A DNA stretch of 64,000 bases from Chlorobi bacterium Chlorobi_1 (GCA_900299075.1 OMIK01000065.1:13059-77058); one strand, 5' to 3'. Counted from the stretch's first letter, positions 1 through 64,000 are shown. The notes: generated by a model from the letters alone, not told the origin. Numbers and translations: made by a program.

Positions 1-174
1 TGGTCGTGGCCCGGCTGGATGGTCTGGGCGTTCGTGCTGGTCCGCCTGCTCGGAACGAGGCATCCAGCGCTGATGCACCGGCAGCGGCTCTCGAGGCCGC
101 GACGGATCGCCGGATGGCTCTGCATCGCCGTTTTCGTACTCACCTTCATACCCGTACCTTTCGGAATCGTCTGA
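1..174 (+). CDS. 3' end of a membrane protein, probably site-2 protease (M50) family (partial; not in ORF track)
   Basis: Frame 1 is open from base 1 to TGA at 172-174: WSWPGWMVWAFVLVRLLGTRHP...GWLCIAVFVLTFIPVPFGIV. The GWxxW..HP..F.P.P pattern resembles M50 C-termini. Confidence 0.6.
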   Translation, partial: WSWPGWMVWAFVLVRLLGTRHPALMHRQRLSRPRRIAGWLCIAVFVLTFIPVPFGIV

Positions 175-186
175 CCATCGCATCCC

Positions 187-1107
187 ATGACCTCCACTGA
201 CCGAAACCGGGCGGGATACCGCCTCGACTGCGCGGGAAAGCTGCTCGACCTGAGCTCGCGCCCCGCCATCATGGGAGTGGTGAACCTCACCCCCGACTCC
301 TTCTTCGACGGCGGGCGCTTCACCGGCGCCACAGCAGCCACGGACCTGGAAAAGGCGCTCGACTGCGCCCTCCGGATGGTCGACGAGGGGGCGGAGATCA
401 TCGATGTCGGCGGCGAGTCCACGAGGCCGGGGGCCGAAGCGGTGGGCGCCGAAGAGGAGATCGAACGGACGGCCCGCTTCATCGCCCTCCTGCGCAGCCG
501 CTCCGGAGTGCACATCTCGATCGACACCTGGAAGGCCGCGGTCGCCGAAGCGGCGCTTGACGCCGGGGCGAACATCGTGAACGACATCTCGGGCTTCACC
601 TTCGACCCCGCCATGGCTCCGCTCTGCGGGCGCCGGAAATGCGGGGCCGTGCTCATGCACACCCCCGTCAGGCCGGGAGAGATGCGCTGGAGCCACGACA
701 CCGGAGGCGGCGAAGGGAACATCGTCGCGAGGGTGCGGTCATTCCTCGAGCGTTCGGTCGGCATCGCCAGGAGTCACGGGGTCGAATCGATCGTCACGGA
801 TCCCGGCATCGGCTTCGGCAAGAGCGTCGGGGAGAACTTCCTGCTGCTCGCCCGCCTCGACGAGCTGCACGCGCTGGGCTGCCCTGTGCTGGCCGGCCTG
901 TCGAGGAAGTCGTTCCTCGGCCAGGCGATCCGCAGGGAGGGCCGGGAGATCCCTCCCCCGTCGGAGCGTCTCGACGCCACCACCGCCGCGAACACCATCG
1001 CGCTGCTGGGCGGAGCCGACATCCTGCGGGTGCACGACGTCGCGGCCGCGCGCCAGTCACGCTCCGTGGTGGGGGCGCTCCGCGACTCCTGCGGCGGCTC
1101 CGCGTGA
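187..1107 (+). CDS. folP: Dihydropteroate synthase
   Basis: IMGVVNLTPDSFFDGG, DVGGESTRPGA, DPGIGFGK, GLSRKSF, LRVHDV motifs. Confidence 0.97.
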   Translation: MTSTDRNRAGYRLDCAGKLLDLSSRPAIMGVVNLTPDSFFDGGRFTGATAATDLEKALDCALRMVDEGAEIIDVGGESTRPGAEAVGAEEEIERTARFIALLRSRSGVHISIDTWKAAVAEAALDAGANIVNDISGFTFDPAMAPLCGRRKCGAVLMHTPVRPGEMRWSHDTGGGEGNIVARVRSFLERSVGIARSHGVESIVTDPGIGFGKSVGENFLLLARLDELHALGCPVLAGLSRKSFLGQAIRREGREIPPPSERLDATTAANTIALLGGADILRVHDVAAARQSRSVVGALRDSCGGSA

Positions 1108-1228
1108 CACGAATCCCTTTTCCCGTATGCCGCTTTTTTTCTTAAATTTCACCCTCTGCCGACAAGACAGGAAACGGTTGCCGGCGGAACAGATGCGGCT
1201 TGGCGCAGACCGATAACTCCCTGTTCTT

Positions 1229-4200
1229 ATGTACCTGTCGAAAATCGAGCTCTTCGGATTCAAAAGTTTCGCCCACCGGGTCAGGATCTCTTTCGACAAG
1301 GGGCTGACCGCCATCGTGGGCCCGAACGGCTGCGGCAAGACCAACGTCGTCGACGCCATCCGCTGGGTGCTCGGCGAGCAGAAATCCCAGCTCCTCCGGT
1401 CGCCGAAGATGGAGAACATCATCTTCAACGGCACCAAGAACCTCAAGCCCCTCAGCTTCACCGAGGTCTCCATCACCATCCAGAACACGCGCAACGTCCT
1501 GCCGACCGAGTACACCGAGGTCACGGTGACGCGCCGCCTCTACCGCAGCGGGGACAGCGACTACCTGCTCAACCAGGTGCCGTGCCGCCTGAAGGATATC
1601 CTCGACCTGTTCGCCGACACCGGCATGGGCAGCGACGCCTACTCGGTCATCGAGCTGAAGATGATCGAGGAGATCATCAGCAACAAGAGCGAGGAGCGGA
1701 TGAAGCTCTTCGAGGAGGCCGCGGGCATCACGCGCTACAAGCAGCGCCGCAAGCAGACCTTCCGCCAGCTCGAGAGCGCAAGCCGCGACCTGGCGAGGGT
1801 GGACGACGTGCTGGCCGAGGTGGAGAAGAAGGTGCGATCGCTCAAGCTGCAGGTCAAGAAGGCGGAGCGCCTCAAGGAGATCCGCGACGAGCTCCGGACG
1901 CTGGACCTCACCATCTCCGGCATCGCCATGGGCGAGCTCCACGACCGGCTGCGGCCGCTGCGCGACTCGAGCGCAGCCGAGGAGCGCCAGAGCCACGAGC
2001 TGGCCGCGAAGATCGCCACCCTCGACAGCACCCACCAGGAGGAGGAGCTGAAGCAGCTCGACCTCGAAGGGCGCCTCGCCGAGGCCCAGCGGGAACTGAA
2101 CGCCGCCAACGCCGCCGTCCACGACCAGGAGAAGCTCCTCCTCCAGTTCCAGGAGAAGCGGAAGAACCTCCAGCTCTCCATCGAGAGGATCGGTTTTTCG
2201 ACCGGGGAGAAGCAGCGCAGGCTCGCCGAACAGCAGGCGCTGTCCGAAGAGCTCGCCGCAGGGCAGGCGCCGCTCGAGACCGGCTGCGCGGGGCTCCTCG
2301 AGGCGTACGAAGCGCTGAAGCGCCAGCTTGAAAGCGTCAACGGCGGCCTCGACCTGAAGCGGCGCGAGCTGCAGCAGGTGCGGCAGCGGGCGGCCGAGGC
2401 ACAGCGCTCGGTCAACGCGCTCAACCTGTCGAGGCAGTCGCAGCAGAGCAAGAGGGAGCACCTCGCCGGATCGCTGGCAAGGCTCGAGCAGCGCCGGCGG
2501 GAGATCGAGGAACTTGCCGAAAGGGCGGCGCCCGAACGGGCCGAAGCCGAGGCACAGCTGAAGGAGAAGCGCGCGCGACTCGAAGCCTCCAGGTCCGAGG
2601 AGAAGCTCCTCGGGAAGCGGAAGCGCGAGGCCGCGGAAAAGATGGAGGGGCTCAAGGAGCAGCTGCTCTCGCTCCGCGGCAGGCATGACCGCCTGAACAA
2701 CCAGCTCATCCTCTGCGATTCGATCCTCGAGAAATTCGAAGGGCTTCCCGAAGGGGTCGCCTACCTCGAGAAGCACCGCGACGGCAGGCCGGGTATCGGC
2801 TGCCTCTCCGACCTGCTCTCGGTGGAGGCCGGTCACAAGAAGGCGCTCAACGCGGCCCTCGGCGAAAGCCTCGGCTACTACCTCTGCCGCAACCTCGACG
2901 AGGCGAAGGGAGCTGTTTCGAACCTGGTCAGGGGTGACAAGGGGCGGGTCCATTTCGTCGTGCTCGACCTGGTCAACGCCAGCTCCGTTGCAGACTACCC
3001 CCGGATCGACGGCGCCGTGAGGATGTGCGATGTGGCCGGCTGCCCCGAGGAGGCATCGAAGGCGCTCCTCCTGCTGCTCCAGAACACTTACCTGGTGCCC
3101 GACCTGGCGACGGCCGAGTCGCTCGCCGCCAGCCATCCCGAAGCGCGGTTCGTCACGGCCGACGGCGAGAAGTTCAGCGCGAAGGGGCTGCTCTTCGGGG
3201 GCAGCGCGAAAGGCAGCGAAAGCCTGAGGCTCGGCAGGAAGGCCGAGCGGGAACAGCTGCAGAAGGAGCTGAAGCTGGGCGCCGCATCAATAGCCGAAAC
3301 CGAAACGGAGCTTGCCCGCCTGCGCAGGGAGTTCGACTCCATCAGGCCCGACGAGGCGAGGCGGGCCGCCGCGACGGCCGAGCAGGAGATCGGGGCGATC
3401 GAAAGGCGGCTGGCGCGCATCGAGGCCGAGACCCAGTCGAGGGCCGACCAGGTGCAGCGTACGGCCGACGAGGCCGCGTCGCACCAGGCATCGGTGGCCG
3501 AGGTGGAGGCGCTGCTCGAAGGGATCGGACCCGAATACGCACGCCTCCAGGAAGAGGAGGCCAGGATCCAGCAGCGCCTCGCCGCGATGCAGGAGGCGCT
3601 GACCGAAGAGGAGTCGCGCAGCCGGACGCTGAACGCCGAGGTGCAGGCCCAGCAGGGTCGCTACCGCGACGCGCAGCTCGAACGGGAGCGACACGCATTC
3701 AGGATCGACGCCTGCAGACAGGCCGTCCGCACGCTCGGCGACGAGCTGGCCGCCTTGCAGCGGGAGGGGGACTCCTGCCGGAAGGAGGTCGACGAACTCG
3801 CCGGCGCCATAGCCGTGGCCGGCGAAGCCCACGAACAGGCGCTGGTGGCCTCCGGCCGCCTGCAGCAGTCGCTGAACGAGCTCGAATCGGCCTACCGCGA
3901 CCTGCAGACGAGGAACCACGATGCGCTCTCCGTGCTGCGCGACATGCGCCGCAAGCACGAGGTCTCCATGCAGCTGATGCTCGAGTTCGGCGGGCAGCGG
4001 ACAAGGATCGAACAGGAGATCGACCACCTCCGGACCACGGTCATGGAGCGCTACGGCGTCGAGCTGGAGCCCATGCCGGCGCTCATGCCCCTGGAGTTCG
4101 ACCTCGAGGGCTCGAAGGAGCGGCTCGCCTACCTGCAGAAGCAGCGCGAGCAGTTCGGCGCGATCAACGAGCTGGCGCTTGAGGAGTTCGAGATGGAGAA

Positions 4201-4783
4201 GGAGCGGCTCGACTTCCTCACCTCGCAGAAAGAGGACCTGGTCAACGCCGAGCAGCAGCTCCGCGAGACCATCGAGGAGATCAACCGGACGGCGCTCGAG
4301 AAGTTCAGGACGACCTTCACCGAGGTGAGGCGCAACTTCATCAGGATCTTCCATGACCTGTTCGACCCGCAGGACGAGGTCGACCTGCTGATCCACAGCG
4401 ACGACGACGACCCGCTCGAAGCGCACATCGAGATCGTCGCCAAGCCGAGGGGCAAGAAGCCGCTGGCCATCGAACAGCTCAGCGGAGGCGAGAAGGCCCT
4501 GACGGCCCTGTCGCTGCTCTTCGCCATCTACCTGGTCAAGCCGAGCCCCTTCTGCATCCTCGACGAGGTCGACGCGCCGCTCGACGACGCCAACGTCGGG
4601 AGGTTCATCAAGCTCCTGAAAAAATTTGAGAATAACACCCAATTTATTATCGTTACGCACAATAAAAAGAGCATGGCTTCGTGCCAGGCGCTCTACGGCG
4701 TCACGATGGAGGAGGAGGGGGTTTCCAAGCTCATCCCCGTGAAGATAGAAAAAGCACGTTCCGAAGAAGAGGTACCAGCCTGA
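1229..4783 (+). CDS. smc: Chromosome segregation protein SMC
   Basis: FKSF, Walker A GPNGCGKTN, long coiled coils with hinge, LSGGEKAL signature, LDEVDAPLD, VTHNK; 1184 aa. Confidence 0.98.
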   Translation: MYLSKIELFGFKSFAHRVRISFDKGLTAIVGPNGCGKTNVVDAIRWVLGEQKSQLLRSPKMENIIFNGTKNLKPLSFTEVSITIQNTRNVLPTEYTEVTVTRRLYRSGDSDYLLNQVPCRLKDILDLFADTGMGSDAYSVIELKMIEEIISNKSEERMKLFEEAAGITRYKQRRKQTFRQLESASRDLARVDDVLAEVEKKVRSLKLQVKKAERLKEIRDELRTLDLTISGIAMGELHDRLRPLRDSSAAEERQSHELAAKIATLDSTHQEEELKQLDLEGRLAEAQRELNAANAAVHDQEKLLLQFQEKRKNLQLSIERIGFSTGEKQRRLAEQQALSEELAAGQAPLETGCAGLLEAYEALKRQLESVNGGLDLKRRELQQVRQRAAEAQRSVNALNLSRQSQQSKREHLAGSLARLEQRRREIEELAERAAPERAEAEAQLKEKRARLEASRSEEKLLGKRKREAAEKMEGLKEQLLSLRGRHDRLNNQLILCDSILEKFEGLPEGVAYLEKHRDGRPGIGCLSDLLSVEAGHKKALNAALGESLGYYLCRNLDEAKGAVSNLVRGDKGRVHFVVLDLVNASSVADYPRIDGAVRMCDVAGCPEEASKALLLLLQNTYLVPDLATAESLAASHPEARFVTADGEKFSAKGLLFGGSAKGSESLRLGRKAEREQLQKELKLGAASIAETETELARLRREFDSIRPDEARRAAATAEQEIGAIERRLARIEAETQSRADQVQRTADEAASHQASVAEVEALLEGIGPEYARLQEEEARIQQRLAAMQEALTEEESRSRTLNAEVQAQQGRYRDAQLERERHAFRIDACRQAVRTLGDELAALQREGDSCRKEVDELAGAIAVAGEAHEQALVASGRLQQSLNELESAYRDLQTRNHDALSVLRDMRRKHEVSMQLMLEFGGQRTRIEQEIDHLRTTVMERYGVELEPMPALMPLEFDLEGSKERLAYLQKQREQFGAINELALEEFEMEKERLDFLTSQKEDLVNAEQQLRETIEEINRTALEKFRTTFTEVRRNFIRIFHDLFDPQDEVDLLIHSDDDDPLEAHIEIVAKPRGKKPLAIEQLSGGEKALTALSLLFAIYLVKPSPFCILDEVDAPLDDANVGRFIKLLKKFENNTQFIIVTHNKKSMASCQALYGVTMEEEGVSKLIPVKIEKARSEEEVPA

Positions 4784-4785
4784 CC

Positions 4786-5496
4786 ATGCATCGCAAACTC
4801 GTGTTGTTTGACATCGACGGGACCCTGCTCAAGGTCGGAAGCATCAACCGGCGCGTCCTCGGCGACGCCCTCATCGAGGTCTACGGAACCGAGGGAAGCA
4901 CGGGCCGCCACGACTTCTCGGGGAAGATGGACGGGGCGATCATCTACGAGGTGCTGGAGAACTCGGGGCTCGAACGCCGGGAGATCGCCGAGCGTTTCGA
5001 CCGCGCCAGGGAAACCTATATCGAGCTCTTCAGGCAACGAACGCAGAAAACGGACATCACCCTGCTCGAAGGGGTGCGGGAGCTCCTCGACGGGCTTTCA
5101 CGCCTTTCCGGGGTGCACCTGGGGCTCCTGACCGGCAACTTCGAACGATCCGGACGCCACAAGCTGCAGCTGCCCGGCATCGACCACTACTTCCCCTTCG
5201 GCGCCTTCGCGGACGACGCCCTCGCGCGAACCGAACTCCCGCCCATAGCCGTCGACCGCGCCGAACAGCGCACCGGGACCCGCTTCTCCCCCGCAGAGAC
5301 CGTCATCATCGGCGACACGCCGCACGACATCGGCTGCGCCCGCGTCCTGGACGCGAAGTCGATCGCCGTCGCCACGGGGAACTTCTCCATGCAGGAGCTC
5401 GCCGCCCACAACCCGGGCGCGCTCTTTGAAAATTTTGCCGCGACCGGTGAGGTCATCACCGAGATCCTGAACACCCAATCATTATTGCCATCATGA
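4786..5496 (+). CDS. HAD-superfamily hydrolase (phosphoglycolate phosphatase-like)
   Basis: LFDIDGTL motif I, LLTGN motif [10 protein letters not shown] motif IV; ATG 2 nt after the smc stop. Confidence 0.9.
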
Positions 5497-5987
5497 AAAC
5501 CTACCGACGACAGATCAGGGAAAAGATCCTCCAGGCGCTCTATACGCTTGAGGTCCGTGAGGTCGATGTAGAGTCCGCCACCCACTGGCTCCTCAGCAAA
5601 GAGATCATGGACGACGCGAACGCCATGAAGTTCTTCAACCACCTGGTCGCCAGCATCGTCAAGCACCGCGAGGAGATCGACGGCTACATCGCCAAGCACA
5701 CCTTCAACTGGGACATGAGCCGCATCGCGATCATCGACAAGAACATCCTCCGCATGGCGCTGGCCGAGATCCTCTACTGCGAAGACATCCCGCCGAAGGT
5801 CTCGATCAACGAGGCGATCGAGATCGCCAAGAAGTTCAGCAGCACCGACAAGAGCAGCAAGTTCGTCAACGGCATCCTCGACGCCATCTTCAACGACCTC
5901 AAGGCGGAAGGCAGGATCCAGAAGTGCGGCCGCGGCCTGATCGACAACTCTGATTCCAAGTCGCAGAAGGCGGACGGCGAGAAATAA
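5493..5987 (+). CDS. nusB: Transcription antitermination factor NusB
   Basis: [40 protein letters not shown]. Confidence 0.96.
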
Positions 5988-6019
5988 ACAAGGGGACGCG
6001 TCCCCATAAACAGAAGCGG

Positions 6020-6655
6020 ATGCCTGACAGCAAGATGATCGCCCTCGTCGAAGAGGCGCTTTCGGCCGTGTGGCCCAACCCGAAGAGCGAGCTCGATTTC
6101 GAGACGCCCTTCCAGCTGCTCGTCGCCACCATCATGGCCGCCCAGGCGACCGACCGGAAGGTGAACCAGCTCACCCCGGCGCTCTTCAGGGCGGCGCCCG
6201 ACGCCGCGAGCATGAGCCGCATGGAGCTGGACGACATCAGGAACCTCATCAGCTCGATCAACTACTACAACAACAAGGCGGCCAACATCCTGGCGATGAG
6301 CCGCAGGCTGGTCGATGAGTTCGGGGGCGAGGTGCCGGCGTCGAGGGAGGCCCTGGAGAGCCTGCCGGGAGTCGGCAGGAAGACGGCCAACGTGGTGCTG
6401 GGCAACGCGTTCGGCATCCCGGCGATGCCGGTGGACACCCACGTGCACCGCGTTTCGAACCGCATCGGCCTGTGCAGCACCTCGAAGCCCGAGGAGACCG
6501 AAGCGGCGCTGGTGAAGCTCATCCCCGAAGCGAAGCTGATCGACTTCCACCACTACCTCCTCCTCCACGGCCGCTACACCTGCAAGGCCAAAACGCCTGA
6601 GTGCGGCAGCTGTCCCATCAGCGACATCTGCGAGTGGCCGGAGAAGAGGGCTTGA
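6020..6655 (+). CDS. nth: Endonuclease III
   Basis: HhH motif SLPGVGRKTANVVL, VDTHVHR, C-terminal 4Fe-4S motif C-x6-C-x2-C-x5-C. Confidence 0.97.
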   Translation: MPDSKMIALVEEALSAVWPNPKSELDFETPFQLLVATIMAAQATDRKVNQLTPALFRAAPDAASMSRMELDDIRNLISSINYYNNKAANILAMSRRLVDEFGGEVPASREALESLPGVGRKTANVVLGNAFGIPAMPVDTHVHRVSNRIGLCSTSKPEETEAALVKLIPEAKLIDFHHYLLLHGRYTCKAKTPECGSCPISDICEWPEKRA

Positions 6656-6766
6656 TAACGGGGCTCAAGGGACATCAGGGAGCAAGATAAAGACGATGGC
6701 CCGGAGCCTGGCTCCTCCTCCCTGTCCTGGATCTCCTTTTTGTCCCTCAGGTCCCCTGTCCTGTTA
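6655..6766. repeat. Imperfect palindrome built from 9-nt-period GGGAC-type units between convergent genes
   Basis: Left arm ataacggggctcaagggacatcagggagc; reverse complement of the right arm ataacaggacaggggacctgagggacaaaaaggag; spans stop codon to stop codon. Confidence 0.55.
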
Positions 6767-7222
6767 TGGCAGTTCGATCTTCCGGTCAACCGCATAGAGC
6801 CATTCGCACTCGGGGCGGCCCCGGGTGCCTGCCCAAAGTTCAACGGTGATGCCATGGTTCCGGCTGACCTGCGAGGTGAAGATCTCGATCTGGTAATAGA
6901 GCTCGTCGAGCAGGTCTTTCCACGCCTCGTCGAGCGGAAGCTCATGGCCGGCGTAGTGCGCCGTGGCCTCGATCGGCTGGTTCCCCGCCCTGAACCAGTC
7001 GGAGAGGCAGAGATAGCTGTCGGGCATGAGGCAGCCGCCGCGGAAGGTGCCGCGCGCGTGCCTGACCCCTGGAATCTCCACCCAGAACTCGAGGCGCGCC
7101 TCGGATGTCAGCTGGCCGTCTCCGGCCAGTTTTTCGAGCAGCTGGACGACCGTATCCCTGACGAGCTGCTTGCTCTCGCCGGAAAGCTCCAGCATCTTGA
7201 AGTTCGGCGTGTGGTCCCTCAT
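6764..7222 (-). CDS. Hypothetical protein, 152 aa
   Basis: Fills the gap between nth and pabB; protein-like composition; no family recognised. Confidence 0.7.
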   Translation of the reverse strand: MRDHTPNFKMLELSGESKQLVRDTVVQLLEKLAGDGQLTSEARLEFWVEIPGVRHARGTFRGGCLMPDSYLCLSDWFRAGNQPIEATAHYAGHELPLDEAWKDLLDELYYQIEIFTSQVSRNHGITVELWAGTRGRPECEWLYAVDRKIELP

Positions 7223-7295
7223 GGTCGGAGCGGTTGGTTGCGAGGTTGGTCGACGTCTGACACTCTAATCAATATACGGAGCAACCCCTTGCCCG

Positions 7296-9119
7296 TCAAC
7301 CGGCAGGATCGCCGAACTCGGCGATGCGGATGCCGCGGAGCGCATTGCAGAGCAGCAGCAGGTCGGCCCGCCCGAGGTCGTCGATGGTGAGCGCCCTCTC
7401 GGCGATCCACGGCCTCGTGCGGAGCAGGTAGCGGCGGAAGACGCCGTTGAGCAGCCCCGAGGACTCGGGCGGGGTGACCCATCGCCCGTCGATCCGGGCA
7501 ACCACGTTGCTGATCGCACCTTCGGTAACTTCACCCCGTTCGTTCAGGAACAGGCACTCGCCGAACCCCCGGTCGATGGCCTCTCGGTAGGCGCGGTCGT
7601 ACATCTCCCGGGCGGTCGACTTGTGCCTGAGCATCGGATCCGAAGAGTCCACCCGCTCACTGGCGAGCATGACCTGGACCGGCCGGCCCGGGCGATCCGG
7701 CACGAAGGGTTCGGCGGAAGCGGAGACGCCTTCGGCCCGGTCGAGCACGAGCCGGACCCGAAAGCCCCCCCTGGCGGCCGACATCCGGGGCTCGAGCGCC
7801 TCGAGCGACCGCATCGCCGCCTTCCGGTCGAAGCCCAGCCCCAGGGCTTCGGACGACGCCTCCATCCTCCCGAGGTGGTCGTCGAGGAGCAACCAAGCGC
7901 CGTTCCAGAGGATGGTCTCGAAGATGCCCGGCGCAGCATCCGCGCGTTCCGTCAGGATCCGCGCCTTGAGCATGCACTCCCGGTACTCCTGCTGTGCGTC
8001 GGAGTCCCAGACGATGCCGCTCCCCGCCCCGTACACGCCGCGTCCGCCTTCGAGTTCGATCGTCCTGATGGCGACATTGAAGGCCATGCGCCCCTCCGGG
8101 AGCATGAAGCCTATGGCACCGGTGTAGACGCCCCTCGGCCCTGTTTCAAGGCTTCGGACAAGCTCCATGGCGCGCACCTTGGGGGCGCCGGTGACCGAGC
8201 CGGAGGGGAAAAGCGCCCGGAAGAGCTCCTGGAGCCCCAACCTGTCGCGGAGCCGCCCCGTCACGGTAGAGACCATCTGGTGCAGGGTCGGGTAGGTCAG
8301 GGTCTCGAAAAGCCCGGAGGCGCCTATCGATCCCGGCTCGCAGATCCTGCCGAGGTCGTTGCGCAGGAGGTCGACGATCATCAGGTTCTCGGCCCGGTTC
8401 TTCTGGCAGGAGGCGAGCCCCTCGCGTGCTGCGCGATCCTCCTCGTCGGTCGCCCCCCTCGGCGCGGTCCCCTTCATCGGCATGGTCTCGGCCACCAGCC
8501 CCTCGAGCGTGAAGAAGAGTTCGGGCGAGAAGGAGAGCACGAAGCGCTCCCCGGTGTTGAGGAAGGCCGACCAGGGGGAGGGCTGCTGCCGCTTCATCGA
8601 GGAGTAGAGCGCCAGGGGGCTGCCCTCGAACGCAAAGCTGAAACGGCCGGTGAAGTTGACCTGGTAGACGTTGCCGGCAGCGATCTCCTCCCGCAGGGCC
8701 TCCACCCGCCGGATATACTCCGCTTCGGGAAGGTCGAACTCCAGGCAGGAGAGCCTGAAGCGCTCCCCTTGTGGCACGGCGTCCATCGCCGCAACGGCCT
8801 CGCGGGCGAAGCGCTCGGGAGCACGGTAGGCGCCGAACCAGGCGAGCGGCCGCCCGGGCTCGGCAGGCCATAGGCAGTTCGCCAGGGCAGGGTCCAGGAG
8901 GGTTCCGGCCTCGTACCCCATCCAGCCGGCAAGGCAGCAGCCAGCCGCCAGGCGCGAGTCGAGCCGACCGAACCAGGCGGCGGCATCGTCGCCAGCATAG
9001 AGGGGAAGTAGTTCGACAGGATCGGCAAAGAGGAGCGACTGGCCATGGCGCTCGTCGGGCCCGGTCGCCTCGAACCAGAGCGTACCGGGCTGCCGAAGGC
9101 GTTCGTGGAGAGGGTTCAT
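7296..9119 (-). CDS. pabB: Aminodeoxychorismate synthase component I fused to a class IV aminotransferase-like (PabC/ADC lyase) domain
   Basis: GNVYQVNFT, SFSPELFF, PMKGTAPRG, AENLMIVDLLRNDLG, FPSGSVTGAPK, then HKST and EGAISN lyase motifs; start set at MNPLHERL overlapping the ppx stop. Confidence 0.92.
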   Translation of the reverse strand: MNPLHERLRQPGTLWFEATGPDERHGQSLLFADPVELLPLYAGDDAAAWFGRLDSRLAAGCCLAGWMGYEAGTLLDPALANCLWPAEPGRPLAWFGAYRAPERFAREAVAAMDAVPQGERFRLSCLEFDLPEAEYIRRVEALREEIAAGNVYQVNFTGRFSFAFEGSPLALYSSMKRQQPSPWSAFLNTGERFVLSFSPELFFTLEGLVAETMPMKGTAPRGATDEEDRAAREGLASCQKNRAENLMIVDLLRNDLGRICEPGSIGASGLFETLTYPTLHQMVSTVTGRLRDRLGLQELFRALFPSGSVTGAPKVRAMELVRSLETGPRGVYTGAIGFMLPEGRMAFNVAIRTIELEGGRGVYGAGSGIVWDSDAQQEYRECMLKARILTERADAAPGIFETILWNGAWLLLDDHLGRMEASSEALGLGFDRKAAMRSLEALEPRMSAARGGFRVRLVLDRAEGVSASAEPFVPDRPGRPVQVMLASERVDSSDPMLRHKSTAREMYDRAYREAIDRGFGECLFLNERGEVTEGAISNVVARIDGRWVTPPESSGLLNGVFRRYLLRTRPWIAERALTIDDLGRADLLLLCNALRGIRIAEFGDPAG

Positions 9120-10672
9120 TGCACGCGGGCCTCGATCCGGATGGTGCGTCCAAGCACCTCCTCGAGCCAGGGCTTCAGGGATTCGGCTGCCCACAGTTCG
9201 ATGTCGGGCTCGTATTTCGTGGCCGCATCGAGCACGATCTCCTGCTCGCCGATGGTGCAGGAGATGCCTTGCACGTTCTGGCGGTGCCCCCGTTCGAGGC
9301 CGTTGGCGACCCGAAGGATGCCGGAGAGCACATCGACGGCACGCTGGTGCGACGGCTTGAGCTGGGCATAGAGGGGGTGCTTGGCCGAAGGCGGGTTCTT
9401 CCGGTGGTAGCGGGCGACGTTGCCGATGATCTCGACCTCTGCGGGGGCGAAGCCCCGGAGGTCCGCATTCATGATGATATACTGGCTGTGCTTGTGGTGG
9501 GCCGCAATCGAGATGAACTCGCCGATGTTGTGCAGCAGGGCTGCGTACTCGAGCAGTTCCCGGTAGTGCGGCTTGAGGCCGTGCAGCGGCTGGAGCTGAT
9601 CGAAGAGCATCACCGACAGCCTGGCCACCTGCAGCGAATGGGGGCGGTGCCAGTTGCAGCGGTACCCCAGCTCCACCACGCTCTGGCGGCGGATGTCGAG
9701 CCGGCCGTCGCCCTCGCCCCTGCCACGGAGGCCCGAGACGTAGTGCACCACCATCCCCTCGCGGAGTGCCGATTCCGAGACTACGACCTCCTGCAGCCCG
9801 AACACCCTGAAGATGGTATCGATCAGGATGATGCCGGGGACGATCAGGTCGACCCGCTTCTCGTCGAGGCCGGTCAGCTTGCGCCTCGCAGACGAATCGA
9901 GATGGATCACCGAGCGGTAGAAACGCTCGAACTCCTCCCGCGTGAAGCCGCTCTGGTTGAGCCCACCGGACTGGTCGGCGTCGCTGCCGGACCTGATCAT
10001 GCGTGCGATGTTCAGCGCCGTGCCCGAAGAGGCTATCCCCCTCGACACGCCGAGTCGCTTCGACTTTTCGGCCGAAGAGTAGAGCTCCGCTGCGCAGAAC
10101 TGCTCCAGCAGCTTCAGCTCCTGGGGAGAGATGGGATCGGTGGTGACAAAACGCTCCAGCATCCTGGCGACCCCGATCTTCCGGCTCTCGAGCAGGTGGA
10201 CCTCGTCGCAGCAGGCGATGATGAACTCGACCGAACCGCCGCCGATGTCGAACAGCAGGTCGGGGGTCTCGCCGAGCCGGCCCGCGTTGCGCACCCCGTA
10301 GTAGATGAACTGCGCCTCCTCCTTGCCGGAGATGACCTTCACCCTGAGGCCGGTCTCCTTCCTGACCATCTCGATGAAGAGGTCGCGGTTCAGGGCTTCC
10401 CGGATGGCGCTGGTCGCGAAAGCGATCACATTCTGCGGTTCGACGCCTCGCTGGGTCGCGAGCACGAGGAACTTCTTCAGCGTGGCGACACCCTCCCGCA
10501 TGGCCCGATCGTCGAGCATCTTCGTGGAGATGCTCCCCCGGCCGATGCAGATCATGTCCTTGACCCGGTCGATCTCGACGATCCCCTTGCCGGGGCTCTC
10601 CTCGACGACGACCATATGGAAGGAGTTGGTGCCGAGGTCGATGGCGGCCACCCTGATGCTCTCTGCTGGCAT
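9116..10672 (-). CDS. ppx: Ppx/GppA exopolyphosphatase with HD domain
   Basis: AAIDLGTNSFH, ATSAIREA, DIGGGSVE, LREG, LLHNIG; start set at MPAESIRV. Confidence 0.95.
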   Translation of the reverse strand: MPAESIRVAAIDLGTNSFHMVVVEESPGKGIVEIDRVKDMICIGRGSISTKMLDDRAMREGVATLKKFLVLATQRGVEPQNVIAFATSAIREALNRDLFIEMVRKETGLRVKVISGKEEAQFIYYGVRNAGRLGETPDLLFDIGGGSVEFIIACCDEVHLLESRKIGVARMLERFVTTDPISPQELKLLEQFCAAELYSSAEKSKRLGVSRGIASSGTALNIARMIRSGSDADQSGGLNQSGFTREEFERFYRSVIHLDSSARRKLTGLDEKRVDLIVPGIILIDTIFRVFGLQEVVVSESALREGMVVHYVSGLRGRGEGDGRLDIRRQSVVELGYRCNWHRPHSLQVARLSVMLFDQLQPLHGLKPHYRELLEYAALLHNIGEFISIAAHHKHSQYIIMNADLRGFAPAEVEIIGNVARYHRKNPPSAKHPLYAQLKPSHQRAVDVLSGILRVANGLERGHRQNVQGISCTIGEQEIVLDAATKYEPDIELWAAESLKPWLEEVLGRTIRIEARVQ

Positions 10673-10832
10673 ATGCGGAATCGTGACTGGTTGGGTTCGG
10701 CTCAAAATACGGTATTTCCCTGAAAATCGAACCGCCGCGAACTTTCGGCGAAGCTCTTTTTCGGTGTATATTCCGCAAGGCATTCCATCCGGCGAACTTC
10801 GGCGGACAACGATCCAGAACCAGCCCCACGCG

Positions 10833-11519
10833 ATGAGCGACCACTTCAGAACCGGCAAGATCGACCAAGCGCCGGATCGTCTCGACTTCCGGTACGAGTT
10901 CGCCCGAAAGGCGATCCACCTCTCTTCGCTGCTGATCCCGCTGATCTACTGCCGCATCAGCCGTGAGCTGGCGCTTGCCATCCTGACCCCCCTGACGGCG
11001 GGCTTCCTGTTCGTGGACATCCTGAAGAATTTCGTGCCGGCTATCTCGGATTGGTACCACGGCACCTTCGCCCCGATGCTGCGGCACCATGAGCTGCAGA
11101 AGGACCGGGTCCACCTGAACGGGGCGACCTGGATCACCCTTTCCGCCTTCATCCTGATCGCGCTCTTCCCGAAGATGATCGCCGTCTCCGCATTCGCCAT
11201 GGTTTCGGTCTCCGATACGGTAGCCGCGCTTGTCGGCAAGCGATTCGGCCGGCACCGGTACGGTGAAAAGAGCTACGAGGGAAGCCTGGCTTTCTTCGCG
11301 TCGGCCGTGGCCATCGCGGCGGTCGTGCCGCACCTGCTGCTGCCGGCCGGAATCGCCATGGCCGCGGCCGGAACGCTCGCCGAGGCGGTCGTCATCCGGA
11401 TCGGCGGATTCAAGATCGACGACAACATCACCGTCCCCTTAGCCGCGGCCATGGCCGGGCTGTGCTGCTACCTGTGGTTCTTCCCGGGCTCGATGGGCAA
11501 CCTCGCAACCTGCTTCTGA
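10833..11519 (+). CDS. SEC59/DGK1/VTE5-family CTP-dependent isoprenoid alcohol or lipid kinase
   Basis: RKAIH, DTVAALVGKRFG, KSYEGSLAFF, IDDNITVP; multiple transmembrane helices. Confidence 0.85.
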   Translation: MSDHFRTGKIDQAPDRLDFRYEFARKAIHLSSLLIPLIYCRISRELALAILTPLTAGFLFVDILKNFVPAISDWYHGTFAPMLRHHELQKDRVHLNGATWITLSAFILIALFPKMIAVSAFAMVSVSDTVAALVGKRFGRHRYGEKSYEGSLAFFASAVAIAAVVPHLLLPAGIAMAAAGTLAEAVVIRIGGFKIDDNITVPLAAAMAGLCCYLWFFPGSMGNLATCF

Positions 11520-11527
11520 CCCCGCCG

Positions 11528-12481
11528 ATGCACCTGCAGACCATCGTGACCGACTCCCCGATCGAGGCTGCGCAGCTCCTCAACCGCGGCGGCATCGTCG
11601 CCTTCCCGACCGAGACCGTCTACGGATTGGGCGCGGACGTGTTCCGCCCCGAATCGGTCGCCGGCATCTTCAGGGCGAAGGGGCGCCCGTCGGACAATCC
11701 GCTGATCGTGCACCTGCACAGCCCGGACCGGATCGGCGAGGTTGCTTGCGGGCTCAATGCGCATGCCGATGCCCTGATCGCGCGATTCTTCCCCGGCCCG
11801 CTGACCGTGGTGCTGAAGAAAAGGAGTTCGGTGCCGGGGATCGTCTCGGCAGGGCTGCCGACGATAGGGGTCCGCTGCCCCTCCCACCCGGTGGCCGCGG
11901 AGTTCCTGAAGCACTGCCACCATCCCGTCGCCGCGCCTTCGGCAAACCTCTCGGGCCGGCCGAGCCCGACCGACTGGAGGACGGTGTTCCACGACCTGGG
12001 AGGCAGGATCGACGGCCTGCTTCGCGGCGAGCCGAGCACGATCGGCCTCGAATCGACCATCGTCGACTGCACGGTCGATCCCCCCCTGCTGCTGAGAAGC
12101 GGCGCCATAGGAGTCGAGGCGCTCCGGGAGTTGGTTCCCGGCCTGCAGGTAGCCACCTCCTGCAAACCCGGTGAAGCGCCGAAAAGCCCGGGCATGAAGT
12201 ACCGGCACTACTCGCCCGAAGCCTCCATCGTGCTGCTCGACAAACCGCCGGAATCGATGCCGCCCTCACCGGCCTCGGCATGGATCGGCCTCTCCGCCCC
12301 CCCTGCTGGTTTCGCCCGCACCATGAGCTGCCGCTCGTCGGAGGAGTACGCCAGGGTGCTCTTCGGCTTCTTCCGTGCCTGCGACGCCGAGGGGATCGAC
12401 ACCATCTACTGCGAACTGCCGCCCGAAGAGGGGATCGGACGTGCCATCAGGGACCGCCTCAGGAAAGCAGCCGGGAATTAA
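11528..12481 (+). CDS. tsaC: L-threonylcarbamoyladenylate synthase (Sua5 type)
   Basis: VAFPTETVYGLGAD, KGRPSDNPLIVH, APSANLSGRPSPT, SPGMKYRHYSP. Confidence 0.96.
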   Translation: MHLQTIVTDSPIEAAQLLNRGGIVAFPTETVYGLGADVFRPESVAGIFRAKGRPSDNPLIVHLHSPDRIGEVACGLNAHADALIARFFPGPLTVVLKKRSSVPGIVSAGLPTIGVRCPSHPVAAEFLKHCHHPVAAPSANLSGRPSPTDWRTVFHDLGGRIDGLLRGEPSTIGLESTIVDCTVDPPLLLRSGAIGVEALRELVPGLQVATSCKPGEAPKSPGMKYRHYSPEASIVLLDKPPESMPPSPASAWIGLSAPPAGFARTMSCRSSEEYARVLFGFFRACDAEGIDTIYCELPPEEGIGRAIRDRLRKAAGN

Positions 12482-14475
12482 AATTTCCAGATCGCACCCA
12501 GGTTGAAGGCCGCCGGTGACGAAGTCGCCCGCAGGTCGTTGCCGCTGGAGTAGGAGGTGCGGTCGGCATACCAGGTGACCTCGTACCTGGCGGCAAGCCT
12601 GAAGCTCGCGGCCGCGTCCCAGTTCACCATCAGGAACATCGCCTGCCCCCTGCCCGAGAAGGTCCCGAGGCTGTAGACCAGCGGAAGGTCATCCTCGTAG
12701 GCATAGACCGCCGCTTCGTAACTGTCGGTAACGAAGCGGGTGTATCGGGAGGTGAGGCCGAACCGGCCGAAGGCCGATTTGAGTTGTCCGTAGCACAACC
12801 AGCCGCGGTCGACCGACCGCCCCGACGCGAAGAGGCTTTCGACGCTTTTGTACTCCCCCCTTGTCTTGACGGTGAAGCGCTGGGAGAGGCGCTTCTCGAG
12901 ATTCATCTGCACCCGGTTCGTGGTCATCGGGACCGGCATGACATACTGGATCCAGCCGCCGGCCTCGGTCTGTGTTTTCGTGTCGGACCTCTGCCTGTGC
13001 TGGTAGAGGCCGCTCCAGGTCGTCTCGGCATCCTGCCGCCAGGTGACGTTGATGCGCGCATCGTGCCCGGACGAAGGCAGCGGATAGCTCTCCGAAAGCT
13101 CCGGGAACCTGAAGAGGTCGTATGAGGCCCCGAGGTCGAGGTTGCGCAGGATCTTTGCATTGAGGCCGAGGTAGATCCCATCCTCGTTCGCCCCGTCGTT
13201 TCCGCGCTCGGCGAAGGATCCGGCGAAGGGTGAGAAGTAGCCGGTGGCGTAATGACGCAGCGAGGCAACTCCGGTAACGCCGGCAGAGAGGCTCCCCTGG
13301 AGGCCGGCGATCCAGGAACAGGCCTCCGGCTGCCGGGAAAAAGCGGCCTCGCCGAAGGCCTGCACCTCACCGTAGACGGCGCTGGCCTCCAGCGAACCCA
13401 GGCGCCGCTCCCGGCCGCCGCCCAGCCATTCGACCGGAAGCGTGTAACGGTAGGAGGCGATGGTGCCCCCCACAGCGCCGCTCAGCCCCCCGGAACGATA
13501 CCGGTACTTGAGGTTCGCGCCCTGCGTTTCGAGGGAGAGCGCATCCTTCCGCGCCAGTTCCGTCGAGGTCCGGTGGTAGCCATCGACCTGCACGCTCGTG
13601 GCGACGCCGTCGGTAACCGTCGCGTCCAGCCTGATGCCCGATGCGAAGGCCGTGATTTCGAGGGGTCCCGGAGCGATGCTCACGGCCGCGCCCTGCATGA
13701 AGTTGTCCTCGGAAGCCGAGGCGTAGGGGCGTACCGAGGAGTCGAAGCTCACCACCCCGTCGACCGGGTCGGTCCCCTTGGTGAAATAGCGCCCCTGGCC
13801 GATCAGCAACCCCTGGCCGAAGCTGAGCCGGTAGCTTCCGGCGACGGCCCGGCTGACGATGCCGATACGCTCCGCATGGATGCTGAACGACAGGAAGTCC
13901 CCCGCATCCGGTTCGCCGATATCCTGCTGCTGGACGCCGGCAAAGCCCCAGTTGGTTGCCGATGCTTCGACACGGCTGGAGAGGCCGAGGTTGCCGCCCT
14001 GGTATTTTCCGTTGAGGATGCCTTTCCGGGGCGGCACCTCCCACCATCCCCTTCCGTAGACACTGCCCTTGACCTCGCCGCCTGAGCCGGGCAGCCCCGA
14101 CGCCTTCGGCAGGCCGAACGAGAGGTAGGGCGCCGCCACGCGGGCCCGCTCGACCCCCACGGCGGCTTCGAGATCAGCAGCTGAACCGATCATGCCGTTC
14201 CTGCCGCGCCAATCGACCAGTCGGGAGGCATCGAGCGCCGTGAACAGCGGGATCCGCAGCAGCTCCTGTTCGGTTGCCGTGTTGACGTCGACCGGCCGGT
14301 TGCGGAGCTCCTGGAGCAGTTCGACGAGGGCGGCGCCGCTCCCCTCCTGCTCGCTCCGGTCGAGCAGCTCTTCGATGGGGTCGAGGGCATGGGAGGTATC
14401 CGGTAACGACATGCAGGCGCAGAATGCCACGGCAGCCAGCAGGCGCCGGCTCCGATGAAGGGTATGGTGGGTCAT
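12478..14475 (-). CDS. Exported helix-hairpin-helix domain protein with a probable C-terminal outer-membrane beta-barrel
   Basis: Signal peptide; VDVNTATEQELLRIP HhH/ComEA-like motif; Gly/aromatic-rich beta-strand-like remainder ending in WKF. Confidence 0.75.
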   Translation of the reverse strand: MTHHTLHRSRRLLAAVAFCACMSLPDTSHALDPIEELLDRSEQEGSGAALVELLQELRNRPVDVNTATEQELLRIPLFTALDASRLVDWRGRNGMIGSAADLEAAVGVERARVAAPYLSFGLPKASGLPGSGGEVKGSVYGRGWWEVPPRKGILNGKYQGGNLGLSSRVEASATNWGFAGVQQQDIGEPDAGDFLSFSIHAERIGIVSRAVAGSYRLSFGQGLLIGQGRYFTKGTDPVDGVVSFDSSVRPYASASEDNFMQGAAVSIAPGPLEITAFASGIRLDATVTDGVATSVQVDGYHRTSTELARKDALSLETQGANLKYRYRSGGLSGAVGGTIASYRYTLPVEWLGGGRERRLGSLEASAVYGEVQAFGEAAFSRQPEACSWIAGLQGSLSAGVTGVASLRHYATGYFSPFAGSFAERGNDGANEDGIYLGLNAKILRNLDLGASYDLFRFPELSESYPLPSSGHDARINVTWRQDAETTWSGLYQHRQRSDTKTQTEAGGWIQYVMPVPMTTNRVQMNLEKRLSQRFTVKTRGEYKSVESLFASGRSVDRGWLCYGQLKSAFGRFGLTSRYTRFVTDSYEAAVYAYEDDLPLVYSLGTFSGRGQAMFLMVNWDAAASFRLAARYEVTWYADRTSYSSGNDLRATSSPAAFNLGAIWKF

Positions 14476-14614
14476 CGTGGGGGGCGATGAGTTGCCGCAT
14501 GTCATTGTCGACGAGCAAGGCCTGCCTCCGGACATGCGTTACGGAGGACCGGCACGGCTCAGCACAGGTTCATTTCAACGGCACATCGGAAAACAGTTCG
14601 AATCTCTGGTAACC

Positions 14615-14676
14615 TCTTTATCGCTATCGGTATCGGAGACGTCGATTGTCGATTTCGGTACCGATAGCGATAAAGA
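14615..14676. repeat. Palindrome of hexamer units (tatcgc/tatcgg) with 21-bp arms
   Basis: tctttatcgctatcggtatcg (14615-14635) pairs with cggtaccgatagcgataaaga (14656-14676) at 20/21 positions. Confidence 0.85.
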
Positions 14677-14685
14677 TAAGGGTCC

Positions 14686-15438
14686 TCAGGGCTTTTCGGT
14701 TTCGGGGCAGAGGCGGTAGAGCTGGTCGACCTCCTTGCGGTTGAGGTAGCGCCACTCGCCGCGGCGGAGGTCGCCCGGGAGCAGCCCGGCATAGGCGACC
14801 CGGTCGAGCCGCTTGACCTCGAAGCCGAGCGTACTGAACATGCGGCGCACCTGGTGGTTCTTGCCTTCATGGATGCTGATGAGCACGGTCATCCCCTCGT
14901 CGAGGATCTTCGCCCGGCAGGGGCTGACCTTCTCGCCGGTGTCCTTGAGGCGCATGCCCCCGGTGAGCTTCTGCAGCATCGCCGGCGGGAACTTCGTGTC
15001 GAGGTAGGCGAGGTACTCCTTGCGGACCTCCGACGAGGGGTGCATGAGGCGGTGGGCCAGCGTGCCGTCGTTGGTCAGGAGCAGGAGGCCGGTGCTCCTG
15101 CGGTCGAGGCGCCCGACCGGGAAAACCCGCTCCTTGACATCGATGAAATCGAGGATCTGCTGGCGGTCGCGTTCGTCGTGGCTGGTGGTGATGACGTTCT
15201 TCGGCTTGTTGAAGAGGATGTAGACCTTCTTCTCCTCCGGCTTGGCCATCATCCTGCCGTTGACGATCACCTCGTCCCTGCGGGGGTCGACCTTCAGGCC
15301 CGGTTCGTCGGCGACACGCCCGTTGACCATCACCTTGCCCTCGAGCACCATCTGGTCCGCCGCCCGCCGTGAGGCGACGCCGCACATGGCAAGGTATTTG
15401 TTGATCCTTACCTTCTCTTCCTGAACCTGCTTCTTCAT
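14686..15438 (-). CDS. rluB: rRNA pseudouridine synthase, RluB/RsuA family
   Basis: N-terminal S4 domain RINKYLAMCGVASRRAAD; catalytic VGRLDRRSTGLLLLTNDG; EGKNHQVRRM. Confidence 0.93.
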   Translation of the reverse strand: MKKQVQEEKVRINKYLAMCGVASRRAADQMVLEGKVMVNGRVADEPGLKVDPRRDEVIVNGRMMAKPEEKKVYILFNKPKNVITTSHDERDRQQILDFIDVKERVFPVGRLDRRSTGLLLLTNDGTLAHRLMHPSSEVRKEYLAYLDTKFPPAMLQKLTGGMRLKDTGEKVSPCRAKILDEGMTVLISIHEGKNHQVRRMFSTLGFEVKRLDRVAYAGLLPGDLRRGEWRYLNRKEVDQLYRLCPETEKP

Positions 15439-16061
15439 TCCGTTTCCTGTAATTCGTCGGTTTGGCCGTTTTCGGGCGAATCGTCGCCGCCTGCGGCCGA
15501 AAGGTACTGCTGCTCCTCGTGCTCCTGGAGGATCTCCCTGATCTCGCGGAGCTTCGGCAGCTCCTTCAGCGACGGAAGGTGGAACAGGTCGAGGAACTCC
15601 CTGGTCGTCCCGTACTGCAGCGGCCTGCCCGGGGAGTCCGCCCTGCCGCGAACCTCGATGAGGCTGCGCTCGAGCAGGCGGTCGATCGCGTAGTCCGGAC
15701 TGACGCCCCTGATCTGCTGGATCTCGCCCCTGGTCACCGGCTGGTGCCAGGCGACCACCGCCAGTACCTCGAGCATCGAGCGGGAAAGGCGCCTCTGGAT
15801 GACCGGCGCCAGCAGCTTGCGGATGAGGTCGCCGTGCTCCGGTTCGCTCAGGAAGCGGAAGCCGCCGGCGATGCAGTGTATCCTGAAGGTGCGGCCGGTG
15901 GCCTCGTAGTCGCGGTTGAGCGTGGCCACGAGCTCCTCGAGGTCGGCGTACTTGAGGTCGAATCCGGTGACCTGGCAGATGGCCTGGAAGGTGAGGGCCT
16001 CCTCGGAAGCGAAGATCAGGGCCTCGATGGATTGGAGCATGTGTCGATCCAGGTCCTGCAC
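15435..16061 (-). CDS. scpB: SMC-Scp complex subunit ScpB
   Basis: IEALIFAS, LEVLAVVAWHQPVTRGEI, IRGV, GRPLQYGTTREFLDLF. Confidence 0.95.
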   Translation of the reverse strand: MQDLDRHMLQSIEALIFASEEALTFQAICQVTGFDLKYADLEELVATLNRDYEATGRTFRIHCIAGGFRFLSEPEHGDLIRKLLAPVIQRRLSRSMLEVLAVVAWHQPVTRGEIQQIRGVSPDYAIDRLLERSLIEVRGRADSPGRPLQYGTTREFLDLFHLPSLKELPKLREIREILQEHEEQQYLSAAGGDDSPENGQTDELQETE

Positions 16062-16118
16062 GACGAGGGGGTTCTGGTTATCGTTGATGTGATCCGGGAG
16101 AGCCCTCTGGGCGGATGT

Positions 16119-16901
16119 TCAGGAGCAGCACCCCTTCTTGCGCGCGGTCGAAAACTCGCCGTCGATGCCGAGCCCCTGTTCGTAGGCGTACCAGAGCTCC
16201 TGGCAGGGGAAGTTGCACTCGTAGAACGCCTTGCCGATGATGACCGAATCGACGCCGTACTTCTCGAGCATCCTGAGCTTGTGGAGGTCTTCGGAGCTGG
16301 CGACGCCGCCGGACGCGGTAACCTTCATGCCGGCCTTCTCGGCGAAGGTCCTGGTCGTCTCGTAGCCGATGCCCTGGAGCATGCCGTCGCGGGTGATGTC
16401 GGTGTAGATGATGCGTTCGACCCCCATCTTCTTCATCTCGAGGGCGAGCTCGTAGTCCTTCATGCCGCTGCTTTCGGTCCACCCCTTGATCTTGGGCACG
16501 CCGTTCTCGGCATCGATGCCGACCACGATCTGCGAGGGACGGTACTTTTTCAGCAGCTCGGCAATGAGCCCGGGGTTGGTGACGGCCGCAGAGCCGATGA
16601 CGACACGTCCGACGCCGATGCCGAGGTACTTCTCGACCGCTTCGACGGAGCGGATGCCGCCGCCGACCTGGATCGGGATATCGAGCATGCCGACGATCTC
16701 GCGGATCTTCTCGAAGTTGACCATCTCTCCGGTCAGCGCGGCGTCGAGGTCGACGACGTGGAGCATCTTGGCGTTCTGCTTGCGCCAGATCACGGCCATG
16801 TCGCAAGGGTTGTCGAGGTAGATTTTCTTCTGTGCGAAGTCACCCCTGGTGAGCCTGACGCACTTGCCGTCCTTGATATCGATAGCCGGTATGATCAACA
16901 T
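16119..16901 (-). CDS. hisA: ProFAR isomerase
   Basis: IIPAIDIKDGKCVRL, LHVVDLD, QVGGGIRS, IYTDITRDG, ASGGV. Confidence 0.97.
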   Translation of the reverse strand: MLIIPAIDIKDGKCVRLTRGDFAQKKIYLDNPCDMAVIWRKQNAKMLHVVDLDAALTGEMVNFEKIREIVGMLDIPIQVGGGIRSVEAVEKYLGIGVGRVVIGSAAVTNPGLIAELLKKYRPSQIVVGIDAENGVPKIKGWTESSGMKDYELALEMKKMGVERIIYTDITRDGMLQGIGYETTRTFAEKAGMKVTASGGVASSEDLHKLRMLEKYGVDSVIIGKAFYECNFPCQELWYAYEQGLGIDGEFSTARKKGCCS

Positions 16902-16922
16902 GTCCGTAAACGTGGATACTGC

Positions 16923-17531
16923 TTAACACTCCGCAAAATTCCTGAGTACCTGCAAGCCCGCTTCCGAGCTCTTTTCAGGGTGGAACTGTACAGCGAAAAT
17001 ACCATTTTTTTCAATGGCCGAACAAAAATTTTTTCCCGCGAAGAAGGTCGTCGCAGCTATGCTTTCGGGGTCTTCGGGGCTGCAGTAGTAGGAGTGGACG
17101 AAGTAGAACCAGGAGTGGTCGGGCATGCCGCGGAAGAGCACCGAGTCCGGCTTGCGGAGGTCGGCAGAGTTCCAGCCGATCTGGGGGATCTTGTCGGTCG
17201 TGCTGGTGAAGTGGAGGACCCTGCCGGGAACAAGGCCGAGGCCGGTATGGGCACCCATCTCCTCGCTGCCGTCCAGGAGGAGCTGCATGCCGAGGCAGAT
17301 GCCGAGCACCTGCCGCCCCTTGTCGATGTGCTCCATGATGGCCTCGGTGAACCCGAGCCTGCCGAACGCCTCCATCGCGGGGCCGAATGCCCCCACGCCA
17401 GGGATGAGCACCTTCTCGTGGGCCGACATCTCCGACGCCCGGTCGCTGACGACCGCCCTGATGCCGAGGTAGTCGAAAGCCTTCTGGACCGATCGAAGGT
17501 TGCCTGCCCCGTAGTCGGCGATAAATACCAT
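16923..17531 (-). CDS. hisH: Imidazole glycerol phosphate synthase glutaminase subunit
   Basis: DYGAGNLRSV, PGVGAF, GICLGMQ, YFVHSY, QFHPEKS. Confidence 0.97.
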   Translation of the reverse strand: MVFIADYGAGNLRSVQKAFDYLGIRAVVSDRASEMSAHEKVLIPGVGAFGPAMEAFGRLGFTEAIMEHIDKGRQVLGICLGMQLLLDGSEEMGAHTGLGLVPGRVLHFTSTTDKIPQIGWNSADLRKPDSVLFRGMPDHSWFYFVHSYYCSPEDPESIAATTFFAGKNFCSAIEKNGIFAVQFHPEKSSEAGLQVLRNFAEC

Positions 17532-17720
17532 GTAAACCCTATTGAATCATTCCTGAAATACCGCAAAATCGAAAAAATATCGATCCGGGGCGTCAAAAAT
17601 CGACGCTTCGTCTTTCAATTACGAAGTTCAAAGCGTATTATAACCAAATTACGGCTTTCGCTTCTTCCTTGCTCCCTGAAAGTCATCCCAATCCACATAC
17701 CACGAGAAATCGGAGAACCA

Positions 17721-18566
17721 ATGTACAGGATTGCGTCCGCTATTTTTTTAGCTGAAAATATCAAAAAATTCGAAATAGAGGCCCCGAGGATCGCAAAAAA
17801 GCGAAAAGCCGGCCAGTTCGTCATGCTGCGCCTCACCGAGACCGGTGAGCGTTTTCCCCTGACGATCGCCGACTCCGATCCGGAGAAGGGGACCATTACG
17901 ATCATCTCCCAGGGAGCCGGCAAGTCGACCAAAGCCCTGAACCGGCTCGAAGCCGGCGACGGCATCACCGACGTGGTCGGGCCGCTCGGCACCCCCTCCC
18001 ACATCGAGAACTTCGGCACCGCGGTGAGCATCGGCGGCGGCGTCGGCACGGCCATCGCCTACCCGACGGCAGCAGCGCTCAAACAGGCAGGCAACTATGT
18101 CATCACCATCAACGGCGCGAGGACGAAGGAGCTGGTCATCCTCGAGAAGGAGATGCATGCGGTCAGCGACGAGGCGTACATCACCACCGACGACGGCTCT
18201 TACGGCTTCAACGGCTTCGTGACCCAGAAGCTGCAGGAGCTCATCGATGCCGGCAGGAAGATCGATTTCGTGCTGGCCATCGGGCCGATCCCGATGATGA
18301 AGGCCGTAGCCGAGGTGACGCGCCCCTACGGCATCAGGACGGTCGTCAGCCTGAACCCGATCATGATCGACGGCACCGGCATGTGCGGCGGCTGCCGCGT
18401 GACGGTCGGCGACGAAATCAAATTCGCCTGTGTCGACGGCCCCGAGTTCGATGCGCACCTGGTCGACTTCAAGAACCTCGCCGACAGGAACCGGATCTAC
18501 CAGCAGGAGGAGAAAGAGTCCGACGAAGCCGAAACGCATCGCTGCAGGTTGGCCGCCAAGGGCTGA
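17721..18566 (+). CDS. sudB: NfnA/SudB-like FAD, NAD and 2Fe-2S subunit of an electron-bifurcating transhydrogenase or sulfide dehydrogenase
   Basis: GQFVML, ERFPLTIAD, VVGPLG, DGTGMCGGC...CVDGPEFD. Confidence 0.9.
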   Translation: MYRIASAIFLAENIKKFEIEAPRIAKKRKAGQFVMLRLTETGERFPLTIADSDPEKGTITIISQGAGKSTKALNRLEAGDGITDVVGPLGTPSHIENFGTAVSIGGGVGTAIAYPTAAALKQAGNYVITINGARTKELVILEKEMHAVSDEAYITTDDGSYGFNGFVTQKLQELIDAGRKIDFVLAIGPIPMMKAVAEVTRPYGIRTVVSLNPIMIDGTGMCGGCRVTVGDEIKFACVDGPEFDAHLVDFKNLADRNRIYQQEEKESDEAETHRCRLAAKG

Positions 18567-18598
18567 CATCCCGACACGCACACAGATTTCACCGGAAC

Positions 18599-18639
18599 AG
18601 CCTGCCCCCTCCCACCCTGGACGGAGGAGGGGGCAGGCT
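18599..18639. repeat. Perfect 14-bp stem-loop between sudB and sudA (REP-like or mRNA-stabilising)
   Basis: agcctgccccctcc (18599-18612) and ggagggggcaggct (18626-18639) are exact reverse complements. Confidence 0.75.
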
Positions 18640-18675
18640 TTGCCAAACACTCTTACAGACATAATCGCCACGACC

Positions 18676-20124
18676 ATGGATCCAAAAAATATCACGACCA
18701 AGGAACGCCTCGCCATTCCCCGTCAGGTGATGCCGGCGCAGGACCCCGAGCTCCGCATGGGCAACTTCGAGGAGGTGCATCTCGGCCTTACCCCGGAACT
18801 GGCCCGGATGGAGGCGTTGCGCTGCATCCAGTGCAAGGACCCGGTATGCATCCAGGGTTGCCCGGTGAATATCAAGATCGACCAGTTCATCAAGCTGATC
18901 GCCGAAGGTGATTTCCTCGGCGCGGCCAGGAAGGTCAAGGAGGACAACGTGCTGCCCGCCATCTGCGGCAGGGTATGCCCCCAGGAGGACCAGTGCGAGA
19001 AGGTCTGCGTGATCGGCAAGCAGCGCGAATCGGTCGCGATCGGCAACCTCGAGCGATTCGTTGGCGACTACGAGCGCCAGACCGGCCAGAGGATCGTACC
19101 GGAGATGGCGCCCCCGACCGGCAAGAGGGTCGCGGTCATCGGCAGCGGCCCGGCAGGGTTGAGCTGCGCGAACGACCTGGCCCAGTTCGGGCACAAGGTG
19201 GTGGTGTTCGAGGCGCTGCACGAGCTCGGCGGCGTGCTGATGTACGGCATCCCCGAGTTCCGCCTGCCGAAGGAGATCGTCCGTGACGAGCTCGACGGCC
19301 TCCGGAAGATGGGCATCGAGTTCCGCACCAACGTCGTGGTCGGCCGGACCATCACCATCGACGAGCTGATGGAGGAGGAGGGCTTCGACGCGATCTTCAT
19401 CGGCGTCGGCGCAGGGCTTCCCTGGTTCATGGGCATCCCCGGCGAGAACCTGGTCGGGGTGCTGGCCGCCAACGAGTTCCTCACCAGGGTCAACCTGATG
19501 AAGGCCTACGACTTCCCGGCGAGCGACACCCCGGTGTTCGACTGCAAGGGCAAGAGCGTCGCGGTCTTCGGCGGCGGCAACACCGCCATGGACGCCGTGC
19601 GCACCGCAAAGCGCCTCGGCGCCGAGCACGCCTATATCGTCTACCGCCGTTCGGAGGCGGAGATGCCGGCCCGCGAGGAGGAGATCCACCACGCGCAGAA
19701 GGAGGGGATCGAGTTCCAGCTCCTGACCATTCCGCTCGAGTTCGTCGGCGACGACAAGGCCCGCCTCACCGGCGTGAAGTGCCAGAAGATGGAGCTCGGC
19801 GAACCCGACGAATCCGGCCGGCGCAAACCGGTACCCCTCGAGGGTTCGGAGTTCGTGCTCCCGCTCGACATGGCGGTGATCTCGATCGGCAACGGCTCGA
19901 ACCCGCTGATCAAGCAGACCACACCCGACATCGAGGTCAGCAGGAAGGAGACGATCGTCGTCGACGTCAACACCATGCAGACCTCCAAGGAGAACGTCTA
20001 CGCCGGCGGTGACATCGTCACCGGAGGCGCAACCGTCATCCTCGCCATGGGCGCCGGACGCAAGGCCGCCGCGGCCATACACGAAAAGCTCTGCGGCACC
20101 GGACAGAATTTCAACGAGTGGTAA
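18676..20124 (+). CDS. sudA: NfnB/SudA (GltA/GltD-like) NADPH-binding FeS flavoprotein
   Basis: CIQCKDPVCIQGCPV, CGRVCPQEDQC, IGSGPAG, GGGNTAMD, YAGGDIVTG. Confidence 0.92.
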   Translation: MDPKNITTKERLAIPRQVMPAQDPELRMGNFEEVHLGLTPELARMEALRCIQCKDPVCIQGCPVNIKIDQFIKLIAEGDFLGAARKVKEDNVLPAICGRVCPQEDQCEKVCVIGKQRESVAIGNLERFVGDYERQTGQRIVPEMAPPTGKRVAVIGSGPAGLSCANDLAQFGHKVVVFEALHELGGVLMYGIPEFRLPKEIVRDELDGLRKMGIEFRTNVVVGRTITIDELMEEEGFDAIFIGVGAGLPWFMGIPGENLVGVLAANEFLTRVNLMKAYDFPASDTPVFDCKGKSVAVFGGGNTAMDAVRTAKRLGAEHAYIVYRRSEAEMPAREEEIHHAQKEGIEFQLLTIPLEFVGDDKARLTGVKCQKMELGEPDESGRRKPVPLEGSEFVLPLDMAVISIGNGSNPLIKQTTPDIEVSRKETIVVDVNTMQTSKENVYAGGDIVTGGATVILAMGAGRKAAAAIHEKLCGTGQNFNEW

Positions 20125-20128
20125 ACCC

Positions 20129-20533
20129 ATGGCGGAGCTTTACCGATTCGGGATCTCCCTCGACCGCGAACTGATCGAGACCTTCGACCGGCATATCGCC
20201 AAGCAGCGGTACCAGAGCCGGTCGGAGGCGATCCGCGACCTCATCCGCGAAGAGCTCGTCTTCAAGAAGTGGACCGAGGGTGGCACGGTGGCCGGGGCGA
20301 TCGTGATGACCTTCGACCACCACAAGCGGGAGCTGGTCAACCGCCTGCTCGAAATACAGCACGACTTCCACGACATCATCATCTCCACCCAGCACGTGCA
20401 CCTCGACCACGGCAACTGCCTCGAGGTGATCGCGGTCAAGGGACAGGCTCCGCAGGTTGAACAGCTGTCGACCGCCCTCAAGGTTCAGGTCGGGGTCAAG
20501 CACCTCAGCCTCAGCGTCTCCGCAGCAGAGTGA
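20129..20533 (+). CDS. nikR: Nickel-responsive regulator NikR
   Basis: Ribbon-helix-helix RFGISL...SRSEAIRDLIR; metal site STQHVHLDHGNCLEVI. Confidence 0.96.
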   Translation: MAELYRFGISLDRELIETFDRHIAKQRYQSRSEAIRDLIREELVFKKWTEGGTVAGAIVMTFDHHKRELVNRLLEIQHDFHDIIISTQHVHLDHGNCLEVIAVKGQAPQVEQLSTALKVQVGVKHLSLSVSAAE

Positions 20534-20567
20534 CCGCCCATGCTCGCAGGGGCCCTGCTTGCGATTG

Positions 20568-20596
20568 GATAGCACGAATATTATTTTCATGCTATC
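20568..20596. promoter_or_regulatory. Putative NikR operator
   Basis: gatagcacgaa-tattatt-ttcatgctatc: 10/11 inverted repeat just upstream of the transporter genes and downstream of nikR. Confidence 0.65.
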
Positions 20597-20624
20597 AGCG
20601 TTCCGCCAATCCCGAACACCTTCC

Positions 20625-21404
20625 ATGCTGAAAAAAGCTCTTTCCCTCGCCGTTGCCGCCGCCATCTTCTCCGCACCGGCTTTCGCCGCGATGCCCCTGG
20701 TCACCGACGATACCGGAACCCAGGGCAAAGGAGGCCTGCAGCTCGAAACCGGCCTGGAACGGCAGCGGGCGACAGTGGCCGGCACCACCACGACTGCATG
20801 GCTCTCCGCCGCCGCCCTCACCTTCGGGCTTGGCGACAGGGTCGACCTGGTCGCCGGCGTTCCGTGGACCTTGCAAACGGTTGAGGCGGCCGGGAGATCG
20901 GTGAGCGACAACGGCATCGGCGACCTCGCGCTGCAGCTCAAATGGCGCTTCGCCGAGCTGGAGGAGGGCAGGTTCAGCATCGCGGTGAAACCGTGCATCA
21001 CCATCCCGGCCGGCAACGAGGAGCAGGGGTTCGGAACCGGCAAGGTGACCGCAGGAGCCCTGCTGATCGCGACGCACCGGGGCGCCCTCGGAGCCCTGCA
21101 CCTCAACCTCGGCTATACCCGCAACAGCTACAGGATCGAAGCGCAGGAGGCCGCAAGCAGGAAAGCGATCTGGCACGCCTCGGTCGCCGGGGAGCTGCAG
21201 GTGTCCGGCACGCTCCGCGCGATTGCGGACAGCGGGTTGGACACGAACCGTGACAGCGGGAAAGGGACTCACCCGGCCTACCTGCTCGGCGGAGTGATCT
21301 ACAGCCCGTCGGAGCGCCTCGACCTCGACTTGGGCGTCAAGGGGGGCCTGAACGATGCGCAGCCGGCGACCTCGCTCCTTGCCGGCGCCACCATGCATCT
21401 CTGA
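20625..21404 (+). CDS. Exported outer-membrane beta-barrel protein (MetA-pathway / 'transporter' family-like)
   Basis: Signal peptide ending AFA-A; PLVTDDTGT, GIGDL.L..KW, HLNLGY, LDLDLG amphipathic strands. Confidence 0.75.
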   Translation: MLKKALSLAVAAAIFSAPAFAAMPLVTDDTGTQGKGGLQLETGLERQRATVAGTTTTAWLSAAALTFGLGDRVDLVAGVPWTLQTVEAAGRSVSDNGIGDLALQLKWRFAELEEGRFSIAVKPCITIPAGNEEQGFGTGKVTAGALLIATHRGALGALHLNLGYTRNSYRIEAQEAASRKAIWHASVAGELQVSGTLRAIADSGLDTNRDSGKGTHPAYLLGGVIYSPSERLDLDLGVKGGLNDAQPATSLLAGATMHL

Positions 21405-21429
21405 CCGTACAAACCCGGAGGATCCTGCC

Positions 21430-22344
21430 ATGCACATGTCGGACGCACTGCTCTCGCCTGCCGTAGGAGGCGCCTTCTGGGCGGCGAGCGCCGGGCTGAT
21501 CGGCTATTCGGCAAGAAAGATCGCCGCCGAGGCGGACGGTTCGAAAACCGTGCTCATGGGGGTGCTCGGCGCATTCGTCTTCGCCGCCCAGATGATCAAC
21601 TTCGCCATACCCGGCACCGGTTCAAGCGGCCACATCGGCGGCGGCCTGCTGCTTGCCGTGCTGCTCGGGCCATCGAGGGGCTTCGTCACGCTCTCCTCGG
21701 TACTGGTGATCCAGGCGCTCTTCTTCGCCGACGGCGGGCTGCTCGCGCTCGGCTGCAACATCTTCAACATGGCGTTCTTCCCGGCCTTCGTCGCACGCCC
21801 CTTCATCTACGGGCCCGTCGCCGGGAACGGCGCATCCCCCGGCAGGCTTGCCGCCGGCAGCATCCTCGCCGCGACCGCGGGCCTGGTGGCCGGAGCACTC
21901 TCGGTCGTCGTCGAAACCGCGGCATCAGGCGTCTCCGACCTTCCTTTCGGCACTTTCACGCTCTTCATGCTGCCGATCCACCTGGCCATCGGCATAGTCG
22001 AAGGCGTCCTGACCTGGGGGGTGCTCTCGTTCGTCAGGAAAACCGAACCGGCCCTGCTTCCGACAGGCAACGGAACTGCAGGAAGTGCCGGACGCCCGAT
22101 CGCCGCCACGCTCCTCGCGGCAGCCGTTGTGGTGGCCGGCATTCTCCCGGAGCTCTCTTCGGCAAAACCCGACGGCCTGGAGTGGTCCATCCTGAAAGTG
22201 ACCGGCAAAACGGCGCAACAACAACAGCCCTCCGAAACAGCCCCTTCCGCGACGGGCATCCTTGGCAGCATGATGGTGTTCATCGCTGCGGGATCCGCAG
22301 GCCTCCTGTTGCGGAAAAGTCCGGGAAAATCCGGGAGAAGCTGA
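21430..22344 (+). CDS. nikM: Ni/Co ECF transporter substrate component (NikM/CbiM fused to a PDGLE NikN-like segment)
   Basis: N-terminal MHMSD metal-binding motif, SSGHIGG, GCNIFNM, C-terminal KPDGLEWS. Confidence 0.88.
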   Translation: MHMSDALLSPAVGGAFWAASAGLIGYSARKIAAEADGSKTVLMGVLGAFVFAAQMINFAIPGTGSSGHIGGGLLLAVLLGPSRGFVTLSSVLVIQALFFADGGLLALGCNIFNMAFFPAFVARPFIYGPVAGNGASPGRLAAGSILAATAGLVAGALSVVVETAASGVSDLPFGTFTLFMLPIHLAIGIVEGVLTWGVLSFVRKTEPALLPTGNGTAGSAGRPIAATLLAAAVVVAGILPELSSAKPDGLEWSILKVTGKTAQQQQPSETAPSATGILGSMMVFIAAGSAGLLLRKSPGKSGRS

Positions 22345-23090
22345 TGCTCCGGGAAAACCGCCCTACGATAGAGCCGGCCCTCTCCTGCAGCCTGCCGGTG
22401 AGCGACAGCGCGGCAATCGTGCTCCTGGCCCTGTTCATCCTGAGCGTCGTCTCGGTCCCCAAGTACGACCTGCCGGGGGTGATCGCCTTCGCGGGCTTCC
22501 CCCTGCTGCTGGCCACGGCGGCGCGGACTCCCCTGCTCCCGCTCCTGAAACGGCTTGCCGCCGCATCCCCGTTCATCCTGTTCATGGCTGGCGGGAACCT
22601 TCTTTTCGACCGTTCAGCGGTGGCCACGACCGCCCTGTTCACCGTCACCGGCGGGATGCTCTCCGCCGCCGTCATCGCCATGAAAGCCATAGTCACGCTA
22701 TCCGCACTGCTGTCGCTCATGGTGCTGATGCCGTTCCACCGTTTCGGGACGGGACTGAGGAGCCTCGGCGTTCCGGAGGTGTTCGTCACCCAGCTCCTCC
22801 TGGTCTACCGCTACAGCTTCCTGCTGTCGCACGAGGCGGGCATGATGCAGAAGGCGCGCGACCTGCGGTCGTTCGGGAAAAGGGGACGGGGGCCGGTCAT
22901 CACGGCAGGGCTGATCGGCTCACTGCTGCTCAGGACCACTTCGAGGGCCGAACGGGTCTACATGGCAATGGCGTCGAGGGGCTTCCGGAGCGCGCTGGCC
23001 CCGAGGGCGCCCGTCCGGATCGGCTCCATGGACCTGATGGTCGTCGCCGGCTCGGCCATGCTGTTCCTTGCTGTCCGGCTGCTATTCTGA
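22344..23090 (+). CDS. nikQ: ECF transporter transmembrane component NikQ/CbiQ
   Basis: Hydrophobic helices; YRYSFLL, ARDLRS, RAERVYMAMASRGF; ATG overlaps the nikM stop. Confidence 0.9.
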   Translation: MLRENRPTIEPALSCSLPVSDSAAIVLLALFILSVVSVPKYDLPGVIAFAGFPLLLATAARTPLLPLLKRLAAASPFILFMAGGNLLFDRSAVATTALFTVTGGMLSAAVIAMKAIVTLSALLSLMVLMPFHRFGTGLRSLGVPEVFVTQLLLVYRYSFLLSHEAGMMQKARDLRSFGKRGRGPVITAGLIGSLLLRTTSRAERVYMAMASRGFRSALAPRAPVRIGSMDLMVVAGSAMLFLAVRLLF

Positions 23091-23111
23091 ACCCGGCAAA
23101 AGGAGAAGGGC

Positions 23112-23831
23112 TTGATCGACATACGAAACCTCGCATTCACCTACCCCGACGGCACCAGGGCCCTCGACGGGATCACCATGGAGGTCCGGGCCGGGGCATC
23201 GACGGGCATCGTCGGGGCGAACGGAGCAGGGAAATCGACGCTCGTCAGCCACCTGAACGGCTGGTTCGTCCCGCAGGAGGGCACCGTCGCCGTGGACGGC
23301 ATCGAATCGTGCGCGAAGATGGCCGAGGAGATCCGGAAAAGGGTCGGGCTCGTGTTCCAGAATGCGGACGACCAGCTCTTCATGGCCAGCCTCCTGGAGG
23401 ATGTGCTGTTCGGCCCGGCGAACCTCGGCAGGGAGAGGAGGGAGTCGGAGGCCGCTGCGGAGCGGCTGCTCCGGGAGTTCGGGCTCTGGGAGCTTCGCGA
23501 CAAGCCCCCGTCGCACCTCTCCCAGGGCCAGAAGCGCTTCGCCGCGCTGGCCGCGGTGCTCGTCATGGAGCCGTCGATCCTCGTCATGGATGAGCCCACC
23601 TCGGACCTCGACCCGAGGAACAGGAGGAAGCTGATCGGGCTGGTCGACCGCCTGCCGTTCACCAGGGTCACGGTCTCCCACGACCTCGATTTCATCTGGG
23701 AGACCTGCAGCCAGGTCTGCATCATGAACCATGGGCGGATCGCCGCGTCCGGCCCTGCCCGCGAACTCCTCTCGGACCGGGAACTGCTGGAGTCCAACGG
23801 CCTCGAGCTGCCGCTGCGGCTGCAGGGGTAA
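23112..23831 (+). CDS. nikO: ECF transporter ATPase NikO/CbiO
   Basis: GANGAGKST, VFQNADDQLF, LSQGQKR, MDEPTSDLDP. Confidence 0.92.
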   Translation: MIDIRNLAFTYPDGTRALDGITMEVRAGASTGIVGANGAGKSTLVSHLNGWFVPQEGTVAVDGIESCAKMAEEIRKRVGLVFQNADDQLFMASLLEDVLFGPANLGRERRESEAAAERLLREFGLWELRDKPPSHLSQGQKRFAALAAVLVMEPSILVMDEPTSDLDPRNRRKLIGLVDRLPFTRVTVSHDLDFIWETCSQVCIMNHGRIAASGPARELLSDRELLESNGLELPLRLQG

Positions 23832-23852
23832 TCCGGCAAAAAGACATCCCGT

Positions 23853-24758
23853 TCACACGCCGTCCAGCAGCAGGCTCCATACGGCAAGGGTGACGAAGGA
23901 GACCAGCAGGCCAAGCGAGACCATGAGGTTGGCGAGCGGCGGATCGAGCCGGTGTTCGGTTGCGATGATCCCTGCGGTGATCATGGTCGGCATGGCCGCC
24001 TCGAAAATGGTAATCCGTGCAGGCAGGCCATGCATGCCTGCCGCGACGACATAGAGGAGGTAAAGGAGGATCGGGGCCAGGACAAGCTTGAAGCCCAGGC
24101 CGAGGGCCAGCGTGCCGCGGCTACCGCCGATATGGCCCGGACTGAACCGGAATCCTACCGAAAACAGCGCCATCGGGGCGAGCATGTCGCTCAACCGCCT
24201 GACGAGCACCGCGAACCAGGAGGGCCAGGCCACGTCGTTCAGCAGGATTGCGGCCACCACGGCGATGAACGAGGGGAACAGCAGCACCCGTTTCAGGATG
24301 GTCCGGGCATCGGGCCGGCCATGCGAATAGATGCCGGCAACGGTCATGCCGAGGATCGACACCACCATGAAGCTTCCGAGCTGGTCCACGATGATGCCGT
24401 GCACGATTCCGGCTTTGCCATAGAAGGCTTCGATCATCGGAAAACCGAAAAACGAAGTATTGCCCAGCCCACCGCAGAGGATAAGCGACCCGACGGTAGG
24501 AGGCGGCAGCCGCAGCACGTTGCCGACCGTGACGAAAAAGAGAGCCGACAGGCCGAAAGCGACCCAGGGCATGGAGGCAGGAAAGAGCATCTCCGGCCTG
24601 AACTGAAGGCCATGGAGATAGTTGAGCACCATCGCCGGCAGCGAGACGTGGATGATGAAGGCGTTCAGAACGGAGGGAGCATCTTCAGGCATGCGTCCGG
24701 AGCGGCGCATGAGCAGGCCTGCCGTGAACGAAACGGCAAGAAGGATCAGGTTGTCCAT
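23853..24758 (-). CDS. AEC (auxin efflux carrier) family transporter
   Basis: LNAFIIHVSLPA, GNTSFFGFPMI, EAAMP; about 10 transmembrane helices. Confidence 0.88.
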   Translation of the reverse strand: MDNLILLAVSFTAGLLMRRSGRMPEDAPSVLNAFIIHVSLPAMVLNYLHGLQFRPEMLFPASMPWVAFGLSALFFVTVGNVLRLPPPTVGSLILCGGLGNTSFFGFPMIEAFYGKAGIVHGIIVDQLGSFMVVSILGMTVAGIYSHGRPDARTILKRVLLFPSFIAVVAAILLNDVAWPSWFAVLVRRLSDMLAPMALFSVGFRFSPGHIGGSRGTLALGLGFKLVLAPILLYLLYVVAAGMHGLPARITIFEAAMPTMITAGIIATEHRLDPPLANLMVSLGLLVSFVTLAVWSLLLDGV

Positions 24759-24815
24759 GGAGCTGCAGGCTGGTCGGATGGCCTTCCCGGAAGAAACCGG
24801 GAAGGCGATGCGGTG

Positions 24816-26030
24816 CTACTCCCCGGCGGATGGAGCCGGTTCAGAAGAGGCCTCGGCTCCTTCCGAACCGCTTTTCTTCCGGGCCGGGCGGCGGGGCTTG
24901 CGCTTCGGGCGGGCTTCGGGTTCTGCCGGGGCTTCGGCAGCGGGAGCGGCGGCCGGTTCGGGGGCGGGCGCCTCATCCACCACGGCGACGGCAGCAGGTT
25001 CCCCTGGCTTGGGTTCGGCCGTTTTCCTGGCAGGGCGGCGCGACCTGCGGCTTGGACGGGCCTGCACCTCGGGAGCCGGAGCCGCTTCGGCAATAGCTTG
25101 TCCAACGGGTGCGGGAGCAACTTCGACGACAGGTTCCGGGGCCGGGGCGGCCTTCTCCGGGATCGGGAACTCCTCGATCGGCGCAGGCGGCACCGGGGCC
25201 GTGTGGTGGGCATGCGAATGGCTTTGCTGATGGCCGTGGTCGTGATGGTGCGGATGGAGATGCGCGGATTCCGGCTGCGGGGCGCCGCCATGCTCCGGCC
25301 TCCGGGCCTTGCGCTTGTCCCTGACGTAGAGCTCGGAGTTCTTGTTGCGGAACTCGATGTCGAAGAGGTCGACCGCACGGATCATGTCCGACAGGCGCTT
25401 GAAACCGTAGTTCCTCGGATCGAAGGAGGCCTGGTTGGCGATGTTCTTGCCGATCTTTGCGAGGTTGGACCAGCCGTCCTCCTCCTGGGCGCTGTCGACC
25501 GCGTTCCTGATGAGGGTGATCAGCTTGCTGTCCCCCTTGAGCTCCTGCGGGGAGCGCCGGCCTCGCCCGCCATCGCCGCTCCTGGACTTCTCGGCGCCGA
25601 CCGACTCGAGGTAGAGGAAGGTGGAGCAGGCGTTCACGAAGGGCGATGGCGTCGACTTCTGGCCGAAGCCGTAGACGTTGAGCCCTTCGGAGAGGATGCG
25701 CATGACCAGCGGGGTGAAGTCGCTGTCGCTCGACACGATGCAGAAGGCGTCGAGCTTCGATCCGTAGAGCAGGTCCATGCCGTCGATGGTCATGGCCATG
25801 TCGGTGGCGTTCTTGCCCTTGGTGTAGTCGAACTGCTGGATCGGCCGGATCGCGTAGTCGTGCAGCTTGTCCTCCCACCCCTTGAGCGAACGGCTCTTCC
25901 AGTTGCCGTAGGCGCGCCGGATGTTCACCACCCCGTACTTGGCCATCTCGGCCAGGATGAAATCTATCTTGTCGCTCGGTGAGTTGTCGGCGTCGATGAG
26001 CATGGCGATCGTTTCCCTGCTGTGCTCCAT
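24816..26030 (-). CDS. NYN-domain protein with OST-HTH/LOTUS domain and a long low-complexity tail
   Basis: LIDADN, RRAYGNW, KNATDMAMTID, VSSDSDFTPL (NYN); DGWSNLAKIG...FDPRNYGFKRLSD (LOTUS); His-, Pro- and Ala-rich tail. Confidence 0.9.
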   Translation of the reverse strand: MEHSRETIAMLIDADNSPSDKIDFILAEMAKYGVVNIRRAYGNWKSRSLKGWEDKLHDYAIRPIQQFDYTKGKNATDMAMTIDGMDLLYGSKLDAFCIVSSDSDFTPLVMRILSEGLNVYGFGQKSTPSPFVNACSTFLYLESVGAEKSRSGDGGRGRRSPQELKGDSKLITLIRNAVDSAQEEDGWSNLAKIGKNIANQASFDPRNYGFKRLSDMIRAVDLFDIEFRNKNSELYVRDKRKARRPEHGGAPQPESAHLHPHHHDHGHQQSHSHAHHTAPVPPAPIEEFPIPEKAAPAPEPVVEVAPAPVGQAIAEAAPAPEVQARPSRRSRRPARKTAEPKPGEPAAVAVVDEAPAPEPAAAPAAEAPAEPEARPKRKPRRPARKKSGSEGAEASSEPAPSAGE

Positions 26031-26162
26031 AATGGTGATGTCCTCGTAAGGTTTGACCCTCCGCCCGCCGTCCTGGCTGTGCGCGAAAAGTGTTCGGAAA
26101 TGTCCTGCCGGATCCGGGTTTGGCCACTCTCGAACCACGGCGTAAGCTGTAATATAGCCTCT

Positions 26163-27200
26163 TCAGGCAAAACTCGCGGCATCGGGAGGCTCCTCGCCCG
26201 AAAATCGAAGGATCTGCGCGGCCGCCAGCGCTACCCGCCCTGCAAGGTATCCTGCGAAAACGGGGGAGTCGTTCAGGCAGGGTATCGCCTCGACCCGGAG
26301 GCCCGGTGCGGCTTCGGCAAGCTGCGCGGCCCGATGGAGCGTTTCGTTGCCGTCCGAAAAATAGCCGGCGGCGAAGACCGACACCGCCTCGAATCCTCCT
26401 TCCGGGAGGATGCGGCACAGCTCCTCGAACGAGGGGCTCGTCCACTCCCCGCCGACGTCGTGGTTGAGGTAGGCGGCCATGACCTTGCCCCACGGGTTCC
26501 TGGCGTCGGCCTCGATCGCCCCGGCAAGTCGCCGTGCAAAGGCTGCGGACTCCTCCCCGCCGGTATGGAAGCCCGGCTCCTTTCCTTCACGGTCACGGAC
26601 CAGGGTACCGTGGAAGGTCAGCAGGAGCAGGCTGCGCTCCGAACGCTCAGGTAGCTCCCGTCCGCTGTCGAACAGATGGCCGAGGTAGGCCCCGACAAGG
26701 CCATCGTCACTCCACAGGCGGCCGACGACCCTGACCCGGTGGAGTGCGTCCGGGTCCACGCTGGCGGCGAGGTGGCTGCAGATGAGCCCGCAGCTCAGGG
26801 CGTTGTCCACCGGGGACATCGGCACGACTACCCGGCCGTCATGGCCCGAGGCCTGCCTGAGCACCTGCTCGACATAGGGTTCGGAAGCGGAGTGCGCGGC
26901 CATCACCTCGTACTCGACCTTCGAAGAGGAGCGGTGCCGGTCGAGGTGGCGCTGCAGGAGCGCCGCCTGTCCCCTGGTGAGGCGGTTCTGCGGTGAGCCG
27001 CCGCTGCCCGGGGCCTGATGCAGCCGTTTCCTGAGCGAGGAGCTGAACGAGATGAGGTGCCGCAGGGGAAGCGGAATGGCCATCACCCCGGAAGCACGCG
27101 AAAGGGTATGCAGGCTGACCCGGTAGTTTTCGATGAAACCGGAGCTTTCCGCCTCTCCGTGGGAGGCCAGGATGACCGCGATCTTCTTGCGGGGCGGCAT
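26163..27200 (-). CDS. Divergent ferrochelatase-like (class II chelatase) protein
   Basis: LTFHG, GYFSDGNETL (compare the HemH SD..ETL motif), IPCLNDSP; N-terminus atypical. Confidence 0.65.
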   Translation of the reverse strand: MPPRKKIAVILASHGEAESSGFIENYRVSLHTLSRASGVMAIPLPLRHLISFSSSLRKRLHQAPGSGGSPQNRLTRGQAALLQRHLDRHRSSSKVEYEVMAAHSASEPYVEQVLRQASGHDGRVVVPMSPVDNALSCGLICSHLAASVDPDALHRVRVVGRLWSDDGLVGAYLGHLFDSGRELPERSERSLLLLTFHGTLVRDREGKEPGFHTGGEESAAFARRLAGAIEADARNPWGKVMAAYLNHDVGGEWTSPSFEELCRILPEGGFEAVSVFAAGYFSDGNETLHRAAQLAEAAPGLRVEAIPCLNDSPVFAGYLAGRVALAAAQILRFSGEEPPDAASFA

Positions 27201-27206
27201 CCCCGG

Positions 27207-28295
27207 TCAGGATTTGGCCTTCTTGCCGTTGGAGAGCTTCGCCTCCATCCCTTCGCGGAACTTCTCCGCCGGGGAGTCGACCACCAGGTCGCCCGGTTTC
27301 AGGCCGCCGACAACCTCGATGAAGGTCAGGTCGCTGTCGCCGGTCCGGATGGGCTGCTTCCTGAGCTTGCCGCCCTGGACCATCCAGACATACTCCTTCC
27401 GCTCCTCCTGGAAGACCGAGCTCTTGCGGACCAGCAGGGCGCCTTTCCGGGTGTTGTAGACGATGTTGGCCGTCGCCGTCATGCCAGCCTGCACGGAGGG
27501 AACGGGCTGGTCGAAGCGGAGGTAGACCTTCGAGGTCTTGGTGACCCGGTCGGTCTGCGGCACGATGCGCATGACCCTCGCATTGATGCGCCTGTCAGGC
27601 ATGGAGTCCAGCGCGATGACCGCGGAAAGCCCGACCCTGAGCTTCGGCACGTCGAGTTCGTCCACCTCGACGGTCACCAGGTAGCCGCTGCGGTCGGTAA
27701 CCGAAGCCACCTGCGTGTTGACGTTGACATAATCCCCGGCCTTCACGCTCTGCAGGGTCAGGGTGCCGTCGAAGGGCGCCCTGACGGCGAGCTTCTTCAG
27801 GTCGTCCTCCCGGCTCTTGAGCTGAAGGGTGCGCTGGCTCAGCACTTCGGCAGACTGGATGCTGTTGCGTTCGGCCTCGTCGAGCTGCTGCCGTGCGACG
27901 GCCCCTTCGCCGAAGAGCCTGCGGCTGCGCTCCAGCTTGAGGCGGCTGTCGCGGGCCGCCGCCTGCTGCTCGGCAACCGCGGCACGGGCCTCCTGGACCG
28001 CGATCCCCGGCTGCTGGGCATCGAACTCGATGATCATCTGCCCCGCCCTGACCTGCTGCCCCTCGAGGGCGCCGATCGCGCGGACCTTGCCGGAGATCTC
28101 GGCACTCAGGCTCGCGGCACGCTCGGCCTCGACATAGCCGGTCGCATAGACCGCCTCGACCAGCTCGGCCTTTGCCACCCTGCTCGCATCGACATTGACG
28201 GTGTTGCCCCGGGTAAGGAGGTAGCCGACCGTCGCGACCAGCACCACGGCGAGCGCGAGCGAATACCTGGGGAGCATTTTCTGCAGGTTCTGCAT
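27207..28295 (-). CDS. Efflux periplasmic adaptor (membrane fusion protein, MacA/HlyD-like)
   Basis: N-terminal anchor, ATGYVEA, lipoyl-like GQQVRAGQ, coiled hairpin, VRAPFDG, GMTATANI. Confidence 0.9.
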   Translation of the reverse strand: MQNLQKMLPRYSLALAVVLVATVGYLLTRGNTVNVDASRVAKAELVEAVYATGYVEAERAASLSAEISGKVRAIGALEGQQVRAGQMIIEFDAQQPGIAVQEARAAVAEQQAAARDSRLKLERSRRLFGEGAVARQQLDEAERNSIQSAEVLSQRTLQLKSREDDLKKLAVRAPFDGTLTLQSVKAGDYVNVNTQVASVTDRSGYLVTVEVDELDVPKLRVGLSAVIALDSMPDRRINARVMRIVPQTDRVTKTSKVYLRFDQPVPSVQAGMTATANIVYNTRKGALLVRKSSVFQEERKEYVWMVQGGKLRKQPIRTGDSDLTFIEVVGGLKPGDLVVDSPAEKFREGMEAKLSNGKKAKS

Positions 28296-28530
28296 GGGGT
28301 CTCAGGGGATTACGGTTGAGGGCCGGCCGGCGGTGCCGACACGGCCCCGACAGACGGGAATGGCTGGCACGATGGACCGCGGGCGGGTTCGCAGGGCGGA
28401 TTCTGGCGGTTGGCACTTTTTATGGGCTGCAACCTCGATTTTTCCATATATTTAGGCCAGACTTACGACACTTATCGCCGCACGGCCCCCTACGGGAGCA
28501 CCGCGGCATGAACATTAATCTACATCTTCG

Positions 28531-28944
28531 ATGAGCGAGAATCAAGATTTGCAGAAGAGCTTTCTTGAAACGGTGAAGTTCGACGAGAAGGGGCTGGTGC
28601 CCGCGATCGTCCAGGACCACGAGACCGGCAAGGTGCTGATGATGGCATGGATGAACCGCGAAAGCCTCGAAATGACCCTCGAGAGGAAAAAGGCCTGCTA
28701 CTGGAGCCGCAGCCGCAAGCAGCTCTGGCTGAAGGGGGAGTCCTCCGGCAACATGCAGGAGGTCCACGACATCCTCATCGACTGCGACGGCGACACCCTG
28801 CTCCTGAAGGTTTCGCAGCGCGGCGGCGCCTGCCATGTCGGGTACCACTCCTGCTTCTACCGCAGGAAGGTCGACGGCGGCAACATGGAGATCTGCGACA
28901 CCCTGATGTTCGACCCCGAAGAGGTCTACGGCAAAAAAAGCTGA
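28531..28944 (+). CDS. hisI: Phosphoribosyl-AMP cyclohydrolase
   Basis: [42 protein letters not shown]. Confidence 0.97.
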
Positions 28945-28953
28945 CCACCGCAG

Positions 28954-29679
28954 ATGAGCAGTTCAACCGAAACCGCGAAGTCCCTCATCAGGACCAAGTC
29001 GCGCTCCTCGATCAAGAGCATGTTCGACGAGGTGGCGCCGACCTACGACTTCCTCAACCACCTGCTGAGCCTCGGCATCGACAACTACTGGCGGACGACC
29101 GCCTCGGGCAAGGCCAGAAAGCTGCTCTCGAGGGTGCGCGAGCCGAAGATCCTCGACGTCGCCACGGGCACGGGCGACCTTGCCGCCGCAATGGCAAAGA
29201 TCCCGGGTGCGAAGGTGACCGGCTTCGACCTCTCTCCGGAGATGCTTGCCATCGCCAGGAAGAAGTACCCGGCCATCACCTTCCTCGAGGGCTACGCCGA
29301 GAAGCTCCCCTTCGAGGAGGCGAGCTTCAACGCGGTCAGCGCGGGCTTCGGCGTCAGGAATTTCGAGAACCTCGAGCAGGGCATGCGCGAGTTCGTCCGC
29401 GTGCTCAAGACGGGGGGCTGCGCCCTGATCATCGAGCCGATGATCCCGCGTAACCCGATGATGAAGAGCCTCTACCTCATCTACTTCAAGAAGGTGCTGC
29501 CGAAGATCGCCGCAATGTTCAGCAAGTCATCCTTCGCCTACGACTACCTCCCGAACTCGGTCGAGCAGTTCCCGCAGGCCGAGGCCTTCACCTCCATCCT
29601 GAAGAAGGCCGGCTTCAGCAAGGCCGACTACATCCCGATGACCTTCGAGACCTCGATACTCTACGTCGCCGTGAAGTAA
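28954..29679 (+). CDS. menG: Demethylmenaquinone methyltransferase (UbiE/MenG)
   Basis: [47 protein letters not shown]. Confidence 0.94.
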
Positions 29680-29722
29680 GGGAGTGCCCGGACCTGCGGG
29701 TCCTGTGGCGGACAAAAGGGAG

Positions 29723-29756
29723 AAAAAGGTGAAGAACGGAAGTTCTTCACCTTTTT
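29723..29756. terminator. Bidirectional intrinsic terminator
   Basis: aaaaaggtgaagaac-ggaa-gttcttcaccttttt: perfect 15-bp stem between convergent genes. Confidence 0.8.
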
Positions 29757-30193
29757 CATTTCACCAGTGCGAAAGTGCCTTCGAACCTGACGGCGGGGCC
29801 GCCATCGCCGGCGACCTCCGCATGGATCACCATCTTCGCCCGGCCGGTGCGCGCATAGGTGTCGAGGAAATCGTGGAACTCCGCGTCTGGCGGCATGGTC
29901 CCCGTGGCGACGATATCCCCGGAGACCGGCCGGAGGTACTCGACGCCCCCCCTGCGGATGACGATGTTCCCCTCGACCCCGGCCTCCCGGAGGCGGAGGT
30001 AGAGCAGCCCCCACGACGAGAGCACCGCCGCGATGTAGAGGCTGCCGCCGAAGGCGGTGCCGAGGTGGTTGAAGTTGTTGGCCAGCGGCGCAAGGATGGT
30101 GAGCTCACGCCCGGTGTAGCGTTCGACCCTGATTCCCATGGCCTGCGTCAGGGGAATGGCCTGGTCGAGAATGGACTGCAGTGTCTGTTCCAT
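29756..30193 (-). CDS. YiiD C-terminal domain / hotdog-fold thioesterase
   Basis: IPLTQAMGI, APLANNFNHLGTAFGGS. Confidence 0.85.
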   Translation of the reverse strand: MEQTLQSILDQAIPLTQAMGIRVERYTGRELTILAPLANNFNHLGTAFGGSLYIAAVLSSWGLLYLRLREAGVEGNIVIRRGGVEYLRPVSGDIVATGTMPPDAEFHDFLDTYARTGRAKMVIHAEVAGDGGPAVRFEGTFALVK

Positions 30194-30211
30194 GGAAGCG
30201 CGCTCTGGGGT

Positions 30212-30841
30212 TCAGGTCAGGGAGAGTCCGGGCATGTCGCTGCGGTACCGGGAGTAGTTGGTGCAGACGTGCCCAGACTGCGGCCGGTCACCGTGGATTC
30301 TCGTCACCAGCTCCACCACCTGGGAGGGTTCGAGGGCGTGGAAGAGCATGTGCATGTCCTGGGGATCGAACAGTCGCCGACGCATCACCTCGGCCTTGAG
30401 CCAGTCGAGCAGCCCTGTCCAGATATCGCCGTAGAGGATGATCGGGGTCTCGCAGATCTGGTGGACCTGCACGAGCTGCCAGGTGTAGAAGAGCTCGAGC
30501 AGGGTGCCGACCCCTCCCGGAGCCACCACCACCGCGTCCGACAGGGCCATGAAGGTATCGAGGCGGCTGCTGAACCGGTCGAACTCCGCCTTGATGTCGA
30601 GGAATGGGTTGGGCTCCTGCTCGCGGGGCAGCCTGATGTTGAGGCCGATCGACTGGCCGCCGTTGACGACGCTCTTCGACCCCGCATTCGCCGCCTGCAT
30701 GAGGCCGGGGCCTCCGCCGGTCACGATGTCGAATCCCGCGGCTGCGAGCCCTTTCGCGATCGCGTAGACATCCCGGTACGCCTCGTCCCCTTCGCTCATC
30801 CTGGCCGATCCGAAGATCGCCACCCTGTATTTCGGTTCCAT
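30212..30841 (-). CDS. LOG family protein
   Basis: [32 protein letters not shown]. Confidence 0.92.
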
Positions 30842-30854
30842 GGCAGGTGATGTT

Positions 30855-31331
30855 TCAGTTCGGGTCCGCTTCGGCCGCACGCACCCACTTCTCGGTCCGG
30901 CCGAGCAGGGAGATGCCGACGAAGCCGCGCAGGCGGAGCGTATGCATATCCTTGCCGTCATCGTCCAGCCGCATGTAGGAGCGGTACTCGTGGCCACTGT
31001 CCGGATCGTAGATCCTGCCGCCCGACCAGTCGTTCTCCCCCTGCCAGGTGAAGCCCCTGAGGATGACCGTGCCGACCAGCAGGCGGCTGCGGAGGGCCGG
31101 GTCCGGGTTCTTCTCGTCGAGCCGGCCGGGATGCTCGCCCCAGACGATCTTCCCCTCGTAGGTGCCGGAAGCCGTCTTGTAGATGTCGATGGTGCCGTGG
31201 TGGCGCCCCTCCCTGAACGACCTCCAGCGCCCGACGACGTCGTCCGGCTGGACGGCCTGGGCGGGTACGTCCCGGATCAGCGAAAGGAGAGACAGCAGGA
31301 TACCTGCGGTAATTGCCAAGCTCTTATTCAT
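30855..31331 (-). CDS. DUF2147 family exported protein
   Basis: Signal peptide; [36 protein letters not shown]. Confidence 0.88.
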
Positions 31332-31358
31332 GGAAACCTCCGTTTTTGTTGCAGGACA

Positions 31359-31496
31359 GGTATCTCGAACAAGCGTCATGAGAGGTTCGGGAGCAAGGCG
31401 GATGGAGCGCAGAAACCGGAGCGTACATGCAGTACGTGAGGATTTCGAGCACCACCCAACGCAGCAATCGAATCTCGCAACAGCTTTGAGAGATAC

Positions 31497-31497
<1 letters not shown>
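31359..31497. mobile_element. MITE-like non-autonomous element, about 139 bp
   Basis: Terminal inverted repeat ggtatctc...gagatacc (imperfectly extendable to about 15 bp); internal palindrome cgtac-atgca-gtacg; no ORF; abuts the ligA stop. Confidence 0.55.
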
Positions 31498-35070
<3,573 letters not shown>

Positions 35071-35075
35071 AGGTT

Positions 35076-35789
35076 TCAGGCCGGAACCGCACGGTTCGTA
35101 CGGGAGTCGCTCTCGATCTTGCCGTCCACGAGGTGGATGCGCCGCCCGGCCCGGTTGGCGAACTCCTCGTCATGGGTCACCACGATCACCGTCTGGGCCA
35201 GCTCGCGGTTGAGGCGGTCGAAGAGCTGGTAGACGTTGTCGGCCGACTTCGAATCGAGGTTGCCGGTCGGCTCGTCGCCGAGCAGCACCTTCGGCTCGTT
35301 GGCCAGCGCCCGGGCGATGGCCACGCGCTGCTGCTGGCCTCCGGAGAGCTGGTTGGGCTTGTTGGCATACTTGTTCTCCAGGCCCACCATGTCCAGCAGC
35401 TTCATGGCCCGCTCACGGATCTCCTTACGGCCGTACTTGCGGCGGATCAGCATCGGCAGGCAGACGTTGTCGAGCGCGTTGAACTCGGGAAGCAGGAAGT
35501 GGAACTGGTAGATGAAGCCGATCTTCTCGTTCCTGATCACGGTCATTTCGGCTTCGTCGATCCCGGTGATCTCCTGGCCGTCCAGCCAGACCTTCCCGAA
35601 GGTCGGCTTGTCGAGGCCGCCCATGATGTAGAGCAAGGTGGACTTGCCAGAACCCGACGGGCCGGTGATGGCCACGAACTCGCCCTTGAAGATATCGAGC
35701 GACAGGTTGGGGATGATCGTCTGGCGGACATCCCGCGAAAGTTCGAGCTCCCTGCGGATGCCCTCGAGACGGAGGATCGTTTCGGCCAT
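35076..35789 (-). CDS. ABC transporter ATP-binding protein (LolD/MacB-like)
   Basis: [42 protein letters not shown]. Confidence 0.92.
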
Positions 35790-35911
35790 CGGCTACCGGT
35801 TTCTTGCTGGATGGTGACGTTCGGGTTCCGCACGATGGCGGAAGCTCTTAAAGTATAAGAAAAAAGCCGCTCAAGCGGGAAGCCTATCGCTCCGGATCGG
35901 CGGCGGCAAAG

Positions 35912-36340
35912 TTACGGTTCGCGTTCGATCTCCAGGGCGAACCGCCTGAAGCTGTCGGCGATTTCATCCCTGACGCGCCTGAACACGGCAAGGCGCTCCC
36001 CTTCGCTGCCGGTCGCCCCGGCAGGATCGTCGAACCCCAAATGGAGCCTGTGGCGGACTTCGCCGGTAAAGATCGGGCAGCTCTCCTTCGCGTCGTCGCA
36101 GACCATCACCACGTAATCGAAGCTGCGGCCAAGGAACCCGCCGACGCTTTTCGGATGGTGCCCGCCGATATCGATCCCCGCCTCACGCATGACCGCTACC
36201 GCCAGGGGATGGACACGTCCGGCCGGACGGGTACCGGCCGAGTGGACCTCGATCGAGGGGGCGAACGACTTCAGGAACCCCTCCGCCATCTGGCTGCGGC
36301 AGGAGTTCCCGGTACACAGGATGAGCACCGAAGTTTTCAT
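35912..36340 (-). CDS. arsC: Thioredoxin-coupled arsenate reductase (LMW-PTP family)
   Basis: LCTGNSCRSQMAE P-loop, VCDDAKESCP, FDDPA; in an ars context. Confidence 0.9.
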   Translation of the reverse strand: MKTSVLILCTGNSCRSQMAEGFLKSFAPSIEVHSAGTRPAGRVHPLAVAVMREAGIDIGGHHPKSVGGFLGRSFDYVVMVCDDAKESCPIFTGEVRHRLHLGFDDPAGATGSEGERLAVFRRVRDEIADSFRRFALEIEREP

Positions 36341-36378
36341 GGTTGGTGATATCAATAATTCAGGGATACATCCCCCTC

Positions 36379-36414
36379 ACCGGTATCGAAATCGAATCCG
36401 AAAGCGATGTAAGA
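36379..36414 (+). repeat. Hexamer-unit repeat copy related to the copies at 14656 and 37541
   Basis: accggtatcgaaatcgaatccgaaagcgatgtaaga. Confidence 0.5.
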
Positions 36415-36453
36415 TAAGCCTGCACGTGTCGGCCAGGACAGGGACCTTGCAGG

Positions 36454-37482
36454 CTACAGCACCGCGTTGAAGAGGTAGCCTACCAGCATGATCCCGACGG
36501 CCACGACACCGGCGAAGACCGCGATCAGCGTCGGCTTGAGCACCTTGCGGAGGATGATCATCTCGGGAGCGGACAGCGCGATCACGCTCATCATGAAAGC
36601 CATCACCGTCCCCAACGCCGCCCCCTTGCCCAGGAGCACCTCGACGACCGGCAGGATCCCGGCAGCGTTCGAATACATCGGAACGCCGATGATGACGGCG
36701 GCAGGCACGGCCCACCATTCGCTTTTGCCCATGATGGAGGCCATGAGGTTTTCAGGGACGTAGCCATGCACGGCAGCACCCGCGCCGACACCGAGCACGA
36801 TGTAGATCCAGACCCGGCCCACGATCTCCCTGACATGCTTCACCCCCTCGCCGAACCGGTCGGGCCAGGAGATGGCCGGCATCTCGTACCCGCATCCGCC
36901 GGCGCTGTTCTGGAGTTGCCGTACCCAATCCTCGAGATGGTGCTCGAGGTGCAGCCTGCCGATCACCGCACCGGAGAGCACGGCGATCAGCAATCCCATG
37001 GCGAGGTAGAGCAGGGCGATCTTCCAGCCGAGCATGCCGAACAGGAGGGCAAGCGCCACCTCGTTGACCATGGGCGCAGAGACCAGGAAGGAGAAGGTCA
37101 CCCCGAGGGGCACGCCGGCCTGGAGGAAACCGATGAACAGTGGCACGGCGGAGCAGGAGCAGAAGGGGGTAACCACGCCGAGCAAGGCGGCCATCACGTT
37201 GCCGACACCGGCCCGACGGCCGGAGAGCAGCGCACGGGTCCTCTCAGGGGCGACGAAGGTATGGACCACCCCCATCGCGAAAACCACCAGCAGGAGCAGC
37301 AGGAGCACCTTGGGCACCTCGAAGACGAAGAACCGTAAGGCTTCCCCGAAGGCGCCATGGCGTGCCGGTCCCAACAGGCCGGCCACAGCATCGGCGGCCG
37401 CATCGAGATGTATGTAGGCAAACCCCCATGCCGCCAGCGCGACGGCTATTCCCGCAAACCACGAAGTGCTTCTCGACAGCAT
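36454..37482 (-). CDS. arsP: ArsP-like (DUF318) permease
   Basis: TPFCSCSAVP, SAPMVNE, GVPMYSNAAG, SAPEMIILRKV. Confidence 0.88.
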   Translation of the reverse strand: MLSRSTSWFAGIAVALAAWGFAYIHLDAAADAVAGLLGPARHGAFGEALRFFVFEVPKVLLLLLLVVFAMGVVHTFVAPERTRALLSGRRAGVGNVMAALLGVVTPFCSCSAVPLFIGFLQAGVPLGVTFSFLVSAPMVNEVALALLFGMLGWKIALLYLAMGLLIAVLSGAVIGRLHLEHHLEDWVRQLQNSAGGCGYEMPAISWPDRFGEGVKHVREIVGRVWIYIVLGVGAGAAVHGYVPENLMASIMGKSEWWAVPAAVIIGVPMYSNAAGILPVVEVLLGKGAALGTVMAFMMSVIALSAPEMIILRKVLKPTLIAVFAGVVAVGIMLVGYLFNAVL

Positions 37483-37540
37483 GATCCTACCCCTCTCTTC
37501 CCTTCTCCAGCAAATGTTGAATCGAAATCCCTATCCTGAC

Positions 37541-37561
37541 CGGTATCGATAGCGATAAAGA
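37541..37561 (+). repeat. Hexamer-unit repeat copy
   Basis: cggtatcgatagcgataaaga matches 14656-14676 at 20/21 positions. Confidence 0.75.
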
Positions 37562-37611
37562 ATGACAGGATGGCGGGCTATCAGGTCCTCCATCCTGTTG
37601 CTTCCTGACGA

Positions 37612-37914
37612 TCAGCAGCAGGTGCCGTTCTGGCGACCGGTTCCCTTGGCGTGGTCGCCGCAGCAGCAGCCGCCATGCCTTGCCGTCAGCAGCTCCCTGA
37701 TCTCTGCCGCGGAGGGGACCCTGCCGGAGCAGACGACCTTGCCGTCGACCACCAGGCCCGGGGTGGACATGACGCCGTAGCCGACGATCTGCTGGATATC
37801 CTCGACCTTTTCGACCGAGGCTTCGATGCCTTCGGCAACGATCACCGCTTTCACGGCATCGGCAAGCTGGTTGCATTTGGCGCAACCGCTGCCCAGAACC
37901 TTTACCTGTTTCAT
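37612..37914 (-). CDS. Small redox-active thioredoxin-family protein with a Cys-rich C-terminal tail
   Basis: VKVLGSGCAKC, YGVMSTPGLVVDG; tail GGCCCGDHAKGTGRQNGTCC. Confidence 0.88.
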   Translation of the reverse strand: MKQVKVLGSGCAKCNQLADAVKAVIVAEGIEASVEKVEDIQQIVGYGVMSTPGLVVDGKVVCSGRVPSAAEIRELLTARHGGCCCGDHAKGTGRQNGTCC

Positions 37915-37932
37915 GTGCTTGTCTGTTTTGTT

Positions 37933-37955
37933 GTTTATCGCAAATAAACGATTGA
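37933..37955. promoter_or_regulatory. Second putative ArsR operator
   Basis: gtttatcgcaaataaacgattga matches the operator at 38324-38346 at 19/23 positions. Confidence 0.65.
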
Positions 37956-37973
37956 TAAAAATAGCGATGAATC

Positions 37974-38309
37974 TCACTCGCAATCGCAACCAGGTCCGAA
38001 ACCACTCCCGAAAAAACCTGCGAACAGCTCCTCCGCCAGGCCCCACCGCTCGCGGTTGATACAGTATTTGACCTTGGGCGGGTCGATCTGGCCCTGAATC
38101 AGTCCTGCATCGAGGAGAACCTTGAGGTGCTGTGAGATGGTGGACTGCGCCATGGAGATATGGCCGGTCAGTTCTCCGGTGAAACAGCAGGTCTCGCCGG
38201 CGAGCAGCCTCAGGATCCTGACCCGCACCGGATGGGCAAGAGCCCTCGAAATCGAAGCTATCGACTCTTCGTCAAGGGTGTAATCAGGTGAAGTCAGGGT
38301 TCTCTGCAT
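37974..38309 (-). CDS. arsR: ArsR/SmtB-family repressor
   Basis: RALAHPVRVRIL, TCCFTGEL, SQHLKVLLDAGLI; start set at MQRTLTS. Confidence 0.92.
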   Translation of the reverse strand: MQRTLTSPDYTLDEESIASISRALAHPVRVRILRLLAGETCCFTGELTGHISMAQSTISQHLKVLLDAGLIQGQIDPPKVKYCINRERWGLAEELFAGFFGSGFGPGCDCE

Positions 38310-38323
38310 GCGCCTCGAATATT

Positions 38324-38346
38324 GTTCATCGCAAATATACGATGAA
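38324..38346. promoter_or_regulatory. Putative ArsR operator
   Basis: ttcatcg-caaatata-cgatgaa: perfect 7-bp inverted repeat 15 nt upstream of the arsR start. Confidence 0.72.
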
Positions 38347-38615
38347 TGAGCATAAAAAGCAATCCCTGCGCGCTGATCGGCAGCCAACCAATAAGTATGC
38401 CAGCGCCGGTACGCGTTATTTCTTATATTACATATCGCATGAAGTCTCAAAAAGCGACCCTAGCATTTAGCACAAATATCAACACAAATAACGCGTATTG
38501 ATAAAACTTTTTTAGGTTAATACATCACTTATCCTTATATTTTTAGATTACCGCATGCAAAACAACCGCCAAGAACCCGGAATTGCCTGGCAACCACCGG
38601 TTGACCGAACAACTC

Positions 38616-38641
38616 TCGATATAGAAACAGGGATATAACGA
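38616..38641. promoter_or_regulatory. Putative ModE box
   Basis: tcgatatag-aaacagg-gatataacga resembles the ModE consensus ATCGnTATATA-N6-TATATAnCGAT and sits directly before the modD ATG. Confidence 0.7.
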
Positions 38642-38643
38642 AC

Positions 38644-39501
38644 ATGCACCACAGGATCAGCGACACAGAACTGGCACGGTTCATCGATGAGGATGTGCCT
38701 TACGGCGACCTTACGACCATGCTGCTCGGCATCGGCTGTGAAGCGGGCACCATCACCTTCACGACGCGTGACCGGACCGTAGTCTGCTGCACCGAGGAAG
38801 CAGGCCGGATACTCGAAACCTGTGGAGCCAGGGTCGCGCTGTCGATCGCCTCAGGCACAGCTGTCGAACCCGGCACCGTCATCCTGCAGGCCGAAGGCAA
38901 CGCCGCGGCCCTGCACGAAGGCTGGAAGGTGGCACTGAACCTGCTCGAATATGCATCGGGCATCGCGACTCGCACCCAAGCGATCGTTGGGCGGGCCCGT
39001 TCGACCAACCCTGACATCGTCATCGTCGCCACACGTAAATCATTCCCCGGCACGAGGAAAGTCGCCATGAAAGCCATCACCGCAGGAGGGGCGCTTCCTC
39101 ACCGCCTCGGCCTTTCCGAATCGATCCTCGTTTTCAGCCAGCACACGGCTTTCCTCGGAGGGCTCGACCGCTTCCTCGACATGCTTCCCGCTTTGAGGAA
39201 ACGCGCCCCGGAACAAAAGATAGTCGTCGAAGCGGACACTCCGCCAGAAGCGCTCAGTATCGCGAAAGCCGGCGCCGATGTGGTGCAGGTCGACAAGATG
39301 CCGGTTCATGAGCTTTCAAGCCTTGTCGCAGATATCCGCCGCAACTGTCCGGGGGTCAGGATCTCGGCGGCTGGCGGGATCAACGCCGAAAACGCCGCCG
39401 AATATGCCGCGACCGGCATCGACATCATCGTGCTCTCATCGCTCTATTTCGGCAAGCCGGCGAATATCTCCGCCGTTATCGACACTAAACCAAAACCCTG
39501 A
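38644..39501 (+). CDS. modD: ModD (NadC-like) protein
   Basis: EDVPYGDLTT, SGIATRT, TRKSFPG, HRLGLSE; first gene of the mod operon. Confidence 0.9.
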   Translation: MHHRISDTELARFIDEDVPYGDLTTMLLGIGCEAGTITFTTRDRTVVCCTEEAGRILETCGARVALSIASGTAVEPGTVILQAEGNAAALHEGWKVALNLLEYASGIATRTQAIVGRARSTNPDIVIVATRKSFPGTRKVAMKAITAGGALPHRLGLSESILVFSQHTAFLGGLDRFLDMLPALRKRAPEQKIVVEADTPPEALSIAKAGADVVQVDKMPVHELSSLVADIRRNCPGVRISAAGGINAENAAEYAATGIDIIVLSSLYFGKPANISAVIDTKPKP

Positions 39502-39506
39502 AATCC

Positions 39507-40265
39507 ATGAAAACCGCAAAAAACACCCTGAGGCGATTCGTCGTCGCCCTGATGGCCCTTATGACGGGATCGGCGCCAGCCATGGCCGGACAACTCAAAA
39601 TCTCGGCGGCGGCAAGCCTCAAGGAGAGCATCAACGAAATGGCGGACAAGTATGCGGCGAAACATCCCGGCTGCACCTTCGTGAAGAACTACGGAGCATC
39701 GGGGGCCCTTGCCGGGCAGATCGAGAACGGCGCCCCTGCTGACATTTTCATTTCGGCAAGCACCGAATGGATGGAGCACCTTAAAGCGAAGAACCTGGTC
39801 GACCCGTCCAGCCAGAAGGACTTTGCCTATAACGTGCTCGTCTTTGCCGGCGGAACCAGCAAAAAGGTAGGCGGGATGAAAGACCTTGCGGGGCTCGCTA
39901 AAATCGCCATCGGTAGCCCGAAGAGCGTGCCTGCAGGTGAATACGCCACCGAAGCCATGAAAAACGCCGGTGTCGACCAGCAGCTCGCCACGAAACTGGT
40001 GATGGCGAAGGATGTGAGGGAGTGCCTGACCTATGCCGAGATGGGCGAGGTCGACGGCGCTTTCGTCTACCGCACCGATGCCCTGCAGGCAAAAAAGGCT
40101 AAGATCCTGTTCATTGTCCCGGCAAAACTTTATTCGAGGGTTGTCTACCCGATGGCGCTGACCACGACAGGAGCCAAAAACGCCGAGGCAAGGGCTTTCA
40201 TCGACTGGCTGCAGGGCGCAGAAGCCCGGTCGGTCCTGAAGAAGTACGGCTTCGAACTGAAGTGA
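39507..40265 (+). CDS. modA: Molybdate ABC transporter substrate-binding protein
   Basis: AAASLKE, YGASGALAGQIENGAPADIFISA, PKSVPAGEYA, FVYRTDA. Confidence 0.96.
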   Translation: MKTAKNTLRRFVVALMALMTGSAPAMAGQLKISAAASLKESINEMADKYAAKHPGCTFVKNYGASGALAGQIENGAPADIFISASTEWMEHLKAKNLVDPSSQKDFAYNVLVFAGGTSKKVGGMKDLAGLAKIAIGSPKSVPAGEYATEAMKNAGVDQQLATKLVMAKDVRECLTYAEMGEVDGAFVYRTDALQAKKAKILFIVPAKLYSRVVYPMALTTTGAKNAEARAFIDWLQGAEARSVLKKYGFELK

Positions 40266-40284
40266 CCCATAACTGTCGCACAGT

Positions 40285-40971
40285 ATGAACCTGTCGCCCC
40301 AGGACATCACGGCCATAGGCCTCTCCATGAAGATCGCCATAACGGCGACCGCCATCTCGCTTCCGTTCGGGTTCGCGACGGCGTGGCTCATGGTGTTCAG
40401 GAGCTTCCGGGGCAAGGTGCTGCTCGAAGTATTCGTGAATCTTCCGCTCACCCTTCCGCCGGTGGTCATCGGCTACCTGCTGCTGCTCTTCTTCGGGCGG
40501 AACGGCTGGGGCGGCGGCCTGCTCAAGTCTGCAGGGATCGAGTTCATCTTCACCTGGAAGGCTGCGGTCGTCGCCTCGGCGACCGTCGGATTCCCGTTGC
40601 TGGTCCGTTCGATCCGGCTCGGCATGGAATCGATCGACCAGCAGTTCCTGCAGGCCTCCCGAAGCCTTGGCGCCCCGTGGTACGACACCCTCGCCACGGT
40701 GGTGCTGCCACTCTCCTTCAGGGGAATGCTCGCCGGATCCGCGCTCATGTTCGCCCGGAGCCTCGGGGAGTTCGGCGCCACCATCATCGTCGCGGGCAAC
40801 ATCCCCGGCCTCACCCAGACCATACCGCTGGCCATCTACGACTACGCCAGTTCGCCGACAGGGACCACGATGGCCCTCTCCCTTTGCGCAGTTTCGATCT
40901 TCCTGTCGGCAGCTATCCTGCTGCTGCACGAGGTGATCGGGAAAAATCTGGAGAACAGGAGGCGCGCATGA
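40285..40971 (+). CDS. modB: Molybdate ABC transporter permease
   Basis: LPLTLPPVVIG, ASRSLGA, FARSLGEFGAT, TQTIPLAIY. Confidence 0.96.
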   Translation: MNLSPQDITAIGLSMKIAITATAISLPFGFATAWLMVFRSFRGKVLLEVFVNLPLTLPPVVIGYLLLLFFGRNGWGGGLLKSAGIEFIFTWKAAVVASATVGFPLLVRSIRLGMESIDQQFLQASRSLGAPWYDTLATVVLPLSFRGMLAGSALMFARSLGEFGATIIVAGNIPGLTQTIPLAIYDYASSPTGTTMALSLCAVSIFLSAAILLLHEVIGKNLENRRRA

Positions 40972-42023
40972 AGCTGAACATCGACATCGAAAAGAGGCTC
41001 GGTTCTTTCCCGATGCGGATGAACGCCGAGGTAACCGGGGAGCGCATTGGCATCTTCGGCGCCTCAGGTAGTGGCAAGACGAGCCTTGTCCATATGATCG
41101 CGGGCCTGACGATTCCCGACTCGGGCGAGATCTACCTTGACGATTCCTGCCTCTTCAGCAGCAGGAGGCAGATCAACATCGCCCCGGAACAGCGCCGCAT
41201 CTCCATCGTGTTCCAGCACGCAAGCCTCTTCCCGCACCTCGGCGTCAAGGCGAACCTGCTCTACGGCTACCGTCGCTGCCGACCCGAGCACCGGAAGATC
41301 AGCCCTGAATCGATCATCGAGGTCCTCAACCTGCAGCATCTGCTGGACCGGGGCGTCGGTAACCTCTCCGGAGGGGAGAAGCAGCGGGTCGCCCTGGGAC
41401 GGGCCGTGCTGGCCAACCCCCGCCTGCTGCTCATGGACGAACCGCTCTCGGCGCTGGACGACTCGCTCCGGTTCCAGATCATCCCCTACCTGCGGAGCGT
41501 CAGCGAAAAGTTCGGGATACCCTACCTCTTCATTTCGCACTCGCTGGCCGAGATGCAGCTGATGGCCGACCGGGTGATGGTCGTGAACGGAGGCAATGTC
41601 ACCGTCATTTCTACACCCGACGACCTCGCGCGTGCCGGCATGGCCAGCAACCCACGGGGCTATCTCAACCTGCTTCGGCTGGACCGGGCAAAATTCAGGG
41701 ATGGGCTGTTTCACTATCCATGGGGCCAGGGAACCCTCATCATTTCTGACGGAAAACCGGACAGCACATCACTGTTCGAGCTCTCCTCACGGGATATCAT
41801 CCTCTTCAAGCAGAACCCTGAGGCGAGCAGCGCCAGGAACCTGCTCGAGTGCACGGTTACCGAGATGTTCGACTCCGATGGGCGGAAAGGGGTTGTGCTC
41901 GATTCGGGCGGCAGCACGCTCGTGGCAGAAATCGTCCACTCCGCCGCCGTCGAGCTCGGGGTCACCCCTGGATCGACCATGTTCGCCGCCATCAAGGCCT
42001 CTGCCTTCCGCAGACTCGGGTGA
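40968..42023 (+). CDS. modC: Molybdate ABC transporter ATPase with TOBE domain
   Basis: GASGSGKTS, LSGGEKQRVALGRA, MDEPLSALD, SARNLL...IKAS. Confidence 0.95.
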   Translation: MKLNIDIEKRLGSFPMRMNAEVTGERIGIFGASGSGKTSLVHMIAGLTIPDSGEIYLDDSCLFSSRRQINIAPEQRRISIVFQHASLFPHLGVKANLLYGYRRCRPEHRKISPESIIEVLNLQHLLDRGVGNLSGGEKQRVALGRAVLANPRLLLMDEPLSALDDSLRFQIIPYLRSVSEKFGIPYLFISHSLAEMQLMADRVMVVNGGNVTVISTPDDLARAGMASNPRGYLNLLRLDRAKFRDGLFHYPWGQGTLIISDGKPDSTSLFELSSRDIILFKQNPEASSARNLLECTVTEMFDSDGRKGVVLDSGGSTLVAEIVHSAAVELGVTPGSTMFAAIKASAFRRLG

Positions 42024-42182
42024 CGAAAGCGCGTGTGTCACCGCCTTAATCCTGACGGCGGTATACAGCAAAAGCTCCGCCGCTTCATACGTTCCTGTAG
42101 GAACACTTCGGCAGCAGCATTCTTTTTCCTACATAGACCATCATGAGGCAATCGGACATCCAAACCAAACAGGAGTAACGCC

Positions 42183-42608
42183 ATGAACATCAGTGCAAGG
42201 AACATCTTCAGAGGCACTGTCTCGTCGATCACGAAAGGCGCGGTCAACGCCGAAGTCGCCATCGACCTCGGCAACGGCACATCGATCGTCTCGACCGTCA
42301 CCATCGGCTCCGTCGAGCGGCTCGGACTGCAGACGGGCATGACGGCAAGTGCGATCGTCAAGGCAAACTCGGTCATCCTCGGGACCGGCCTGCTCGACGC
42401 GAAGCTCAGCGCCCGCAACATCCTTCCCGGCAAGATCAGCCGCGTCATCGAGGGCCCGGTCAGCACCGAAGTGGACCTCGAGATCGGCGGCGGCAACACC
42501 CTCTCTGCCGTCATCACCCACGGCAGCTCCACCCGGATGGGCCTTGCCGTCGGCGGCACCGCCTGCGCCATCTTCAAGGCTTCCAGCGTCATCATCGGCA
42601 CGGAGTAG
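42183..42608 (+). CDS. Tandem TOBE/Mop molybdate-binding protein (ModG-like)
   Basis: Two repeats: ISARNIFRG...IVKA and LSARNILPG...IFKAS. Confidence 0.92.
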   Translation: MNISARNIFRGTVSSITKGAVNAEVAIDLGNGTSIVSTVTIGSVERLGLQTGMTASAIVKANSVILGTGLLDAKLSARNILPGKISRVIEGPVSTEVDLEIGGGNTLSAVITHGSSTRMGLAVGGTACAIFKASSVIIGTE

Positions 42609-42739
42609 GCCATCTCCTCCTGGACAACGGATGAATTTCCGGTTCGCAAAACGGTTTTTTGCAAAAAAGAGCTGATCTTGTAGAGATGGAGACCTCCAGG
42701 CAGATCAATCGTGCATACCGCAAAACGAAGGGGCATACC

Positions 42740-43162
42740 ATGAGACTCAAATCGATCGTATTGGCAGGAGTGATGCTTTTTGCTGGCACGGGCATGATCC
42801 GGCAGCAGGAAGAGTTGTTTGCTGCCGATGACGCGCCATACCTGTTTGATATCATCAAGAGGCCTGCATACAGGAAAGCCTGGCTGGCGATGTTCCGGAA
42901 TGAACGGGGGGTACCGCAATGGCTTGTCCGGGTCGAAGGGCCTTCGACGCCTATGGAGCAGGCGACCATGAACGGAGTGGCGTACCAGAAAGGTTTTGTA
43001 TGCAAGCCGCATGACTGTGGAGACAACTCGTTCCATGTCATCTTCAGTGCCGACGGCACAAAAGCCTGGGGGCTCCTGCTGGTGGATGAGGTGCAAGAAC
43101 GGTTCTTCGGTTCGCCTGGCGCCGATATGATGGCGCTGTTACGACAATCGTCACGCCAGTGA
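42740..43162 (+). CDS. ivy: Ivy-family inhibitor of vertebrate (c-type) lysozyme
   Basis: Signal peptide; diagnostic CKPHDC loop; preceding GPSTP. Confidence 0.85.
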   Translation: MRLKSIVLAGVMLFAGTGMIRQQEELFAADDAPYLFDIIKRPAYRKAWLAMFRNERGVPQWLVRVEGPSTPMEQATMNGVAYQKGFVCKPHDCGDNSFHVIFSADGTKAWGLLLVDEVQERFFGSPGADMMALLRQSSRQ

Positions 43163-43201
43163 TGCGCTACCGGCATTAACCAACCCTGACACTCCTGAAC
43201 C

Positions 43202-43939
43202 ATGAGCTTTCCCGGAAAAAAGGTGTGCTTCATGACCGGGGCATCCGGCAAGCTCGGCAGGGAGGTCGCGCTGGCGATCGCCGGGCAGGGCTACTCCATC
43301 TTCTTCACCTGGAACTCCTCCGAGGAGCAGGCGGGCGAGACCCTCGAACAGCTCCGCTGGGTAAGCCCCGAATCGCAGATGGCGCGATGCGACGTTTCGA
43401 AGGCGGGAGAGATCGCAGAGGCGTTCCGCACCTTCGGGCACCATTTCGGGCGCCTCGACCTCCTGATCGCCAGTGCATCCAACTTCTACCGGACCGACCT
43501 GCTGGAGGTGACCGAGGAGCAGTGGCACAGCCTCGTGGACACGAACCTCAAGGGGACCTTCTTCACGATGCAGGAGGCGGCGAAGATCATGCTCCGCCAG
43601 CCCTTCCTGTCGAGGATGATCACCATGAGCGACGTTTCGGCCGGGCTCGTCTGGCGCAACTTCGCCCCCTACACCGTCTCGAAATCCGGCATCCAGCACC
43701 TGACGCGCATCTTCGCCAAGGATACGGCACCGAGGATCCTGGTGAACTCGATCGCGCCCGGCACCATATCGGCCTACCCCGGGCGCGAGGAGGAGCCGGA
43801 GCCCGGTCTGCTCGAGAAGATCCCGCTGCAGCGCCTGGGCGACCCGATGGATATCGTCGGCGCGGTGAAGTTCCTGATGGAGAGCGAGTACATCACCGGC
43901 CAGGTGATCAACGTCGACGGCGGGCGGATGCTGTATTGA
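43202..43939 (+). CDS. SDR oxidoreductase, pteridine reductase (PTR1/FolM)-like
   Basis: TGASGKLG, IASAS.F, YTVSK, VNSIAPG, YITGQVINVDGG. Confidence 0.82.
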   Translation: MSFPGKKVCFMTGASGKLGREVALAIAGQGYSIFFTWNSSEEQAGETLEQLRWVSPESQMARCDVSKAGEIAEAFRTFGHHFGRLDLLIASASNFYRTDLLEVTEEQWHSLVDTNLKGTFFTMQEAAKIMLRQPFLSRMITMSDVSAGLVWRNFAPYTVSKSGIQHLTRIFAKDTAPRILVNSIAPGTISAYPGREEEPEPGLLEKIPLQRLGDPMDIVGAVKFLMESEYITGQVINVDGGRMLY

Positions 43940-43993
43940 CGGTGACGCGTGACTGGTCATGGAAAAGCGTGCCGATCTGAAACGTCATGCCGG

Positions 43994-44088
43994 TTACGGA
44001 GTTTTACTTATGGGTCCTATAGGACCTATAGGACTTATGGGACCTATGGGTTGAAATCGAAGATCACTCCATGGAATACTCATCGTCA
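43994..44088 (+). repeat. Left arm of a long inverted repeat (9-nt tandem units plus a unique core)
   Basis: acttatgggtcctataggacctataggacttatgggacctatgggttgaaatcgaagatcactccatgg; homologous to the reverse complement of 45242-45322. Confidence 0.85.
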
Positions 44089-44180
44089 AGCGCCCCCCTC
44101 ATTCCTCCTTGCATCGCCATCCTTTATTTTTTCTATATTTAAGGAGTAACTGTCCCGTTCAACCTTACCTCATCACGGAT

Positions 44181-44450
44181 ATGGAGCACGAGATACCGGT
44201 CACCATCATGGAACAGGAGGCGCCCGCAGCCAAGCCGTCGACGCAGCCGGAACTGCCGGAGCAGATCAGGGAGTTCGCCGGCATGGTCACCTCCACGCTC
44301 AGGGAGTTCAAGGAGAGCGAAGCCTACGACAAACTGCTCGAAGGGAAGAAGGCCGTCAGCGACTACATCAGGAAGAACCCCCTGCCGTCGCTCGGGTACG
44401 CCCTCGGGGCGGGCGTGCTGTTCGGCTTCATCCTCAAGCGGAGCCGTTAA
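44181..44450 (+). CDS. ElaB/YqjD/DUF883-like tail-anchored membrane protein
   Basis: C-terminal YIRKNPLPSLGYALGAGVLFGFILKRSR. Confidence 0.7.
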   Translation: MEHEIPVTIMEQEAPAAKPSTQPELPEQIREFAGMVTSTLREFKESEAYDKLLEGKKAVSDYIRKNPLPSLGYALGAGVLFGFILKRSR

Positions 44451-44462
44451 GGCAACAAGCGC

Positions 44463-44852
44463 ATGACGAACATGGAACAGGAGAGTGCTTCGGCCAAAGG
44501 GGCCAGGAAAGGGATTCCAGGCCTGATCGACAAGACCGTTTCGTCGACCTACGAAGACCTGATGGCGATCATCGAGGCCAAGCTCGAGCTGGTCAAGATC
44601 GACCTCACGGAGAAGGTCGCGCTCCTCGGCGCACTGCTGATCCTGCTGGTCATCTTCATGATAGGAACGGCCTACTTCATCACCTCGCTGGCGCTCCTTG
44701 TCGGAGAGCTGGTCGGGCACCCCTTCATCGGCTACCTTGCGATCAGCCTCTTCTTCCTCGGGATCTTCACCGTGCTGACCAGGTTCAGGCCGGAGCTGCT
44801 GAAGAACTTCATCCACAAAATCCTCCTTTCCGCCAATGACTACCGCAAATGA
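44463..44852 (+). CDS. YqjE-like ('phage holin family') two-TM membrane protein
   Basis: KLELVKIDLTEK followed by two transmembrane helices; second gene of the YqjD-YqjE-YqjK-like triad. Confidence 0.7.
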   Translation: MTNMEQESASAKGARKGIPGLIDKTVSSTYEDLMAIIEAKLELVKIDLTEKVALLGALLILLVIFMIGTAYFITSLALLVGELVGHPFIGYLAISLFFLGIFTVLTRFRPELLKNFIHKILLSANDYRK

Positions 44853-45237
44853 ACACCTGAAAAGCATCCAGTCGCGGATCGACGAGCTCGAACAGACCAT
44901 CACCGAGAAGGGGGAGCAGATAAAGTCGAGGGCGATGCACCTGAAGGAGGAGCTCCAGGATGAGCTGGCCCCCGAAGAGCTGGTCAGGAGGCATCCGTTC
45001 AAGGCAGCCGGGGCAGCCCTGCTCACCGGGCTCATCATCGGCAGGGCCGCCAGGTCGATCGTCTCCCCCTCCCGAGGTGCCGTTGCCGCAAGCGGTACCG
45101 TACCAGCCGTAGATCGCGAGCCGTCAGCCCTGAAGGTCGCCCTCGGCGCTGTCGGGGCCGAAGTGCTGCACGCCGGCAAGGACCTGGCGATCGCCTGGCT
45201 CCGGAGCTATATCGAGGAGAAGAAGAAGACCGCGTGA
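44836..45237 (+). CDS. Hypothetical protein (YqjK/DUF3618-like)
   Basis: Coiled N-terminus, then VRRHPFKAAGAALLTGLIIG. Confidence 0.65.
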   Translation: MTTANEHLKSIQSRIDELEQTITEKGEQIKSRAMHLKEELQDELAPEELVRRHPFKAAGAALLTGLIIGRAARSIVSPSRGAVAASGTVPAVDREPSALKVALGAVGAEVLHAGKDLAIAWLRSYIEEKKKTA

Positions 45238-45241
45238 CACG

Positions 45242-45322
45242 TGACGAAGAAAATACCATGGGGTGATCCCCGATTTCAACCCATAAGCCCCATAGGTCCT
45301 GTACGTCCCATAAGTCCCGTAA
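45242..45322 (-). repeat. Right arm of the long inverted repeat
   Basis: Reverse complement reads ttacgggacttatgggacgtacaggacctatggggcttatgggttgaaatcggggatcaccccatggtattttcttcgtca. Confidence 0.85.
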
Positions 45323-45379
45323 TCAGCAACACCGCACCCCGTCGCGTCGCGTGTCGCGCGTCACGACGCTTCCCCCGCC

Positions 45380-45904
45380 CTACCAGTTCGAAACCATCCT
45401 GTTGAAGAGCGCATCGGCCGCCTGCTCCATCGCATTGGCGATGGCCGCCTGCTGGGCGCTGTAGCTGCCTACCGTATAGTCGGAAAAGCCCACGAACGAC
45501 TGGGAAAAAATCCTGGTATTCTTGACCCGGTCGTCGAAATCGGCCTTGACCACGATGGTGATCCGGTTGGTGACGGCTCGCTCCGTTCCACTGCCGAGCT
45601 GGCTCGGTTCGTCCGAGTAGGAGATGATGACACCGGTCAGGAGCGCATCGGCGCGCGAGGGGTCGGACTCGATCGACAGGCTGCTCTGCGACTCGATCTT
45701 GTCGGTGACCTTGCGGGTGATGGTCTCACGAAACTGCGCGATTCCCGCCTGGGAGGAGTCGTCGAACAGCGGCACGGCAACCCGGTTCAGGTGCGGAGGG
45801 AGGGATGCCCCGGAAAAGCTGTAGCACCCCTGGAGCGTTGCCGAAACCATGCAGAGCAGCGCCAGCAGCAGCGTCCTTCCCGTTTTCCAGTCGATAAGCC
45901 TCAT
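45380..45904 (-). CDS. lptE: LPS assembly lipoprotein LptE-like
   Basis: Lipobox LQGC followed by YSFSGAS; ITIVVKADFDD. Confidence 0.8.
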   Translation of the reverse strand: MRLIDWKTGRTLLLALLCMVSATLQGCYSFSGASLPPHLNRVAVPLFDDSSQAGIAQFRETITRKVTDKIESQSSLSIESDPSRADALLTGVIISYSDEPSQLGSGTERAVTNRITIVVKADFDDRVKNTRIFSQSFVGFSDYTVGSYSAQQAAIANAMEQAADALFNRMVSNW

Positions 45905-45918
45905 GGTTCCCGCCCGTT

Positions 45919-46743
45919 TCAGTAGGTTCTTCTGTCGATCCTGTCGAACATTTTACGAAAAGGATAGCTCAAAAGCATGAGCTTCTTCCGTTTGCCGGAG
46001 AGCGCGGAGAGGTAGAGCCCGGTCTTCCCGTCGCTCCACGCCGAAGCCATCTTCACGGCGTACCGTGCCGCCCGCTCCGGCGACTGGGCGAAGATGTCCT
46101 GGATGGTGTTGAAGGTACCGAGCTGGCGCATGAACTCGGGCGTGGGGTCGGCCGGCGTGACGATGCTGGTCCTGACGAGCCCGGGATGCAGGAGCATCAC
46201 CGAGATGTCCGTTTTGCGGTACTCTTCGGCCATGGCGTAGGTGAAGCGGGCGATCGCCGCCTTGGTGGAGCCGTAGGCCGAGATGTAGGGGGTGTTCGAT
46301 TTGGGGTCGGTACCCGAGCCGGCGAGGTTGATGATCTTGCCTTTGCGCCCGGATGCGAGGAAGTAGCGTACCGCGGCACGGCTGCCGTAATAGGTCCCCT
46401 TGAGGTTGGTGTCGATGACCCGGCCCCAGGCCTCCGGGCTGCTGTCGCCGACGTTCTCGAAGGGGTCGGAGATGCCGGCGTTGTTGACGAAGCAGTCGAT
46501 GGCGCCGAACCTGGCGACCGAAGCGTTCACCAGCCCCTCCAGCTCCTCGCAGGAGGAGGCGTCGCAGGGGTGTCCGAACACCGAACCTTCGGGAAAGCCC
46601 CGGACGGCCGCCTCGACGTTTTCCCTCCGGCTGGAGGTGATGACCACCCTCGCCCCCTCCCTGACGAATTCACGGGCGATGGCGATCCCTATACCGCGGG
46701 TCGAACCCGTGATGACGGCGACTTTTCCTTCGAGCTTGCCCAT
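45919..46743 (-). CDS. Classical SDR oxidoreductase
   Basis: TGSTRGIG, VNNAG, YGSTK catalytic motif, HPGLVRT. Confidence 0.9.
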   Translation of the reverse strand: MGKLEGKVAVITGSTRGIGIAIAREFVREGARVVITSSRRENVEAAVRGFPEGSVFGHPCDASSCEELEGLVNASVARFGAIDCFVNNAGISDPFENVGDSSPEAWGRVIDTNLKGTYYGSRAAVRYFLASGRKGKIINLAGSGTDPKSNTPYISAYGSTKAAIARFTYAMAEEYRKTDISVMLLHPGLVRTSIVTPADPTPEFMRQLGTFNTIQDIFAQSPERAARYAVKMASAWSDGKTGLYLSALSGKRKKLMLLSYPFRKMFDRIDRRTY

Positions 46744-46779
46744 TTTTGCTGGCGACTGGATGGAGGGGTCAGGGCGGGC

Positions 46780-48084
46780 TCAGCGCTTTGCGCCGGCCAT
46801 CTGGTCCACCATGGCCTGGAGCTCGGGGCGACCCTCCGCATAGGCCTCGATCGGGATGCCGCCCTCGATCGCCTCCCACGCCTGGCGGATGCTCCGGGCA
46901 CCGGCCTTGGGGCCCATGGGGTGGCCGAACACCCCGCGCCCCGGCACGAAGCCGAAGTCGGAGCTGCCGACCTTCCGGTAGACCGTCTCGAGCGTCAGGG
47001 CCGAGTCGCTGCCGCCCGGCACGGGCAGGCAGGGCTTGATATGGCCCATCGGCTTGACGCACTCCTCGATGTTCTCCAGCACCTCCTCTTCGGGAGTCAT
47101 CATCCGGCCGCCGAATCCGGGCATGATGACCGCGTCGAGGCCGGCAAGCCGCTGCAGCTTGGTCATCACCCTCGAGTGGATCCCGTACTTCTCCATGCGG
47201 CTGAAGGCGGCAATGAAGGGGAAATGGCCGATCAGCGGCACCTGCGTGTAGTTGCTCAGCATGCGGACGGCGCTGAGGCCCACCGGCAGGGCATTGATCA
47301 GGAGGGCATTGGCGCCGTTGCGCACGGCGACGTCGTGCTTCTCGATCAGGCTGTCCACCTCGTCAGTGATGTTGGCCAGGTAGATCTTCGGTTCGCCCGT
47401 CTCCGCCTCCGCATGGCGGCGCGCCTCCCCGAGGTGTGCCGCGCGGTCGGCCATGGCCGACCAGGTAACGTCGGCCAGCATCTCGTCGTCCTTGGCGATG
47501 TCGAGGCCTCCAAGCCAGCTCTGGTGGGCGATCTCGGCGAACTCTTCGGGGCTCAGGCCGATGTTCGGCTTGACGACGCCGAAAAAGATCGGGCGGTCAT
47601 AGGCCTTCAGGATCTTGCGCAACCCGTCGATGCCGAACTTCGGCCCTTCGCAGTCCGCAAGGTAGGAGTCCGGAAACTCGATATCCATGAGCTTCACCAC
47701 CGGGACACCGGGAGTGAAGAAGGTCCCCTCCCCGCAGACGGCGGTCAGGAGGTTGGGGAGCTTCGGGCCGAAATTGCAGTGCGGGTGGGCGATGGTCACG
47801 CGGCAGGCGTGGATCTTCCCGCTCTCCGAGTGCTTGACCGGATAGCTGATCTGCTCCAGTTCGGCCGTCACCTCCAGGCCGATCACCTTGGCCGCATGGA
47901 TGGGCCGGAAATCCTCGTCCCTGTCGACCCGTTTCCACTGGGCGGTGGACTGTTCGCTGCAGAAGTGGGCAAGCGCCGTCTCGATGTCGCCGACGCATTC
48001 GAGATAGTAGTCGAGAACCAGGTACTGCTCCATGTCGAGCTCGGCCCTGTCGGCAAAGAACCCTCTGATGTCTTCAGAATTCAT
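46780..48084 (-). CDS. rlp: RuBisCO-like protein (form IV, Chlorobi/Photo type)
   Basis: SEQSTA, KPNIGL (K177 replaced by N), KDDE carbamylation motif, GHFP in place of [14 protein letters not shown]. Confidence 0.95.
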
Positions 48085-48120
48085 AATAAAAGATCAACCT
48101 CTGCAGTTTTTTGTAAAATA

Positions 48121-48144
48121 GGGGGGCGGTACCTCCCGCCCCCC
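48121..48144 (-). terminator. GC-rich hairpin between the lsrF-like gene and rlp
   Basis: ggggggcgg-tacctc-ccgcccccc: 9-bp stem followed on the minus strand by tatttt. Confidence 0.5.
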
Positions 48145-48168
48145 ACGAACAGTCAACATCAGGCAAGC

Positions 48169-48206
48169 GATAATGGATAATCGTCCTTCTTTCCATTATC
48201 CATTAC
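48169..48206. repeat. Heptamer-unit (GATAATG) palindrome
   Basis: taatggataat pairs with attatccatta; overlaps the lsrF-like stop codon. Confidence 0.7.
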
Positions 48207-49084
48207 CCCTCGGCCCTGATCGAGTTGAAGTACTCGAACGCCTCGGCCGGCGTGGCGTTCTCGTGCACGATCCTGTTGACCGCCTTCATCATGGCGAGCG
48301 GAGCGTCGCTCTGGAAGATGTTGCGACCCATGTCGACACCCGCGGCGCCCTCCTGGACAGCCTTCCAGGACATGGTCAGCGCGTCGAGCTCGGGGAGCTT
48401 CTTGCCGCCGGCCATCACGATCGGCACCGGGCAGGAGGCCACGACGGTCTCGAAATCCTCCTCGACATAGTAGGTCTTCACGAGCTGTGCGCCCAGCTCC
48501 GCGCAGATGCGGGTGGCAAGGCGGAAGTACTTGGCGTCGCGCACCATGTCCTTGCCGACCGCGGTCACGGCCATGGTCGGGATGCCGTAGCGCAGGCCCA
48601 TGTCGATCAGCCTGGTCATGTTCTTGATCGAGCGGGTCTCGTACTCGCCGCCGATGAAGACCTGCAGGGTGATGCAGGCGACGTTCATGCGGACGGCGTC
48701 CTCGATGTCGACCGCCAGCTCCTCGTCGGAGAGCTCCTTCAGGATGCTCGGGCCGCCGCTGCACCGCATGACGACCGCCTTGTTGAGGGTCGGGGGCACG
48801 GTCGTGCGCAGGATGCCGCGGGTAAGCATGATGGCGTCGGCGTGCGGCATGAGCGGCACGATGTTCACGTCGGGGCGCTCGAGGCCGGTGGTCGGGCCCT
48901 GGAAGTAGCCGTGGTCGATGGCGAACATGACCGTCCTGCCGCTCTCCGGCCTGAAGATGCGCGCGAGGCGGTTCTTCATGCCCCAGTCGTAGGAGTGGGC
49001 GCCTTTGAGGTAGAAGCCGTAGTTGTTCACCGGGATATCGGTATAGTACTCCTTCGCCTGTTTGTCCTTGTCGTATTCCGCCAT
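48203..49084 (-). CDS. lsrF: LsrF-like class I aldolase/thiolase (DhnA family)
   Basis: [36 protein letters not shown] (Schiff-base Lys), [16 protein letters not shown]. Confidence 0.88.
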
Positions 49085-49134
49085 CGTCGGGGCCTCCTGG
49101 TTAAGTTGTGTTGGTTGCGATATTCCTGGTGCGG

Positions 49135-51255
49135 TCAGCGCAGCGCGGCTGCGATGTTGCCGCCGTCGACCGTGGTCACCGACCCAGTCGTCTTCGTTTC
49201 GAGGGCAAGGTGCACGAAGGCGTCGGCCACATCCTCGGCCGTCACCTCCAGTCCGAGCAGGTTGCCCGCCATATACTCCCGTTCGCTCAGTCCGCGTGCC
49301 ATCGAACGGGCCTTGATCATCTCGGGCGTGAGGAGGCCGCTGCGGATCCGGTCGGCGTTCACCCCGTTGGCGCGGATGCCGTCCCTTCCGTGGTCCAGGG
49401 CGTACTGCCTGAGCAGGAAGAGGGTCGCCGCCTTGGGCAGGCCGTAGGGGCCGAAGTCGGGGCCGGGGTTCACCGCCTGCTTCGAGACGTTGAACAGCAG
49501 GACGCCGCCGGTGCCCTGCAGGCGCATGATGCGTACGGCGTTCTGGGCGATCGCCTGGTGCGAGAAGAAGTTGAGTTCGAAGCTCTTCCTGAGCAGCTCG
49601 TCGGACACGTCGCCGATCCTGCCCTGCAGGGCGACGCCGACATTCGAGACGACGATGTCGATGCCGCCGAAGGTGTGGACGATGGCATCGAAGGCACGGC
49701 GCACGGCGTCGCGGTCGGTCACGTCGCAAGGGATCGTCAGCGTGCCGGGGCCGAGCTCCCCCGCCGCCCGCTCGAGGGCCGCCGGGTCGAGGTCCATGAT
49801 CGCCACCTCCGCACCCTTGCTGCGGAACGCCTTGGCCGTGGCGAGGCCGATCGCGCCGGCGCCGCCGGTGACGAGCGCCACCTTGCCTGCGAACTCGCCG
49901 CCGTTGCGGCTTTTTTTCACCTTGGCCTGCTCCATGTGCCAGTACTCGATCTCGAAAGCGTCGCGTTCGGAGATGGAGCGGAAGCTGCCGACCGATTCCG
50001 CATCGAGCATCGCCAGGGCCGACTGTTCGGCGATGTCCGCCGTGAGCTTGGCGTCAGCCACGCTCCGGCCGAGTCCGAACAGGCCGATACCGCGGACCAG
50101 CACGACCCTCGGCATCGGATCGATCATGCCGACCTCCATGCCGGCCGCGGCGCGGTTGCGCTCGAAATAGGCACGGTAGCCGTCGACGTAAGTCGCCACG
50201 CGCTCGCGGACGGCTGCCTTGAAGCCGTCGAGATCGGCCGCATCGGGAGCGGGCAGCACCAGCGGCTGGTTCTTGGTGCGGATGATGAAGTCGGGGGTCA
50301 TGACGCCCTTCGCGACGATCGATTCGAGCGCATCGGCGTTGACGAACCCGTCGAGCTCCTTCGAAGACCTGAACTCGAGCACGAACCCCTCGTAGTCCTT
50401 CTCGCCGGGGGTCTTCTCGAACGAACAGGCGCCCCTGACGATCGGGGCGACCTCCTCGATGCCCGCGAGTACCGGCGGGAGCTGGACCGAAGGGAAGCTC
50501 TTGCGTCCGGCGGAGGCGATGCGCCCCTCGATGCGGGTGACGCCGTCGATCATCCGGTCGTAAGCCTCGCGGGCCGTGTCGCCGAAGGTCACGAGCCCGT
50601 GGTTGTGCAGCACCATCCCTTCGATGGAGGGGTCGGCGTCGTAGGCGTTCAGGGCAAGGCGCGCCAGGCCGAGACCCGGCTGGATATAGGGCACCGTGCC
50701 GTACCCCTTCCCGAGGGCCTCGCGGCACAGGCGGTCGCCGTCGGCCTGGTTGCTGAGGGTCAGCAGCGCGAGGGAGTGGGTATGGAAGATGTAGCGATGG
50801 GGCAGGAAGGCGTGCAGGAGCGTCTCGATCGAGGGGCTCAGCGACCGGTGCACCATCTGGTCGGTCAGGGTGAAGAGGTTCAGGTAGAGGAAGTTCTTGA
50901 ACTCCCCTGTCGAAAAGCGCTTGATATCATCCTCGCTGTGGCGCTCGCCGGAGGCGTACATGCGCTGGAGCCTCTGGAGCGGTTCGATCCGGACCGGCGT
51001 GAAGTCGTGCACGTCGACCGAGGCGAGGTTGACGCCGCTGGCCTTGATGAAGATGACGTTGGACTGGTTGCCGATGAAGTCGGTGAGCACGCTCTTGACC
51101 GAGGTGTTCCCTCCACCGTGCATGACCAGCCGGTCGTCCCGGCCGAGGATCCGGGAGGCGTAGACCAGGTCGACGAGTTCAGCCGGAGTGTCGGCGGCAT
51201 CGATCCGGCCGGCGGCCGTCGAGTGCAATTCGGAGTCGTTCCAGAGATTCTGCAT
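49135..51255 (-). CDS. Bifunctional class II aldolase / SDR dehydrogenase (RhaEW-like)
   Basis: [20 protein letters not shown] and NHG Zn ligands; C-terminal [18 protein letters not shown]. Confidence 0.92.
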
Positions 51256-51306
51256 GTCGAAGTTGGGAGCTCTTGTGAATGCTTGCCTGTTAGTGCCGGA
51301 GCCGCC

Positions 51307-51528
51307 TCAGGAGGCGCCGCCCTGCATCTTTTTCGCGTGGCGGTTCCTGATCATGAATCCCGAAAGGTAGATCAGGATGAAACCGGGAATGACGATCCCG
51401 AGGAACAGCGTCTGGTGCTGGGGCGTCCGGAGCTGCCCGGAGGACCAGATCATCCAGGCCAGTAGCGCCCAGGCAGGCCCGGCGAAGGCGAAGGTGAGGT
51501 TCCAGAGTTTCGTGAAGCTGTGGTTCAT
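51307..51528 (-). CDS. Small two-TM hypothetical membrane protein (73 aa)
   Basis: MNHSFTKLWNLTFAFAGPAWALLAW...; fills the gap between bchV and the aldolase/SDR gene. Confidence 0.65.
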   Translation of the reverse strand: MNHSFTKLWNLTFAFAGPAWALLAWMIWSSGQLRTPQHQTLFLGIVIPGFILIYLSGFMIRNRHAKKMQGGAS

Positions 51529-51571
51529 GGTATAGGGTGTCGGATTGTGCCGGATTCGCAGGGTGCCTGGC

Positions 51572-52045
51572 TCAGATATGCCCCTGGACACGCAGCTTCT
51601 TTTCGTTGCTCTTCTCCAGGATGATGCGGATCAGGTACTGGAGGGCGTTGATGACATAGGTCATGTAGGCGATGTACGCCTCGGTGACCAGCACCTTTTC
51701 CGAATAGCCCATCCAGGCCATGACAAAGTAGAGCAGGTGGAAGAAGGCCGCCACCGTGCTGCCCACATCCTCCCACAGGAACTCCGGCGAGTAGACCCAC
51801 TTGTCGAAGATCTCCTTTTCGAAGAACATGCCGGTGATGAAGAGGATCGCGAAGAAGAGCGTCTTGAACAGGATCGCGATGCTGATCCAGAAAAAGTCGA
51901 TCTGGACGATATTGTTGGCGTAGAGGGTGTTGAGTACGACGCCGGTAAGGAAGATGAGGAACTGGATGGGGGCAAGGATGATCTGGAGTTCCGTCCAGAC
52001 CGAGGCATTTCGTTTGGCGAGCTGTTCGGGTGTATAACGGGGCAT
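51572..52045 (-). CDS. bchV: 3-vinyl (bacterio)chlorophyllide hydratase, BchF/BchV family; probably BchV
   Basis: [34 protein letters not shown]. The paralog call rests on adjacency to a bchQ-like gene and rlp, as recalled for C. tepidum. Confidence 0.8.
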
Positions 52046-52333
52046 GGCCTTGCTTGTATGAAAGATATAGTGCCTTACCGGCTGTATGAAGCAGGGAATA
52101 TAGTAAAATCCGCATGCCCCGGAAAACCCGCCGGAGCGGAAAAATAGGAGCCGGCTGAAGCTGTCGTGAAGCCATTGGCACTCCAGTTGCAATATGAATG
52201 TTTTGGCAAGACGCACATGTTTTGTACGTTTGACATTCGACAGGTTCGTCGTCAGTTCAAAGCCCACTGGAACCCTTCGAATCTACTCGACTTGAGCTTT
52301 CTTGACTCAGCAACAACCCGGTTATCAGGCCCG

Positions 52334-53740
52334 ATGCAAGTCTCTGATCCAGAATCGACCAAACCACTCAGGATCCTTCTGGTCTCGCCCCAGGGCAAGA
52401 TGGACGACGACCGCAACCAGAAGCCGCTGTTCCACATGGCGCTCGGCGTGCTGGCAAGCATCACCCCGAAGCAGCACCATCTGGAGATGGTCGACGAGCA
52501 CTTCCACGACGAGATCGACTACGACGGGGAGTACGACCTGGTCGGCATTACCTCGAGGACCCTCGAGGCGACCAGGGCCTACGAGATCGCGGACGAGTTC
52601 AGGAGGCGCGGGAAGAGGGTCGTCATGGGCGGGCTCCATATCTCCTTCAACCCGGACGAGGCGCAGCAGCACGCCGACTCCATCGTCGTCGGCGAAGCGG
52701 ACAACCTCTGGGCCACCCTGCTCGACGACGTGGCCAACGGCAGGCTGCAGGCGCGCTACGACGCGAAAGAGTTCCCTCCGGTCAACAGCATCGTGCCGAT
52801 CGACTACGCCCGGATCGCCCAGGCGTCGAAGCGCGAAAAGGTGGACGGCACCAAGTCGATCCCGATCTACGTCACCAGGGGCTGTCCCTTCAGCTGCTCC
52901 TTCTGCGTCACCCCGAACTTCACGGGGAAGAAGTACCGCTCCCAGGACCCCGAATCGCTCAAGGCGCAGGTAGAGGCCGCCAAGAAGCACTTCTTCAAGT
53001 CGAACGGCAGGAACTCGAAGCCCTGGTTCATGCTCACCGACGAGAACCTCGGCATCAACAAGAAGAGGCTCTGGGAGTCCCTCGACCTCCTCAAGGAGTG
53101 CGACATCACCTTCAGCGTCTTCCTCAGCATCAACTTCCTCGAGGACCGGCAGACCGTGCAGAAGCTGGTCGACGCCGGCTGCAACTTCGTGCTGGCAGGC
53201 CTCGAGTCGATCAAGCAGAGCACCCTGGAAGCCTACAACAAGGGGCACGTCAACTCGGCCGAGAAGTATGCCAGGATCATCGACGATTGCCGCAAGGCGG
53301 GCCTGAACATCCAGGGCAACTTCCTCTTCAACCCGGCCATCGACACCTTCGAGGATATCGACGAGCTGGTGGAGTTCGTGGAGAAGAACCACATCTTCAT
53401 GCCAATCTTCCAGATCATCACCCCCTACCCGGGCACCAGGATGTACCACGACTACAAGGAGCAGGGGCTGATCACCGACGAGGACTGGGAGAAGTACAAC
53501 GCCCTCCACCTGGTCATCAAATCGGAGCGCTACGAACCGCTGCTCTTCCAGTACAAGGTGCTCTCGAGCTACGTCAGCGTCTACTCGTGGCGCCAGATCG
53601 CCGCACGGGCCTGGCACAACCCGAGGAAGCTGATCAACCTGATCACCAGCCTCGCCTTCAGGAACCATCTGCGCCACGAACTCAGGAACTTCGAGCGGAA
53701 ACACGCCATGACCCCTGCGATGCTCGCCGGCGTCAAATAG
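52334..53740 (+). CDS. bchQ: B12-binding radical SAM methyltransferase; probably bacteriochlorophyllide C-8(2) methyltransferase
   Basis: Cobalamin-binding N-domain (MGGLHIS) and CPFSCSFC motif; divergent from the bchV-like gene. Confidence 0.8.
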
Positions 53741-53766
53741 CTGACAACACCTTACCACCCACCTCC

Positions 53767-54231
53767 ATGAGCGGAAAGAGCCTTGACGAGGCCGTACGGA
53801 CCGGAATCAGGCTGCTGGCGTTGCGCGCCCACGGCCGGCTGGAGCTCCAGGCAAAGCTGAAAAAGAAGGGTTATGAGGCCGCCGTAGCCGACGCTGCGGT
53901 CGCCAGGCTCGAAGAGCTGGGACTGGTGGATGACCGAAGCTACGCGGCAGGATTCGTCGAGAGCCTGTCGAGGCGGCGCCCCGAGGGAAAGCTGAAGGCA
54001 AGGGCGAGGCTGCTGCAGAAGGGGCTCTCCGAGGAGCTGGCCGACGAGATGCTGGCGGGATACGACTCGGCGGCAATATGCCGGGCGGCGGCGGAAAAAA
54101 AGATGCGGACCCTCACGGGCCCGCCCGAAGCAAAGCTGAAAAAGCTCGAAACCTTCCTCCGCAACCGCGGCTTCGACTGGCAGACAATCAGGGAGACGAT
54201 GGATAATGGACAATGGATAATTGATAATTGA
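53767..54231 (+). CDS. recX: Regulatory protein RecX
   Basis: LLALRAHGRLEL..KL, GLVDDRSYA, LLQKG, FLRNRGF. Confidence 0.88.
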   Translation: MSGKSLDEAVRTGIRLLALRAHGRLELQAKLKKKGYEAAVADAAVARLEELGLVDDRSYAAGFVESLSRRRPEGKLKARARLLQKGLSEELADEMLAGYDSAAICRAAAEKKMRTLTGPPEAKLKKLETFLRNRGFDWQTIRETMDNGQWIIDN

Positions 54232-54288
54232 AAGGCGAGAACAGCTCTCCTTCTCTATCATTATCCACTGTCAACTATCCATTATCCA
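54199..54288. repeat. Heptamer-unit palindrome between convergent recX and pyrH
   Basis: ggataat-ggacaat-ggataat-tgataat versus attatcc-actgtca-actatcc-attatcc. Confidence 0.85.
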
Positions 54289-54292
54289 CTAA

Positions 54293-55012
54293 CTACTCCT
54301 CCTCCACGTGTACCAGGGTGCCGATGGCTTCGCCCTGGAGCAGGCTGGTGAAGTTTCCCTTCACGTTCATGTCCATGACCACGATCGGCAGCGAATTCTC
54401 GCGGCAGAGCGTGATGGCGGTCATGTCCATCACCCTGAGGTTCTTCCTGATCACGTCGAAATAGGAGATGCGCGGGAAGAACCGGGCATCGGGGTTCTTT
54501 TCGGGATCGGAGTCGAAGACCCCCCTGACCCTCGTCCCCTTGATGATGACGTCCGCTTCGATCTCGATGGCGCGCAGCGAGGCGGCCGTGTCGGTCGTGA
54601 AGTAGGGGTTGCCGGTGCCTGCGCCAAAGATGACGACCCGCCCCTTCTCGAGGTGGCGCACCGCACGGCGGCGGATGAAGGGTTCGGCGATCTGCTCCAT
54701 CTTGATGGCCGTAAGCAGCCTGGTGTAGACCCCCTTGCGTTCAAGCGCGTCCTGCAGGGCCATCGAGTTGATCACGGTCGCGAGCATCCCCATGTAATCG
54801 GCCTGCACACGGTCCATCGACGATGCGGCCGCAGAGAGCCCCCTGAAGATGTTCCCTCCCCCGACCACGAGCGCGATCTCGGCTCCGAGGTCGTGGGCCT
54901 CGCGGATCTCCTCGGCAAAGCCCTCGAGGACGGATGCGTTGATCCCGTAACCATCCTCCCCCGCCAGCGCCTCGCCGCTGATCTTGAGCAGGATCCTCCT
55001 GTAGCGTAACAT
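54293..55012 (-). CDS. pyrH: Uridylate kinase
   Basis: [45 protein letters not shown]. Confidence 0.98.
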
Positions 55013-55058
55013 AGCTTTACTCCCGTGCTTGTTCAGTGTGTCGACTCTCCTAATAAGC

Positions 55059-55090
55059 AAAAAAAAAGCCTCGTCACAACGAGGCTTTTT
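55059..55090 (-). terminator. Intrinsic terminator after tsf
   Basis: aaaaagcctcg-tcacaa-cgaggcttttt; long U-run on the minus strand. Confidence 0.75.
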
Positions 55091-55095
55091 ACAGG

Positions 55096-55962
55096 TTACG
55101 CTCCCAGCTGGTAGCGAACGAAGGCCTTGACTTCGGCCTGCGCCTGGTTCTTCTTCCTGAACTCGTTCAGGACATCGGAGACCCGGGCATTCTGGTCCTT
55201 GATGAAGACCTGCTCGGTGAGCACCACCTCCTGGTAGTACTTGTCGAGGCGCCCGTCGACGATCTTGCCGACGAACTGTTCGGCCTTGCCCTGGGCAAGC
55301 GCCTGCTGGCGGTAGATCTCACGCTCCTTCTCGACGAAATCGGCCGGCACGAGCGAACGGTCGGTCACGATCGGGGCGGAAGCGGCAACCTGCATGGCGA
55401 GGTCCTTGGCCAGCGGCTTGGCGGCTTCGGCCTTGTCGGTCGACATATAGATAAGGGCGCCGAGCTGCGAACCGGGGTGGATGTAGCTCTCGAGCACGCC
55501 GTCCTCTGCGGTCAGCAGGGCCATGCGCTTCAGCTCGAGCTTCTCGCCGACCTTGCCGGTCATCGACTTCAGGGTCTCTTCCACGCTCTCGTTGCCGTAG
55601 GCCTCGCCGAGCTTAACAGCGAGCAGCTCCTCCCTGGTGGCGCACTTGCGCTCGAGGGCGAGGTTGGCGAGTTCGTTGGCGAAACCGGTGAACACCTCGC
55701 CCCTGGCGACGAAGTCGGTCTCGCAGTTCAGTTCGAGGATCACGCCAACCTTCTGGTCTGCGGTCATCCTGATGCAGATCGCACCTTCGCTGGCCTCGCG
55801 GTCAGCGCGCTTGGCGGCCATGGCCGCGCCCTTCTTGCGGAGGTACTCGATCGCTTTCTGCATATCACCCCCGGTCTCCTCGAGGGCCTTCTTGCACTCC
55901 ATCATGCCGACGCCGGTGGTATCCCTCAGGTCCTTGACGTCCTTGGCGGAAATCTGGCTCAT
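55096..55962 (-). CDS. tsf: Elongation factor Ts
   Basis: [26 protein letters not shown]. Confidence 0.98.
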
Positions 55963-56049
55963 ATAGTCTGTCTGGATTGTCGTGGTTGTAAAGTCAAAAA
56001 GCCGCTGCAGCTCCGGTAAGGGCCCTGCAGCGGCATGATACGCGAAGGA

Positions 56050-56796
56050 TCAGGCGTTCTCCGACTCCCCTTCGGCCGGCTCGTCCATCTCGGCGAGCAC
56101 CTCCTGCTCGACCTGCAGCGAGCGGCCGCTCATGATGGTGTCGGCAACCGCCTTGACCATGAGGTCGATCGAGCGGATGGCGTCGTCGTTGGCCGGGATC
56201 ACGTAGTCGACCTCGTCCGGATCGCAGTTGGTGTCGACCATGGCGAAGATCGGGATGCCGAGGGAGCGGGCCTCCCTGATGGCGATGTGCTCCTTCTTGA
56301 TGTCGACCACGAACAGCGCTGCGGGCAGGCGGTTCATGTTCGAGATGCCGCCGAGGATGCGGACGAGCTTGTCCTTCTCGCGGATCAGCATGAGGCGCTC
56401 CTTCTTGGTGATCATGTCGAAGGTGCCGTCGCTCTCCATGCGGTCGATCGCGTTCATGCGGCGGATGCTCTGGCGGATCGTCGAGAAGTTGGTCAGCATG
56501 CCGCCGAGCCAGCGCTCGCAGACGTAAGGCATGCCGGCGCGCTCTGCCTGCTCGGCAATGATGATCTTGGCCTGCTTCTTGGTACCGACGAACATGATCT
56601 CCCTGCCGGTCGAAGCGATGGCTTCGATAGCCTTCAGGGCCTCGTCGGCGAGGACCAGGGTCTTCTTGAGGTCGATGATGTGGACGCCGTTCTTCTCCAT
56701 GAAGATGTACGGCTTCATTTTCGGGCTCCAGCGGCGGGCGAGGTGACCGAAGTGCACGCCTGCGCGAAGCATCTCTTCAAGCTGGAAGTGTGACAT
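56050..56796 (-). CDS. rpsB: 30S ribosomal protein S2
   Basis: [39 protein letters not shown]. Confidence 0.98.
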
Positions 56797-56820
56797 GGTT
56801 GTCTTCCTTTGTTTTAGTTG

Positions 56821-56915
56821 TGCCTCTACCCTGCCGCCGCCTCCGGGGATCCGGCACCTGGATGCCGGACACTTCCCGAAAACCTCGTCCGGTGGCCCGG
56901 ACTGGCAGGGTATGC
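56821..56915 (-). promoter_or_regulatory. Probable rpsB 5' leader (S2 autoregulatory RNA)
   Basis: On the sense strand taccctgcc...ggcagggta closes a multi-stem structure and is followed by gaggca, resembling rpsB leaders. Confidence 0.6.
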
Positions 56916-56946
56916 GATTTGTTTGACTACAGAAAAAAAGAAAAAA

Positions 56947-57336
56947 TCAGCGCTTCGAGAACTGGAAGGACTTGCGGGCCTTCTTGCGGCCATACTTCTT
57001 CCTCTCGACCATGCGGGGATCCCTGGTGAGCAGGCGATCGCCCCTGAGCGCCGCGCGGATGCTCTCGTCGTACTCGACAAGGGCCCTGGCGATGGCGAGG
57101 CAGACTGCGCCGGACTGGCCGGTGACACCGCCGCCACGGACATTGACCTTGATATCGAAATCGTTCTGCTTCTCGGCGACGACCAGCGGCCTGAGGGCCT
57201 GGCTGCGCTTGTACTCATCCTTGAAATACTCTTCGACCGGAAGCTTGTTGACCACGATGCGGCCCTTTCCGGGTGCCATGAAAACCCTGGCAACCGAGGT
57301 CTTGCGGCGTCCGACGGTATCGATAACCTCTTTCAT
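56947..57336 (-). CDS. rpsI: 30S ribosomal protein S9
   Basis: [31 protein letters not shown]. Confidence 0.98.
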
Positions 57337-57354
57337 CAGTATGCGTTCTATTTA

Positions 57355-57804
57355 TTAATTGACTTTCATTTCAACCGGGCACTGCGCCGTATGCGGGTGC
57401 TCCGAACCGGAGTAGACCTTCAGTTTCCTGAAGAGCTGGCGGCCGAGGTTGTTGTGCGGAAGCATGCCCCAGACGGCCTTCTCGATCACGCGCTCCGGCT
57501 TGTCCCTGAGGAGGTCCTTGACGCTGTCGATCCTGACGCCGCCCGGATAGTGGGAGTGCGAGAAGTAGGTCTTGTCGTCGTGCTTCTTGCCGGTCAGGGC
57601 GACCTTTGCAGCGTTGGTCACCACCACGAAATCACCGGTATCGATGTGCGGGGTGAACTGCGGCTTGTGCTTGCCCCTCAAAACGGTCGCGATCTGTGCG
57701 GCCATCCTGCCAAGCACCTGGTTCTCCGCGTCGATGACATACCATGCCCGTTCCACTTCGGCCGGCTTGGCCGAGTATGTTTTAAAACTTAACGTCTTGC
57801 TCAT
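57355..57804 (-). CDS. rplM: 50S ribosomal protein L13
   Basis: WYVIDA, LRGKHKP.FTPH.DTGD, GMLP. Confidence 0.98.
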
Positions 57805-57944
57805 GCTTCACAATGGATTATCTGGACTATACCGAAAAATAAGTCGAACAATGTAATTTATTTCGATTAATTCTACAAACTATTATACCTTGTTCTTCCC
57901 TTGAAAGATCGACAACCCGGCCACGGCCGTTGACGCAGTTTGAC

Positions 57945-59258
57945 ATGAAACCCCTGATCGCCCTCGTCGGCCGGCCGAACGTCGGCAAATCGACCCTCTT
58001 CAACCGCATCCTGCGCGAGAAAAGCGCCATCGTCGACCCGACGCCAGGCGTCACGCGCGACCGGCACATCAGCCCTGGCGAGTGGCAGGGCAAGCAGTTC
58101 CTGCTGATGGACACCGGCGGCTACGCGCTGGAGAACGACACGATCAGCACGGCCATGCTTGAGCAGACGATGCGCGCCATCCAGGACGCCGACGCCATCA
58201 TCTTCATGGTCGACGCCCGATCGGGGCTCACCTACGTCGACCTCGACATCACCAAGATCCTGCAACGCACCTTCAAGGAGAAGAAGATCTTCTTCGCGGT
58301 CAACAAGGTCGACAACCCGCAGGTCGCCCTCGAGGCGCAGACCCTCGTGCGGAGCGGCTTCACCGAACCTTACTTCATCTCCGCCAGGGACGGCAGCGGC
58401 GTGGCCGACCTGCTCGAGGATGTGCTCGAAACCCTGCCCTGCCCCGAAGGCGAAGGGATCGAGGAGGAGCAGACGATCAAGCTCGCCGTGCTCGGACGCC
58501 CCAACGTCGGGAAGTCGAGCATGGTCAACTCGCTGCTCGGCACCGACCGGCAGATCGTCTCGGACATCCCCGGCACGACGCGCGACGCCATCGACAGCGT
58601 CTTCAAGCGCAACCAGCAGGAGTTCACCCTGATCGACACGGCGGGCCTGCGCAAGCGCACCAAGATCGATCCCGGCATCGAATATTACAGCTCGCTCCGC
58701 ACCGAACGGGCGATCGAGCGCTGCCACGTGGCCATGGTGCTCCTCGACGCGCAGCTCGGGCTGGAGAGCCAGGACATGAAGATCATCAACATGGCGGTCG
58801 AACGCAAGAAAGGGGTTGTCATCCTGGTCAACAAGTGGGACCTCATCGAAAAGGACTCCAAGACCAGCAAGCGCTTCACCGACATCCTGCAGCAGCAGCT
58901 CGGCAACCTCGGCTACATCCCGGTGCTCTTCACCTCGGCCCTCACCAGGAAGAACTGCTACCGGGCCATCGACACGGCAGCCGAAATAGCCGTGAACCGC
59001 CGCCAGAAGTTCAGCACCAGCTCGCTCAACCGCTTCCTGCAGGAGGCGCTCGCCATGCGCCACCCCTCCACCAAGTCGGGCAAGGAGCTGAAGATCAAGT
59101 ACATGACCCAGATCGAATCGGGCCATCCCGTCTTCGCCTTCTTCTGCAACGACCCGGAGCTGGTCGAAAGCAACTTCCGCCGCTTCCTCGAGAAGCGCCT
59201 CCGCGAGAGCTTCCCGCTCGAGGGCATCCCGGTCACGATGAAGTTCGTGAGGAAGTAA
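57945..59258 (+). CDS. der: Ribosome biogenesis GTPase Der (EngA)
   Basis: Two GTPase domains (GRPNVGKS twice; DTGG/DTAG; NKVD/NKWD) and a KH-like C-terminus. Confidence 0.98.
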
Positions 59259-59313
59259 GCGGGAACCGGGGAGGCGGTGCTGAGGTTTTTTCTCATAAAT
59301 CAAGCTTGATCAG

Positions 59314-59400
59314 GAATAGGTCTTATGGGACGTATAGGGCTTCATAGGGCTTATAGAGTTCATATGCCCCATAAGTCCTATACGACCTATTTGTCCTATT
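59314..59400. repeat. Self-contained palindrome of 9-nt tandem units (same family as the 44.0/45.3 kb arms)
   Basis: aataggtct-tatgggacg-tatagggct versus the right-arm reverse complement aataggaca-aataggtcg-tataggact-tatggggca. Confidence 0.8.
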
Positions 59401-59444
59401 CGACCCATTCTTATTACAAACCCTCAATCCACTACAACACTCTC

Positions 59445-60584
59445 ATGTCCCCAATAAACGAATCGCAGATCATCGCGGCACTGGGCACGGTCATGGATCC
59501 CGACCTCGGCAGGGACCTCGTCACCCTCGGCATGGTCAAGGAGGTCTCGGTCGACGAGGCGAACAACGTCTCGGTCACCGTCGAGCTCACCACCCCGGCA
59601 TGCCCCATGAAGGAGTCGATCAAGCAGTCCTGCATTGCGGCGATCGGGGCAGCAGCCCCCGAGGCCGCATCGATCAACGTCACCATGGGATCGAAGGTCA
59701 CCTCGTCGTGCAGCCACCACGGGCAGCCCGGCCACCACGGGCACCACGGCGGGCATGGCGGGCACGGGGGGCACGGCGGCCATGGCGCTCCGCAGCGCAT
59801 CCAGCTCGACAACGTCAAGAACATCATCGCGGTCGCCTCGGGGAAGGGCGGCGTCGGCAAGTCCACGGTCTCGGTCAACCTCGCCGTAAGCCTCGCAGCG
59901 GCCGGAGCGAAGGTCGGCCTTATCGACGCGGACCTCTACGGCCCCAGCATCCCGACCATGTTCGGCCTGCCGGAGGCCAGGCCCGAGGTCATCGAGGGCA
60001 AGATCATCCCGATCGAGCAGTACGGCGTGAAGCTGATGTCGATCGGCTTCCTGGTCGACAGCGAGACCGCCCTCATCTGGAGGGGCCCCATGGCCTCGAG
60101 CGCCATCCGCCAGCTCATCACCGATGTCGACTGGCAGGAGCTCGACTACCTGATCTTCGACCTTCCTCCCGGCACGGGTGATATCCAGCTCACCCTGGTG
60201 CAGGCCCTGCCGATCACCGGCACGGTCATCGTCACCACCCCGCAGGACGTGGCCCTGGCGGACGTCGCCAAGGCGGTCACCATGTTCCGCAAGGTCGAGG
60301 TGCCGATCCTGGGCGTCGTCGAGAACATGAGCTGGTACGAACTGCCGGACGGCACGAAGGACTATATCTTCGGGCGCCAGGGCGGCGAGAAGTTCGCCAG
60401 GGCGAACGGCCTGAACTTCCTCGGCTCGATCCCGATCGGCGGCGCGGTCCGCGAGGGGGGAGACGAAGGCATGCCGGTGATCATCGGCCATCCCGACGCC
60501 CCGTCCGCCGTGGCGGCAAAGCAGGTGGCCGGCGAAATCGCCCGGCAGATCTCGATCGCGAACGCATCCTGCGCAGCCAACTGA
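59445..60584 (+). CDS. mrp: Mrp/ApbC/NBP35 Fe-S carrier ATPase with N-terminal DUF59-like domain and His/Gly-rich linker
   Basis: DPDLGRDLV, TTPACP, SGKGGVGKST, DADLYGPS, WRGPM, DLPPGTGD, VENMS. Confidence 0.95.
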   Translation: MSPINESQIIAALGTVMDPDLGRDLVTLGMVKEVSVDEANNVSVTVELTTPACPMKESIKQSCIAAIGAAAPEAASINVTMGSKVTSSCSHHGQPGHHGHHGGHGGHGGHGGHGAPQRIQLDNVKNIIAVASGKGGVGKSTVSVNLAVSLAAAGAKVGLIDADLYGPSIPTMFGLPEARPEVIEGKIIPIEQYGVKLMSIGFLVDSETALIWRGPMASSAIRQLITDVDWQELDYLIFDLPPGTGDIQLTLVQALPITGTVIVTTPQDVALADVAKAVTMFRKVEVPILGVVENMSWYELPDGTKDYIFGRQGGEKFARANGLNFLGSIPIGGAVREGGDEGMPVIIGHPDAPSAVAAKQVAGEIARQISIANASCAAN

Positions 60585-60686
60585 GCATGGTTCATTTGGC
60601 ATGAACAATTGTACCGGCCAGGCTTCCCATATTCAGGAGTGGCTTCAGCCCGACGGATAATTGAATTTTGTATTCTCTTTTAATTG

Positions 60687-60720
60687 CCCCGGCTTTCAAG
60701 CCGGGGAGGCTTGTTTTTTT
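60687..60720 (+). terminator. REP-like hairpin followed by a T-run
   Basis: ccccggct-ttca-agccgggg, then ttgttttttt. Confidence 0.55.
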
Positions 60721-60805
60721 CACAGGGGGAAGTCATATTAGCTCAGGCGCCGGGACCACGGCGCCCCCAATTTGTACCCAACACAACGCACAATAAGGAA
60801 CAGCA

Positions 60806-61057
60806 ATGAAGGATTACATCCCCAACAGCGACCCGCTGTACGACAGGGTCATCAACGCGCTCGAAACCGTCCGTCCCTACCTGCAGGTCGATGGCGGCGA
60901 CTGCCAGCTCGTCGGCATCACCAAGGATATGGTCGTGGACGTCAAGCTCCTCGGCGCCTGCGGCTCCTGCCCCATGAGCACCCTCACCCTCCGCGCCGGC
61001 GTGGAGCAGGCCATCAAGAAGGCCATCCCGGAGATCGCCCGCGTCGAGTCGGTATAA
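60806..61057 (+). CDS. NifU C-terminal / NfuA-like Fe-S scaffold
   Basis: VRPYLQVDGGD, LLGACGSCPMS. Confidence 0.93.
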   Translation: MKDYIPNSDPLYDRVINALETVRPYLQVDGGDCQLVGITKDMVVDVKLLGACGSCPMSTLTLRAGVEQAIKKAIPEIARVESV

Positions 61058-61060
61058 ACA

Positions 61061-61092
61061 GTGAAAGGGGCGCCACAAGGCGCCCCTTTCAC
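61061..61092. terminator. Intrinsic terminator hairpin
   Basis: gtgaaaggggcgcc-acaa-ggcgcccctttcac: perfect 14-bp stem. Confidence 0.8.
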
Positions 61093-61106
61093 TGTTTATC
61101 TTCCCC

Positions 61107-61267
61107 GGGAGCGCCGAGCTCCAGCTCGGCATCCTATCTTCCCGCGTTATTCACCACTTTTCCGTGCCCGGCACGGCTTCGGGCGCAACAATTATGGCAC
61201 AGCCATTCTTGTTGCAATACCATTTGGAGCCTGCGGCTCCAGTGCCGAGCTGGAGCTCGGCGCTCCC
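61107..61267. repeat. REP-doublet (REPIN-like) element with perfect 25-bp inverted arms
   Basis: gggagcgccgagctccagctcggca (61107-61131) and its exact reverse complement (61243-61267). Confidence 0.85.
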
Positions 61268-61284
61268 TGGCTCGTGTCACGCAT

Positions 61285-63768
61285 TCAATCGAGATTGTTC
61301 AGCAGCAGGTCGAGGGACTCCTCGCTCTTGATGAGCACATCCCTGGGCTTGCTGCCGTCGCCGGCGCTGACGATGCCGCACTCGTACAGCTGGTCCATCA
61401 CCCTGCCGGCGCGGCTGAAGCCGAGCCGCAGGCGCCGCTGCAGGAGCGAGACGCTCGCCTGCTGGTGCATCACCACGAGCCTGGCGGCCTCCTCGAACAT
61501 GCTGTCGCGCCCGTCGCGCTCCTGCCCCGATCCGGACGAGTCCCCCTTGCCGACGCCGGCATCGGGCAGGGTGAAGTCATCCTTCTGCTCGGGCTGGGAG
61601 CCGATGAACGAGGTGATCGCCTCGACCTCCTCGGAGGAGACGTAGGGGCACTGGACGCGGTCGGGCTTGGGCATCCTGGCCGACTGGAAGAGCATGTCGC
61701 CGTTGCCGAGCAGCTGGTCGGCGCCGGAGACGTCCAGGATCGTGCGGGAATCGACCTTGCTGGCCACCTGGAAGGCGATGCGCGACGGGAAGTTCGCCTT
61801 GATGACGCCGGTGATGATGTCCACCGACGGGCGCTGGGTGGCCACGATGAGGTGGATGCCGACCGCACGGGCCATCTGGGCACGCCTGGCGATCGGCTCC
61901 TCGCCCTCGCGCCCTGCGGTGATCATCAGGTCCGCGAGCTCGTCGATGACGACCACGAGGTAGAACATCGTCTCCTCGGGCATCTTGCGGTTGTACTCGC
62001 GGATGTTGCGCACGCCACACTTCTCGAGCATCTCGTAACGCCGCTCCATCTCGCGAACGACCGACTGCAGGGCGCCCGAAGCCTTCTTCGGGTCGGTGAC
62101 GATGATCTGGTCCTCGAGGCCCCTGATCTTCGGCAGGAAGTGGTTCTTGAGCTTCTGGTACTGCGAGAGCTCGACGCGCTTCGGGTCGATCAGCACGAAC
62201 TTCACCTCGTCGGGGCGCTTCGCATAGAGGAGGCTCGTGAGGATCACGTTGATCGCCACCGACTTGCCTGCGCCGGTCGCGCCGGCGATCAGCAGGTGCG
62301 GCATCGTGGCCAGGTCCTCGATCAGCACCTCGTTCGAGATGGTCTTGCCGAGGGCGATCGGCAGGGCCATGCCGCTGTTCTTGAACTTCTCGACCTGGAG
62401 CACCGAGCGCATGAGCACGGTCTTCGGCTTGCTGTTCGGGATCTCCACGCCGATGGCGTTCTTGCCCGGGATGGGAGCGATGATCCTGATGCCGCCGGAG
62501 GAGGAGGCAAGGGCCATGGCAAGGTCGTTCTCGAGCGTCTTCACCCTGCTGATCTTGACATCGGGGGCGAGCTCGAGCTCGAAGAGCGTGACCCGGGGGC
62601 CGACGGTGGTGGCGATCTTCACCACGTCGATCTTGTAGATCCTGAGCTTCTCGAGCAGGCGGTTCTTGCTGTCGGCCAGATGCCGTTCGTCGTAGACCGC
62701 TTCGTCGTCCCGAGGCACCTGGAGCAGGTCGATCGAGGGGAAGCGGTAGGGGACCCAATCCTTCGTCCGCACCTTCATGCTGCGTTCGTCCATGTCGGCC
62801 TCCCGCTCATGGACCCCTTTGGTGATGACCATCTCCGGCCCGTCCTCCTCCATCCCGGAGAGCCGGGCTTCGGGCTCCTCATCAGGCACGTACGGCGGAG
62901 GTGCAGGAGGCTGCGGCCCGGTTTCCCAGGGCAGGTCCGTCGGTCCTTCGACCACCACGGAGACGGGCGGTGCGACCGGTGCGGCCGGTGCCGGTTTCGG
63001 CAGCTCACGGGCAGCGGCCCGCTTCGCCTTCTCCTCGGCCTTCTCCCTGGCCCTGCTCTCCTTCGCGGCGTCGTGCTCCGCCCTGCGGGCGGCTTTCGCC
63101 GCATCCTTTTCCGCGTTGGCCCTGGCCTTTTCAGCCTTGTATGCCGCGATGGAGCGGGTAACCTTGGAGAAGAAGGCGAAGGTCGACGACACTGCGCCGG
63201 AGATCGTCCCCCGTGCGGTGAGGAAGATGAGCGCGGCCCCGGCCGTCAGGACGAGCGCCCAGGCGCCCGCCGGACCGATCACCCGCGAGAGGAATTCGGC
63301 AACCATGCGGCCGACGGCTCCCGCCATGTTGTCGCTGAACGAGGCCCAGGTGAGGCCGAAGAGCACCGACAGGTCGAACGAGAAGAGGAGGGCGAACACC
63401 ATGAAGAGCCCCCCCGGGCCGAGCGGCTGCCGGCGGAGCATCCTCAAGCCAAGCACGAACACGGCGAGGATCGGCACCACCGAGGGGTAACCGAAGAGGT
63501 CGTGGATGAAGAACGAGGAGATCCTCGGGCCGAAAAGCCCGAAAGGGTTGCTGATCTGGGCAGCGACTGCCTTTGCCGCTGGGCTCAGGACGTCGTACCA
63601 GGCAAGCGTCGAGGTGTAGATCTCGAAGCGCTCCGGGTAGAACGGGTAGTAGAGCACCGCAGCGGCGACGAAGAGCGAAAGCAGCATCAGGAGGATGCCG
63701 GATACCTCCCTGACCAGGTTTTCGCTGCCGAGGGCCTTGATGGCGCGCAGGAGCTTCACCACGGGCAT
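61285..63768 (-). CDS. ftsK: DNA translocase FtsK
   Basis: N-terminal transmembrane helices; GATGAGKS, IDELADLM, ATQRPS, gamma domain QRRLRLGFSRAGR; start set at MPVVKLL, which has a GGAG RBS (63798 is an alternative). Confidence 0.96.
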   Translation of the reverse strand: MPVVKLLRAIKALGSENLVREVSGILLMLLSLFVAAAVLYYPFYPERFEIYTSTLAWYDVLSPAAKAVAAQISNPFGLFGPRISSFFIHDLFGYPSVVPILAVFVLGLRMLRRQPLGPGGLFMVFALLFSFDLSVLFGLTWASFSDNMAGAVGRMVAEFLSRVIGPAGAWALVLTAGAALIFLTARGTISGAVSSTFAFFSKVTRSIAAYKAEKARANAEKDAAKAARRAEHDAAKESRAREKAEEKAKRAAARELPKPAPAAPVAPPVSVVVEGPTDLPWETGPQPPAPPPYVPDEEPEARLSGMEEDGPEMVITKGVHEREADMDERSMKVRTKDWVPYRFPSIDLLQVPRDDEAVYDERHLADSKNRLLEKLRIYKIDVVKIATTVGPRVTLFELELAPDVKISRVKTLENDLAMALASSSGGIRIIAPIPGKNAIGVEIPNSKPKTVLMRSVLQVEKFKNSGMALPIALGKTISNEVLIEDLATMPHLLIAGATGAGKSVAINVILTSLLYAKRPDEVKFVLIDPKRVELSQYQKLKNHFLPKIRGLEDQIIVTDPKKASGALQSVVREMERRYEMLEKCGVRNIREYNRKMPEETMFYLVVVIDELADLMITAGREGEEPIARRAQMARAVGIHLIVATQRPSVDIITGVIKANFPSRIAFQVASKVDSRTILDVSGADQLLGNGDMLFQSARMPKPDRVQCPYVSSEEVEAITSFIGSQPEQKDDFTLPDAGVGKGDSSGSGQERDGRDSMFEEAARLVVMHQQASVSLLQRRLRLGFSRAGRVMDQLYECGIVSAGDGSKPRDVLIKSEESLDLLLNNLD

Positions 63769-63781
63769 GGCTCCGCCGGCC

Positions 63782-64000
63782 TCAGGCTTTTTCGACATGG
63801 ACAAAGGGCAGCGACCTGACCGATGCGGGATGCATGGCGCCCCGGATCTCCACGAACAGCGCACTCCCCACGGGGGTATATTCTGCAAGCACGCTCGCCG
63901 TGCCGATCGGCTCCTGGAGCGTCGGCGACATGGTGCCGCTGCAGACGACGCCGATCTCCTGGTGGTCGCTGTTGAATACCTTGAAGCCCTGGCGCGGGAT
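63782..64000 (-). CDS. gcvT: 3' end of glycine cleavage system aminomethyltransferase (partial; not in ORF track)
   Basis: IPRQGFKVFNSDHQEIGVVCSGTMSPTLQEPIGTA...VEIRG...LPFV, stop TGA at 63784-63782. Confidence 0.9.
   Translation of the reverse strand: MPRQGFKVFNSDHQEIGVVCSGTMSPTLQEPIGTASVLAEYTPVGSALFVEIRGAMHPASVRSLPFVHVEKA

Follow-up and report, generated by a model that had tools for sequence, protein, structure and literature searches.

The RuBisCO-like protein (RLP) locus of green sulfur bacteria holds a class II aldolase::SDR fusion and an LsrF ortholog that probably convert the deoxy-sugar left over by radical SAM enzymes to DHAP and acetyl-CoA; no description of such a route was found in the searchable literature. 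The locus has the apparent structure of two separable units side by side, bchV-small-fusion-lsrF and rlp-sdr-lptE. The full reading, in which fusion-lsrF would dispose of radical-SAM 5-deoxypentose and rlp-sdr-lptE would be separate from it, is one that we hold with about even confidence. The evidence base of this and all other readings is comparative genomics.

The locus and its two apparent units

The window, a stretch of 64,000 nucleotides from Chlorobi bacterium Chlorobi_1, belongs to a genome of the Chlorobaculum type. Its rlp lies in a locus long known from green sulfur bacteria for its RuBisCO-like protein, and C. tepidum has the same locus. The genes named in the original prediction are intact open reading frames at the positions it gave, as ORF and Pfam/NCBIfam profile checks confirmed, and its catalytic motifs in the RLP, LsrF, the aldolase and both SDRs are present (Table 1). 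Its claim of co-orientation is likewise borne out, with all genes from sdr to bchV on the minus strand and the radical SAM gene divergent from them. A start for lsrF at the beginning of its long open reading frame was corrected to 49084.

Table 1. Features of the locus in window coordinates, with the evidence for each assignment.
Feature	Position	Strand	Evidence
LptE-family lipoprotein gene	45380..45904	-	PF04390, 53 bits
Stand-alone classical SDR	45919..46743	-	PF00106, 151 bits; TGxxxGxG + YGSTK
Form IV 'Photo' RuBisCO-like protein	46780..48084	-	PF00016; KDDE
GC-rich hairpin, 9 G-C pairs, then UAUUUU	48111..48144	-	Terminator scan of spacer
LsrF ortholog, 3-hydroxy-2,4-pentanedione-5-phosphate thiolase type	48203..49084	-	NF006081, VKTYY
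Class II aldolase::SDR fusion	49135..51255	-	NF006193; HTH, NHG, YGLPK
73-aa hydrophobic protein	51307..51528	-	No family match
BchF/BchV-family 3-vinyl bacteriochlorophyllide hydratase	51572..52051	-	TIGR02020, 212.7 bits vs cut-off 101
B12-binding radical SAM protein	52331..53740	+	PF04055 + PF02310

Among 80 species-level Chlorobiaceae loci, the order fusion-lsrF-rlp-sdr-lptE is kept in every one whose flanking sequence is long enough, and the arrangement is not due to chance. The 118-nt spacer between lsrF and rlp folds with -39.4 kcal/mol (z = -3.06), and its hairpin is a probable intrinsic terminator or attenuator. An equivalent hairpin with a T-run occupies this junction in 27 of 72 Chlorobiaceae loci, with 0-1 at the other five junctions, and its pairing is kept across differing stem sequences. 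The gaps 3' of bchV, the small gene and the fusion gene are 43, 51 and 50 nt, and the same scan found no terminator-like site in the bchV-small-fusion-lsrF gaps. Downstream, the sdr stop and the lptE start are separated by 14 nt in the window, with a median gap of 3 nt in 40 Chlorobiaceae loci. The lptE gene, which ends the apparent rlp-sdr-lptE unit, is context only and lies outside the proposed chemistry.

The fusion and LsrF as a module

The fusion carries a class II aldolase of ~450 aa at its N-terminus and a classical SDR at its C-terminus, and exceeds the cut-off of NF006193 (1312.6 bits vs 1213). It shares its two-domain architecture and full-length homology with RhaEW/YuxG, the bifunctional rhamnulose-1-P aldolase-lactaldehyde dehydrogenase, but stays under the cut-off of that family (TIGR02632, RhaD-ADH; 420 bits vs 567.75), is found without rhamnose genes, and has LsrF as its obligate partner. 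The GN, PSxE and HxH motifs and the third His of the aldolase domain line up with FucA and RhaD; the domain keeps its metal and acid/base residues and is apparently active. In the SDR domain, a 13-residue motif (not shown) and YGLPK suggest the use of NAD. The fusion is the only PF00596 member, i.e., the only class II aldolase, of its genome, and the sole class II aldolase in all same-genus genomes.

LsrF scores 514.6 bits against NF006081 (cut-off 297) and 406 bits against PDB 3GLC, aligns with E. coli LsrF at 61% identity over 288 residues with zero gaps, and has invariant DHG, KTYY and DMGRN motifs (alignment A3). Since the Schiff-base lysine and nearby motifs are also shared with the LsrF of the E. 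coli/Salmonella lsr AI-2 operon (PDB 3GLC, 4P2V), the same reaction is predicted, in which 3-hydroxy-2,4-pentanedione-5-P and CoA yield DHAP and acetyl-CoA; at this identity, a substrate very different from that of the AI-2 enzyme is unlikely. LsrF is nevertheless an orphan relative to the lsr system as judged by genome searches, which found no LsrG, LsrB, LsrC, LsrD, LsrR or LsrK and no LuxS. Unlike in E. coli/Salmonella, there is thus no AI-2 importer here, and the sole FGGY kinase has a glycerol-kinase N-terminal signature and only a weak LsrK match (26%). The diketone, derived from phospho-AI-2 in the lsr system, is predicted to arise here by dehydrogenation of a deoxypentulose phosphate.

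The fusion and LsrF form a conserved module in the genomes compared. They co-occur in 19/19 related genomes, and LsrF-less relatives have a stand-alone aldolase that the fusion, by this complementary distribution, replaces. In a set of 41 metagenome loci 8 kb or longer, a fusion-type SDR adjoins LsrF in 27 and an extended aldolase is found in 22. The sister lineage g6 has fusion-lsrF alone, without RLP or stand-alone SDR, and both are similarly missing beside the module in other phyla (SAR324, Planctomycetota) and in a second Chlorobiaceae copy. An mtnA-fusion-lsrF cassette is found in five SAR324 loci; across the set of 41, a single lineage shows clustering with mtnA.

Feed-in genes and the proposed route

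As the original prediction had noted, the window contains neither a phosphorylase nor MtnA, and the genome search it called for located both elsewhere in the same 99.8%-complete, 2.0-Mb genome, which also carries 27 radical SAM genes. The mtnA gene (TIGR00512, 388 bits vs cut-off 279) lies 25 nt downstream of the gene for the single nucleoside phosphorylase (PF01048). The two are adjacent in nearly all same-genus genomes and ~1 kb apart in g6, and the lineages with this proximity are those that carry the fusion-lsrF module. The phosphorylase is of the inosine/guanosine type (PunA) and no amidohydrolase-family deaminase was found in the genome, and activity on 5'-deoxyadenosine is therefore an assumption of the model.

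In the proposed route, the phosphorylase and MtnA would convert 5'-deoxyadenosine, and probably methylthioadenosine too, into 5-deoxyribulose-1-P, as their families and adjacency suggest. The NAD-type SDR domain of the fusion would then oxidise C4 to give 3-hydroxy-2,4-pentanedione-5-P, from which LsrF, given its identity to the E. coli enzyme, would move the acetyl group to CoA. That C4 oxidation gives exactly the LsrF substrate was the central idea of the original prediction, and by the structures it holds on paper: CH2OP-CO-CHOH-CHOH-CH3 becomes CH2OP-CO-CHOH-CO-CH3. The route would sidestep both free acetaldehyde and the unfavourable equilibrium of aldol cleavage, in which the condensed sugar is strongly favoured (PMC6079011). 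The aldolase domain, conserved and apparently active, would be dispensable if the SDR domain took the MtnA product as its direct substrate. Most likely the aldolase domain would interconvert 5-deoxyribulose-1-P and DHAP plus acetaldehyde, a side reaction that would epimerise the sugar or capture aldehyde and would give the methylthio analogue an exit; here the model is at its weakest.

One of the closest known systems is the DHAP shunt of Rhodospirillum rubrum, extraintestinal E. coli and Bacillus thuringiensis (MtnP or MtnN+MtnK/DrdK, MtnA/DrdI, Ald2/DrdA). The proposed route would share with it the inputs 5'-deoxyadenosine and methylthioadenosine, a phosphorylase followed by an MtnA-type isomerase, a class II aldolase-fold enzyme, and DHAP as a product. 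Here, in contrast, the aldolase carries a fused SDR and has the LsrF thiolase as its constant companion, the phosphorylase is PunA-type rather than MTAP-type, and acetyl-CoA, along with NADH, is predicted in place of free acetaldehyde as the second product.

A plain DHAP shunt, with a fused third enzyme, is an unlikely alternative. The aldolase domain would cleave 5-deoxyribulose-1-P or methylthioribulose-1-P to DHAP and an aldehyde, which the SDR would oxidise or reduce as RhaEW does with lactaldehyde, LsrF being separate or accessory. In RhaEW, the characterised relative of the fusion, cleavage comes first and aldehyde oxidation second, and the full-length homology to this family and the kept aldolase residues are consistent with that order. 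The same can be said of the lack of any class II aldolase besides the fusion in a genome with a phosphorylase-MtnA pair, of the fusion's standing in for the stand-alone aldolase of relatives, and of SAR324 mtnA lying directly upstream of the fusion gene. This order of reactions, which counts against our main model, would however leave LsrF, not the aldolase, without explanation. LsrF accompanies the fusion in all 19 related genomes, lies 3' of it in SAR324 and adjoins its two halves in many phyla, and its identity to the AI-2 enzyme makes a very different substrate unlikely; moreover, aldol cleavage alone is thermodynamically unfavourable (PMC6079011).

The RLP, the stand-alone SDR and YjbQ

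The RLP is orthologous to that of C. tepidum (Hanson and Tabita 2001; PDB 1TEL/1YKW; 864 bits over residues 1-429), with no differences to set the protein apart, and belongs like it and R. palustris RLP2 (PDB 2QYG, 671 bits) to the form IV 'Photo' clade. K198, D200 and E201 of its KDDE motif are invariant (alignment A1), and the NCBIfam RuBisCO, MtnW and OiaX models all stay under cut-off. The novelty lies in how its context is read: in the genomes compared, its conserved cross-lineage partner is YjbQ, not the adjoining enzymes. A single YjbQ type accompanies the RLP in every case, either as a pair or by co-occurrence, and in Chloroherpeton, Rhodopseudomonas and Ectothiorhodospira, whose genomes have no LsrF, a YjbQ gene precedes a close relative of this RLP; RLPs in such LsrF-less genomes are 67-70% identical to the one here. 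The stand-alone SDR is, by similar comparison, tied to rlp rather than to the LsrF module. Its identity to the SDRs found with LsrF in other phyla is only 23-26%, those SDRs matching the fusion's own SDR domain instead, and it is missing beside the second fusion-lsrF copy. Its motifs (TGSTRGIG, VVITSSRRE and YGSTK in the translation) suggest the use of NADP(H).

These observations bear on the original scheme, in which four enzymes formed one pathway, with the RLP as a tautomerase/isomerase, which would make it stand in for LsrG, and with a further redox step by the stand-alone SDR. The half of it that concerns the fusion and LsrF is supported by the conserved module and by checks that could have gone against it: the phosphorylase-MtnA pair, the single class II aldolase, the missing AI-2 partners, the SAR324 cassette and the second pair beside bciD. 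A place for the RLP and the stand-alone SDR in the route finds no such support. We consider the complete scheme very unlikely, although the universal gene order in Chlorobiaceae and the lack of LsrG in the genome are consistent with it. RLPs are, furthermore, catalysts of ketose phosphate enolisation. R. palustris RLP2, for one, isomerises methylthioribulose-1-P, albeit slowly and with no role in MTA metabolism (PMC5893883). Against the scheme stand the hairpin between lsrF and rlp, the pairing of closely related RLPs with YjbQ in LsrF-less genomes, and the module's occurrence without RLP or stand-alone SDR in g6, the BChl e island, SAR324 and Planctomycetota. C4 oxidation of 5-deoxyribulose-1-P, if this is the substrate, would yield the LsrF substrate directly, and an isomerase is therefore needless. 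Since rlp lies between lsrF and sdr in all Chlorobiaceae, the RLP may still have some functional tie to the module.

In the two-unit model, rlp, sdr and lptE would form a separate transcription unit, dispensable for the first, and the RLP, with a ketose phosphate as its predicted substrate, would partner with the YjbQ encoded elsewhere in the genome. A similarly slim chance may be given to a further reading, in which this unit, possibly with the SDRs, would link the waste sugar to 1-deoxy-D-xylulose-5-P (DXP), the RLP and YjbQ feeding isoprenoid, thiamine and pyridoxal synthesis. Shifting the carbonyl of 5-deoxyribulose-1-P from C2 to C4 would give a 1-deoxypentulose-5-P, exactly the type of 1,3-shift made by the R. 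rubrum RLP and slowly by RLP2 (PMC5893883), and besides the constant RLP-YjbQ association, YjbQ lies directly upstream of dxs in 18/18 same-genus genomes. That adjacency is, however, limited to one genus and may be a relic of RLP relocation; here as in Chloroherpeton, YjbQ has a gene of the alpha-amylase family at its side. In R. rubrum, the MTA-isoprenoid shunt combines a DeepYkr RLP with a cupin methylsulfurylase. It similarly has an RLP after MtnA, with the DXP link as a possible common point, but its RLP clade differs and the partner here is YjbQ, not a cupin.

The pigment-gene neighbourhood

The radical SAM gene, for which no equivalog model scores above cut-off, is by synteny with C. tepidum presumably bchQ. 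The link to bchQ put forward originally is weak, as a bchQ-like gene is adjacent in only ~18/80 Chlorobiaceae loci. In most Chlorobiaceae bchV lies upstream of the fusion gene; bchV and the small gene are missing there in six loci (L070, L074-L076, L078 and L080). The 73-aa gene, whose product has no Pfam or NCBIfam match, is present wherever bchV is upstream and absent without it. In species that produce BChl e, the BChl e island holds another fusion-lsrF pair, next to the radical SAM gene bciD (bciD cluster, PMC3613366). There, a diverged copy of the 73-aa protein (39%) is encoded 3' of a bchV paralog; this pair could be a passenger of block duplication.

Co-orientation with bchV, the short gaps and this duplication within a BChl e-specific island would agree with a direct role of the fusion and LsrF in bacteriochlorophyll c/d/e biosynthesis or regulation instead of salvage, which we regard as highly unlikely, since non-phototrophs such as SAR324 and Planctomycetota have the same module and in g6 it lies apart from bch genes. 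Among the steps of the known BChl c pathway, we are aware of none that is unassigned and calls for sugar-phosphate chemistry. Processing of imported autoinducer-2 or catabolism of a 6-deoxyhexose (rhamnose or fucose), to which the family names of the LsrF equivalog and the RhaD-ADH-like fusion point, is the least credible reading, as the genome lacks an Lsr transporter, kinase, isomerase, regulator and LuxS, its sole FGGY kinase is glycerol kinase, the RhaD-ADH match is under cut-off, and we know of no rhamnose or fucose use in green sulfur bacteria.

The predicted disposal of radical-SAM deoxy-sugar by the fusion and LsrF would suit its host. A green sulfur phototroph makes several 5'-deoxyadenosine per bacteriochlorophyll c, and DHAP and acetyl-CoA would both be directly usable by an anaerobic reverse-TCA phototroph.

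Conservation of the locus

Six co-oriented minus-strand genes are found between 45.4 and 53.7 kb of the window, and their coordinates are collected in the table below. The original prediction proposed that a RuBisCO-like protein (RLP), an LsrF-type enzyme, a class II aldolase::SDR fusion and a stand-alone SDR, located beside bchV and bchQ, salvage 5'-deoxyadenosine. All of the genes it named were confirmed, and the KDDE, VKTYY, HTH/NHG and YxxxK motifs are all present in the translations. A profile scan using one genome per species, in which the window proteins were compared by tblastn, yielded a best set of 80 loci, all from Chlorobiaceae. The order fusion-lsrF-rlp-sdr-lptE is found in each of these 80 loci with sufficient flanking sequence. 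The upstream bchV and small gene are present in most of them and missing in six, and the association of bchV with the locus is frequent, not universal. A divergent and adjacent bchQ occurs in only about 18 of the 80 Chlorobiaceae loci, leaving a specific tie to bchQ unsupported; the locus as conserved therefore does not include a link to a radical SAM methylase. At the other end, the stand-alone SDR stops 14 nt before lptE (window 45904-45919), and the median gap is 3 nt across 40 Chlorobiaceae loci, so translation of this dehydrogenase and of an LPS-assembly lipoprotein is apparently coupled.

Genes of the locus and the RLP-type YjbQ region of the same genome
Feature	Position	Strand	Remarks
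bchV	51572-52051	-	passes TIGR02020
hydrophobic ORF, 73 aa	51307-51528	-	
class II aldolase::SDR fusion, 706 aa	49135-51255	-	NF006193 passed
LsrF-type gene	48203-49084	-	NF006081 passed
RuBisCO-like protein (RLP)	46780-48084	-	matches C. tepidum RLP structures
stand-alone SDR, 274 aa	45919-46743	-	lptE 14 nt downstream
B12-binding radical SAM gene	52331-53740	+	divergent from bchV
RLP-type YjbQ region	G000:C36:31499-33929 (locus L097 7446-9933), outside window		4-nt overlap with end of alpha-amylase-family gene; dxs ~80 nt downstream

Two probable transcription units

The spacer between lsrF and rlp measures 118 nt in the window (family median 107 nt), compared with 3-74 nt at the other junctions. 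Within it, nine G-C pairs make up a hairpin with UAUUUU on its 3' side (folding z = -3.06). When strict criteria are applied, 27 of 72 loci have a hairpin and T-run here, compared with none or one at each of the five other junctions. The stems differ in sequence among species while pairing is kept. From these features, the locus can be read as a bchV-small gene-fusion-lsrF unit, a terminator or attenuator, and a rlp-sdr-lptE unit; read-through across the hairpin is possible. In the closest relative (L001, ~9893-9940), TTGATAG is repeated in tandem six to seven times in this spacer, just upstream of the hairpin; in the window, a 9-bp inverted repeat (GGATAATGG...CCATTATCC) occupies this position. 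The lsrF-rlp spacer seems to be a hot spot of short repeats.

LsrF outside of autoinducer-2 processing

The LsrF of the window scores 514.6 bits against NF006081, the model for 3-hydroxy-5-phosphonooxypentane-2,4-dione thiolase (equivalog cut-off 297), and 406 bits against PDB 3GLC. It aligns to E. coli LsrF without gaps over 288 residues at 61% identity. The Schiff-base lysine (E. coli K203, in KTYY), DHG and DMGRN are identical to those of E. coli LsrF and invariant in eight diverse sequences. The gap-free alignment and the kept catalytic motifs argue that this enzyme very probably cleaves the AI-2-pathway diketone or a very close one. In E. coli, LsrF belongs to the lsr operon together with LsrK, LsrG and the LsrACDB importer, whereas the window gene has no such company. 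Searches of the whole genome by tblastn with E. coli queries returned no match for LsrG, LsrB, LsrC, LsrD or LsrR, and LuxS is absent from the whole genome. The LsrK query gave a weak match (26%) to the sole FGGY kinase, which carries a glycerol-kinase N-terminal signature. A role in AI-2 processing is rejected on the absence of luxS and the other lsr genes, and the diketone must therefore come from another source.

The fusion protein and its proposed supply

The fusion exceeds the cut-offs of NF006193 (1312.6 bits, cut-off 1213) and NF006192 (837.1, cut-off 639), but remains below the equivalog cut-off for RhaEW/RhaD-ADH (TIGR02632, 420.1 versus 567.75 bits). Rhamnose or fucose catabolism is rejected on this score and on the identity of the only FGGY kinase as a glycerol kinase. 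The N-terminal domain is the only PF00596/class II aldolase-fold protein in the genome and its congeners. It keeps the GN that binds phosphate, the acid/base motif PSxE and the three histidines that bind the metal (HxH + H), and it is not an ortholog of Ald2/DrdA of the DHAP shunt. In the SDR domain, an Asp follows the second strand (IMDLD), and the stand-alone SDR has SSRR at the equivalent position. As a rule of thumb, such an Asp is typical of NAD-dependent classical SDRs and SSRR of NADP(H)-dependent ones.

A lack of MtnA/MtnP-type genes would have refuted the original prediction, but the genome encodes an MtnA, whose gene follows that of a purine nucleoside phosphorylase after 25 nt. MtnA scores 388.1 bits against TIGR00512 (cut-off 279), and 30 of the 31 related genomes encode one. 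The phosphorylase is of the inosine/guanosine PNP type (NF006054, 386.7 bits, versus 73 bits for MTAP) and is the sole PF01048 member of this 99.8%-complete genome, which rejects MtnN or a second MTAP. In a search of the amidohydrolase family (PF01979) for an MtaD/DadD-type deaminase that could act ahead of this PunA-type phosphorylase, the only member found was dihydroorotase, and the whole genome encodes no amidohydrolase-type adenosine/MTA deaminase. Almost every same-genus genome has the phosphorylase gene next to mtnA; in the Chloroherpeton-related lineage g6 the two are ~1 kb apart, and in relatives without the fusion-LsrF module they are not neighbors. Since the fusion holds the sole class II aldolase, the MtnA product must be consumed either by this protein or by the RLP. 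Radical SAM proteins number 27 in this genome, and each bacteriochlorophyll c requires several radical SAM turnovers. By our rough estimate, the flux of 5-deoxyribose at low light could reach about a tenth of cell carbon.

Writing out the structures bears out the chemistry originally envisaged, in which oxidation of 5-deoxyribulose-1-P at C4 gives the LsrF substrate. Aldol cleavage of this sugar has an equilibrium constant of ~1e-4, favoring the sugar (Beaudoin et al., PMC6079011). Oxidation followed by thiolysis would draw the reactions onward with no release of free acetaldehyde. The aldolase domain would be superfluous if the SDR used the MtnA product directly, and LsrF would be superfluous if aldol cleavage came first, as it does in RhaEW. 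Our best guess is that the aldolase domain equilibrates the sugar with DHAP and acetaldehyde, and so epimerizes the sugar or captures the aldehyde, and that it may also handle the methylthio analogue.

The fusion and LsrF as a separate module

Of the related genomes with the fusion or LsrF, 19 of 19 have both. In lineage g6, the pair makes up a two-gene unit, and yjbQ-rlp lies on another contig. Relatives without LsrF carry a stand-alone FucA-like aldolase in place of the fusion, and the stand-alone aldolases of two relatives (G020 and G026) exceed no model cut-off and have no mtn neighbors. Further afield, LsrF homologs with 74-79% identity are found in Planctomycetota and other uncultured bacteria, where an SDR follows and, at some loci, a 390-aa class II aldolase that aligns to fusion residues 27-447 is located nearby. 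Among metagenome loci of at least 8 kb, a fusion-type SDR lies beside LsrF in 27 of 41, and the extended aldolase is present in 22 of 41. These accompanying SDRs match the SDR domain of the fusion over the full length (34-36%), whereas the stand-alone SDR reaches only 23-26%; a role for the stand-alone SDR in the salvage route is thus unsupported. In SAR324, mtnA (438 bits), a fusion (NF006196, 846 versus cut-off 831) and lsrF form a three-gene cassette, found at five loci from different samples (L215 and L224-L227, marine metagenome contigs) and adjoining pyruvate kinase and a fatty-acid beta-oxidation operon. The salvage pathway as first proposed is thus partly supported: the fusion-LsrF module, presumably fed by the phosphorylase and MtnA, is well supported by context, whereas the RLP, the stand-alone SDR and a specific tie to bchQ are unsupported.

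LsrF homologs were also encountered in other company. One metagenome locus (L190, Ga0209202_1000013, 94497-115363) combines a homolog (69%) with an FGGY kinase, a HemL-like aminotransferase, a FucA-like aldolase and a Zn-dependent alcohol dehydrogenase, together with a YkrW/MtnW-like RLP (311 bits, below cut-off); this locus is unrelated to that of the window. The sole LsrF-like gene outside Chlorobiales among 400 sampled Bacteroidota genomes (52% identical; L135, G060:C2:149001-169000) is grouped with genes for DhaK/DhaL-type kinase subunits and for a rhamnulose-1-P aldolase, pointing to still another setting of the LsrF family.

Genomes with a C. phaeobacteroides-like layout carry a second fusion-lsrF cluster in their BChl e island (L136, G145:C1:209001-229000; L138, G181:C1:2823001-2843000). 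It consists of a bchV paralog, the small gene, a 401-aa radical SAM gene, the fusion (70%), LsrF (87%) and a 513-aa protein, and in one genome a bchQ paralog is divergent from it. The RLP and the stand-alone SDR are absent from this second cluster, and the island also holds an FrhB-like gene and a further SDR. The 513-aa gene is probably cruB. Harada et al. (PMC3613366) described bciD clustered with cruB and a bchF-like gene; the 401-aa radical SAM gene sits at the bciD position they gave, and the two sugar-phosphate genes, fusion and lsrF, go unmentioned there. The retention of an intact second pair beside another radical SAM gene fits salvage, and block duplication could also explain it.

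RLP and YjbQ

The RLP belongs to the form IV 'Photo' type: it scores 864 bits against the C. tepidum structures 1TEL/1YKW and 671 bits against 2QYG (R. palustris RLP2), and lies below the cut-offs of all six NCBIfam RuBisCO-superfamily models (RuBisCO, MtnW, OiaX). Proteins with 67-70% identity occur in Rhodopseudomonas, Ectothiorhodospira, Chloroherpeton and lineage g6 (genome G025, locus L084). In every non-Chlorobiaceae example examined from these four lineages, a YjbQ/UPF0047 (PF01894) gene is located a few bases upstream of the RLP, and no LsrF, fusion or SDR is found near it. LsrF was not found in the Rhodopseudomonas and Ectothiorhodospira genomes, nor in the Chloroherpeton-like G020. 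Among 31 relatives, RLP and YjbQ co-occur in all genomes of at least 90% completeness, the exception being an 84%-complete draft without an RLP match. This conserved partnership, which extends to genomes without LsrF, leaves the RLP unsupported as a step of the salvage route.

No YjbQ gene is present in the window, beside the RLP or elsewhere. The RLP-type YjbQ of this genome, which is 65% identical to the RLP-adjacent YjbQs, is flanked by an alpha-amylase-family gene and dxs on a separate contig, and YjbQ and dxs are adjacent in 18 of 18 same-genus genomes. In the related lineages g3 and g6, YjbQ adjoins the RLP and dxs is elsewhere; in Chloroherpeton and g6, the same YjbQ type precedes the RLP, followed by a large alpha-amylase-family gene. 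Efficient 1,3-isomerization of methylthioribulose-1-P and a part in MTA metabolism mark the DeepYkr-clade RLPs of the MTA-isoprenoid shunt. The R. palustris RLP2 of the Photo clade was reported to show negligible activity and no MTA phenotype (PMC5893883).

It is conceivable, if rather improbable, that RLP and YjbQ shift the carbonyl of 5-deoxyribulose-1-P from C2 to C4, yielding 1-deoxy-D-xylulose-5-P directly from radical SAM waste. In that case, a pigment-tailoring by-product would end up in the isoprenoid tails, carotenoids, thiamine and pyridoxal of green sulfur and purple bacteria, with the fusion-LsrF module taking the overflow to DHAP and acetyl-CoA. A function would then be given to the UPF0047/YjbQ family and to an RLP clade that has been without one since 2001.

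Significance

The locus and its RLP have long been known, and a C. tepidum RLP mutant was reportedly described in 2001. A literature search, which did not extend to key RLP papers of Tabita, found no paper tying LsrF or the fusion to 5'-deoxyadenosine salvage or to an RLP. The division into two units tells which genes to pair in tests, and on which substrate. Should the fusion-LsrF route exist, LsrF would be more than an AI-2 quencher; it would be the final step of a widespread, carbon-conserving and acetaldehyde-free salvage of 5'-deoxyadenosine in Chlorobiaceae, SAR324, Planctomycetota and others, and orphan genes labeled "autoinducer-2 aldolase" or "rhamnose utilisation RhaD" would in many cases be misannotated.
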